IMG/VR virus record: IMGVR_UViG_2541047780_000004
Length of the DNA: 45,478 bases
From: a virus
Taxonomy: Duplodnaviria; Heunggongvirae; Uroviricota; Caudoviricetes
Strand: one strand, 5' to 3'
In this document: piece after piece, positions 1 to 45,478 of the stretch
Numbering within the stretch: the stretch's first letter is position 1
How the letters are laid out: each line of letters begins with the position of its first letter
Made by a program: the position numbers and the translations under genes
The notes under the pieces: generated by a model
Seen by the model: the letters and a program-made list of their open reading frames with translations, nothing else
What the model was told of the DNA's origin: nothing
Databases searched by the model: none

Positions 1-1143
1 CTATGCTGTTTTGATATCTACGATAATCCAGTCTTTACCACGATCATCATTGTATCGGTCGGTCATTTTTCTGGATTTATGACCTAACAACTTTTGCGTA
101 TCCAGACCCTGTTCCCGATATAACCGTTCTGACAGAGATCGCTGCTCATGAAATGTGGGCGCAGTTCCTGGCTCCCATTTTATGCCACATTTTTCCCTGG
201 CCTTTTTAAAAGCCGTTGTAAGAGTATTTGCAGACACCTGGTCTCCTCTGTTTGCTTGAGAGGTAGTGTGACGGTAATGGACCAGATATTTACTAACAAC
301 AGCATCCCTGCACTGAGATATAACTTCACGAAGGGTAATATTCAGAGCATCGCATTTCAGGTTAAGCGGAATAGCAAGTTTTGAACCGGTTTTTTCCTGA
401 GTAATGTGCAACATGTCGTCCCAGATATCAGAGAATTTCAAATTGCAGATATCGCCTAAACGTTGTCCAGTGACAAGAGCAAGTAGCATCCCGCATTTTA
501 AATAGGGCTGCCGTCTGCTTACGCTGTCAAATATTGCCTGCCATTCGGGCAGTGATAATCTTTGGCGGTTTACTCGATTTCGCGGTTGTTTTGTTGCCTG
601 CGCTGGGTTAAATCCTGGCGGAACATGTCCTGCGTGTTGTGCTTCTTTGAAGACGTCGATCAACACCATTCTCACGACTTGCGCCATCCTGTTATGACCT
701 TCAGCCTTTACAGCATCAATTATTTCGGCAATATCAAGTGCGGTAATATCCTTGAGGTGTTGCATTCCACAATGCTCACGGAAAAGACGAATGGGTTTGC
801 CTTTTTGCCGATAGGAGTTGGGTCTTAGTTCATTATGTTGCAGCCTGTCCTCCTGGATAGAAATATATTTATCAAGCCATTCTGTCACCGTAATGTCTGA
901 GCGCCTGCCTTTCATTCTTTCTAGACGCTCATTGACGCTTAATATTTGTCGGGTACGTTGTTCAGCAATAATGGTATTTGCTTCAGTAGCAACTTGTTTT
1001 GCTTCATTCTCATCAGTTCCTAAGCTATGAAAACGACCGGATAGTGGATGTTTGTATTGCCAATATACCTTTCCGGTTCGCTTATCTAATTTGCAATATA
1101 AATTGGGTATAGAGATTTTGTGAGATCGGGGTCTAGCAGCCAT
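1..1143 (-). CDS. int: Phage integrase, tyrosine recombinase (lambda-Int family)
   Basis: 380-aa ORF with ATG at 1141-1143 and stop at 1-3; C-terminal catalytic-domain-like sequence of tyrosine recombinases; overlaps the xis-like ORF by 11 nt as in lambda int-xis. Confidence 0.9.
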   Translation of the reverse strand: MAARPRSHKISIPNLYCKLDKRTGKVYWQYKHPLSGRFHSLGTDENEAKQVATEANTIIAEQRTRQILSVNERLERMKGRRSDITVTEWLDKYISIQEDRLQHNELRPNSYRQKGKPIRLFREHCGMQHLKDITALDIAEIIDAVKAEGHNRMAQVVRMVLIDVFKEAQHAGHVPPGFNPAQATKQPRNRVNRQRLSLPEWQAIFDSVSRRQPYLKCGMLLALVTGQRLGDICNLKFSDIWDDMLHITQEKTGSKLAIPLNLKCDALNITLREVISQCRDAVVSKYLVHYRHTTSQANRGDQVSANTLTTAFKKAREKCGIKWEPGTAPTFHEQRSLSERLYREQGLDTQKLLGHKSRKMTDRYNDDRGKDWIIVDIKTA

Positions 1144-1369
1144 CAGCGATTATCCGTTGGAGTTTTGGGTTTGCGTTTATTGGGAGTTGCGGTTCTGCAA
1201 GCGTTCCTACAAAACGGGAATTTCGGTCAATCATCCAGTAGCGACCAACTTTTATAGCGGGTGGGGCCATCATTTTCCCTTGCGCGTATTTTTTCAGAAC
1301 TCGCTCACTTGGTGCTAAGTCCCCAAATTCTTCTTTAGCCCAGTCCTGTAAAGTGATTAGTCGAGACAT
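1133..1369 (-). CDS. xis: Excisionase (Xis-like)
   Basis: 78-aa ORF immediately upstream of int and overlapping it; sequence pattern (ITLQDW... PPAIKVGRYW) resembles lambda Xis (LTLQEW... PPPVKDGREY) as recalled. Confidence 0.75.
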   Translation of the reverse strand: MSRLITLQDWAKEEFGDLAPSERVLKKYAQGKMMAPPAIKVGRYWMIDRNSRFVGTLAEPQLPINANPKLQRIIADGC

Positions 1370-1508
1370 TTGTCCTCCTCTTAGCTGCTGAGGGAGTTTG
1401 TGACCGATATATCTGACATGATATTAAGCTCATGGCAGGTACATCTCTTGACTGGTCATAGAGATAAATTTAATGCTGAGAAATGCAGTATTGAATTTAT
1501 CAATTTTT

Positions 1509-1748
1509 CTATTTCCTGCGTATGGCACGTAACTTCTTAATGTGTTCTGCTGTTTCGATCTCTTCAGCTATCCGATCTGCGTCAGCTTTATTCACAGGTT
1601 CAAAGTCATGATTAAAGCGGAACATGCTGGCGATACATGTTCTGCCTTTTCGGATGTAGTGAACTTTGTTGTGAGTGGAACGCAGGATTTTGCAGGGAGT
1701 GCCGTGGTGGTCGACGTACCAGGTGTTAGGGTAAATCACTCTGAACAT
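1509..1748 (-). CDS. Hypothetical small early protein
   Basis: 79-aa ORF with ATG start, co-oriented with the early-left operon; no family recognised. Confidence 0.5.
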   Translation of the reverse strand: MFRVIYPNTWYVDHHGTPCKILRSTHNKVHYIRKGRTCIASMFRFNHDFEPVNKADADRIAEEIETAEHIKKLRAIRRK

Positions 1749-1773
1749 TCTTGACCTTGTGTTGTGCGGATTG

Positions 1774-2058
1774 TTATTCAGTGCCGATATTTACCTTTAT
1801 CGCGTATACCTTTACCGGTTTATCACCGAAGTGCGGATGTGTGATTGTCTTCACTTCATATCCGTCATACGGAACATCAACTCTGCGGCTGGAATCGTCG
1901 CGCTTCGGATATCCCTTTGTGATAATCAGGCGGTCATGCTTACGGTTAACGAGGCGCTTTTTCCAGTAGTCATTACACAGGCGATACTCTTCCGTTTTCT
2001 CTCCGCGAATCATGGCATCGAAGTATTCACCTTTAACGGCAAGTTGCAGGTTAGCCAC
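1774..2058 (-). CDS. Hypothetical protein, possibly ASCH/PUA-like fold
   Basis: ORF track gives 1774..2142, but that start overlaps the upstream gene by 92 nt; a GTG at 2056-2058 is preceded by AAGGAG and overlaps the upstream stop by 8 nt, so I chose the GTG start. ASCH-like call rests on the GEYFDAMIRGEKTEEYR motif and is tentative. Confidence 0.45.
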   Translation of the reverse strand: MANLQLAVKGEYFDAMIRGEKTEEYRLCNDYWKKRLVNRKHDRLIITKGYPKRDDSSRRVDVPYDGYEVKTITHPHFGDKPVKVYAIKVNIGTE

Positions 2059-2791
2059 GGTTAACTCCTTGCTGTGTGGCGTCGAGTAATAAATCCCACA
2101 ACCGCTGAGAGCAATTTCCGCATGTACAGCGTTGACCCACAACGTTTATCGCGTTGCTGATTTCCGGCGTTACCTGTTTAGGAACCATAACCCAACCATC
2201 CGGAGTTACCGGAAGCGAGAACGGCAGCACATCTCTGTGAACAAGTTTTTGCTGTGACAGGTTATCCAGAACTTTCTGTACTGCTGCATCACCGAATACA
2301 CCAAGCGCATCTGCCATAACTCCTACAACCTGATAAGCCTCAGCGCATACCGTGGATAAACCATCCGGAATTACCGGAGAGTTGCCGGGTTCTTTAATGT
2401 GCAAGCGAGGCTCACCATCTTTTGGCTCAGGCCACTGGCGCTCCATGTTGATCTTCAATTTATCTTCCATAGCAACGGTAATTTCAGCATCGCTGATGCC
2501 AGCACGGCGCTGTGCATCCCACAACAGAAACTGCATATCAGCCCACTCGCTAAGATCGTCTGGTTCGGCTGCGGCTTCCAGTGCCTCTTTTGAGAGGTGT
2601 TTCAGTGGACCAATGGGGCCAACGCAGCCAAATGTGGAGTCAGACCATTTGGCATGCTCGTGGCGAATCTGTTCGCGTTCCAGTGATGCCAGTGCAATTC
2701 GTGCTAGTTCCATTTGTTCGCCACGAGTAAGCCCGTTTTCAAGCGGATTTTTAATGAACAATTCAATACGTTCTTTGGTAATAGTGGTCAT
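2051..2791 (-). CDS. Hypothetical protein with DUF550-like (dATP/dGTP pyrophosphohydrolase-like) central region
   Basis: 246-aa ORF, ATG at 2789-2791; central segment (WSDSTFG...KHLSKEALE...EWADMQFLLWDAQRRAG) matches my recollection of the DUF550 family; not verified by search. Confidence 0.5.
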   Translation of the reverse strand: MTTITKERIELFIKNPLENGLTRGEQMELARIALASLEREQIRHEHAKWSDSTFGCVGPIGPLKHLSKEALEAAAEPDDLSEWADMQFLLWDAQRRAGISDAEITVAMEDKLKINMERQWPEPKDGEPRLHIKEPGNSPVIPDGLSTVCAEAYQVVGVMADALGVFGDAAVQKVLDNLSQQKLVHRDVLPFSLPVTPDGWVMVPKQVTPEISNAINVVGQRCTCGNCSQRLWDLLLDATQQGVNRG

Positions 2792-2997
2792 GTGTTAATC
2801 CTCAAAACTTTATGCCCGGGCGCAAAAGTACGTGTTTTGTCTTTGCTTATTCGCCACCCGTCTTTACGGGCCTCTTTTGCACAACCAGACCATGACGTAC
2901 CGATATACTCACCGAAGTCTGGCACTGGATATACACCTTCCGTACACTGGCGACAATCACAATAGAGATGCATGGTGTAACTTGCGGCAATAGCCAT
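2788..2997 (-). CDS. Hypothetical Cys-rich small protein
   Basis: ORF track start at 3039 overlaps the upstream gene; an internal ATG at 2995-2997 sits 1 nt after the upstream TGA with a GAGAG RBS-like sequence; contains a CDCRQC motif. Confidence 0.4.
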   Translation of the reverse strand: MAIAASYTMHLYCDCRQCTEGVYPVPDFGEYIGTSWSGCAKEARKDGWRISKDKTRTFAPGHKVLRINT

Positions 2998-2998
2998 A

Positions 2999-3532
2999 TC
3001 ACTCTCTTTTTCCCTGAAGCATGGCAGCGTGGCAGGCATCCTCTACGCCCTTAACTGCATCTGCGCAGTAGTTATAGCGATTGCATTCCACTAACTTCTG
3101 CCTGAGATTTTCAATTGCTTGCGCGACATCAGCCTGTATTACAGGAACTGGCGGAACGGCTGTCTGCTGCTCTCGAACGTCATTAGTCGCTATCGGTTCT
3201 GCTGCCAACTGACTGGCATATTTGTTAATGGTAACGATAAGCTCTTGCTCAGCCTCATCCAGACAATCACCGATACCTCGCCTGTCGCCGTCAAAATCAT
3301 CGAAATCAGCACGAACTCTGGCAAATTTCAGGATTGCGGACAACACCTCACCAGGAATTACCGGAGAGTTGGTTGACGTTTCCGAAATTTCCCGAAAATT
3401 ATTGGTTGACGAATTCGCGTTTTCCCGAAAGTTTCCGGCATGAAGCATAGCCGCGCGGCAGGCGTTCCAGCCTCTCACCTCTGCAATAGCGGCAACAGCA
3501 TCGACCGCGTACATGCTAAGAGGGTTAGGCAT
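2999..3532 (-). CDS. Hypothetical protein with internal tandem repeat (NFRE...NFRE)
   Basis: ORF track 2999..3607 starts on TTG and overlaps the upstream gene; first in-frame ATG downstream of the upstream stop is at 3530-3532. Start is uncertain. Confidence 0.4.
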   Translation of the reverse strand: MPNPLSMYAVDAVAAIAEVRGWNACRAAMLHAGNFRENANSSTNNFREISETSTNSPVIPGEVLSAILKFARVRADFDDFDGDRRGIGDCLDEAEQELIVTINKYASQLAAEPIATNDVREQQTAVPPVPVIQADVAQAIENLRQKLVECNRYNYCADAVKGVEDACHAAMLQGKRE

Positions 3533-3549
3533 TGGTTTTTCTTCAGGTA

Positions 3550-3804
3550 CTACTGGCACTGGCTTGGCATATATAGCGGCTGAACATACCAACCCTTTGA
3601 TAACCAACTGTCAGCAATGTTTTTACTCCTCGTTATTGCCGGAATACCTAAGCCATTGTCTGAATGCAGCCATGCCACCGGATTCTCTTCCAGCGATGCC
3701 AGAGCAATTTCATAAGCCCGGCGCTCAACATTGTCTCGCACATCCAAACTGCTGATACGCTCTTTGATTTCTTTAATCAGTTCTTTGTCGGTAAAAGTGC
3801 TCAT
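3550..3804 (-). CDS. Hypothetical protein
   Basis: ORF track 3550..3825 begins with TTG; ATG at 3802-3804 lies 1 nt after the upstream TGA (TGAtATG) with GGAG 6 nt upstream. Confidence 0.5.
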   Translation of the reverse strand: MSTFTDKELIKEIKERISSLDVRDNVERRAYEIALASLEENPVAWLHSDNGLGIPAITRSKNIADSWLSKGWYVQPLYMPSQCQ

Positions 3805-3805
3805 A

Positions 3806-4570
3806 TCAATCTCCATTGGTATCAATGTTTACAGCCTGACAAGACTCTTTGAGCACCCAGTCAATAGCGTCTTTCCATGCCTCTGTTTCGACTGGTGGAT
3901 TTTCACGCTTAACCTGTTCATAGAAGCGCACTGCTTTAACCAGTCCTTCCGGTACTACTGGTGATGGCTGTTTAGCTTCTAAATCAGCAATTCTGTCAAC
4001 CACGGCATCGACAGCATCTGAAAAGCCGAACCAGTTGCTCCACTCCGGCTCATCCCCGGTTGCTGCAAAGTACATATCTGCTAAAGCAGATTCAGCATGG
4101 TCACGCTCGTTAATGAGTTGCTCTTCGCTTTTCTCCAGTTCAGCAATACGCTTACCCCCATCCGAGATAACACCTTCGTAATACTCACGCTGCTCGTTGA
4201 GTTTTGATTTTGTCTCCTCAAGCTCAACTCTCAGCTTCCCAACAGTAAGAGCAATATCCTCGTTCTCCTGGTCGCGGCGTTTTATGTATTGCTGGTTTCT
4301 TTCCCGTTCATCCAGCAGTGCCAGCACAGTAGCCGGATTGGCTGCGGCGATGAATTCAGCATTGGCCTGCTGTTCCATTTGGAAATCTTCATCGAAACCG
4401 CTTTCTGGATGCGCTCCTTCAATTCTGCAAATGGGAATATATCCAGCAACTTCACGATGAATTAGCGCATAATCACCATCAAATCGGCTCTCTCCATATT
4501 CGAGCGACCACTCACCACACGTTGCTTTTTCTGCCGCTTCACGCAGTGCCTGATAGTTAATTTCGCTCAC
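3806..4570 (-). CDS. Ea22-like early protein
   Basis: 254-aa ORF with GTG start overlapping the upstream TGA (GTGA) and a GAGAGG RBS; coiled-coil-rich sequence resembling lambdoid Ea22-family proteins as recalled. Confidence 0.65.
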   Translation of the reverse strand: MSEINYQALREAAEKATCGEWSLEYGESRFDGDYALIHREVAGYIPICRIEGAHPESGFDEDFQMEQQANAEFIAAANPATVLALLDERERNQQYIKRRDQENEDIALTVGKLRVELEETKSKLNEQREYYEGVISDGGKRIAELEKSEEQLINERDHAESALADMYFAATGDEPEWSNWFGFSDAVDAVVDRIADLEAKQPSPVVPEGLVKAVRFYEQVKRENPPVETEAWKDAIDWVLKESCQAVNIDTNGD

Positions 4571-4788
4571 TTCGAACCTCTCTGTTTACTGATAAGCTCC
4601 AGATCCTCCTGGCAACTTGCACAAGTCCGACAACCCTGAACGACCAGGCGTCTTCGTTCATCTATGGGATCGCCACACTCACAACAATGAGTGGCGGATA
4701 TAGTCTGGTAGTTCAGACGACGCATTTTTATTGCTGTATTGCGCTGTAATTCTTCAATTTCTGATGCTGAATCAATGATGTCCGCCAT
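4567..4788 (-). CDS. TraR/DksA-family C4 zinc-finger protein
   Basis: 73-aa ORF with CxxC...CxxC spacing (CCECGDPIDERRR...CRTCASCQ) typical of phage TraR-like proteins. Confidence 0.75.
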   Translation of the reverse strand: MADIIDSASEIEELQRNTAIKMRRLNYQTISATHCCECGDPIDERRRLVVQGCRTCASCQEDLELISKQRGSK

Positions 4789-4840
4789 CTTTCATTAATC
4801 CCTGAATTGTTGGTTAATACGCTTGAGGGTGAATGCGAAT

Positions 4841-4866
4841 AATAAAAAAGGAGCCTGTAGCTCCCT
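4841..4866 (-). terminator. Rho-independent terminator-like hairpin in the leftward operon
   Basis: Stem GGAGC / GCTCC with loop CTGTA at 4850-4864; on the minus strand it is followed by a T-tract (plus-strand AATAAAAAA at 4841-4849); sits just downstream of the ORF ending at 4887. Confidence 0.5.
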
Positions 4867-4886
4867 GATGATTTTGCTTTTCATGT

Positions 4887-5168
4887 TCACCGTTCCTTAA
4901 AGACGCCGTTTAACATGCCGATCGCCAGGCTTAAATGAGTCGGTGTGAATCCCATCAGCGTTACCGTTTCGCGGTGCTTCTTTAGTACGCTACGGCAAAT
5001 GTCATCGACGTTTTTATCCGGAAACTGCTGTCTGGCTTTTTTGATTTCAGAATTAGCCTGACGGGCAATGCTGCGAAGGGCGTTTTCTTGCTGAGGTGTC
5101 ACTGAACAAGCCCCATGTCGGCAAGCATAAGCACACAGAATATGAAGCCCGCTGCCAGAAAAATGCAT
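4887..5168 (-). CDS. Hypothetical protein (alternative GTG start at 5102 gives 71 aa)
   Basis: 93-aa ORF from ATG 5166-5168 without a clear RBS; an in-frame GTG at 5100-5102 overlaps the stop of a 27-codon ORF in another frame (GTGA), giving an alternative coupled arrangement. Confidence 0.45.
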   Translation of the reverse strand: MHFSGSGLHILCAYACRHGACSVTPQQENALRSIARQANSEIKKARQQFPDKNVDDICRSVLKKHRETVTLMGFTPTHLSLAIGMLNGVFKER

Positions 5169-5182
5169 TCAGTGGTTGTCAT
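5099..5182 (-). CDS. Candidate 27-aa hydrophobic peptide (MTTTECIFLAAGFIFCVLMLADMGLVQ)
   Basis: ATG at 5180-5182 overlaps the upstream stop (ATGA); TGA at 5099-5101 overlaps the next GTG (GTGA); sequence is strongly hydrophobic. Below the 60-aa ORF-track cut-off, so absent from the track. Confidence 0.3.
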   Translation of the reverse strand: MTTTECIFLAAGFIFCVLMLADMGLVQ

Positions 5183-5370
5183 ACCTGGTCTCTCTCATCT
5201 GCTTCTGCTTTCGCCACCATCATTTCCAGCTTTTGTGAAAGGGATGTGGCTAACGTATGAAATTCTTCGTCTGTTTCTACTGGTATTGGCACAAACCTGA
5301 CTCCAATTTGAGCAAGGCTATGTGCCATCTCAATACTCGTTCTTAACTCAACAGGAGATGCTTTGTGCAT
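5179..5370 (-). CDS. Small early protein (resembles Qin-prophage YdfA-type proteins from memory)
   Basis: 63-aa ORF, ATG at 5368-5370 with GGGAGG RBS; family name is unverified recollection. Confidence 0.5.
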   Translation of the reverse strand: MHKASPVELRTSIEMAHSLAQIGVRFVPIPVETDEEFHTLATSLSQKLEMMVAKAEADERDQV

Positions 5371-5531
5371 ACCGCCTCCCGTTTATTATTTATCTTCTCA
5401 GCCAGCCGCTGTGCTTTCAGTGGATTTCTGATAACAGAAAGGCCGGGAAATACCCAGCCTCGCTTTGTAACGGAGTAGACGAAAGTGATCGCGCCTACCC
5501 GGATATTATCGTGAGGATGCGTCATCGCCAT
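5343..5531 (-). CDS. Small early protein (hypothetical)
   Basis: 62-aa ORF, ATG at 5529-5531, overlaps the downstream gene by 28 nt. Confidence 0.45.
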
Positions 5532-5661
5532 TGCTCCCCAAATACAAAACTAATTTCAGCCAGTGCCTCGTCCATTTTTTCGATGAACTCCGGCACCATC
5601 TCGTCAAAACTCGCCATGTACTTTTCATCCCGCTCAACCACGACATAATGCAGTCCTTCAC
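5522..5661 (-). pseudogene. 5'-truncated early-gene remnant abutting the IS911 left end
   Basis: The ORF track's 5522..5710 reading frame runs into the IS911 terminus at 5662, so its first 16 codons are IS-encoded; only the C-terminal 46 codons are phage-derived. Confidence 0.35.
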
Positions 5662-5733
5662 TGAAGTGGTTTACTGAATTTGGCCACCTGAACAGAGGTG
5701 ATATGCTCACCTCAGAACAACACAGGTGCCATA

Positions 5734-6881
<1,148 letters not shown>

Positions 6882-6911
6882 CTCGGTGGCCAGTTTTTGT
6901 TGACCACTTCA

Positions 6912-7075
6912 GGTATACAATCCTCATCCAAGGGGATGATATGGGCTTGTAGCCACATATCAGAGCGACTTGGTTTCTGTTTCCATTTAACGCCAGAAAA
7001 GTTAACTATTTTTTTACAATAAAGTACTTTATCAACTTCTACTTGGCTTGGCTGATAATCATCTATTTTTGCCAA
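6912..7075 (-). pseudogene. 3'-truncated ORF at the rex position (immediately downstream of the repressor gene), cut by IS911
   Basis: Reading frame starts on TTG at 7073-7075 and runs into the IS911 right end at 6911; AT-rich; only 54 phage-derived codons remain. Confidence 0.25.
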
Positions 7076-7114
7076 TGTTTACCGCCCTGTAAATTGTAGA
7101 TAAAAGTGGTTTCA

Positions 7115-7774
7115 TCACCCAAACGTCTCTTCAGGCCATTGGCTGGCGATAACTTTCCCCACAACGGAACAACTCTCATTGCATGGGATCATTGGGTATT
7201 GTGGGTTTAGTGGCTGTAGAAACACCTGACCGCTATCCCTGATCAGTTTCTTGAAGGTAAATTCATCACCACCAAGTCTGGCTATGCAGAAATCGCCGGG
7301 CTCAACAGCTTGCTCAGGGTCAACCAGAATTAACATCCCGTCAGGAAAGCTGGGTTTGGAACCTGTTGGTGCGGTCATTGAGTTACCTTCAACCTCAAGC
7401 CAGAATGCAGAGTCACTGGCTTTTTTGGTTGTGCTTACCAATCTCTCCGCATCGCCTTTGGTAAAGGTTCTGAGTTCTGGAGAGAACATCCCAGCCTGAA
7501 CATGAGAAAAAACAGGGTACTCATATTGTTTTTTAACTGGGGCCGATGAGTATTCGCCAACAGGTGAAAATGTCCCGTCGTGGTTGAATGATATGTTATC
7601 AATACCAAGGTATTTAAACACCACACCAATATCACTAAGAGATGGATGACGAGATCCGCGCAACCAGTGTCCAATCCCACCCTGCGTCATACCTAGCTCT
7701 TCGGCTAACTTCTCTTGAGTTATGCCGAGCTCTTTCATTCTGGATCTAGCCAGTTCATACCATTTCATTTTCAT
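7115..7774 (-). CDS. cI: CI-type prophage repressor (N-terminal HTH + C-terminal S24 LexA-like peptidase domain)
   Basis: C-terminal 130 aa ([18 protein letters not shown]...[12 protein letters not shown]) match lambda CI as I recall it; N-terminal HTH domain is different. ORF-track start at 7816 is TTG; I chose ATG at 7772-7774 (MKMKWYEL...). Confidence 0.85.
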
Positions 7775-7810
7775 GTCCTTATTATTACGCTCTGTACTGG
7801 AACCATCCAT

Positions 7811-7885
7811 GCACAATGTGTATTTTTACTTGTATTCGCAAAGTACATATTGTATTTTTTTATTCGTGTTTACTATGGAGGGCAT
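7811..7885. promoter_or_regulatory. Divergent cI/cro control region with candidate operator palindromes
   Basis: Intergenic region between divergent cI and cro with short palindromes (CACAATGTG, TACTT-N9-AAGTA, TACATATTGTA); promoter elements not assigned. Confidence 0.4.
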
Positions 7886-8101
7886 ATGAGCAACCTACGA
7901 AAATATCGAGAGTCACTGAATATCTCTCAAACAACACTTGCTAAGGCAGTTGGATGCACACAGGGAGCTATCGGACATTGGGAATCTGGTCGTCGCTTCC
8001 CAGACCTTAAAACATGCCGTGCTCTTGTTGCGTGCCTAAACAAGTTAGGCGCAAAAGTCAGTCTTGATGACGTGTTCCCGCCGGAACACAAAGCCGCTTA
8101 A
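7886..8101 (+). CDS. cro: Cro-like HTH regulator
   Basis: 71-aa ORF, ATG at 7886 preceded by GGAGGG; HTH-like sequence (ISQTTLAKAVGCTQGAIGHWESG). Confidence 0.8.
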   Translation: MSNLRKYRESLNISQTTLAKAVGCTQGAIGHWESGRRFPDLKTCRALVACLNKLGAKVSLDDVFPPEHKAA

Positions 8102-8111
8102 TAAGCGGATC

Positions 8112-8158
8112 CGCTCTTTGTAACAACGGACATTCGTCCTACGTCGCTGAAAAGCGAG
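8112..8158 (+). promoter_or_regulatory. nutR-like element (boxA-like CGCTCTTTG plus downstream hairpin with GAAAA-type loop)
   Basis: CGCTCTTTG at 8112-8120 resembles the boxA consensus; hairpin TCGC-TGAAAA-GCGA at 8144-8157; spacing is longer than in lambda, so tentative. Confidence 0.3.
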
Positions 8159-8242
8159 TTCCAAGATATCTGACCAACTAAGGCCATATGCGTTTCCACG
8201 CATACCTTTCAACTAACTATTCACTATTGGAAATCTTAAGAA

Positions 8243-8539
8243 ATGGAAAGAACAAGTTACAGCAAACTATCACAGCGTGACGTTGATCGCGCAGAAACAG
8301 ATTTACTTATCAATCTGTCAGCTATTACCCAGCGCGGTCTGGCAAAGATGATTGGCTGTCATGAATCGAAGATAAGCAGAACGGACTGGAGATTTATTGC
8401 TTCGGTCTTGTGTGCTTTCGGAATGGCATCAGACATCAGTCCGATTAGCAGGGCTTTTAAGTATGCGCTTGATGGACTCACCAATAAAAAACGCCCGGCG
8501 GCAACCGAGCGTTCTGAACAAATCCAGATGGAATTCTGA
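8243..8539 (+). CDS. cII: CII-like transcriptional activator
   Basis: 98-aa ORF; C-terminal TNKKRPAATERSEQIQMEF matches lambda CII as recalled; N-terminal part differs. Confidence 0.8.
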   Translation: MERTSYSKLSQRDVDRAETDLLINLSAITQRGLAKMIGCHESKISRTDWRFIASVLCAFGMASDISPISRAFKYALDGLTNKKRPAATERSEQIQMEF

Positions 8540-8571
8540 GGTCATTACTGGATCAATCCACAGGAGTCATT

Positions 8572-9471
8572 ATGACAAATACAGCAAAAATACTCAACTT
8601 CTGCAGAGGTAACTTTGCCAAACAGGAGCGTAATGTGGCAGATCTCGATGATGGTTACGCCAGACTATCAAATATGCTGCTTGAGGCTTATTCAGGCGCA
8701 GATCTGACCAAGCGACAGTTTAAAGTGCTGCTTGCCATTCTGCGTAAAACCTATGGATGGAATAAACCAATGGACAGAATCACCGATTCTCAACTTAGCG
8801 AGATTACAAAGTTACCCGTCAAACGGTGCAATGAAGCCAAGTTAGAACTCGTCAGAATGAATATTATCAAGCAGCAAGGCGGCATGTTTGGACCAAATAA
8901 AAACATCTCAGAATGGTGTATCCCTCAAAACGAGGGAAAATCCCCTAAAACGAGGGATAAAACATCCCTCAAATTGGGGGATTGCTATCCCTCAAAACAG
9001 GGGGACACAAAAGACACTATTACAAAAGAAAAAAGAAAAGATTATTCGTCAGAGAATTCTGGCGAATCCTCTGACCAGCCAGAAAACGACCTTTCTGTGG
9101 TGAAACCGGATGCTGCAATTCAGAGCGGCAGCAAGTGGGGGACAGCAGAAGACCTGACCGCCGCAGAATGGATGTTTGACATGGTGAAGACCATCGCGCC
9201 ATCAGCCAGAAAACCGAATTTTGCAGGGTGGGCTAACGATATCCGCCTGATGCGTGAACGTGACGGACGTAACCATCGCGACATGTGTGTACTGTTCCGC
9301 TGGGCATGCCAGGACAACTTCTGGTCCGGTAACGTGCTGAGCCCGGCCAAACTCCGCGACAAGTGGACCCAGCTCGAAATCAACCGTAACAAGCAACAGG
9401 CAGGTGTGACAGCCTGCAAACCAAAACTCGACCTGACAAACACTGACTGGATTTACGGGGTGGATTTATGA
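8572..9471 (+). CDS. O: Replication initiator O (lambda type)
   Basis: 299-aa ORF near-identical to lambda O as recalled (MTNTAKILNF...); contains the iteron array internally. Confidence 0.95.
   Translation: MTNTAKILNFCRGNFAKQERNVADLDDGYARLSNMLLEAYSGADLTKRQFKVLLAILRKTYGWNKPMDRITDSQLSEITKLPVKRCNEAKLELVRMNIIKQQGGMFGPNKNISEWCIPQNEGKSPKTRDKTSLKLGDCYPSKQGDTKDTITKEKRKDYSSENSGESSDQPENDLSVVKPDAAIQSGSKWGTAEDLTAAEWMFDMVKTIAPSARKPNFAGWANDIRLMRERDGRNHRDMCVLFRWACQDNFWSGNVLSPAKLRDKWTQLEINRNKQQAGVTACKPKLDLTNTDWIYGVDL
8920..9050 (+). repeat. ori-lambda-type origin: four about 18-bp iterons followed by an AT-rich segment
   Basis: Iterons ATCCCTCAAAACGAGGGA-like at 8920-8937, 8941-8957, 8964-8981 and 8987-9005, then an A-rich tract 9006-9050, inside the O gene. 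Confidence 0.85.
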
Positions 9472-10169
9472 AAAACATCGCCGCACAGATGGTTAATTTT
9501 GACCGTGAGCAGATGCGTCGGATCGCCAACAACATGCCGGAACAGTACGACGAAAAGCCGCAGGTACAGCAGGTAGCGCAGATCATCAACGGTGTGTTCA
9601 GCCAGTTACTGGCAACTTTCCCGGCGAGTCTGGCTAACCGTGACCAGAACGAACTGAACGAAATCCGCCGCCAGTGGGTTCTGGCTTTCCGGGAAAACGG
9701 GATCACCACAATGGAACAGGTTAACGCAGGAATGCGCGTAGCCCGTCGGCAGAATCGACCATTTCTGCCATCACCCGGGCAGTTTGTTGCATGGTGCCGG
9801 GAAGAAGCATCCGTTATCGCCGGACTGCCAAACGTCAGCGAGCTGGTTGATATGGTTTACGAGTATTGCCGGAAGCGAGGCCTGTATCCGGATGCAGAGT
9901 CTTATCCGTGGAAATCGAACGCGCACTACTGGCTGGTTACCAACCTGTACCAGAACATGCGGGCCAATGCGCTGACTGACGCGGAATTACGACGCAAGGC
10001 TGCCGATGAACTGACCTGTATGACAGCGCGAATTAACCGTGGTGAGACGATACCTGAACCAGTAAAACAACTTCCTGTCATGGGCGGCAGACCTCTAAAT
10101 CGTGTTCAGGCGCTGGCGAAGATCGCAGAAATTAAAGCTAAGTTAGGACTGAAAGGAGCAAGTGTATGA
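9468..10169 (+). CDS. P: Replication protein P (helicase loader, lambda type)
   Basis: 233-aa ORF overlapping the O stop; sequence matches lambda P as recalled. Confidence 0.95.
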   Translation: MKNIAAQMVNFDREQMRRIANNMPEQYDEKPQVQQVAQIINGVFSQLLATFPASLANRDQNELNEIRRQWVLAFRENGITTMEQVNAGMRVARRQNRPFLPSPGQFVAWCREEASVIAGLPNVSELVDMVYEYCRKRGLYPDAESYPWKSNAHYWLVTNLYQNMRANALTDAELRRKAADELTCMTARINRGETIPEPVKQLPVMGGRPLNRVQALAKIAEIKAKLGLKGASV

Positions 10170-10456
10170 CGGGCAAAGAGGCAATTATTCATTACCTGGG
10201 GACGCATAATAGCTTCTGTGCGCCGGACGTTGCCGCGCTAACAGGCGCAACAGTAACCAGCATAAATCAGGCCGCGGCTAAAATGGCACGGGCAGGTCTT
10301 CTGGTTATCGAAGGTAAGGTCTGGCGAACGGTGTATTACCGGTTTGCTACCAAGGAAGAACGGGAAGGAAAGATGAGCACGAACCTGATTTTTAAGGAGT
10401 GTCGCCAGAGTGCCACGATGAAACGGATATTGGCGGTATATGGAGTTAAAAGATGA
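10166..10456 (+). CDS. ren: Ren
   Basis: 96-aa ORF overlapping the P stop; matches lambda Ren as recalled. Confidence 0.9.
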   Translation: MTGKEAIIHYLGTHNSFCAPDVAALTGATVTSINQAAAKMARAGLLVIEGKVWRTVYYRFATKEEREGKMSTNLIFKECRQSATMKRILAVYGVKR

Positions 10457-10481
10457 CCATCTACATCACTGAGCTAATAAC

Positions 10482-10513
10482 AGGCCTGCAGGTAATCGCA
10501 GGCCTTTTTATTT
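10482..10513 (+). terminator. Rho-independent terminator after ren (tR2-like)
   Basis: 8-bp stem AGGCCTGC / GCAGGCCT followed by TTTTTATTT. Confidence 0.6.
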
Positions 10514-10529
10514 GGGGGAGAGGGAAGTC

Positions 10530-10970
10530 ATGAAAAAACTAACCTTTGAAATTCGATCTCCGGCACATCAGCAAAACGCTATTCACGCAGTACAGCAAAT
10601 CCTTCCAGACCCAACCAAACCAATCGTAGTAACCATTCAGGAACGCAACCGCAGCTTAGACCAAAACAGGAAGCTATGGGCCTGCTTAGGTGACGTCTCT
10701 CGTCAGGTTGAATGGCATGGTCGCTGGCTGGATGCAGAAAGCTGGAAGTGTGTGTTTACCGCAGCATTAAAGCAGCAGGATGTTGTTCCTAACCTTGCCG
10801 GGAATGGCTTTGTGGTAATAGGCCAGTCAACCAGCAGGATGCGTGTAAGCGAATTTGCGGAGCTATTAGAGCTTATACAGGCATTCGGTACAGAGCGTGG
10901 CGTTAAGTGGTCAGACGAAGCGCGACTGGCTCTCGAATGGAAAGCGCGATGGGGAGATCGGGCTGCATGA
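10530..10970 (+). CDS. ninB: NinB recombination protein
   Basis: ATG at 10530 with G-rich RBS (ORF track's 10512 start is TTG); matches lambda NinB as recalled. Confidence 0.85.
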   Translation: MKKLTFEIRSPAHQQNAIHAVQQILPDPTKPIVVTIQERNRSLDQNRKLWACLGDVSRQVEWHGRWLDAESWKCVFTAALKQQDVVPNLAGNGFVVIGQSTSRMRVSEFAELLELIQAFGTERGVKWSDEARLALEWKARWGDRAA

Positions 10971-11494
10971 CTATCAAATCAAATACGCCAGCACACGACA
11001 AGGACTGCTGGCAAACGCCGCTTTGGCTTTTTGATGCACTGGATATTGAGTTTGGATTCTGGCTGGATTCGGCAGCGAGCGACAAAAATGCTCTGTGCGC
11101 TCACTGGCTAACTGAGGACGACGACGCGCTCAATTCTGAGTGGGTAAGCCACGGTGCAATCTGGAATAACCCACCGTACAGCAATATCAGGCCGTGGGTG
11201 GAAAAAGCCGCTGAGCAGTGTATACAACAGCGACAGACGGTAGTGATGCTTGTGCCAGAGGATATGTCTGTCGGATGGTTCAGCAAGGCTCTGGAGAGTG
11301 TTGACGAAGTTCGTATTATCACTGATGGACGGATTAATTTTATCGAACCATCGACAGGGCTGGAGAAGAAGGGAAACAGCAAAGGCTCCATGCTGCTGAT
11401 TTGGCGACCGTTCATCAGTCCTCGACGGATGTTTACTACCGTATCCAAAGCGGCATTGATGGCGATCGGGCAGGGCGTCAGGAGGGCTGCATGA
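10967..11494 (+). CDS. Phage DNA N6-adenine methyltransferase (Dam-like)
   Basis: ATG at 10967 overlapping the ninB stop (ATGA); contains the NPPY-type motif (WNNPPYSN) of adenine methyltransferases. Confidence 0.8.
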
Positions 11495-11667
11495 GACGAC
11501 AGCGACGAAGCATCACCGACATAATCTGCGAAAACTGCAAATACCTTCCAACGAAACGCTCCAGAAATAAACGCAAGCTAATCCCAAAAGAATCTGACGT
11601 AAAAACCTTCAATTACACAGCCCACCTGTGGGATATCCGGTGGCTAAGATATCGTGCGAGGAAATGA
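11491..11667 (+). CDS. ninE: NinE
   Basis: 58-aa product ([20 protein letters not shown]...) matching lambda NinE as recalled; ATG overlaps the upstream stop. Confidence 0.85.
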
Positions 11668-11669
11668 CA

Positions 11670-12011
11670 ATGGATTATTCACAGTTAAGTGATTTTGAAA
11701 TTAACAGAATGGTAGGAGACATAATTTTTAAAGGCCTTTGGGCAAGTAAACCGGAAACATCAGGGAATAACACCAACAAATGGTATTACGGAAATGCTGA
11801 TACAACTTTTGAGCCATTAAATCATTTGCCTGACTACTGCAATGATCCGAGCGCTTCATGGCCGATTATTGAGAAATACAGGATTTCTATCTTAGACCAG
11901 TTAACTGAATGGTGTGTGGATGCAAAAGGCGTAAGCCCAATATTTGATACCAGACCTCTCCGCGCCGCCATGATTGTCTTTCTCCTGATGCAGGAGGCCA
12001 ATAATGCTTAG
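11670..12011 (+). CDS. Hypothetical nin-region protein
   Basis: 113-aa ORF from ATG 11670, 3 nt after the ninE stop; family not recognised. Confidence 0.55.
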
Positions 12012-12198
12012 CCCATCTCAATCCCTTCAATACCTGAAAGAAAGCATAGAGCGGGCTTCAATGTGCACAGAGTGGATTCTATCTAGGTTTAGCGCATACA
12101 GAAGATTGCCGGTAAAGGGCATGCCAAGCAAGTCGATGCTGCATATGCAAAAGAATGCGCGCTGGAAGGTATGGCGAGAACACAGGTTATGTGGCTGA
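12004..12198 (+). CDS. ninF: NinF-like protein
   Basis: N-terminus [10 protein letters not shown] resembles lambda NinF; the remainder is divergent. Confidence 0.6.
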
Positions 12199-12217
12199 AA
12201 GAGGGGGTTATTAAGGC

Positions 12218-12580
12218 GTGAATACCTACAGCATCACATTACCCTGGCCTCCGAGCAATAATCGCTATTACCGCCATAATCGCGGGCGCACGCACGTCAG
12301 CGCAGAGGGGCAGGCATACCGCGATAACGTCGCCCGAATCATTAAAAACGCAATGCTGGATATCGGCCTGGCTATGCCTGTGAAAATCCGCATTGAGTGC
12401 CACATGCCGGATCGCCGTCGCCGTGACCTGGATAATCTGCAAAAAGCCGCTTTTGACGCACTCACTAAAGCAGGTTTCTGGCTGGATGATGCTCAGGTCG
12501 TTGATTACCGCGTTGTGAAGATGCCTGTTACCAAAGGTGGGAGGCTGGAACTGACCATCACCGAAATGGGGAATGAATGA
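12218..12580 (+). CDS. rusA: RusA Holliday-junction resolvase
   Basis: 120-aa ORF with GTG start; RusA-family sequence with conserved acidic residues. Confidence 0.85.
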
Positions 12581-12717
12581 TGTTTGAGTTTAATATGGCA
12601 GAACTTCTTCGCCACCGCTGGGGGCGTCTGCGCTTATATCGTTTCCTCGGTTCTGTTTTGACCGATTACCGAATACTGAAGAATTACGCCAAAACCCTGA
12701 CAGGAACAGGAGTATGA
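12577..12717 (+). CDS. YlcG-like small protein (46 aa)
   Basis: ATG overlapping the rusA stop; 46 codons ([23 protein letters not shown]...); matches my recollection of DLP12 YlcG; below the ORF-track cut-off. Confidence 0.55.
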
Positions 12718-12802
12718 AGTCAGAGATAACAATCAACTAATACTGTTTTGTTGATTTTTGCTTGTAATTGGCGTTCTGGTCTGATTTTTGTGGAGTAAGT
12801 TG

Positions 12803-13186
12803 ATGCGTGATATTCAGATGGTTCTTGAGCGTTGGGGTGCGTGGGCGGCTAATAATCATGAAGATGTGACCTGGTCGTCCATTGCCGCCGGTTTTAAGGG
12901 ATTAATTCCTTCAAAAGTAAAATCTCGCCCGCAATGTTGTGACGATGACGCGATGATCATTTGCGGGTGCATGGCCCGTCTGAAAAAGAACAACAGCGAT
13001 TTACACGATTTATTAGTAGATTATTATGTATGTGGTATGACATTCATGTCACTGGCAAGTAAGCATTGCTGCTCGGATGGTTATATCGGGAAAAGGTTAC
13101 AGAAGGCTGAGGGCATAATTGAAGGGATGTTAATGGCATTAGATATCCGGTTAGATATGGATATCGTTGCTAATAATTCTAATTGA
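12803..13186 (+). CDS. Late-gene antiterminator Q (DLP12 quuD-like)
   Basis: 127-aa product from ATG 12803 with GGAG RBS; position downstream of rusA/ylcG and upstream of the lysis module; Cys-rich zinc-binding-like region. Confidence 0.75.
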
Positions 13187-13210
13187 TATGCAATTGTTTA
13201 CTAAAAGTTA

Positions 13211-13236
13211 TTAAAAATGGGGCGTGGAAACGCCCC
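13211..13236 (-). terminator. Hairpin plus T-tract on the minus strand, candidate nmpC terminator
   Basis: GGGGCG-TGGAAA-CGCCCC at 13219-13236 preceded on the plus strand by TTAAAAAT (a T-tract when read on the minus strand). Confidence 0.4.
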
Positions 13237-13323
13237 CAAAATAAAGGGTAATATATAACAGAAGGTTTATATAGTAAGAAGCAAGGTAGTGCTTCTAAAG
13301 GAAGTGGCTTGAGGGCTCCACTT

Positions 13324-13365
13324 ATATGTTGCGGAGGCAAAGCCTCCCGCAACATATCTTTTTCG
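13324..13365 (+). terminator. Rho-independent terminator (plus strand) between Q and nmpC
   Basis: 15-bp stem ATATGTTGCGGAGGC / GCCTCCCGCAACATAT with loop AAAG, followed by CTTTTT. Confidence 0.5.
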
Positions 13366-13374
13366 TAAGTCAGA

Positions 13375-14457
13375 TTAGAACTGATAAACCAGACCTACAG
13401 CGACGATGTCGTCGGTATCAATACCAGCTGTTTTGGTAAACTTACTATCGTCAATTAAGTTGATTTTGTAATCAACAAAAGTGGACATGTTTTTATTAAA
13501 GTAGTAAGTAGCACCGACATCGACATACTTGACTAAGTCTCGGTCACCATGAACACCAAGGTCTTTACCTTTTGACTGAAGGTAAGCAACAGATGGACGC
13601 AGACCGAAGTCAAACTGATATTGTGCTACTGCTTCAAAGTTTTGTGCTTTGTTTGCAATATGGTTATTACCAAAAACGGTCATATTCTGAGTTTCAGAAT
13701 ATGTGGTAGCCAGATAGATATTGTTCGCATCATATTTCAGGCCTGCAGCCCATACTTCCGCATTTTTGCCGGAGGCATTGAATTTGCTCTTACCATAGGC
13801 GACCTGACCGTCAGTGCGATCTGATTTAGCATAGGTTGCACCCACGCCGAATCCTTCATACTCATAAGTAGTGGAGAAACCGAAACCATCACCATTGGCT
13901 TCAGTTACGTCAGTGCGGTCATTTTTACCCTGATACTGAGCAGCAAAGTTCAGGCCATCGACCAGACCAAAGAAGTCGTTGTTACGATAAGTTGCAACAC
14001 CAGTAGTGCGACCAGTCATGAACACATCTGTTTGGGTCCAGGTATCACCACCGAATTCTGGCAGAACGTCAGTCCACGCACCGATGTCGTATGCTACACC
14101 GTAGTTACGGCCGTAATCGATTGAGCCGTAATCACCAAATTTCAGGCCTGCAAATGCAAGACGGGTTTTGTCTTTGGAAGAACCTTGAGATTCAGCACGG
14201 TTGCCTTTGAATTCATATTCCCACTGACCGAAACCAGTCAGTTGATCGTTGATTTGGGTTTCACCTTTGAAGCCAAGACGGGCATAAGTAGTATCACCAT
14301 CATCTGCATCATTAGAGGAGAAGTAGTGCTTGGCATTAACTTTCCCGTATAGATCCAGCTTGTTACTGTCTTTATTATAAATTTCAGCTGCCTGAGCAGA
14401 CATCGCCATCAGTACTGATGCAGCTACAGCAGAAATTGCCACTGTTAATTTTTTCAT
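13375..14457 (-). CDS. nmpC: Outer-membrane porin (NmpC/OmpC-family general bacterial porin), apparently intact
   Basis: 360-aa product from ATG 14455-14457 with AAGGG RBS; signal peptide, AEIYNKD start of mature porin, C-terminal VYQF; the longer ORF-track start is unlikely. Confidence 0.85.
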
Positions 14458-14785
14458 TGTACGCCCTTTTTTTGAACTTTTATTAAAAAATGATGTCACT
14501 GCGCGATAAATATTCATCTAATCAATGTGATTATTTCAAGATGTAAGTTTTAGTTTCTCATTTAATTTGTGAAGTAGATCTCTATTTTTATCTGAACCTT
14601 TTCTATCTAATCCTATTCATGGCTCTTGTCTGAACAAAAATAAATCTATTAGCTAATTTATATTAATGGCACTTATTTATAAGTGCTCTATAATTCTTTA
14701 GCTTAATTTAAACAAACTAAAAATAACATCGGAAATTATTAACTGGTTATTTGTTGAAGTTTTCTTATGCATTTGTGGTGGTGTT

Positions 14786-14816
14786 TTGAACACTCGGTGG
14801 CATTCTCACAAATATC
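14786..14816 (+). promoter_or_regulatory. Candidate late promoter (PR'-like)
   Basis: TTGAAC at 14786-14791 and an AT-rich -10-like hexamer about 18 bp downstream, located about 70 nt upstream of the terminator at 14884; weak evidence. Confidence 0.2.
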
Positions 14817-14883
14817 ATTTAGTAGTTTACGTACGTAAAAAATTGGTTATGCTGTTAAGAGTGGTTACTTCGTCACACAGCTT

Positions 14884-14917
14884 AAACCCGCCGTCGAGCG
14901 GGTTTTTCCATTTTTTG
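14884..14917 (+). terminator. Rho-independent terminator upstream of the lysis cassette (tR'-like)
   Basis: 8-bp stem AAACCCGC / GCGGGTTT with loop CGTCGA, followed by TTCCATTTTTT; lies about 130 nt upstream of the holin start. Confidence 0.55.
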
Positions 14918-15045
14918 AGTCTCGATATTAGCTGATAACCCAATACCTGAGTTATTCACTGACTCCGAATCTGTTACGTTTCTGCCTTTATTGCGATACG
15001 TAGTATCCCCTTAATTTACACCCGCTTTGTCTGCGAGGTGGGGTT

Positions 15046-15261
15046 ATGAAATCCATGGATAAGTTAACAACGGGTGTCGCCTATGGTACCTCAGCAGGTA
15101 GTGCCGGGTACTGGTTTTTACAGTTGCTCGATAAAGTCACGCCCTCACAGTGGGCGGCAATAGGTGTGCTGGGTAGCCTGGTATTTGGCCTGCTGACGTA
15201 CCTGACAAACCTTTATTTCAAGATTAAAGAAGATAAGCGCAAGGCTGCGAGAGGTGAATAA
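15046..15261 (+). CDS. Pinholin (phage-21 S-type class II holin) with dual-start motif
   Basis: 71-aa product close to S21 as recalled; two closely spaced Met codons (M1 and M4) fit the holin/antiholin dual-start arrangement. Confidence 0.85.
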
Positions 15262-15758
15262 TGCCTCCATCATTACGAAAAGCCGTTGCTGCTGCTATTG
15301 GTGGCGGAGCAATTGCTATAGCATCAGTGTTAATCACTGGCCCAAGTGGTAACGATGGTCTGGAAGGTGTCAGCTACATACCATACAAAGATATTGTTGG
15401 TGTATGGACTGTATGTCACGGGCATACAGGAAAAGACATCATGCTCGGTAAAACGTATACCAAAGCAGAATGCAAAGCCCTCCTGAATAAAGACCTTGCC
15501 ACGGTCGCCAGACAAATTAACCCGTACATCAAAGTCGATATACCGGAAACAATGCGCGGCGCTCTTTACTCATTCGTTTACAACGTGGGTGCTGGCAATT
15601 TCAGAACATCGACGCTTCTTCGCAAAATAAACCAGGGCGATATCAAAGGCGCATGTGATCAGCTACGTCGCTGGACATATGCTGGCGGTAAGCAATGGAA
15701 AGGTCTCATGACTCGTCGTGAGATTGAGCGTGAAATCTGTTTGTGGGGTCAGCAATGA
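15261..15758 (+). CDS. SAR endolysin (phage-21 R-type lysozyme)
   Basis: 165-aa product with an N-terminal Gly/Ala-rich signal-anchor-release segment and a lysozyme-like domain. Confidence 0.85.
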
Positions 15759-16216
15759 ACAGAGTAACCGCGATTATCTCCGCTCTGGTTATCTGCATCA
15801 TCGTCTGCCTGTCATGGGCTGTTAATCATTACCGTGATAACGCCATTACCTACAAAGCCCAGCGCGACAAAAATGCCAGAGAACTGACGCTGGCGAACGC
15901 GGCAATTACTGACATACAGATGCGTCAGCGTGATGTTGCTGCGCTCGATGCAAAATACACGAAGGAGTTAGCTGATGCGAAAGCTGAAAATGATGCTCTG
16001 CGTGATGATGTTGCCGCTGGTCGTCGTCGGTTGCACATCAAAGCAGTCTGTCAGTCAGTGCGTGAAGCCACCACCGCCTCCGGCGTGGATAATGCAGCCT
16101 CCCCCCGACTGGCAGACACCGCTGAACGGGATTATTTCACCCTCAGAGAGAGGCTGATCACTATGCAAAAACAACTGGAAGGAACCCAGAAGTATATTAA
16201 TGAGCAGTGCAGATAG
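15755..16216 (+). CDS. Rz (i-spanin)
   Basis: ATG at 15755 overlapping the endolysin stop; N-terminal transmembrane segment then coiled-coil region. Confidence 0.8.
15975..16157 (+). CDS. Rz1 (o-spanin lipoprotein), embedded in Rz in the +1 frame
   Basis: 60-aa ORF entirely inside Rz; lipobox (VVGC) and proline-rich segment ([13 protein letters not shown]). Confidence 0.7.
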
Positions 16217-16247
16217 AGCTGCCCATATCGATGGGCAACTCATGCAA

Positions 16248-16541
16248 TTATTGTGAGCAATACACACGCGCTTCCAGCGGAGTATAAATGCCTAAAGTAA
16301 TAAAACCGAGCAATCCATTTACGAATGTTTGCTGGGTTTCTGTTTTAACAACATTTTCTGCACCACCACAAATTTTTGCTGCATCGACAGTTTTCTTCTG
16401 CCCAATTCCCGAAACGAAGAAATGATGGGTGATGGTTTCCTTTGGTGTTACTGCTGTAGGTTTGTTTCCAACAGTAAACGTCTGTTGAGCACATCCTGTA
16501 ATAAGCATTGCCAGAGCGGCAGAAAACAACATTTTTTTCAT
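16248..16541 (-). CDS. bor: Bor lipoprotein (serum-resistance family)
   Basis: 97-aa product from ATG 16539-16541 with AGGA RBS; lipobox ITGC; near-identical to lambda Bor as recalled. Confidence 0.85.
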   Translation of the reverse strand: MKKMLFSAALAMLITGCAQQTFTVGNKPTAVTPKETITHHFFVSGIGQKKTVDAAKICGGAENVVKTETQQTFVNGLLGFITLGIYTPLEARVYCSQ

Positions 16542-17021
16542 CTTATTATCCTGCATTGTTAAAAACGGCAGAATCCTATGTGACAACAATTAAACGATAG
16601 TTAAATGGATTGATGAAAATTAAAACTACACAGGTGGGCTCAGACTATTGGAGGAAGTTGGGGACACTCAGAATCCTGTGGAATGAAATAAACCGGTCTA
16701 TCCGTCCATTACCCTTTTAGCTGCGCTGTATCGTCGCCGTATTCCCGCATTAACCATGACCGTAGCCCGACGGGGAATTCCTTCTGCGTGAGTGTGCGGG
16801 AATAATTAAAAACGATGCACACCGGGTTTTTACCGCGTTAATGATTCGCGGGTTTATCCCGGTGCGATGGTGGAAGAAACAGGAAGCTGTATTACAGAAA
16901 GTGCTACTACTGTATCCCGATGCGATGTATGTAATGTGAGTCAGATAATGGCACAGGATGTGGTGATGTGGCAGTCTGGAACACAGGATATATTGTCAGA
17001 ATAAGACCCGTAGGAATAAAA

Positions 17022-17348
17022 ATGAAAAGACGCCTTTTACTACTTTTTCTGTTATCTGTCCTGGCAGTGGGATGCTCGCAGCAAAAAGCTGATGAGCCCC
17101 GGCAATTAGTGACGGTGTATCCACGATATCCGGAATATGCTGCAGCAAATTATATCAAGGGGCTGGTTGAGGTTAAGTTCGATATTGGTGCTGATGGGAC
17201 TGTGACACGGATCGTTTTTCTCCGCTCAGAGCCTCATAATTTGTTTCGTGATGAAGTGGTGAAGGCCATGGCGAAATGGCGATTTGAAAAGAATCGCCCC
17301 TGTCAGGGAGTGAAGAGACAATTTATCTTTACGCCGTCACGTCCTTGA
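17022..17348 (+). CDS. Lipoprotein with TonB C-terminal-like domain
   Basis: 108-aa product from ATG 17022; signal peptide with lipobox (LAVGC); residues about 35-105 align by eye with the TonB C-terminal domain (YP..A....I.G.V.VKFD...DG.V....S.P...F..EV..AM..WR.E). Confidence 0.6.
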   Translation: MKRRLLLLFLLSVLAVGCSQQKADEPRQLVTVYPRYPEYAAANYIKGLVEVKFDIGADGTVTRIVFLRSEPHNLFRDEVVKAMAKWRFEKNRPCQGVKRQFIFTPSRP

Positions 17349-17470
17349 TGCTTCCAGGTAGAGAGGGGCTGGAAGCAGGAGAAAAATGAAAGAGCCAGCG
17401 GTTATATTTTTGTCATGGCTGACGAGGAATGATGGAAGAAGGCGTTGTATGCCACACAACGCCTCACTGT

Positions 17471-17824
17471 TCATTTCTTCTTTTTCTCTGGTGGAACCCG
17501 ATGAATAAGAGTTGCACTGGTTTCCGATGAGATGGCGATATACTCGGGCAAAGTATGCTGGCAGTTTTCCAACTGGTCAAAAATACCTGCTCTCGTCTGT
17601 TGCAATGCCTGCAGCATGCGGCGGCAATGCGCCTTGCTTTTACTAACCATCTTTCCTTCCTCTATCAGTCGCTGCGTGAACTCATCATGGAATACCAGGT
17701 AAATGCGGATGTTATCGGTTTTGGCTACGCAGCATAGTACAAAACGGACAGGTGCATCCCGGGACGGGGGAGGCGTCACATGTCCCTGTGATGGTTGTTC
17801 CGGGTAATGTACTGTGTGGGGCAT
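17471..17824 (-). CDS. Hypothetical ORF (possibly the 3' part of a frameshifted gene)
   Basis: 117-aa ORF with ATG start; overlaps ORF 17712..17963 by 113 nt in a different frame. Confidence 0.3.
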   Translation of the reverse strand: MPHTVHYPEQPSQGHVTPPPSRDAPVRFVLCCVAKTDNIRIYLVFHDEFTQRLIEEGKMVSKSKAHCRRMLQALQQTRAGIFDQLENCQHTLPEYIAISSETSATLIHRVPPEKKKK

Positions 17825-17963
17825 AAAAATGTCCGATAATTTTACTTTCTACCGCAGTTAGTTGATTCGTTGGTCCTGGTAGCACATTGGGCGAGGATTT
17901 AAATGCCAGGCAACTGAAGGATGATGTCGCAAGGGAGATAGCGAGAATATTTCTGATTTTCAT
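17712..17963 (-). CDS. Hypothetical secreted small protein (signal peptide, Cys-rich C-terminus)
   Basis: ATG at 17961-17963 with AGAGG RBS; N-terminal hydrophobic signal-like segment MKIRNILAISLATSSFSCLA. Confidence 0.35.
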   Translation of the reverse strand: MKIRNILAISLATSSFSCLAFKSSPNVLPGPTNQLTAVESKIIGHFYAPHSTLPGTTITGTCDASPVPGCTCPFCTMLRSQNR

Positions 17964-18099
17964 TTGATGATGCCTCTGTGTGAAATGACGGTAAACGACG
18001 CACTTGTGCCGGCACATAATAGCAAGCACCATAATAGATCAGATTCGATTCTTGCTGTAAGTGATAATTATTCTCGTTTTCGGGTCCTTTCCGTCGATC

Positions 18100-18299
18100 C
18101 AACAGGTTACGGGGCGGCGACCTCGCGGTTTTTCACTATTTATGAAAATTTTTCAGGGAAAATCGTGTCGGTACTTCTCGAATATAACTTTTTGTTTTTT
18201 TTAATATTGCATCCGTAAAGGTCCGACATGAAAGTGTCCGAAAATGCCTTTTTCTGGCGTTTTCATGTCGGGCCTTGTATTTGATAATGGGTTGTTTTC
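18100..18299 (+). other. cos region (cosN cohesive-end sequence GGGCGGCGACCT at 18112-18123, followed by cosB-like region)
   Basis: Match to the lambda 12-nt cohesive end as recalled, immediately upstream of the Nu1 gene. Confidence 0.8.
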
Positions 18300-18848
18300 A
18301 TGAAGGTTAATAAAAAGAGGCTTGCCGAAATTTTCAACGTGGACCCGCGGACGATTGAACGCTGGCAGTCTCAGGGACTCCCTTGCGCCTCCAAAGGTAG
18401 TAAGGGCATTGAATCTGTATTTGATACTGCCATGGCAATTCAGTGGTATGCGCAGAGGGAAACTGATATCGAAAACGAAAAGCTCCGCAAAGAACTGGAC
18501 GATTTGCGTGCGGCAGCGGAGTCAGATTTACAACCCGGCACCATTGACTATGAACGCTACCGGCTCACAAAAGCGCAGGCAGATGCGCAGGAACTGAAAA
18601 ATGCCCGTGAAGACGGAGTAGTGCTGGAAACTGAACTGTTTACCTTCATTCTGCAACGTGTGGCACAGGAGATTTCGGGGATACTTGTGCGTGTGCCGTT
18701 GACATTACAGCGTAAATATCCGGACATTTCACCATCACACCTTGATGTGGTGAAAACTGAAATCGCGAAAGCCTCCAATGTTGCAGCTAAGGCCGGTGAA
18801 AACGTGGGCGGGTGGATCGATGATTTCAGACGCGCAGAAGGCAGCTAA
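18300..18848 (+). CDS. nu1: Terminase small subunit Nu1
   Basis: 182-aa product with strong similarity to lambda Nu1 as recalled ([12 protein letters not shown]...). Confidence 0.9.
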
Positions 18849-20748
18849 TGCAGCCGGTGCGATAGCTACAGGGCTTTTATCTCTCATTATTCCTGTTCCA
18901 CTGACGACAGTTCAGTGGGCCAATAAACATTATTACCTTCCTAAAGAGTCGTCTTATACCCCGGGGCGATGGGAAACACTGCCGTTTCAGGTTGGCATCA
19001 TGAACTGTATGGGCAACGATCTGATTCGCACGGTTAACCTGATTAAATCTGCCCGTGTTGGTTATACAAAGATGTTGCTGGGAGTGGAGGCTTATTTTAT
19101 TGAGCATAAATCACGCAACAGCCTTCTTTTTCAGCCCACGGACTCAGCTGCTGAAGATTTTATGAAATCTCATGTTGAGCCAACGATAAGGGATGTTCCT
19201 GCATTGCTGGAGCTGGCTCCATGGTTCGGAAGAAAACACCGCGATAATACGCTCACCCTGAAGCGTTTTTCCTCCGGTGTGGGGTTCTGGTGTCTGGGTG
19301 GTGCGGCAGCAAAAAACTACCGTGAAAAATCCGTGGATGTGGTCTGTTATGACGAGCTTTCCTCGTTCGAACCGGATGTTGAAAAAGAGGGTTCGCCAAC
19401 CCTGCTGGGGGATAAACGTATTGAGGGCTCTGTATGGCCAAAATCCATTCGCGGCTCGACGCCTAAAATCAAAGGCTCCTGCCAGATCGAAAAAGCCGCT
19501 AACGAGTCGGCACACTTCATGCGTTTTTATGTGCCCTGTCCGCACTGTGGGGAGGAGCAGTATCTGAAATTTGGCGATGATGCCTCGCCTTTCGGTCTTA
19601 AGTGGGAGAAGAATAAGCCAGAAAGTGTTTTCTACCTTTGTGAGCATCATGGCTGTGTGATCCATCAGTCTGAGCTTGACCAGAGTAACGGGCGGTGGAT
19701 CTGTGAAAACACGGGCATGTGGACCCGTGACGGCCTGATGTTTTTCAGCGCCCGGGGTGATGAAATTCCGCCGCCGCGCTCCATCACTTTCCATATCTGG
19801 ACGGCGTACAGTCCGTTCACCACCTGGGTACAGATTGTCTATGACTGGCTGGATGCACTGAAAGATCCCAACGGCCTGAAAACCTTTGTGAACACCACGC
19901 TGGGCGAGACCTGGGAAGAGGCTGTGGGCGAAAAACTCGATCACCAGGTGCTGATGGATAAGGTTGTGCGTTACACGGCGGCGGTGCCTGCCCGGGTGGT
20001 TTATCTGACGGCGGGCATTGACTCGCAGCGAAACCGTTTTGAGATGTATGTCTGGGGATGGGCTCCGGGAGAGGAAGCCTTTCTGGTGGATAAAATCATC
20101 ATTATGGGGCGTCCCGATGAGGAAGAGACGCTGTTACGTGTGGATGCGGCGATCAACAAAAAATACCGCCATGCAGACGGAACCGAAATGACCATTTCCC
20201 GTGTCTGCTGGGACATCGGGGGGATCGATGGCGAAATCGTTTATCAGAGGTCAAAAAAACACGGTGTTTTCCGGGTGCTGCCGGTAAAAGGCGCGTCTGT
20301 CTATGGCAAGCCGGTGATCACCATGCCGAAAACCCGCAATCAGCGGGGCGTTTATCTGTGTGAAGTGGGGACGGACACCGCAAAAGAAATTCTCTATGCC
20401 CGTATGAAAGCCGAGCCCACGCCTGCGGATGAAGCCACGTCGTATGCCATCCGTTTTCCTGATGATCCGGAGATTTTTTCGCAGACAGAGGCGCAGCAAC
20501 TGGTCGCGGAAGAGCTTGTGGAGAAGTGGGAAAAAGGAAAGATGCGTCTGCTGTGGGATAACAAAAAGCGGCGTAACGAAGCGCTGGACTGCCTGGTGTA
20601 TGCCTACGCGGCATTACGTGTGTCCGTGCAACGCTGGCAGCTTGATCTGGCTGTACTGGCAAAATCCCGGGAAGAAGAGACGACCCGGCCAACCCTTAAA
20701 GAACTGGCAGCGAAGCTGTCCGGAGGAGTGAATGGTTACAGTCGCTGA
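18820..20748 (+). CDS. A: Terminase large subunit A
   Basis: Start chosen at ATG 18820 by alignment with lambda A (30 residues before the VQWANKHYY motif); ORF track's 18778 is the longest ORF. Confidence 0.9.
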
Positions 20749-20938
20749 ACTGCAGGCGCTGCGTCAGGCGCGCCTTGATTTATTAACCGGTAAACGGGTG
20801 GTGTCTGTCCAGAAAGATGGTCGCAGAATTGAATATACGGCGGCTTCTCTGGATGAGCTTAACCGGGCGATCAATGATGCGGAGTCGGTACTGGGGACAA
20901 CCCGGTGTCGCCGTCGTCCGCTGGGAGTGAGGTTATGA
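20732..20938 (+). CDS. W: Head-tail joining protein W
   Basis: 68-aa product resembling lambda W; GGAGGAG RBS. Confidence 0.85.
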   Translation: MVTVAELQALRQARLDLLTGKRVVSVQKDGRRIEYTAASLDELNRAINDAESVLGTTRCRRRPLGVRL

Positions 20939-22527
20939 AACGAACGCCTGTCCTGATTGATGTGAACGGCGTTCCGCTTCGTGAGAGTCTCAGCTACAAC
21001 GGGGGCGGTGCAGGATTTGGCGGGCAAATGGCTGAGTGGTTGCCACCGGCGCAGAGTGCCGATGCGGCCCTGCTGCCCGCGTTGCGTCTGGGGAATGCCC
21101 GGGCAGATGATCTGGTGCGCAATAACGGAATAGCGGCTAATGCGGTGGCTCTGCATAAGGATCACATTGTCGGGCATATGTTTCTGATCAGCTACCGTCC
21201 GAACTGGCGCTGGCTGGGGATGCGGGAGACCGCAGCAAAAAGCTTTGTCGATGAGGTGGAGGCGGCCTGGTCGGAATACGCCGAAGGGATGTTTGGCGAG
21301 ATCGACGTGGAAGGAAAACGCACGTTCACGGAATTTATCCGTGAAGGTGTGGGCGTTCATGCGTTTAACGGCGAAATCTTTGTGCAGCCGGTCTGGGATA
21401 CGGAGAGCACGCAACTGTTTCGTACGCGTTTTAAAGCCGTGAGTCCGAAACGGGTGGACACGCCAGGACACGGTATGGGGAACCGTTTTCTGCGGGCCGG
21501 TGTGGAGGTCGATCGATATGGTCGTGCCGTTGCGTACCATATCTGTGAGGATGATTTTCCGTTCTCTGGTAGTGGACGATGGGAACGGATCCCGCGTGAA
21601 CTTCCCACCGGGCGTCCGGCCATGCTGCATATTTTCGAGCCGGTGGAGGACGGGCAGACCCGTGGGGCTAATCAGTTTTACAGCGTCATGGAACGGCTGA
21701 AGATGCTCGATTCCCTGCAGGCAACACAGCTTCAGTCGGCCATAGTGAAGGCGATGTATGCAGCGACGATTGAAAGTGAACTTGATACCGAAAAGGCCTT
21801 TGAATATATCGCCGGCGCGCCACAGGAGCAGAAGGATAATCCGCTTATTAATATTCTGGAGAAGTTCTCCAGCTGGTATGACACGAATAACGTGACACTG
21901 GGCGGTGTCAAAATTCCGCACCTTTTCCCTGGTGATGATCTGAAACTACAGACAGCGCAGGATTCAGACAATGGATTTTCTGCGCTTGAACAGGCGCTGC
22001 TGCGGTATATCGCCGCCGGTCTTGGCGTTTCCTACGAACAGTTGTCCCGTGATTACTCGAAGGTCAGTTACTCAAGTGCCCGCGCCTCCGCCAATGAGTC
22101 GTGGCGCTATTTTATGGGGCGGCGAAAATTTATTGCGTCCCGGCTGGCCACGCAGATGTTTTCCTGCTGGCTGGAAGAGGCACTTCTTCGGGGGATTATT
22201 CGTCCGCCACGGGCACGTTTTGATTTTTATCAGGCGCGATCAGCCTGGTCACGGGCTGAGTGGATTGGAGCCGGAAGAATGGCCATTGACGGGCTCAAGG
22301 AGGTTCAGGAATCAGTGATGCGCATTGAGGCCGGACTGAGCACGTATGAGAAAGAGCTGGCGCTGATGGGCGAGGATTATCAGGACATTTTCCGCCAGCA
22401 GGTCAGGGAATCTGCAGAGCGGGAAAAAGCCGGACTCTCACGTCCGGTGTGGATAGCGCAGGCGTATCAGCAGCAGATAGCGGAGAGTCGCAGGCCGGAA
22501 GAGGAGACAACACCACGTGAGACGTAA
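20935..22527 (+). CDS. B: Portal protein B
   Basis: ATG at 20935 overlapping the W stop; lambda B-like portal sequence. Confidence 0.9.
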   Translation: MKRTPVLIDVNGVPLRESLSYNGGGAGFGGQMAEWLPPAQSADAALLPALRLGNARADDLVRNNGIAANAVALHKDHIVGHMFLISYRPNWRWLGMRETAAKSFVDEVEAAWSEYAEGMFGEIDVEGKRTFTEFIREGVGVHAFNGEIFVQPVWDTESTQLFRTRFKAVSPKRVDTPGHGMGNRFLRAGVEVDRYGRAVAYHICEDDFPFSGSGRWERIPRELPTGRPAMLHIFEPVEDGQTRGANQFYSVMERLKMLDSLQATQLQSAIVKAMYAATIESELDTEKAFEYIAGAPQEQKDNPLINILEKFSSWYDTNNVTLGGVKIPHLFPGDDLKLQTAQDSDNGFSALEQALLRYIAAGLGVSYEQLSRDYSKVSYSSARASANESWRYFMGRRKFIASRLATQMFSCWLEEALLRGIIRPPRARFDFYQARSAWSRAEWIGAGRMAIDGLKEVQESVMRIEAGLSTYEKELALMGEDYQDIFRQQVRESAEREKAGLSRPVWIAQAYQQQIAESRRPEEETTPRET

Positions 22528-24022
22528 TCTTTCACACATTATTGCAGCAGCATTCAATGAACCGCTGCTTCTGGAGCCCGCCTATGCGCGGGTTTTCTTT
22601 TGCGCGCTCGGGCGCGAGATGGGGGCAGCAAGTCTTTCGGTACCACAACAGCAGGTACAGCTTGATGCACCCGGAATGCTGGCTGAAACGGACGAGTACA
22701 TGGCCGGAGGTAAACGACCGGCCCGTGTTTACCGGGTGGTGAACGGTATTGCGGTACTGCCGGTGACCGGCACGCTGGTGCACCGGCTGGGGGGGATGCG
22801 GCCATTTTCCGGAATGACTGGCTATGACGGCATTGTCGCCTGTCTTCAGCAGGCAATGGCAGATAGCCAGGTGCGGGGCATACTGCTGGACATTGACAGT
22901 CCGGGCGGGCAGGCCGCCGGCGCGTTTGACTGCGCTGACATGATTTACCGCCTCCGGCAGCAGAAGCCGGTCTGGGCACTGTGTAATGACACGGCCTGTT
23001 CTGCAGCCATGCTGCTGGCGTCGGCCTGCTCCCGACGGCTGGTTACCCAGACATCCCGTATCGGCTCCATTGGCGTGATGATGAGCCATGTCAGCTATGC
23101 CGGTCATCTGGCGCAGGCCGGTGTGGATATCACGCTGATTTATGCCGGGGCGCACAAGGTGGATGGCAATCAGTTTGAAGCGTTGCCGGCAGAGGTTCGC
23201 CAGGACATGCAGCAGCGGATTGATGCGGCGCGCCGGATGTTTGCCGAAAAAGTGGCGATGTATACCGGTCTGTCTGTTGATGCCGTCACGGGAACAGAGG
23301 CTGCCGTTTTTGAAGGTCAGTCCGGCATTGAGGCCGGGCTGGCGGATGAATTAATCAATGCGTCGGATGCCATCAGTGTGATGGCCACGGCGCTGAACAG
23401 TAATGTCAGAGGAGGCACTATGCCGCAATTAACTGCAACGGAAGCCGCCGTGCAGGAGAACCAGCGAGTGATGGGGATCCTGACATGCCAGGAAGCGAAA
23501 GGACGTGAACAGCTTGCCACGATGCTGGCAGGGCAACAGGGCATGAGCGTTGAACAGGCCCGGGCGATTCTGGCCGCGGCGGCACCGCAGCAGCCGGTGG
23601 CATCCGCACAGAGTGAAGCCGATCGCATTATGGCGTGTGAAGAAGCGAACGGTCGTGAACAACTGGCAGCAACGCTGGCGGCGATGCCGGAGATGACGGT
23701 GGAAAAAGCCCGCCCGATCCTGGCTGCTTCACCGCAGGCGAATGCCGGGCCCTCACTTCGTGATCAGATCATGGCACTGGATGAGGCAAAAGGGGCTGAG
23801 GCGCAGGCTGAACAGCTGGCTGCCTGCCCGGGAATGACAGTGGAGAGCGCCCGGGCTGTGCTGGCTGCGGGATCAGGTAAGGCAGAACCGGTCTCTGCAT
23901 CCACAACCGCCATGTTTGAACATTTCATGGCGAACCATTCACCGGCAGCGGTACAGGGTGGCGTGGCACAGACGTCAGCAGACGGTGATGCGGACGTGAA
24001 AATGCTCATGGCCATGCCATGA
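22517..24022 (+). CDS. C: Prohead protease/scaffold (C with Nu3-like C-terminal region), S49-peptidase-like
   Basis: 501-aa ORF with GTG start overlapping the B stop; N-terminal region resembles lambda C; C-terminal region holds three tandem repeats of about 50 aa. Confidence 0.85.
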   Translation: MRRNLSHIIAAAFNEPLLLEPAYARVFFCALGREMGAASLSVPQQQVQLDAPGMLAETDEYMAGGKRPARVYRVVNGIAVLPVTGTLVHRLGGMRPFSGMTGYDGIVACLQQAMADSQVRGILLDIDSPGGQAAGAFDCADMIYRLRQQKPVWALCNDTACSAAMLLASACSRRLVTQTSRIGSIGVMMSHVSYAGHLAQAGVDITLIYAGAHKVDGNQFEALPAEVRQDMQQRIDAARRMFAEKVAMYTGLSVDAVTGTEAAVFEGQSGIEAGLADELINASDAISVMATALNSNVRGGTMPQLTATEAAVQENQRVMGILTCQEAKGREQLATMLAGQQGMSVEQARAILAAAAPQQPVASAQSEADRIMACEEANGREQLAATLAAMPEMTVEKARPILAASPQANAGPSLRDQIMALDEAKGAEAQAEQLAACPGMTVESARAVLAAGSGKAEPVSASTTAMFEHFMANHSPAAVQGGVAQTSADGDADVKMLMAMP

Positions 24023-24058
24023 AGTCAGTGCTGACCATCAATAGGAGGTTTTTACAAT

Positions 24059-24406
24059 ATGGTGACGAAAACCATCACTGAACAGCGTGCGGAAGTACGT
24101 ATTTTTGCCGGTAATGATCCGGCTCATACCGCCACAGGCAGCAGCGGGATTTCCTCGCCAACACCGGCACTGACGCCCCTGATGCTGGATGAAGCCACCG
24201 GGAAACTGGTGGTCTGGGACGGACAGAAAGCCGGTAGTGCGGTTGGCATACTGGTACTGCCGCTTGAAGGCACAGAGACGGCGCTGACGTATTACAAGTC
24301 GGGAACCTTTGCGACGGAGGCAATCCACTGGCCTGAAAGTGTGGATGAACACAAAAAGGCCAACGCCTTTGCTGGCAGTGCCCTGAGTCACGCGGCGCTG
24401 CCGTAA
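24059..24406 (+). CDS. D: Head decoration protein D
   Basis: 115-aa product similar to lambda D; AGGAGG RBS. Confidence 0.9.
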   Translation: MVTKTITEQRAEVRIFAGNDPAHTATGSSGISSPTPALTPLMLDEATGKLVVWDGQKAGSAVGILVLPLEGTETALTYYKSGTFATEAIHWPESVDEHKKANAFAGSALSHAALP

Positions 24407-24463
24407 CACGTTATCAGGCCACCGCGGTGGCCTGACTGATTTCTGAATGAAAGGAACTGATTT

Positions 24464-25492
24464 ATGGGATTGTTTACGACCCGCCAGTTACTCGGTTATA
24501 CCGAACAAAAAGTTAAATTTCGTGCGCTGTTTCTGGAGCTGTTTTTCCGCCGTACGGTGAATTTCCATACCGAAGAGGTGATGCTGGACAAAATTACCGG
24601 AAAAACGCCGGTGGCGGCCTATGTCTCCCCGGTTGTTGAAGGAAAAGTGCTGCGTCATCGTGGTGGTGAAACCCGCGTGTTGCGTCCGGGCTACGTCAAG
24701 CCGAAACACGAATTTAATTACCAGCAGGCGGTTGAGCGCCTTCCTGGTGAAGATCCATCTCAACTGAATGATCCGGCTTACCGCCGTCTGCGTATCATTA
24801 CCGATAACCTCAAACAGGAAGAGCACGCGATTGTCCAGGTGGAAGAAATGCAGGCGGTAAATGCTGTGTTGTATGGCAAATACACCATGGAAGGAGACCA
24901 GTTCGAGAAAATTGAGGTCGATTTTGGCAGGTCGACGAAGAATAACATCACTCAGGGTAGTGGTAAGGAGTGGTCAAAACAGGATCGTGACACGTTCGAT
25001 CCTACACATGATATTGACCTCTACTGCGACCTGGCCAGCGGTCTTGTGAATATTGCCATTATGGACGGTACCGTCTGGCGTCTTCTGAATGGTTTTAAGC
25101 TGTTCCGCGAAAAACTGGATACCCGTCGCGGTTCAAATTCTCAACTCGAAACGGCAGTGAAAGATCTGGGCGCAGTGGTGTCCTTCAAGGGGTATTACGG
25201 CGATCTGGCCATTGTGGTGGCGAAAACGTCTTATATAGCAGAAGACGGTATCGAAAAACGTTATCTTCCAGATGGCATGCTGGTTCTGGGGAATACTGCT
25301 GCAGATGGGATCCGTTGTTACGGTGCCATTCAGGATGCTCAGGCGTTGTCCGAAGGTGTGGTGGCCTCTTCCCGTTATCCGAAACACTGGCTGACGGTAG
25401 GGGATCCCGCCCGTGAATTTACCATGACGCAGTCCGCGCCGCTGATGGTGTTGCCGGACCCGGATGAGTTTGTGGTGGTACAGGTGAAATAA
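24464..25492 (+). CDS. E: Major capsid protein E
   Basis: 342-aa product strongly similar to lambda E as recalled. Confidence 0.95.
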   Translation: MGLFTTRQLLGYTEQKVKFRALFLELFFRRTVNFHTEEVMLDKITGKTPVAAYVSPVVEGKVLRHRGGETRVLRPGYVKPKHEFNYQQAVERLPGEDPSQLNDPAYRRLRIITDNLKQEEHAIVQVEEMQAVNAVLYGKYTMEGDQFEKIEVDFGRSTKNNITQGSGKEWSKQDRDTFDPTHDIDLYCDLASGLVNIAIMDGTVWRLLNGFKLFREKLDTRRGSNSQLETAVKDLGAVVSFKGYYGDLAIVVAKTSYIAEDGIEKRYLPDGMLVLGNTAADGIRCYGAIQDAQALSEGVVASSRYPKHWLTVGDPAREFTMTQSAPLMVLPDPDEFVVVQVK

Positions 25493-25501
25493 TCCGTGAG
25501 C

Positions 25502-25530
25502 GGGGGCGAAATGCCCCCGTGTCTTTTTTC
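25502..25530 (+). terminator. Hairpin plus T-tract immediately after the major capsid gene
   Basis: GGGGGC-GAAAT-GCCCCC followed by GTGTCTTTTTTC. Confidence 0.55.
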
Positions 25531-25543
25531 ACAGGGGGCTGAT

Positions 25544-25918
25544 ATGGCAACGAAAGAGCAAAATCTGAAACGGCTTGATGAACTGGCCCTGATTCTGGGG
25601 CGTGAGCCGGATATATCCGGGAGTGCCGCAGAGATAGCGCAGCGGGTGGCAGAATGGGAAGAGGAAATGCAGTCATCCGGCGATGATGTACAGGTTATGA
25701 ATATGGATATCCGGGAGCGGGAAACCGCGGCTCATGATGTTCGTGAGGAAACATCCGGCGCGTTAACGCGCATCAGAGTTCTGACCTGCCTCCATCTCTG
25801 TGGCGTTGATGGTGAAACGGGGGAATCCGTTGAGCTTGCGGATGTTGGTCGGGTGATTCTGATTATGTCCTCAGATGCAAAAACACACGTTGATGGTGGA
25901 ATGGCTGTTTATGCGTGA
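25544..25918 (+). CDS. FI: DNA-packaging protein FI
   Basis: ATG at 25544 downstream of the hairpin (ORF-track start 25496 is GTG inside the hairpin); acidic product with FI-like character. Confidence 0.7.
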   Translation: MATKEQNLKRLDELALILGREPDISGSAAEIAQRVAEWEEEMQSSGDDVQVMNMDIRERETAAHDVREETSGALTRIRVLTCLHLCGVDGETGESVELADVGRVILIMSSDAKTHVDGGMAVYA

Positions 25919-26264
25919 TTTTCAGAATGCCTTTGATGCCGCCCTTGCCGGGGTGGACAGTACGATTGTTGAAGTGATGGGCATCAGTGCGCAGTTCACC
26001 TCCGGTGCACAGCGTGGCGGCGAGGTTCATGGCGTTTTTGACGATCCGGAGTCGCTGGGTTTTGCCAGTAGTGGGATCCGTATTGAAGGAAGTAACCCGT
26101 CATTATTTGTGCTTACGGATACGGTTTGTGCTGTACGGCGTGGTGACACGCTGACCATTAACGGCGAGATGTTCTGGGTGGACCGTGTTTCTCCGGATGA
26201 CGGAGGGAGTTGTTATCTCTGGCTCAACCGGGGGCAACCACCTGCCGCCAGCCGTCGCCGCTGA
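25911..26264 (+). CDS. FII: Head completion protein FII
   Basis: ATG at 25911 (MRDFQNAFDAAL...) aligns with the lambda FII N-terminus; C-terminal motif WVDRVSPDDGGSC. Confidence 0.85.
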   Translation: MRDFQNAFDAALAGVDSTIVEVMGISAQFTSGAQRGGEVHGVFDDPESLGFASSGIRIEGSNPSLFVLTDTVCAVRRGDTLTINGEMFWVDRVSPDDGGSCYLWLNRGQPPAASRRR

Positions 26265-26275
26265 AAGGGGGATGT

Positions 26276-26854
26276 ATGGCCATAAAAGGTCTTGAGCAGG
26301 CCGTTGAAAACCTCAGCCGTATCAGCAAAACGGCAGTGCCTGGTGCCGCCGCAATGGCCATTAACCGCGTTGCTTCATCCGCGATATCGCAGTCGGCGTC
26401 ACTGGTTGCCCGTGAGACAAAGGTACGCCGGAAACTGGTAAAGGAAAGGGCCAGGCTGAAAAGGGCCACGGTCAAAAATCCGCAGGCCAGAATCAAAGTT
26501 AACCGGGGGGATTTGCCCGTAATCAGGCTGGGTAATGCGCGGGTTGTCCTTTCGCGCCGCAGGCGTCGTAAAAAGGGGCAGCGTTCATCCCTGAAAGGTG
26601 GCGGCAGCGTGCTTGTGGTGGGTAACCGTCGTATTCCCGGCGCGTTTATTCAGCAACTGAAAAATGGCCGCTGGCATGTCATGCAGCGTGTGGCCGGGAA
26701 AAACCGTTACCCCATTGATGTGGTGAAAATTCCGATGGCGGTGCCGCTGACCACGGCGTTTAAACAGAATATTGAGCGGATACGGCGTGAGCGTCTTCCG
26801 AAAGAGCTGGGCTATGCGCTGCAGCATCAACTGAGGATGGTAATAAAGCGATGA
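26276..26854 (+). CDS. Z: Minor tail protein Z
   Basis: ATG at 26276 after a G-rich RBS; lambda Z-like sequence. Confidence 0.85.
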   Translation: MAIKGLEQAVENLSRISKTAVPGAAAMAINRVASSAISQSASLVARETKVRRKLVKERARLKRATVKNPQARIKVNRGDLPVIRLGNARVVLSRRRRRKKGQRSSLKGGGSVLVVGNRRIPGAFIQQLKNGRWHVMQRVAGKNRYPIDVVKIPMAVPLTTAFKQNIERIRRERLPKELGYALQHQLRMVIKR

Positions 26855-27246
26855 AACATACTGAATTCCGTGCAGCCGTACTGGATGCACTGGAAAAACA
26901 TGACACCGGGGCGACGCTTTTTGATGGTCGCCCCGCTGTTTTTGATGAGGCGGATTTTCCGGCAATTGCCGTTTATCTCACCGGCGCTGAATACACGGGC
27001 GAAGAGCTGGACAGCGATACCTGGCAGGCGGAGCTGCATATTGAAGTTTTCCTGCCTGCTCAGGTGCCGGATTCAGAGCTGGATTCGTGGATGGAAAGCC
27101 GGATTTATCCGGCGATGAGCGATATCCCGGCACTGTCAGATTTGATCACCAGTATGGTGGCCAGTGGCTATGACTACCGGCGCGACGATGATGCGGGCCT
27201 GTGGAGTTCAGCCGATCTGACTTATGTCATTACCTATGAAATGTGA
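26851..27246 (+). CDS. U: Tail terminator protein U
   Basis: 131-aa product near-identical to lambda U as recalled. Confidence 0.9.
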
Positions 27247-27253
27247 GGACGAT

Positions 27254-27994
27254 ATGCCAACACCAAATCCTCTGGCACCGGTGAAAGGGGCCGGAACCAC
27301 ACTGTGGGTTTATAACGGGAGCGGCGACCCTTATGCAAACCCGCTTTCAGACAATGACTGGTCGCGTCTGGCAAAAATTAAAGACCTGACGCCCGGCGAA
27401 CTGACCGCTGAGTCCTATGACGACAGTTATCTCGATGATGAAGATGCGGACTGGACCGCGACCGGGCAGGGGCAGAAATCCGCCGGAGATACCAGCTTCA
27501 CGCTGGCGTGGATGCCCGGAGAGCAGGGGCAGCAGGCGCTGCTGGCGTGGTTTAATGAAGGTGATACCCGTGCCTATAAAATCCGCTTCCCGAACGGCAC
27601 GGTCGATGTGTTCCGTGGCTGGGTCAGCAGTATCGGTAAGGCGGTGACGGCGAAGGAAGTGATCACCCGTACGGTGAAGGTCACCAATGTGGGCCGTCCG
27701 TCAATGGCAGAAGATCGCAGTACGGTGACGGCGGCAACCGGTATGACCGTGACGCCTGCCAGCTCCTCGGTGGTGAAAGGGCAGAGCACCACGCTGACCG
27801 TGGCCTTCCAGCCGGAGGGCGCAACTGACAAGAGCTTCCGTGCGGTGTCAGCGGATAAAACAAAAGCCACCGTGTCGGTCAGTGGTATGACCATCACCGT
27901 GAACGGCGTTGCTGCAGGCAAGGTCAACATTCCGGTTGTATCCGGTAATGGTGAACTTGCTGCGGTTGCAGAAATCACTGTCACCGACAGTTAA
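27254..27994 (+). CDS. V: Major tail protein V
   Basis: ATG at 27254; lambda V-like sequence with a C-terminal Ig-like region. Confidence 0.9.
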
Positions 27995-28009
27995 TCCGGA
28001 GAGTCAGCG

Positions 28010-28432
28010 ATGTTCCTGAAAACCGAATCATTTGAACATAACGGCGTGACCGTCACGCTTTCTGAACTGTCAGCCCTGCAGCGTATTGAGCATCTCGCCC
28101 TGATGAAACAGCAGGCAGAACAGGCGGAGTCAGACAGCAACCGGCAGGTTACTGTGGAAGACGCCATCAGAACCGGTGCTTTTGTGGTGGCGATGTCCCT
28201 GTGGCATAACCATCCGCAGAAGACAAAGCAGCCTTCCATGAATGAAGCCGTTAAACAGATTGAGCAGGAAGTGCTTACCACCTGGCCCGCGGAGGCAATT
28301 TCTCATGCTGAAAACGTGGTGTACCGGCTGTCCGGTATGTATGGGTTTGTGGTGAATGATGCCCCTGACCAGGCAGAGGACTCCGGGCCTGCAGAGCCTG
28401 TTTCTGCGGGAAAGTGTTCGACGGTGAGCTGA
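28010..28432 (+). CDS. G: Tail assembly chaperone G
   Basis: 140-aa product similar to lambda G; contains the slippery heptamer G GGA AAG at 28408-28414 near its 3' end. Confidence 0.9.
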   Translation: MFLKTESFEHNGVTVTLSELSALQRIEHLALMKQQAEQAESDSNRQVTVEDAIRTGAFVVAMSLWHNHPQKTKQPSMNEAVKQIEQEVLTTWPAEAISHAENVVYRLSGMYGFVVNDAPDQAEDSGPAEPVSAGKCSTVS

Positions 28433-28848
28433 GTTTTGCCCTGAAACTGGCGCGAGAGATGGGGCGACCTGACTGGCGCGCCATGCTTGCCGGGATGTCA
28501 TCCACGGAGTATGCCGACTGGCACCGCTTTTACAGTACCCATTATTTTCATGATGTTCTGCTGGATATGCACTTTTCCGGGCTGACGTACACTGTGCTCA
28601 GCCTGTTTTTCAGCGATCCGGATATGCATCCGCTGGATTTCAGTTTGCTGAACCGGCGTGAGGATGACGAAGAGCCTGAAGATGATGTGCTGATGCAGAA
28701 AGCGGCAGGGCTTACCGGAGGCGTCCGCTTTGACCCGGACGGAAATGAAGTTATCCCCGCTTCCCCGGATATGGCGGGCATGACGGAGGATGACGTAATG
28801 CTGATGACAGTATCAGAAGGGATCGCAGGAGGAGTCCGGTATGGCTGA
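28414..28848 (+). CDS. T: Tail assembly protein T (made as a G-T fusion by -1 programmed frameshift)
   Basis: ORF in the -1 frame relative to G, starting at the slippery site GGGAAAG; conserved lambda G/T arrangement. Confidence 0.8.
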   Translation: MFDGELSFALKLAREMGRPDWRAMLAGMSSTEYADWHRFYSTHYFHDVLLDMHFSGLTYTVLSLFFSDPDMHPLDFSLLNRREDDEEPEDDVLMQKAAGLTGGVRFDPDGNEVIPASPDMAGMTEDDVMLMTVSEGIAGGVRYG

Positions 28849-29869
28849 ACCGGTAGGCGATCTGGTCGTTGATTTAAGTCTGGATGCGGCCAGATTTGAC
28901 GAGCAGATGGCCAGAGTCAGGCGTCATTTTTCCGGTACGGAAAGTGATGCGAAAAAAACAGCGGCAGTCGTTGAACAGTCGCTGAGCCGACAGGCGCTGG
29001 CTGCACAGAAAGCGGGGATTTCCGTCGGGCAGTATAAAGCCGCCATGCGTATGCTGCCTGCACAGTTCACCGACGTGGCCACGCAGCTTGCAGGCGGGCA
29101 AAGCCCGTGGCTGATCCTGCTGCAACAGGGTGGTCAGGTTAAGGACTCCTTCGGCGGGATGATCCCCATGTTCCGGGGGCTTGCCGGTGCGATCACCCTG
29201 CCGATGGTCGGGGCCACCTCGCTGGCGGTGGCGACCGGTGCGCTGGCGTATGCCTGGTATCAGGGTAACTCAACCCTGTCCGATTTCAACAAAACGCTGG
29301 TCCTTTCCGGCAATCAGTCGGGTCTGACGGCAGATCGTATGCTGGTCCTGTCCAGAGCCGGGCAGGCGGCAGGGCTGACGTTTAACCAGACCAGCGAGTC
29401 ACTCAGCGCACTGGTTAAGGCGGGAGTAAGCGGTGAGGCTCAGATTGCATCCATCAGCCAGAGTGTGGCGCGTTTCTCCTCTGCATCCGGCGTGGAGGTG
29501 GACAAGGTCGCTGAAGCCTTCGGGAAGCTGACCACTGACCCGACGTCGGGGCTGACGGCGATGGCGCGCCAGTTCCATAACGTAACGGCGGAGCAGATTG
29601 CGTATGTTGCTCAGTTGCAGCGTTCCGGCGATGAATCCGGGGCATTGCAGGCGGCGAACGAGGCCGCAACGAAAGGGTTTGATGACCAGACCCGACGCCT
29701 GAAAGAGAACATGGGCACGCTGGAAACCTGGGCAGACAGGACAGCACGGGCATTCAAATCCATGTGGGATGCGGTGCTGGATATTGGTCGTCCTGATACC
29801 GCTCAGGAGATGCTGATTAAGGCAGAGGCTGCGTTTAAGAAAGGTAAGCTTCCGGGGAACTCATATTGA
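28841..29869 (+). pseudogene. H: Tape measure protein H, N-terminal fragment interrupted by an IS66-family insertion
   Basis: Product matches the lambda H N-terminus up to ...AEAAFKK (about 29843); the frame then runs into IS sequence and stops at 29869. Confidence 0.85.
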
Positions 29870-29934
29870 CGCGTTTTTCAGGCGCGCGTCATCGGCGGCG
29901 CATAGTAAGCGACTCGTCAGAACCGTATTGATAT

Positions 29935-31501
29935 TTACTGAGAGCTCAGATCAACTTTCCAGGGCAACAGATCGCGTACCCGGTTTGCCGGCCAGTCCTG
30001 GATATGTTCAATGACGTAACGCAGCCACTTTTCTGGCTCCACATTGTTCAGACGGCATGTGCCGATCAGCGAGTACAACACCGCCGCATGTTCACCACCG
30101 CTGTCGGAACCCGCGAACATCCAGTTTTTCCGGCCTACGGCCACTCCCCGTAAGGCGTTCTCTGCGATGTTGTTGTCGATTTCCACCCAGCCATTACTGC
30201 AGTACACGTTCAGTGCATCCCACTGTTTCAGCAGGTATGCGAACGCTTTTGCCGTATCTGAGTGACGCGACAGTGTTTTCATCTGTTGCTGTATCCAGTC
30301 ATACAGTGACTGCATCAGTGGCGCGGCTCTGGCTTTTCTTGCCGCCAGACGCTGTTCTGCTGAACAGCCCCGGACCTCTGCCTCGATGGCATACAGTTCA
30401 CCGATACGCTGCAGGGCTTCCGTGGTGATGTAGGTGGGCGCTCTTGCATGCACATCGTGGATTTTTCTCCGGGCATGAGCCATACACGCGGCTTCCGTTA
30501 TTCTGCCGGATTCGTATAAGGTAACCACCGTAAGCATCGGCCTGAAGCACACCGCTGTAACCGGCCAGGTGATTTTGTGGATGGATACCTTTCCGGTCCG
30601 GACTGTACGCGAACCAGACCGCCGGGGGCATCTGTGAACCGGCGTTACGGTCATCACGGACGTAGACCCACAGCCGGGCTGTCCGGGTTTTACCGCTGCC
30701 CGGCTCCTGGACCGGGACGGGGATATCATCAGCATGGACTTTACCGGGCATCAGCACATACTGGCGCAGGACGTCATACAGCGGCTCCAGCAGTTCAGCA
30801 ACAGCACCTGTCCAGCGCCCCAGTGTGGCACGGCTCAGCTCCACTCCCTGACGACGGTATATTTCTGACTGGCGGTATAACGGCAGATGGTCTGCATATT
30901 TCCCGGTGACAACATGGGCCAGAAGCCCCGCTCCGGCATAACTGCGTGCAATGGGTTTTGAAGGTACTGGTGCCTGCACGATATGGTCGCACCGGCAACA
31001 GGCCTGTTTCGGACGTTGTGTTTCGATAACCTTAAAGGCGCTGCTGATAAGCTCCAGTTGCTCTGACACATCACATCCCAGAGAACTGAGTTCACCACCA
31101 CAGGCAGGACAGCATTCCTCTTCCGGCCGGATAACCCGGGTTTCACGGGGAAGTGAGGCCGGTAACGGTTTACGGGCTGAAGACTGGCGCAGGGCGGATG
31201 GCAGTACCGGGTCATATTGCTCACCCAGCGTTTCCGCCATTTCTTCCTGAAGTGCGCTGATTCGCTCCTGTGCTTCCTGTATCTGCCGTTCGGTTTTTGC
31301 ACGAAGTTTTTCTGAGCTTTTACCGAACTGCATACGTTGCAGTTTCGCAACCAGCGCCTTCAGCCGGTTGATTTCGGAAGCATAAGCCGCCACCCGCTGT
31401 GAGAGCAGGCGGTTGTATTCAGCCATCTGGCGGATGGTGTCCTGTTGCGTCTGCAACAGTGCCCGCAGGCGGGCGTTCTCATGAGCAAGTGAGGTGTCCA
31501 T
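29935..31501 (-). pseudogene. IS66-family transposase (ISEc8-like), split into two overlapping frames by a frameshift
   Basis: N-terminal ORF 30398..31501 and C-terminal ORF 29935..30735 are consecutive parts of one transposase; the frame switch is near 30510-30530 (after ...ADAYGGY). Confidence 0.7.
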
Positions 31502-31520
31502 ATCCTCACTTTACAACGGG

Positions 31521-31868
31521 TTATATGCGGATTCCAGCGCGTTCCGTTCGTTTCGGGTGCTTCCAGTTGATACCTTCAAGAAGCATGGATAACTGAGCCG
31601 GAGTAAGGTGCACCTTGCCGTCACGGGTGACTGGCCAGACGAAGCGGCCCCGCTCCAGGCGTTTGGTGAAGAGGCACAGTCCGTCACTGTCAGCCCACAA
31701 CACTTTTATCTGGTCACCCCGGCGTCCGCGGAAGATGAACAGGTGTCCGGAGAACGGGTCATCCTTCAGGACGTTCTGAACTTTTGATGCCAGGCCGTTA
31801 AAGCCATTTCGCATATCGGTGATACCTGCAACCAGCCAGATACGCGAACCTGCAGGGAGAGATATCAT
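31521..31868 (-). CDS. IS66-family accessory protein TnpB (orf2)
   Basis: 115-aa product with the conserved IS66 Orf2 sequence; ATG overlaps the orf1 stop (ATGA). Confidence 0.8.
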   Translation of the reverse strand: MISLPAGSRIWLVAGITDMRNGFNGLASKVQNVLKDDPFSGHLFIFRGRRGDQIKVLWADSDGLCLFTKRLERGRFVWPVTRDGKVHLTPAQLSMLLEGINWKHPKRTERAGIRI

Positions 31869-32545
31869 CAGTGGCTGCTCCCTTTTATTTCGCGGATAAG
31901 TGTCTGTAATAACGCCGGCGTCAGTTTACCTTTAAGCCTGAGAGTTCCGGCCGGCAGAACCAGCTCACAACACAGACTGTCGGACGGTGTATTTATCTGC
32001 TCTGGTTCCTGTGCGGGGGCCGGGATTTTATTATCCGGCTCCGGCGTTAACGTCACGGGAAGCAGTGCCGGCATATTTTTTCCGGAAGGCAGCAGGCCAC
32101 CTTTCCGGTATTGATGGCGCCAGTTGAAGAGCAGGTTATCGTTGATTCCGTTTTCCCGGGCGATCTGCGCCACACAGGCTCCGGGCTGCAGTGACTGCTC
32201 CACTAAGGCGATTTTAAACTCATAAGGGAAGTTGGGCCGCCGGGGACGTTTTTTTACCACGGGGGCTTCGGATATAACGGTGCTTTCAGGACGTACGACT
32301 GGTACCGTGGAAAATTGTCCGTAAAGGCAGGCATCAAGTTCCTGCTCCGACATGCCTGCGGGCAAAGGCCACGAAAGGCCAGCTCTCCGAAAGCGCACGA
32401 ACATACTACAAACTGTTGATTTTGGTACACCCAGGCGACGCCCGGCCACAACCCGGGGTAAATGTTCTTCAAAGTGAAGACGTAAAGCTTCAGTGATCCA
32501 GGTCCGGTGTTTCATACGATAGTGTCCATTAAAAATGATGGACAT
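31868..32545 (-). CDS. IS66-family orf1 (TnpA-like HTH protein), unusually long
   Basis: 225-aa ORF; C-terminal half has the IS66 Orf1-like HTH region; the N-terminal about 100 aa is an extension and the real start may be internal. Confidence 0.65.
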   Translation of the reverse strand: MSIIFNGHYRMKHRTWITEALRLHFEEHLPRVVAGRRLGVPKSTVCSMFVRFRRAGLSWPLPAGMSEQELDACLYGQFSTVPVVRPESTVISEAPVVKKRPRRPNFPYEFKIALVEQSLQPGACVAQIARENGINDNLLFNWRHQYRKGGLLPSGKNMPALLPVTLTPEPDNKIPAPAQEPEQINTPSDSLCCELVLPAGTLRLKGKLTPALLQTLIREIKGSSH

Positions 32546-32686
32546 TATTTTTGTAGAGCCGGAGGAAACAGACCAGACGGTCTAAATGAGCCGGTTACGG
32601 CGCATACGAACGATCGTGGTTTGATAACGGTTGATTTATTTTGTTGCACAGGGGCGATCGCCAGGCAGGTACCGGAGGCGGGCTCT

Positions 32687-32785
32687 GAAGTACTGAGTAG
32701 GGTGATCGCGTCAGGCCGCGAAGTACTGACTCGGGGATTAATAGCAGGTGATGATGTACTGACCCGGGAATGACTCCGGGCTGAT
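32687..32785 (+). repeat. Three tandem 33-bp direct repeats with an IS66 inverted-repeat-like core, near the junction of the two IS66 elements
   Basis: Units starting at 32687, 32720 and 32753, each beginning GA(A/T)GTACTGA; the third unit (GTACTGACCCGGGAATGACTC) resembles the terminal IR at 29844. Confidence 0.5.
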
Positions 32786-32907
32786 TCAGGTTCTTATTCG
32801 CTGTCAGCCCGCGTGGTTGCTGGTCTGGCTCATTTCCTGCCGTCAGGAGTTCAACTCCCGACTGCAGGTTATGGCCCGGTGCACGAACACCTGACGGCAG
32901 GTATCAC

Positions 32908-34473
32908 TCACCCGGAGAAGGTAAATCCCTCAAGAGGCAGCAACTCTGCCAGTCGCTCCTCCGGCCACTCCGGCAGACGCATCAGGACGTCTGTCAACCA
33001 GGCATGCGGCTCCAGACCGTTGCGTTTCGCGGTTTCCAGCAAGCTCATTATTTGCGCGGCGCGTTCTCCCGCCATCTGCGAACCGGCGAACAGCCACGAT
33101 TTTCTGCCCAGAACCACGTTTTTGATGGCCCGTTCACACACATTATTATCCAGCGGCACCGCACCATCTTCCAGGAAGCGGCTCAGTTCCACGCGATGAG
33201 ACAGCGCATAGGCAATGGCTTTGTGTAATGCCCTTCCCGGAGAACATTGCGGTTCCTGCTCTTCAAGCCATGACCACAGTTCTTCCAGTATCGGACGGGC
33301 ATAACGCTGTCGCCACTGGCGGATTTTTTCCACGGGGCGGCTACTGATCTTCTTCTCAAGACGGTACAACCCCGCGATTTTCTTCACGGCTATGGCAGCC
33401 CGTGGATCTTTACTGATTTTATACAGGTCGGCGAAGCCCCTGCGGGCATGGGCCCAGCATCCGGCCAGCGTGATCTCCGGCACTTTGTTTGCCAGAGTCC
33501 GGTAAGCTTTATGTCCGTCGACAACCAGCGTCCCGCCCCAGCCCTGAAGCCAGTTTTCAGGATACTCATGGCTACGTCCGGTCCGGCAGTCGAAGCACAC
33601 AACTGACGGTCCCGTCCTTTCTCCACTGACGTATGCCCACAGATAACCGGAGCAGGATTTACCGCCTTTCTTCGTGTTCAGGATCTTCAGGGTAGTCTCA
33701 TCTGCATGCACCACCGGACGGTTTATCAACTCGCGATGGAGTAACGCCGCCAGGGGAGATAATGCGGCACCCGCCGCGCCAACCATGTCAGCCATCGAAC
33801 TGACGGGCAGCCCGACATCTGAACGGGCAAAGACCTGTTGCTGGCGATACAGAGGCAGGTGGTCACCGTATTTATTGATGATCACCTGTGCGATGACTGA
33901 TGGCTCAACGGCACTTTTCGGGAGGATATGTGCCGGCATTTCACCGCTGAACACCTTCTGGCAACAGGGACAACTGTATTGTGGACGGACATAACGGTTC
34001 ACCACAAAGTGAGCGGGAATATACTCCAGCTTTTCACTCACCGCATCGCGGATATAGTGCAGCGGCTCGTCACATTCAGGGCAATGGTCAGTGTCCGGCT
34101 GGATAATTTTTTCCACCCGTGGAAGATGAACCGGTAAGGGTTTGCGTATCGGGCGTGAACGGGACGCTTTTTCGTCTTCTTCAGGGGATTGCGGGAGCAG
34201 TTTATCCAGATGTGCGGTAAGCGCGGCGATATCGGCATCAACATCCTCTTCGAACAGGGAGCGTTGCATACCAGCCAGCGTTCCACATTTTTTTCCGAAG
34301 CGCTGTTGACGAACCAGTTTCAGCATTTCTTCCAGAAGCTGGATGCGCCGGCTTTTCTCCAGTAATTCCCGCTCTTTTTCGGCATTCTCCGACATGACTT
34401 CTTGTACCATGGCAAGTGCCATAGCACGCAGTTTTTCGATGTCATTCGTGGTGTTGAGAGCGGAGATATCCAT
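32908..34473 (-). CDS. IS66-family transposase (orf3), apparently intact
   Basis: Start chosen at ATG 34471-34473 (MDISALNTT...) by analogy with the MDTSLAHEN start of the other element; DDE-type IS66 transposase sequence with a CxxC-containing region. Confidence 0.85.
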   Translation of the reverse strand: MDISALNTTNDIEKLRAMALAMVQEVMSENAEKERELLEKSRRIQLLEEMLKLVRQQRFGKKCGTLAGMQRSLFEEDVDADIAALTAHLDKLLPQSPEEDEKASRSRPIRKPLPVHLPRVEKIIQPDTDHCPECDEPLHYIRDAVSEKLEYIPAHFVVNRYVRPQYSCPCCQKVFSGEMPAHILPKSAVEPSVIAQVIINKYGDHLPLYRQQQVFARSDVGLPVSSMADMVGAAGAALSPLAALLHRELINRPVVHADETTLKILNTKKGGKSCSGYLWAYVSGERTGPSVVCFDCRTGRSHEYPENWLQGWGGTLVVDGHKAYRTLANKVPEITLAGCWAHARRGFADLYKISKDPRAAIAVKKIAGLYRLEKKISSRPVEKIRQWRQRYARPILEELWSWLEEQEPQCSPGRALHKAIAYALSHRVELSRFLEDGAVPLDNNVCERAIKNVVLGRKSWLFAGSQMAGERAAQIMSLLETAKRNGLEPHAWLTDVLMRLPEWPEERLAELLPLEGFTFSG

Positions 34474-34515
34474 ACAGGGGAGTATACCACTCCAGATACG
34501 GATATTCATTATTTT

Positions 34516-34908
34516 TCACTGAGTTAGCAGTGTATTTTGCGTGTTTTCAGGGCGCAGTTCAGGTTCATTCTGCCAGACCCATTTCGTCAGGTCATGTCCC
34601 TTAACCTGCTGCCAGTCAACACCGGCAATCAGCCAGTTAAACTCGTCGGGAGTGAGGTGCCAGGCAGCGTCATTTGCACGTGGCCAGCGGAAGCTGCCTT
34701 TGTGCAGACGGCGGGTACACAACCACACCCCGTGTTTATCCCACCGGAGAACTTTGATACGCGAACGGGCTTTGTTAACAAAGACGAAGGCGGCTCCCTC
34801 ATGCCATGTCGACCGGAGTTCATCCTGTATATACTGCGTCAGTGAGTCGATGCCCCGGCGCATGTCAACAGGTTTAATTGCGATGAAGACATTATCAGGA
34901 CTGAGCAT
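34516..34908 (-). CDS. IS66-family TnpB (orf2)
   Basis: Start at ATG 34906-34908 (MLSPDNVFIAIKPVDMRRGI...), overlapping the orf1 stop. Confidence 0.8.
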   Translation of the reverse strand: MLSPDNVFIAIKPVDMRRGIDSLTQYIQDELRSTWHEGAAFVFVNKARSRIKVLRWDKHGVWLCTRRLHKGSFRWPRANDAAWHLTPDEFNWLIAGVDWQQVKGHDLTKWVWQNEPELRPENTQNTLLTQ

Positions 34909-35224
34909 ATTTGAGTGCCCTGAAGACATCGGTAAGTTGTGACGGCTGACAGCACATCCGTACTCCACCGGGAAGGAAGAGCGTGACTGGCTCATTCGTG
35001 ACGGGCTGTGGTACATCAGCATGCAGTGGTGGCGCAATATGAACGGGAAGAACGGTCGGTTCATTTGCCCGGCGTTCAGCTTTTGCGACATCCTGCGGCC
35101 ATTCGCGAAGTGATGTGAAGGGAATATCGTTGAGTTCACAGTATTGCTGACGTGTAAGACCACTGGCGCGCCAGGCAGCAACGTGCTGCCTTTTCTGTTC
35201 AATGGTCCATCGGGGTTTTGACAT
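34895..35224 (-). CDS. IS66-family orf1 (TnpA-like)
   Basis: 109-aa product with an HTH-like N-terminus (MSKPRWTIEQKRQHVAAW...). Confidence 0.8.
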   Translation of the reverse strand: MSKPRWTIEQKRQHVAAWRASGLTRQQYCELNDIPFTSLREWPQDVAKAERRANEPTVLPVHIAPPLHADVPQPVTNEPVTLFLPGGVRMCCQPSQLTDVFRALKYAQS

Positions 35225-35311
35225 CGATTATCTCCGGTAAGTTGGTGAATGGATGTCGGTAATACTAACTGACCGAAGATCCCTGTGAAGATGACTTCCC
35301 CGTAACGACAC

Positions 35312-36899
35312 TAAGAAAGCGGACGACATCTGGAATCTGCGCAAGGATGATTATTTTGTTAACGATGAAGCGCGGGCGCGTTACTGGGATGATCGTGAAA
35401 AGGCCCGTCTTGCGCTTGAAGCCGCCCGAAAGAAGGCTGAACAGCAGAGTCAACAGGACAAAAATGCGCAGCAGCAGAGCGATACCGAAGCATCACGGCT
35501 GAAATATACCGAAGAGGCGCAGAAGGCTTACGAACGGCTGCAGACACCGCTGGAGAAATATACCGCCCGTCAGGAAGAACTGAACAAGGCACTGAAAGAC
35601 GGGAAAATCCTGCAGGCAGATTACAACACGCTGATGGCGGCGGCGAAAAAGGATTATGAAGCGACGCTGAAAAAGCCGAAACAGTCCGGCGTGAAGGTGT
35701 CTGCGGGCGATCGTCAGGAAGACAGTGCTCATGCTGCCCTGCTGACGCTTCAGGCTGAACTCCGGACGCTGGAGAAGCATGCCGGAGCAAATGAGAAAAT
35801 CAGCCAGCAGCGCCGGGATTTGTGGAAGGCGGAGAGTCAGTTCGCGGTACTGGAGGAGGCGGCGCAACGTCGCCAGCTGTCTGCACAGGAGAAATCCCTG
35901 CTGGCGCATAAAGATGAGACGCTGGAGTACAAACGCCAGCTGGCTGCACTTGGCGACAAGGTTACGTATCAGGAGCGCCTGAACGCGCTGGCGCAGCAGG
36001 CGGATAAATTCGCACAGCAGCAACGGGCAAAACGGGCCGCTATTGATGCGAAAAGCCGGGGGCTGACTGACCGGCAGGCAGAACGGGAAGCCACGGAACA
36101 GCGCCTGAAGGAACAGTATGGCGATAATCCTCTGGCGCTGAATAACGTCATGTCAGAGCAGAAAAAGACCTGGGCGGCTGAAGACCTGCTTCGCGGGAAC
36201 TGGATGGCAGGCCTGAAGTCCGGCTGGAGTGAGTGGGAAGAGAGTGCCACGGACAGTATGTCGCAGGTTAAAAGTGCTGCCACGCAGACCTTTGATGGTA
36301 TTGCGCAGAATATGGCGGCGATGCTGACCGGCAGTGAACAGAACTGGCGCAGCTTCACCCGTTCCGTGCTGTCCATGATGACAGAAATTCTGCTTAAGCA
36401 GGCAATGGTGGGGATTGTCGGGAGTATCGGCAGCGCTATTGGCGGGGCTGTTGGTGGCGGCGCATCCGCGTCAGGCGGTACAGCCATTCAGGCCGCTGCG
36501 GCGAAACTCCATTTTGCAACCGGAGGATTTACGGGAACCGGCGGCAAATATGAGCCAGCGGGGATTGTTCACCGTGGTGAATTTGTCTTCACGAAGGAGG
36601 CAACCAGCCGGATTGGCGTGGGAAATCTCTACCGGCTGATGCGCGGCTATGCCACCGGCGGTTATGTCGGTGCCACCGGCGGTTATGTCGGTGGCACCGG
36701 AAGTCCGGCGCAAATGCGGCGTTCAGAGGGTATCAGGTTTGAGCAGAACAACAACGTGGTGATTCAGAACGACGGTACGAATGGTCTGCCAGGTCCACAG
36801 ATGATGAAGGCGGTGTATGACATGGCCCGCAAGGGTGCCCGTGATGAAATCCAGGCACAGATGCGCGATGGTGGTCTGTTCTCCGGAGGTGGACGATGA
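35312..36899 (+). pseudogene. H: Tape measure protein H, C-terminal fragment
   Basis: The H reading frame resumes exactly at the right-hand copy of the 8-bp repeat (KKADDIWNLRKDD...) and continues to the lambda-like H C-terminus (...RDGGLFSGGGR). Confidence 0.85.
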
Positions 36900-37225
36900 A
36901 AACCTTCCGCTGGAAAGTGAAACCCGGGATGGATGTGACATCGGCTCCTTCCGTCAGGGAGGTGCGCTTTGGTGATGGCTATTCCCAGCGTGCGCCTGCC
37001 GGGCTGAACGCTGACCTGAAAACGTACAGCGTGACGCTGTCTGTCTCCCGTGAGGAGGCCACGGCGCTGGAGTCGTTTCTGGCTGAGCACGGGGGCTGGA
37101 AGGCCTTTCTGTGGACGCCGCCTTATGGTTACAGGCAGATAAAGGTGACCTGCGCAAAATGGTCGTCGCGGGTCAGTATGCTGCGTGTTGAGTTCAGCGC
37201 AGAGTTTGAACAGGTGGTGAACTGA
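36896..37225 (+). CDS. M: Minor tail protein M
   Basis: 109-aa product similar to lambda M; ATG overlaps the H stop. Confidence 0.9.
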   Translation: MKTFRWKVKPGMDVTSAPSVREVRFGDGYSQRAPAGLNADLKTYSVTLSVSREEATALESFLAEHGGWKAFLWTPPYGYRQIKVTCAKWSSRVSMLRVEFSAEFEQVVN

Positions 37226-37923
37226 TGCAGGATATCCGGCAGGAAACATTGAATGAATGCACCCGTGCGGAGCAGTCGGCCAGCGTGGTGCTCTGGGAAA
37301 TCGATCTGACAGAGGTCGGTGGAGAACGTTATTTTTTCTGTAATGAGCAGAACGAAAAAGGTGAGCCGGTCACCTGGCAGGGGCGACAGTATCAGCCGTA
37401 TCCCATTCAGGGGAGTAGTTTTGAACTGAATGGCAAAGGCACCAGTACGCGCCCCACGCTGACGGTTTCTAACCTGTACGGTATGGTCACCGGGATGGTG
37501 GAAGATCTGCAGAGTCTGGTCGGCGGAACGGTGGTCAGGCGTAAGGTTTACGCCCGTTTTCTGGATGCGGTGAACTTCGTCAACGGAAACAGCGACGCCG
37601 ATCCGGAGCAGGAGGTGATCAGCCGCTGGCGCATCGAGCAGTGCAGCGAACTGAGTGCGGTCAGTGCCTCCTTTGTACTGTCCACACCGACGGAAACGGA
37701 TGGTGCCGTTTTTCCGGGGCGCATCATGCTGGCTAATACCTGCACCTGGACCTATCGCGGTGATGAGTGCGGTTATCACGGTCCGGCGGTCGCGGATGAA
37801 TATGATCAGCCGACTTCCGATATCACGAAGGATAAATGCAGCAAATGCCTGAGCGGCTGTAAGTTTCGCAATAACGTCGGCAACTTTGGCGGCTTCCTTT
37901 CCATTAACAAACTTTCGCAGTAA
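37225..37923 (+). CDS. L: Minor tail protein L
   Basis: 232-aa product similar to lambda L, including the C-terminal Cys cluster. Confidence 0.9.
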   Translation: MQDIRQETLNECTRAEQSASVVLWEIDLTEVGGERYFFCNEQNEKGEPVTWQGRQYQPYPIQGSSFELNGKGTSTRPTLTVSNLYGMVTGMVEDLQSLVGGTVVRRKVYARFLDAVNFVNGNSDADPEQEVISRWRIEQCSELSAVSASFVLSTPTETDGAVFPGRIMLANTCTWTYRGDECGYHGPAVADEYDQPTSDITKDKCSKCLSGCKFRNNVGNFGGFLSINKLSQ

Positions 37924-37928
37924 ATCCC

Positions 37929-38672
37929 ATGACAGAGACAGAATCAGCGATTCTGGCGCATGCCCGGCGATGTGCGCCAGCGGAGTCGTGCGGCTTCGTG
38001 GTGAGAGCGCCGGAGGGGGAAAGATATTTTCCCTGCGTGAATATCTCCGGTGAGCCGGAGGCGTATTTCCGGATGGCTCCGGAGGACTGGCTGCAGGCAG
38101 AGATGCAGGGTGAGATTGTGGCGCTGGTCCACAGTCATCCCGGTGGTCTGCCCTGGCTGAGTGAGGCCGACCGGCGGCTGCAGGTGCAGAGTGATTTGCC
38201 GTGGTGGCTGGTCTGCCGGGGGGCGATTCATAAGTTCCGCTGTGTGCCGCATCTCACCGGGCGGCGCTTTGAGCACGGGGTGACGGACTGTTACACGCTG
38301 TTCCGGGACGCTTACCATCTGGCGGGGATTGAGATGCCGGACTTTCATCGTGAGGATGACTGGTGGCGTAACGGCCAGAATCTCTATCTTGATAATCTGG
38401 AGGCCACAGGGCTGTATCAGGTGCCGTTGTCAGCGGCGCAGCCGGGCGATGTGCTGCTGTGCTGCTTTGGTTCATCGGTGCCGAATCATGCCGCTATTTA
38501 CTGTGGTGACGGCGAGCTGCTGCACCATATTCCTGAACAACTGAGTAAACGAGAGAGGTATACCGACAAATGGCAGCGACGCACACACTCCCTCTGGCGT
38601 CACCGGGCATGGCGCGCATCTGCCTTTACGGGGATTTACAACGATTTGGCCGCCGCATCGACCTTCGTGTGA
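37929..38672 (+). CDS. K: Tail assembly protein K (MPN/JAB plus NlpC/P60-like)
   Basis: 247-aa product similar to lambda K; HSHP motif. Confidence 0.9.
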   Translation: MTETESAILAHARRCAPAESCGFVVRAPEGERYFPCVNISGEPEAYFRMAPEDWLQAEMQGEIVALVHSHPGGLPWLSEADRRLQVQSDLPWWLVCRGAIHKFRCVPHLTGRRFEHGVTDCYTLFRDAYHLAGIEMPDFHREDDWWRNGQNLYLDNLEATGLYQVPLSAAQPGDVLLCCFGSSVPNHAAIYCGDGELLHHIPEQLSKRERYTDKWQRRTHSLWRHRAWRASAFTGIYNDLAAASTFV

Positions 38673-39241
38673 AAACGGGGGCTGAAGCCATCCGCGCACT
38701 GGCCACACAGCTCCCGGTGTTTCGTCAGAAACTGAGCGACGGCTGGTATCAGGTACGGATTGCCGGGCGGGACGTCAGCACGTCCGGGTTAACGGCGCAG
38801 TTACATGAGACTCTGCCTGATGGCGCTGTGATTCATATTGTTCCCAGAGTCGCCGGGGCCAAGTCAGGTGGCGTATTCCAGATTGTCCTGGGGGCTGCCG
38901 CCATTGCCGGATCATTCTTTACCGCCGGAGCCACCCTTGCAGCATGGGGGGCAGCCATTGGGGCCGGTGGTATGACCGGCATCCTGTTTTCTCTCGGTGC
39001 CAGTATGGTGCTCGGTGGTGTGGCGCAGATGCTGGCACCGAAAGCCAGAACTCCCCGTACACAGACAACGGATAACGGCAAACAGAACACCTATTTCTCC
39101 TCACTGGATAACATGGTTGCCCAGGGCAATGTTCTGCCGGTTCTGTACGGTGAAATGCGCGTGGGGTCACGCGTGGTTTCTCAGGAGATCAGCACGGCAG
39201 ACGAAGGGGATGGTGGTCAGGTTGTGGTGATTGGTCGCTGA
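38570..39241 (+). CDS. I: Tail assembly protein I
   Basis: 223-aa product similar to lambda I; overlaps the K 3' end as in lambda. Confidence 0.9.
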   Translation: MAATHTLPLASPGMARICLYGDLQRFGRRIDLRVKTGAEAIRALATQLPVFRQKLSDGWYQVRIAGRDVSTSGLTAQLHETLPDGAVIHIVPRVAGAKSGGVFQIVLGAAAIAGSFFTAGATLAAWGAAIGAGGMTGILFSLGASMVLGGVAQMLAPKARTPRTQTTDNGKQNTYFSSLDNMVAQGNVLPVLYGEMRVGSRVVSQEISTADEGDGGQVVVIGR

Positions 39242-39301
39242 TGCAAAATGTTTTATGTGAAACCGCCTCCGGGCGGTTTTATCGTTTATGGAGCATGAGG
39301 A

Positions 39302-42300
39302 ATGGGTAAAGGCAGCAGTAAGGGGCATACCCCGCGCGAAGCGAAGGACAACCTGAAATCATCCCAGATGCTGAGCGTGATAGACGCCATCAGCGAAGGG
39401 CCGGTTGAAGGTCCGGTGGATGGATTAAAAAGCGTGCTGCTGAACAGTACGCCGGTGCTGGACAGTGAGGGGAATACCAATATATTCGGCGTCACGGTGG
39501 TGTTCCGGGCCGGTGAGCAGGAGCAGACACCGCCGGAGGGATTTGAATCCTCCGGCTCCGAGACGGTGCTCGGTACAGAAGTGAAATATGACACGCCGAT
39601 CACCCGGACCATCACGTCGGCAAACATTGACCGTCTGCGTTTTACTTTCGGCGTGCAGGCACTGGTGGAAACCACCTCAAAGGGGGACAGGAATCCATCG
39701 GAAGTCCGCCTGCTGGTTCAGATTCAACGTAACGGTGGCTGGGTGACGGAAAAAGACATCACCATTAAGGGCAAAACCACGTCGCAGTATCTGGCCTCGG
39801 TGGTGGTGGATAACCTGCCGCCGCGCCCGTTTAATATCCGGATGCGCAGGATGACGCCGGACAGCACCACAGACCAGTTGCAGAACAAAACGCTCTGGTC
39901 GTCATACACCGAAATCATCGATGTGAAACAGTGCTACCCGAACACGGCACTGGTCGGCGTACAGGTGGACTCGGAGCAGTTCGGCAGCCAGCAGGTGAGC
40001 CGTAATTATCATCTTCGCGGGCGCATTCTGCAGGTGCCGTCGAACTATAACCCGCAGACGCGGCAATACAGCGGTATCTGGGACGGAACGTTTAAGCCAG
40101 CATACAGCAACAACATGGCCTGGTGTCTGTGGGATATGCTGACCCATCCGCGCTACGGCATGGGGAAACGTCTTGGTGCGGCAGATGTGGATAAATGGGC
40201 GCTGTATGTCATCGGCCAGAATTGCGACCAGTCAGTGCCGGACGGCTTTGGCGGCACGGAGCCGCGCATCACCTGTAATGCGTACCTGACCACACAGCGC
40301 AAGGCGTGGGATGTGCTCAGTGATTTTTGCTCGGCGATGCGCTGTATGCCGGTATGGAACGGGCAGACGCTGACATTCGTGCAGGACCGACCGTCGGATA
40401 AGGTGTGGACCTATAACCGCAGTAATGTGGTGATGCCGGATGATGGCGCGCCGTTCCGCTACAGCTTCAGCGCCCTGAAAGACCGCCATAATGCCGTTGA
40501 GGTGAACTGGATTGACCCGGATAACGGCTGGGAGACGGCGACAGAGCTTGTGGAGGACACGCAGGCCATTGCCCGTTACGGTCGTAACGTCACGAAGATG
40601 GATGCCTTTGGCTGTACCAGCCGGGGGCAGGCACACCGCGCCGGGCTGTGGCTGATTAAAACGGAGCTGCTGGAAACGCAGACCGTGGACTTCAGCGTGG
40701 GTGCAGAAGGGCTTCGCCATGTACCGGGCGATGTCATTGAAATCTGTGATGATGACTATGCGGGGATCAGCATCGGCGGGCGCGTGCTGGCGGTGAACAA
40801 CCAGACGCGGACACTGACGCTCGACCGTGAAATCACGCTGCCATCCTCCGGCACCACGCTGATAAGCCTGGCTGACGGACAGGGGAATCCGGTCAGCGTG
40901 GAGGTCCAGTCCGTCACCGACGGCGTGAAGGTAAAAGTGAGCCGTGTTCCTGACGGCGTTGCAGAATACAGCGTGTGGGGGCTGAAGTTGCCAACGTTGC
41001 GCCAGCGCCTGTTCCGCTGTGTGAGTATCCGTGAGAACGATGACGGCACGTATGCCATCACTGCCGTGCAGCATGTACCGGAAAAAGAGGCCATCGTGGA
41101 TAACGGGGCGCACTTTGACGGCGACCAGAGCGGCACGGTGAATGGTGTCACGCCGCCAGCGGTGCAGCACCTGACTGCCGAAGTCACCGCAGACAGCGGG
41201 GAATATCAGGTGCTGGCGCGCTGGGACACGCCGAAGGTGGTGAAGGGGGTGAGCTTTATGCTTCGCCTGACCGTGGCAGCGGATGACGGCAGTGAGCGGC
41301 TGGTCAGCACGGCCCGGACGACGGAAACCACATACCGCTTCAGGCAACTGGCGCTGGGGAACTACAGGCTGACAGTCCGGGCGGTAAATGCGTGGGGGCA
41401 GCAGGGCGATCCGGCATCGGTATCGTTCCGGATTGCCGCACCGGCAGCGCCGTCGCAGATTGAGCTGACACCGGGGTATTTTCAGATAACCGCCACGCCG
41501 CATCTTGCGGTTTATGATCCGACGGTACAGTTTGAGTTCTGGTTCTCGGAAAAGCGGATTGCGGATATCAGGCAGGTTGAAACCACAGCACGCTATCTTG
41601 GCACGGCGCTGTACTGGATAGCCGCCAGTATCAATATCAAACCGGGCCATGATTATTATTTTTACATCCGCAGTGTGAACACCGTTGGCAAATCGGCATT
41701 TGTGGAGGCTGTTGGCCAGCCGAGTGATGATGCATCCGGCTATCTGAATTTTTTCAAAGGAGAGATAGGGAAAACCCATCTGGCTCAGGAGTTGTGGACG
41801 CAGATTGATAACGGTCAGCTTGCGCCTGACCTGGCTGAAATCAGGACGTCCATTACGGGTGTCAGCAATGAAATCACGCAGACCGTCAATAAGAAACTGG
41901 AAGACCAGAGTGCAGCGATCCAGCAGATACAGAAGGTTCAGGTTGATACAAATAATAACCTGAACAGCATGTGGGCTGTGAAGCTGCAGCAGATGCAGGA
42001 CGGACGCCTTTATATCGCGGGTATTGGTGCCGGTGTTGAGAATACTCCTGACGGTATGCAGAGTCAGGTGCTGCTGGCGGCGGACAGGATTGCGATGATT
42101 AATCCTGCGAATGGCAACACAAAGCCGATGTTTGTTGGGCAGGGCGATCAGATATTCATGAACGAAGTGTTCCTGAAATATCTGACGGCTCCCACCATTA
42201 CCAGCGGTGGCAATCCCCCAACGTTTTCACTGACACCTGATGGTCGACTTTCTGCGAAAAATGCGGATATCAGCGGTAACGTGAACGCGAACTCCGGGAC

Positions 42301-42778
42301 GCTCAACAACGTCACGATTAATCAGAACTGTCGGATTCTGGGAAAACTGTCAGCTAACCAGATTGAAGGTGATATTGTCAAAACGGTGGGAAAAGCCTTT
42401 CCGAGAAATGGCAGTTATGCCAGCGGTACAATAACGGTCACTGTGTACGATGACCAGGCTTTTGACCGTCAGATAGTAGTCCCCCCCGTTCTGTTTCGTG
42501 GGGGTAAGCATGAAAACTTCAACAGCAACAACCAACAGTCATACTGGTATTCAACCTGTAAGCTGCAGGTACTGAAGAACGGACAGGAAATCTTTCAGCA
42601 ACCCGCGACGGATGTCAGCAGGGTATTTTCATCAGTCATTGATATGCCTGCCGGACACGGCCATGTCACCCTGACTTTCAATGTTTCTTCATATGGTGCT
42701 AATAACTGGACGCCAACGACCAGTATCAGCGACCTTCTTGTTGTTGTGATGAAGAAATCTACAGCCGGTATCAGTTGA
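39302..42778 (+). CDS. J: Host specificity protein J (central tail fibre / tip attachment protein)
   Basis: 1158-aa product; the first about 1000 aa closely resemble lambda J as recalled; the C-terminal about 130 aa diverge. Confidence 0.95.
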
Positions 42779-42797
42779 ATTTTATAACCCAGATACG

Positions 42798-42822
42798 GGC
42801 GCCAGAAATGGCGCCTTTTTTA
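42798..42822 (+). terminator. Rho-independent terminator after J
   Basis: GGCGCC-AGAAAT-GGCGCC followed by TTTTTTATTT. Confidence 0.6.
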
Positions 42823-42836
42823 TTTGTGGAGTGAAT

Positions 42837-44897
42837 ATGGCAGTACAGATTTCAGGCGTGCTGAAAGACGGTGCAGGAAAACCGATACAGAACTGCACCA
42901 TTCAGCTCAAAGCAAAACGTAACAGCACCACGGTTGTGGTGAACACGGTGGCCTCAGAAAATCCGGATGAAGCCGGACGTTACAGCATGGATGTCGAGTA
43001 TGGCCAGTACAGCGTTATCCTGCTGGTTGAAGGTTTTCCGCCTTCACATGCCGGGGCCATCACCGTGTATGAGGATTCTAAGCCGGGGACATTGAATGAT
43101 TTTCTGGGCGCTGCAACAGAAGATGATGTTCGTCCGGAGGCACTGTATCGTTTTGAAAAGATGGTGGAAGAGGTGGCACGCAACGCTGAAGCCGCCTCTC
43201 AGAGCGCAGCGGCAGCAAAGAAATCAGAAACAGCAGCGGCATCGTCCAGGAATGCGGCGAAAACATCAGAGACGAATGCAGGTAACAGCGCGAAAGCGGC
43301 AGCTTCTTCAAAAACAGCCGCACAAAACGCAGCAACAGCGGCAGAACGTTCAGAGACAAATGCCCGTGCGTCAGAAGAAGCCTCCGCAGACAGTGAAGAG
43401 GCTTCCCGCCGTAATGCAGAGTCAGCCGCTGAAAATGCCGGAGTCGCCACCACAAAAGCGCGGGAGGCCGCAGCAGACGCAACAAAGGCCGGGCAGAAAA
43501 AGGATGAGGCTCTGTCGGCAGCGACACGGGCTGAAAAGGCGGCAGACCGCGCAGAAGTCGCAGCGGAAGTGACTGCAGAGCCCTATGCGAATATAGTGCC
43601 GCCGCTGCCTGATGTGTGGATACCGTTTAACGATTCACTGGATATGATTGCGGGTTTTTCTCCGGGCTATAAAAAAATAGCTATTGGTGACGATGTGGTT
43701 CAGGTCGCCAGTGATAAACAGGTTAATTTCAGTCGCGCATCAACGGCAACATATATCAACAAATCTGGCGAACTGAAAACGGCGGAAATTAATGAGCCGC
43801 GATTTGAGTGTGATGGCCTGCTTATTGAGGGACAAAGAACGAACTACATGCTCAATTCGGAAAGTCCAGCCAGCTGGGGGAAGTCATCAAACATGGATGT
43901 GCCCGAAACCGGGACAGATAGTTTTGGTTTTACTTATGGAAAGTTTGTCTGCAACGATTCTCTGGTTGGGCAAACTTCGGCTATTAATATGGCATCAATT
44001 GCTGCAACAAAGTCAGTTGATGTCTCAGGCGATAACAAGTACGTGACAACCTCATGCCGTTTTAAAACAGAACGACAGGTAAGGTTACGTATACGGTTTG
44101 ATAAGTATGATGGTAGTGCAACAACTTTTCTTGGCGATGCGTACATTGATACGCAAACGCTTGAAATTAATATGACAGGTGGGGCTGCCGGCAGAATTAC
44201 GGCACGAGTCAGGAAGGATAAGACCACAGGCTGGATTTTTGCAGAGGCAACGATTCAGGCAATTGATGGTGAGTTAAAAATAGGCTCTCAGATACAGTAT
44301 TCTCCTGAGCGGGGTGGGGCAACAGTATCTGGTGACTATATTTATCTTGCCACCCCACAAGTAGAGAATGGGCCGTGTGTATCATCATTTATTATTTCAG
44401 GAGGCAGCGCAACGACAAGAGCCAGTGATTTGGTTAGTATCCCCACCAGAAATAATCTTTATAAGTTACCATTTACTTTTTTACTTGAGATTCATAAAAA
44501 CTGGGATATTGCACCAAACGCCGCACCCCGCGTGTGGGATATAGCAGCAGCCAATACCGGGCAATCAGCAATTGCAGCAATCAACAGAGGTAGTGGTAAG
44601 TTATATATGAGTCTGTCAAACCCTTCAGGCTTGTATGTTAATAGCGCAGCGACAGATGTATTTGCAGAGAAAACCACATTTGGATGTATTGCAAAAGCTG
44701 ATGGTCACTTTCATGTGGTGACAAATGGTAAAGCGGTTAATGAAGTTTATTGTGAATATAATGGTGTGACCGCTGATAAAAATATCCGATTTGGAGGGCA
44801 GACGAATACTGGAGAACGACATCTGTTTGGCCATATTCGCAATTTCCGCATATGGCATAAAGAATTAAATGACAGGCAATTAAAAGAGGTCGTATGA
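42837..44897 (+). CDS. Side tail fibre protein (prophage tail-fibre N-terminal domain, Ala-rich repeat shaft, divergent C-terminal domain)
   Basis: ATG at 42837 five nt after GGAG (ORF-track start 42831 is GTG); N-terminus MAVQISGVLKDGAGKPIQNCTIQL is typical of lambdoid Stf proteins; central repeats (SETAAASSRNAAKTSETNAGNSAKAAASS...); C-terminal about 430 aa unassigned. Confidence 0.75.
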   Translation: MAVQISGVLKDGAGKPIQNCTIQLKAKRNSTTVVVNTVASENPDEAGRYSMDVEYGQYSVILLVEGFPPSHAGAITVYEDSKPGTLNDFLGAATEDDVRPEALYRFEKMVEEVARNAEAASQSAAAAKKSETAAASSRNAAKTSETNAGNSAKAAASSKTAAQNAATAAERSETNARASEEASADSEEASRRNAESAAENAGVATTKAREAAADATKAGQKKDEALSAATRAEKAADRAEVAAEVTAEPYANIVPPLPDVWIPFNDSLDMIAGFSPGYKKIAIGDDVVQVASDKQVNFSRASTATYINKSGELKTAEINEPRFECDGLLIEGQRTNYMLNSESPASWGKSSNMDVPETGTDSFGFTYGKFVCNDSLVGQTSAINMASIAATKSVDVSGDNKYVTTSCRFKTERQVRLRIRFDKYDGSATTFLGDAYIDTQTLEINMTGGAAGRITARVRKDKTTGWIFAEATIQAIDGELKIGSQIQYSPERGGATVSGDYIYLATPQVENGPCVSSFIISGGSATTRASDLVSIPTRNNLYKLPFTFLLEIHKNWDIAPNAAPRVWDIAAANTGQSAIAAINRGSGKLYMSLSNPSGLYVNSAATDVFAEKTTFGCIAKADGHFHVVTNGKAVNEVYCEYNGVTADKNIRFGGQTNTGERHLFGHIRNFRIWHKELNDRQLKEVV

Positions 44898-45172
44898 AAG
44901 ATTTAACTTTGAAGTTTCATGACAAACTGCAGTTTAAGGCCTTCCTGTCATCTCTTGACTGGGAGGAGGATGAAGACCTCCAGAATAAACTGTTAGTCGA
45001 TGAAATTGGTTTCACCTACACAGAAACAGGGGTAACAGAAGAGGGAGAACCTGTCTGTGTCCGGAATGACGGTTATTTTGTCAACATTCGCATTCTTGAT
45101 GACTTGTTTGATGTTTCTGTATTCTCTGATTATGTCGTGGAGCTGGAAACACCGCTTCGGGAATGGAGCTGA
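44894..45172 (+). CDS. Hypothetical acidic protein translationally coupled to the tail fibre gene
   Basis: ATG overlaps the stf stop (ATGA); 92 aa; no resemblance to Tfa-type fibre chaperones that I recognise. Confidence 0.5.
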   Translation: MKDLTLKFHDKLQFKAFLSSLDWEEDEDLQNKLLVDEIGFTYTETGVTEEGEPVCVRNDGYFVNIRILDDLFDVSVFSDYVVELETPLREWS

Positions 45173-45184
45173 AAGGAGGAAATA

Positions 45185-45478
45185 ATGGATATAAGCCCCT
45201 TACTTCATGCGCTTTGTGCTGTGGCTGCGCAGATACTGGTTGGTCTTTTTACCGGAAACTGGGCTTACGGAGCGATAGCCGGTTGTACGTTCTTCATTGC
45301 GCGTGAACATACCCAGGCAGAATATCGCTGGATTGAAATGTTCGGGCATGGCAAGCGAATGAATATGCCGTGGTGGGGCGGTTTTGATCCGCGAGCTTGG
45401 GATGTGGCAAGCCTGATGGATTTTGCTGTGCCGGTGGTGGCGTGTCTGCTGGTCTGGCTGTTGGTTAATCGTGGGTGA
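45185..45478 (+). CDS. Hypothetical small membrane protein
   Basis: 97-aa ORF with AAAGGAGGA RBS; two or three predicted hydrophobic segments; stop at the window end. Confidence 0.5.
   Translation: MDISPLLHALCAVAAQILVGLFTGNWAYGAIAGCTFFIAREHTQAEYRWIEMFGHGKRMNMPWWGGFDPRAWDVASLMDFAVPVVACLLVWLLVNRG

What the first reader, a model, noticed from the sequence alone, without database searches (positions are those of the whole stretch)
42837..45478. Divergent side tail fibre followed by two small unknown ORFs instead of a recognisable Tfa chaperone
The tail fibre has a standard lambdoid N-terminus and an Ala-rich repeat shaft, but a roughly 430-aa C-terminal region I cannot assign. It is followed by a translationally coupled 92-aa acidic protein and a 97-aa membrane protein, neither resembling Tfa-type assembly chaperones. 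The region is more AT-rich than the tail genes, consistent with a swapped host-range module. The downstream ORFs could be a novel fibre chaperone plus a membrane protein (exclusion, receptor modification or toxin are all possibilities).
Basis: partly seen in the sequence, partly recalled or inferred. Interest (0 to 1): 0.55.

Follow-up and report, generated by a model that had tools for sequence, protein, structure and literature searches.

The report
Lectin-headed side fibre with partner protein
This is the side tail fibre locus of phage 21-type prophages: the fibre ends in a sugar-binding-type head related to a gene transfer agent's head spike, it always travels with a small uncharacterised partner protein in place of the usual Tfa chaperone, and a separate, highly conserved small membrane protein of unknown function follows.

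Summary
The three ORFs are stf (42837-44897), a 92-aa acidic protein (44894-45172, ATGA overlap with stf) and a 97-aa membrane protein (45185-45478). The DNA is 99.8% identical to classical phage 21, and the p92-p97 DNA matches 1,903 of 5,426 complete E. coli genomes.

- **Fibre C-terminus.** It can be assigned: a GTA head-spike-fibre domain (NF048003; homologous to RcGTA Rcc01080), then a ConA/LamG-like domain. GC drops at stf residue ~255 and stays low through p92. Stf 255-688 plus p92 is therefore one acquired cassette.
- **p92.** It is not Tfa-like. It belongs to a broad, uncharacterised phage family. In all 13 contexts inspected, it abuts or overlaps a gene for this same head module. These include lambda-, T1-, T5-, Seuratvirus-, Mu- and P2-like phages. 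It is probably a dedicated assembly or accessory factor; this is inferred, not shown.
- **p97.** It belongs to an independent, very conserved three-helix membrane family. Members sit directly after receptor-binding genes of many phage types and also occur alone in chromosomes. Its function is unknown; an envelope-acting, exclusion-type role is the best guess.

This is an ordinary locus whose two small genes have not been characterised.

The parts
42797..42826 (+). Terminator-like GC hairpin plus T-run between J and stf
   Evidence: GGGCGCCAGAAATGGCGCCT followed by a T-run. It is annotated as a terminator in phage 21. This is a consensus match only.
42837..44897 (+). stf, side tail fibre (686 aa from the ATG)
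   Evidence: ORF. 99.8% DNA identity to phage 21 CPT_21_22 'side tail fiber'. Best PHROG is phrog_1419 (tail).
42837..43229 (+). N-terminal anchor domain (phage_tail_N)
   Evidence: PF08400, E 9.8e-69, residues 3-133. GC is like that of the tail genes.
43158..43580 (+). Ala-rich shaft (residues ~110-250)
   Evidence: 35.5% Ala over residues 108-248, with no DNA tandem repeat. A coiled-coil or helical shaft is inferred from composition only.
43593..43820 (+). Conserved joint at the start of the acquired head module (residues 255-330, IVPPLPDVWIPFNDSL...)
   Evidence: 70-84% identical among Escherichia relatives whose neighbouring domains differ. The GC drop begins here. Homology with the non-lambdoid, Mu-like, T1-like and T5-like fibre proteins begins here.
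43821..44423 (+). GTA head-spike-fibre domain (residues 331-531)
   Evidence: NCBIfam NF048003, 55.3 bits against a cut-off of 36. RcGTA Rcc01080 (PDB 6tb9) aligns to residues 299-545, E 6.5e-10. All 18 related fibre modules hit NF048003. The domain is exchanged independently, with 37-97% identity between relatives.
44514..44879 (+). ConA/LamG-like lectin-fold domain (residues 562-683)
   Evidence: PF13385 Laminin_G_3 scores 23.9-25.1 bits, just under the 27.6 cut-off. 9 of 18 homologous modules match at E<=0.01, up to 39 bits. The homologous Bas32 Gp22 end is described as a 'galectin-like domain' (PMC11990801).
44894..45172 (+). p92: small acidic partner protein of the head module (phrog_1361/18574 family)
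   Evidence: ATGA overlap with stf. Same low GC as stf 255-688. AF2 alpha/beta model, pLDDT 89.7. Always directly downstream of a GTA_spike_fiber protein.
45185..45478 (+). p97: three-helix membrane protein (phrog_1443 family), a separate unit
   Evidence: Strong ribosome-binding site 12 nt after the p92 stop. GC 0.531. AF2 pLDDT 93.7 with three helices. Invariant motif AREHTQAEYRWI...MPWWGGFD. 577 relatives in many Proteobacteria.

Best explanation
The region holds three units.

**1. stf is a modular side tail fibre.**
- A lambdoid N-terminal anchor (phage_tail_N) and an Ala-rich shaft carry a horizontally acquired head of about 430 aa.
- The head is a GTA head-spike-fibre domain followed by a ConA/LamG-like beta-sandwich.
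- By homology with RcGTA Rcc01080 (a capsule-binding head fibre) and with the lateral fibres of T1-, T5- and Seuratvirus-type coliphages, the head most likely binds a surface polysaccharide (O-antigen, LPS or capsule). This would give reversible first contact before J binds its terminal receptor. This step is inferred.

**2. p92 is the cognate partner of this head module, not of lambdoid fibres as such.**
- It moves with the module, is translationally coupled to it and is under purifying selection.
- Its most likely role is a dedicated folding, assembly or capping factor that replaces Tfa for this non-Tfa type of fibre end. This step is inferred.

**3. p97 is an independent gene of a widespread, very conserved small inner-membrane family.**
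- Phages repeatedly place it immediately after their receptor-binding protein genes.
- Its most likely role is an envelope-acting accessory function, such as superinfection exclusion or receptor masking. This is a weak inference.
For: **Identity**
- 99.8% identical to phage 21, ev017 and PhiR63_2.

**Domains**
- PF08400.
- NF048003 above its cut-off, and homology to Rcc01080.
- LamG_3 in 9 of 18 related modules and NF048003 in all 18.

**Cassette**
- GC is 0.553 for stf 1-254, 0.434 for stf 255-688, 0.427 for p92 and 0.531 for p97.
- Sub-domains are mosaic between relatives.

**Pairing of p92 with the head module.** It is found with stop/start overlap or abutment (ATGA, TAATG, TGATG) in:
- lambdoid Stf;
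- a non-lambdoid siphophage, between the capsid and tail-tube genes;
- a Leclercia prophage, after J;
- a baseplate-J myovirus that also has its own Tfa for a second fibre;
- a Mu-like phage;
- a P2-like Aeromonas phage;
- Comamonas-type prophages;
- virulent Bas05, Bas25, Bas32 and fp01.

**Selection and fold**
- p92 shows pN 0.22 against pS 0.94 between lineages that lack a distal fibre.

**p97**
- It follows lambdoid Stf, a P2-like fibre, tailspikes, J-like proteins, a P22-like tailspike and the phiHAP-1 tail fibre assembly gene.
- It also occurs alone in chromosomes.

**Glycan-binding precedent**
- RcGTA head fibres bind the capsule (PMC7296036).
- Lateral fibres of these coliphage groups target O-antigen (PMC8594841).
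Against: - There is no direct evidence that p92 binds the fibre or helps it fold.
- RcGTA Rcc01080 and the Chelativorans module (L041) have no adjacent p92 gene. The GTA-type domain can therefore exist without p92.
- p92 identity does not track any variable fibre sub-domain. That is unlike Tfa proteins, whose variable half matches the fibre tip.
- In Bas32 the homologue (Gp23) is annotated 'tail fiber protein' and lies between the proximal and distal fibre genes. A structural role is therefore equally open.
- For p97 no promoter or terminator of its own was found, and in Comamonas-type phages it is translationally coupled to p92. Both argue against a simple lysogen-expressed moron.
- Partial p97 homologues occur in Aeromonas jumbo phages of about 235 kb.
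- The receptor of this fibre is not known.
Confidence: 0.55

Rival explanations
1. p92 is a virion component. It would be a small connector or tip protein on the fibre head, for example the dock for a second, distal fibre in a branched lateral fibre, rather than a non-structural chaperone.
For: - In many relatives a short fibre gene follows p92. It carries a Peptidase_S74 intramolecular-chaperone domain and a conserved N-terminus (MATSTVIP.DI..LK.DVS). Examples are L003-6, L016, L018, L087, Bas05, Bas25, fp01 and Bas32.
- 32 of 80 IMG/VR loci have such an insert between p92 and p97.
- Bas32 Gp23 is annotated 'tail fiber protein', and Gp24 is modelled as attaching to the proximal fibre (PMC11990801).
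Against: - p92 is kept, under purifying selection, in phage 21-type, Mu-like and Comamonas-type loci that encode no distal fibre.
- No virion proteomics were found.
Confidence: 0.25
2. p97 belongs functionally to the fibre system. It would be made together with the fibre and act at the inner membrane on synthesis or export of the glycan that the fibre binds. That would keep progeny from being trapped on debris and block superinfection.
For: - The three-gene order (head module, p92, p97) recurs in Escherichia, Pantoea and Comamonas-type prophages, with overlapping stops and starts in the last.
- In Chelativorans, p97 directly follows a head module without p92.
- In JEP4 it overlaps the end of a P22-like tailspike gene just before int. 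From my own knowledge, P22 carries O-antigen conversion genes at that site.
- Nearly half its residues are invariant from Escherichia to Comamonas and Aeromonas, which suggests a conserved host partner.
Against: - p97 has a different GC from the head-p92 cassette.
- It is absent from many p92 loci.
- It follows unrelated receptor-binding proteins and stands alone in chromosomes with unrelated neighbours.
- No glycan-pathway homology was detected.
Confidence: 0.2
3. p97 is a holin or another lysis-timing protein placed after the tail genes.
For: - It is a small multi-helix membrane protein at the end of the late operon.
- From my own knowledge, holins follow fibre genes in phages such as T4 and T7.
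- In Comamonas-type prophages a lysis cassette lies just downstream.
Against: - Those same prophages have their own holin-like genes directly upstream of the M15 endolysin, plus spanins.
- From my own knowledge, phage 21 has its own S21/R21 lysis genes elsewhere.
- p97 has no charged C-terminal tail.
- Its conservation is far higher than is usual for holins, and chromosomal orthologues lie in conserved positions in Aeromonas and sphingomonads.
- No holin family was hit.
Confidence: 0.07
4. p92 has nothing to do with the fibre. It would be, for example, an acidic DNA-mimic anti-defence protein or a random moron.
For: - It is small and very acidic (pI 4.1).
- It has no recognisable family.
Against: - It shows invariant synteny and translational coupling with one specific fibre module in at least 13 different phage backbones.
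- It shares base composition with that module.
- PADLOC gave no hit.
Confidence: 0.04

Closest known systems
Lambda Stf with its Tfa chaperone (PF08400 N-terminus; Caudo_TAP PF02413)
   Same: - The N-terminal anchor domain is the same, and the gene sits right after J.
- A small gene follows the fibre gene.
   Different: - The distal two thirds are unrelated to the lambda/T4 gp37-type tip.
- p92 has no Caudo_TAP signal and a different predicted fold.
- In one myovirus the head-p92 pair coexists with a separate fibre-Tfa pair.
RcGTA head spike fibre GhsB/Rcc01080 (PDB 6tb9; NCBIfam NF048003)
   Same: - It is homologous to stf residues 299-545 (E 6.5e-10), and the family model scores above its cut-off.
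- Rcc01080 binds the capsular polysaccharide (PMC7296036).
- Homologues were already noted in phages such as RcapMu (PMC5026251).
   Different: - Rcc01080 is a single subunit on a capsid pentamer base, held by an N-terminal Leu-Gly repeat. Here the domain sits at the end of a tail fibre.
- Only residues 2-10 of Rcc01080 are resolved, so there is no experimental fold to compare.
- Rcc01080 (325 aa) aligns only to stf 299-545, upstream of the LamG-like region, and it has no adjacent p92 gene.
Branched lateral tail fibres of T5-like phages (DT57C LtfA/LtfB; Bas32 IrisVonRoten Gp22-Gp23-Gp24)
   Same: - Bas32 gene 22 is the proximal fibre (its end is called 'galectin-like'), gene 23 is a p92 homologue and gene 24 is the distal fibre.
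- Such lateral fibres bind O-antigen (PMC8594841, PMC4728585).
   Different: - The window has no distal fibre gene.
- The small middle gene has not been characterised in those papers.
Small membrane or lipoprotein genes next to tail genes that block superinfection (HK97 gp15, T4 Imm, P2 Z/fun, Cor, T5 Llp). These are recalled from my own knowledge and were not compared by sequence.
   Same: - p97 is small and membrane-embedded, and it sits at the same hot spots: after stf, after a P22-like tailspike and between the P2-type fibre-assembly and sheath genes.
- An Aeromonas phage has a lipoprotein at that place after its p92 homologue.
   Different: - No sequence or fold relation was found.
- p97 has no lipobox.
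- p97 also has conserved chromosomal orthologues and no promoter of its own.

Membership tests
Lambdoid side tail fibre (Stf) | N-terminal phage_tail_N domain (PF08400) | tested here: met
   E 9.8e-69, 230 bits against a cut-off of 26.6, residues 3-133.
Lambdoid side tail fibre (Stf) | Gene immediately downstream of the J gene in a lambda-like tail operon | tested here: met
   J lies at 39302-42778 and stf at 42837. Phage 21 has the same order.
Lambdoid side tail fibre (Stf) | Lambda/T4 gp37-type distal tip that depends on a downstream Tfa | tested here: not met
   The distal 434 aa match NF048003 and LamG_3 instead. No Caudo_TAP gene follows.
Tfa / Caudo_TAP tail fibre assembly chaperone (PF02413), tested for p92 | Match to the PF02413 profile | tested here: not met
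   No hit at E<=1 for p92. The same library finds PF02413 in neighbouring genes of related loci (precomputed hits).
Tfa / Caudo_TAP tail fibre assembly chaperone (PF02413), tested for p92 | Fold similar to a solved Tfa | tested here: not met
Tfa / Caudo_TAP tail fibre assembly chaperone (PF02413), tested for p92 | Required for fibre folding, or stays bound to the fibre tip | not testable with these tools
   This needs co-expression, pull-down or a multimer prediction.
GTA head spike fibre domain (NCBIfam NF048003) | Score above the curated cut-off | tested here: met
   55.3 and 56.7 bits against a cut-off of 36. All 18 related modules match. PGAP names the gene this way.
GTA head spike fibre domain (NCBIfam NF048003) | Attachment to a capsid vertex through an N-terminal Leu-Gly repeat, as in Rcc01080 | tested here: not met
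   The N-terminus is phage_tail_N. The Rcc01080 motif is described in PMC7296036.
Concanavalin A-like lectin / Laminin_G_3 (PF13385) | Score above the gathering threshold | tested here: inconclusive
   23.9-25.1 bits against 27.6 in the window protein. 9 of 18 homologues match at E<=0.01, and L041 scores 39.2 bits.
Lom/Ail, GtrA, holins or T4 Imm-type exclusion proteins, tested for p97 | Match to any Pfam, NCBIfam or PADLOC model of these families | tested here: not met
   p97 has no significant family match. The Pfam scan of 59 family members gave only chance-level hits.
Cor/Llp-type exclusion lipoproteins, tested for p97 | Signal peptide with a conserved lipobox cysteine | tested here: not met
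   C11 is not conserved in the family alignment, and residues -3 to -1 are H-A-L.
Autonomous moron (own promoter and terminator), tested for p97 | Promoter upstream and terminator downstream of the gene | tested here: inconclusive
   There is no promoter-like site between p92 and p97 and no + strand terminator after p97 in phage 21. Site counts do not exceed those in shuffled sequence. The scan is a simple consensus scan.

The most novel reading that the evidence does not exclude
p92 would found a new, widespread class of fibre accessory proteins, unrelated to Tfa, gp57A or intramolecular S74 chaperones. This class would be specific to lectin-type (GTA-spike/LamG) fibre heads across sipho- and myoviruses. 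p97 would be a phage-borne copy of a conserved bacterial inner-membrane protein that controls access to, or synthesis of, the glycan receptor. Together they would form a fibre-partner-membrane protein cassette of a kind not yet described.
Probability: 0.25. Interest if true: 0.7.

Novelty: new variant of a known kind. Interest (0 to 1): 0.5.

Why it matters
- **Prevalence.** The p92-p97 DNA matches about a third of complete E. coli genomes. The fibre-p92 pair is in classical phage 21 and in virulent T1-, T5- and Seuratvirus-type phages used as models, yet both small genes are annotated 'hypothetical'.
- **If p92 is needed to make or arm this type of fibre head.** It would then have to be carried along whenever such heads are grafted onto lambda- or T5-based delivery particles or therapeutic phages. 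It would also add a new family to the short list of fibre assembly factors.
- **p97.** It is one of the most conserved small membrane proteins found next to receptor-binding genes. Finding its target could reveal a new exclusion or receptor-control mechanism, and a function for its chromosomal orthologues.

Tried and rejected
**Family and structure searches**
- Pfam, NCBIfam, PADLOC and PDB sequence searches of p92 and p97 gave no significant hit.
- Foldseek of the p92 model against BFVD returned only uncharacterised phage proteins.
- The afdb50 fold library was not available.

**Remote homology of p92**
- An HMM built from close p92 relatives did not reach the Comamonas/Pantoea proteins.
- hhalign of A1 against A4 was weak (E 0.0025, probability 12%).
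- The link was instead made through phrog_18574, the profile search of 1.84 billion representatives and the A5 profile.

**Other negative or unhelpful results**
- The IMG/VR scan with p97 returned only near-identical E. coli prophages among the 80 loci kept.
- Testing whether p92 identity co-varies with fibre sub-domains showed no tracking.
- Chromosomal neighbours of p97 were examined for an operon clue. They are heterogeneous: pirin, RIO1, porin, PFOR, ligA and PrmA.
- The promoter/terminator scan around p97 found nothing above chance.
- Tandem Repeats Finder found nothing in the shaft.
- Literature searches for phage 21 stf, the small gene or GhsB-type fibres in coliphages found no functional study of either small protein.

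**Readings rejected or downgraded**
- Rejected: p97 as a Lom, GtrA or Cor-type protein.
- Considered and downgraded: p97 as a holin.
- Rejected: an Stf-p92 frameshift fusion, because I saw no slippery heptamer at the ATGA junction (read).
Full report
**What is there**

The window is a lambdoid prophage. It runs from an integrase gene (1-1143, minus strand) to the end of the tail region. It is 100% identical over the p92-p97 stretch to the E. coli type strain ATCC 11775.

The flagged region is 99.8% identical to classical phage 21 (OL657228, genes CPT_21_22 to 24), ev017 and PhiR63_2. In phage 21 and PhiR63_2 the sitDCBA transporter genes follow on the other strand.

- stf at 42837-44897;
- p92 at 44894-45172, sharing ATGA with the stf stop;
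- p97 at 45185-45478, 12 nt further on behind an AGGAGG site.

**The fibre**

(Residues are numbered from the GTG at 42831, the 688-aa ORF.)
- Residues 3-133 are the lambdoid anchor domain PF08400 (E 1e-68).
- Residues ~108-248 are 35% alanine, with no DNA repeat.
- The remaining ~434 residues can be assigned.
  - NCBIfam NF048003 'GTA_spike_fiber' matches 331-531 above its cut-off (55 against 36 bits).
  - The only PDB sequence relative is the RcGTA head spike fibre Rcc01080 (6tb9, E 6.5e-10, aligned to residues 299-545).
  - Residues 562-683 match the ConA-like Laminin_G_3 model just under threshold.
  - 9 of 18 homologous modules match LamG_3, some above threshold.
- RcGTA head fibres bind the capsular polysaccharide. 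Only residues 2-10 are resolved in the structure, so there is no experimental fold for the homologous part (PMC7296036).
- Homologues of rcc01080 in phages, including RcapMu, had already been noted (PMC5026251).

**The head is a swapped cassette that includes p92**

GC is 0.553 in stf 1-254, like the tail genes. It falls at about position 43600 to 0.434 for stf 255-688 and 0.427 for p92, then rises to 0.531 in p97.

Among Escherichia relatives:
- the joint (255-330) and the last 38 residues stay 61-84% identical;
- the GTA-type domain (331-545) and most of the LamG-like domain (546-650) are exchanged independently, with 17-97% identity.

**p92**

Close relatives are confined to Escherichia and Shigella. 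A profile search of 1.84 billion representative proteins found 78 hits. About 30 are full-length proteins of 85-110 aa. They share the consensus M(K/R)DLYL(K/R)F...D.IG...GYHVNLR...P.tP.RVWA.

The Comamonas and Pantoea proteins join the family by three routes:
- phrog_18574, which is hit by both p92 (E 3e-6) and the Comamonas protein (E 3e-11);
- the multiple alignment A5, in which they align well;
- the profile built from A5 (itself including those three Comamonas/Pantoea rows), which detects further Comamonas-type (L181, L184) and Aeromonas members at E 1e-17 to 1e-22.

A direct profile-profile comparison was weak.

In all 13 distinct contexts inspected, the p92 homologue directly follows a gene whose C-terminal ~430 aa is homologous to stf 255-688. 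The stop and start overlap or abut (ATGA, TAATG or TGATG). Identity to the window module is 24-73%. All 18 such modules hit NF048003. The backbones are very different:
- lambdoid Stf;
- a non-lambdoid siphophage, where the gene lies between the capsid and tail-tube genes;
- a Leclercia prophage, after J;
- a myovirus with baseplate-J genes, which also carries a separate fibre with its own Caudo_TAP chaperone;
- a Mu-like phage, between the DNA-circulation and hub genes;
- a P2-like Aeromonas phage;
- Comamonas-type prophages;
- virulent phages Bas05 (T1-like), Bas25 (Seuratvirus), fp01 and Bas32 (T5-like).

Other properties of p92:
- The AF2 model is confident (pLDDT 89.7), a small alpha/beta fold with an extended conserved C-terminal tail.
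- It has no Caudo_TAP signal.
- Between two lineages that lack any distal fibre gene, synonymous sites are saturated (pS 0.94) while pN is 0.22, so the gene is maintained by selection.

What is shown is a strict, coupled genetic partnership with one fibre head module. What is inferred is the role, an assembly, folding or capping factor.

The main alternative is a structural connector. In many relatives a short fibre gene follows p92. It carries a Peptidase_S74 domain and a conserved N-terminus. In Bas32 the order is Gp22 (proximal fibre with a 'galectin-like' end), Gp23 (the p92 homologue) and Gp24 (distal T-shaped fibre) (PMC11990801).

**p97**

This is a different unit.
- It has a different GC and is absent from many p92 loci.
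- Its family is much wider, with 577 relatives. They include Aeromonas, Comamonas, Leclercia, Salmonella, sphingomonads, Halomonas and Desulfovibrio.
- About 20 positions are invariant. They include AREHTQAEYRWI and MPWWGGFD, and polar residues inside the predicted helices (H8, Q16, D79).
- The model has three helices (pLDDT 93.7).
- Fold and family searches give nothing specific.

In phages it sits directly after receptor-binding genes of many kinds:
- lambdoid Stf-p92;
- a P2-like fibre with an S74 domain;
- tailspikes;
- J-like proteins;
- the tail fibre assembly gene of phiHAP-1, just before the sheath gene;
- a GTA/LamG module without p92 in Chelativorans.

In Comamonas-type prophages it overlaps the p92 stop, and a complete separate lysis cassette follows. 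That argues against a holin role.

It also stands alone in chromosomes next to unrelated genes, at conserved positions in Aeromonas and in sphingomonads.

No promoter or terminator of its own was detected.

Its function is therefore unknown. An envelope-acting role, such as exclusion or receptor masking, is the best guess from position alone.

**Prevalence and status in the literature**

The p92-p97 DNA matches 1,903 of 5,426 complete E. coli genomes, 1,127 of them at 80% coverage or more. PGAP calls both genes 'hypothetical protein'.

I found no paper that characterises either small protein.

**Verdict**

The finding is a correct description of a common, already sequenced locus. It is not an oddity of this window. 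The comparative analysis assigns the fibre head and shows that p92 is the obligate partner of that head across phage families. It also shows that p97 is a separate, highly conserved membrane protein that phages recurrently place after their receptor-binding genes. The mechanisms proposed for the two small proteins are inferences.

Noticed in passing
window 13375-14517 (- strand): A 380-aa OmpC/OmpF-type porin gene lies in a low-GC stretch (0.38-0.41) of the prophage. The best PDB match is OmpC, E 8e-137. Related phages annotate it as OmpD/NmpC. It is a porin cargo gene.
   Followed up: partly
window 1-45478: The window is a lambdoid prophage running from int (1-1143, - strand) to the stop codon of p97. 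It is identical over p92-p97 to E. coli ATCC 11775. Many IMG/VR provirus records also end 3 nt after p97. In phage 21 the phage continues with sitDCBA, so the provirus boundary is probably drawn too early.
   Followed up: partly
L011 (phage 1W) 5654-8070; also 3W, 4A7, Lambda_4C10: A three-ORF mobile element is inserted near the 3' end of stf. It separates the last ~46 codons and p92-p97 from the rest of the gene.
   Followed up: no
L016 3918-4958, L018 4286-4990, L004 6341-7369, L175 4292-4987: A short second fibre gene (231-346 aa) lies between p92 and p97, or after p92. Peptidase_S74 was confirmed for L016 and L004. The N-terminus is conserved (MATSTVIP.DI..LK.DVS). The BASEL records call it 'putative lateral tail fiber chaperone'. 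32 of 80 IMG/VR loci carry an insert of matching size (about 730 or 1,100 nt) between p92 and p97.
   Followed up: partly
L003-L006 3887-6279: In a non-lambdoid E. coli prophage the head-module gene (671-704 aa) and p92 lie between the capsid gene and the tail-tube gene, not at the end of the tail operon. This position recalls the head-spike use of the domain in RcGTA.
   Followed up: partly
L180 (Aeromonas phage 14AhydR10PP) 4886-5143: After the head module and the p92 homologue comes an 85-aa protein with a lipoprotein-type signal (…LSAC) instead of p97. It is another small envelope protein at the same position.
   Followed up: no
L035 4432-4998, L042 4432-4998, L031 4484-4996: The p92 homologues of Comamonas (188 aa) and Pantoea (about 170 aa) carry an extra C-terminal domain. 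In the Comamonas protein that domain matches phrog_6034/14311, both of unknown function. In L022 and L181-186 the protein is only 91-95 aa.
   Followed up: no
L013, L019, L021, L025 (Aeromonas); L078, L080 (L078 Sphingomonas arvum; L080 an unclassified Pseudomonadota MAG): Chromosomal p97 orthologues sit at conserved, non-phage positions. In Aeromonas they lie next to pirin and RIO1 kinase genes. In L078 and L080 they lie directly after ligA. The family therefore also has a host function.
   Followed up: partly
window 42797-42826: A strong terminator-like hairpin lies between J and stf. Expression of stf-p92-p97 would then depend on read-through of the late transcript. Phage 21 annotates it as a terminator.
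   Followed up: no
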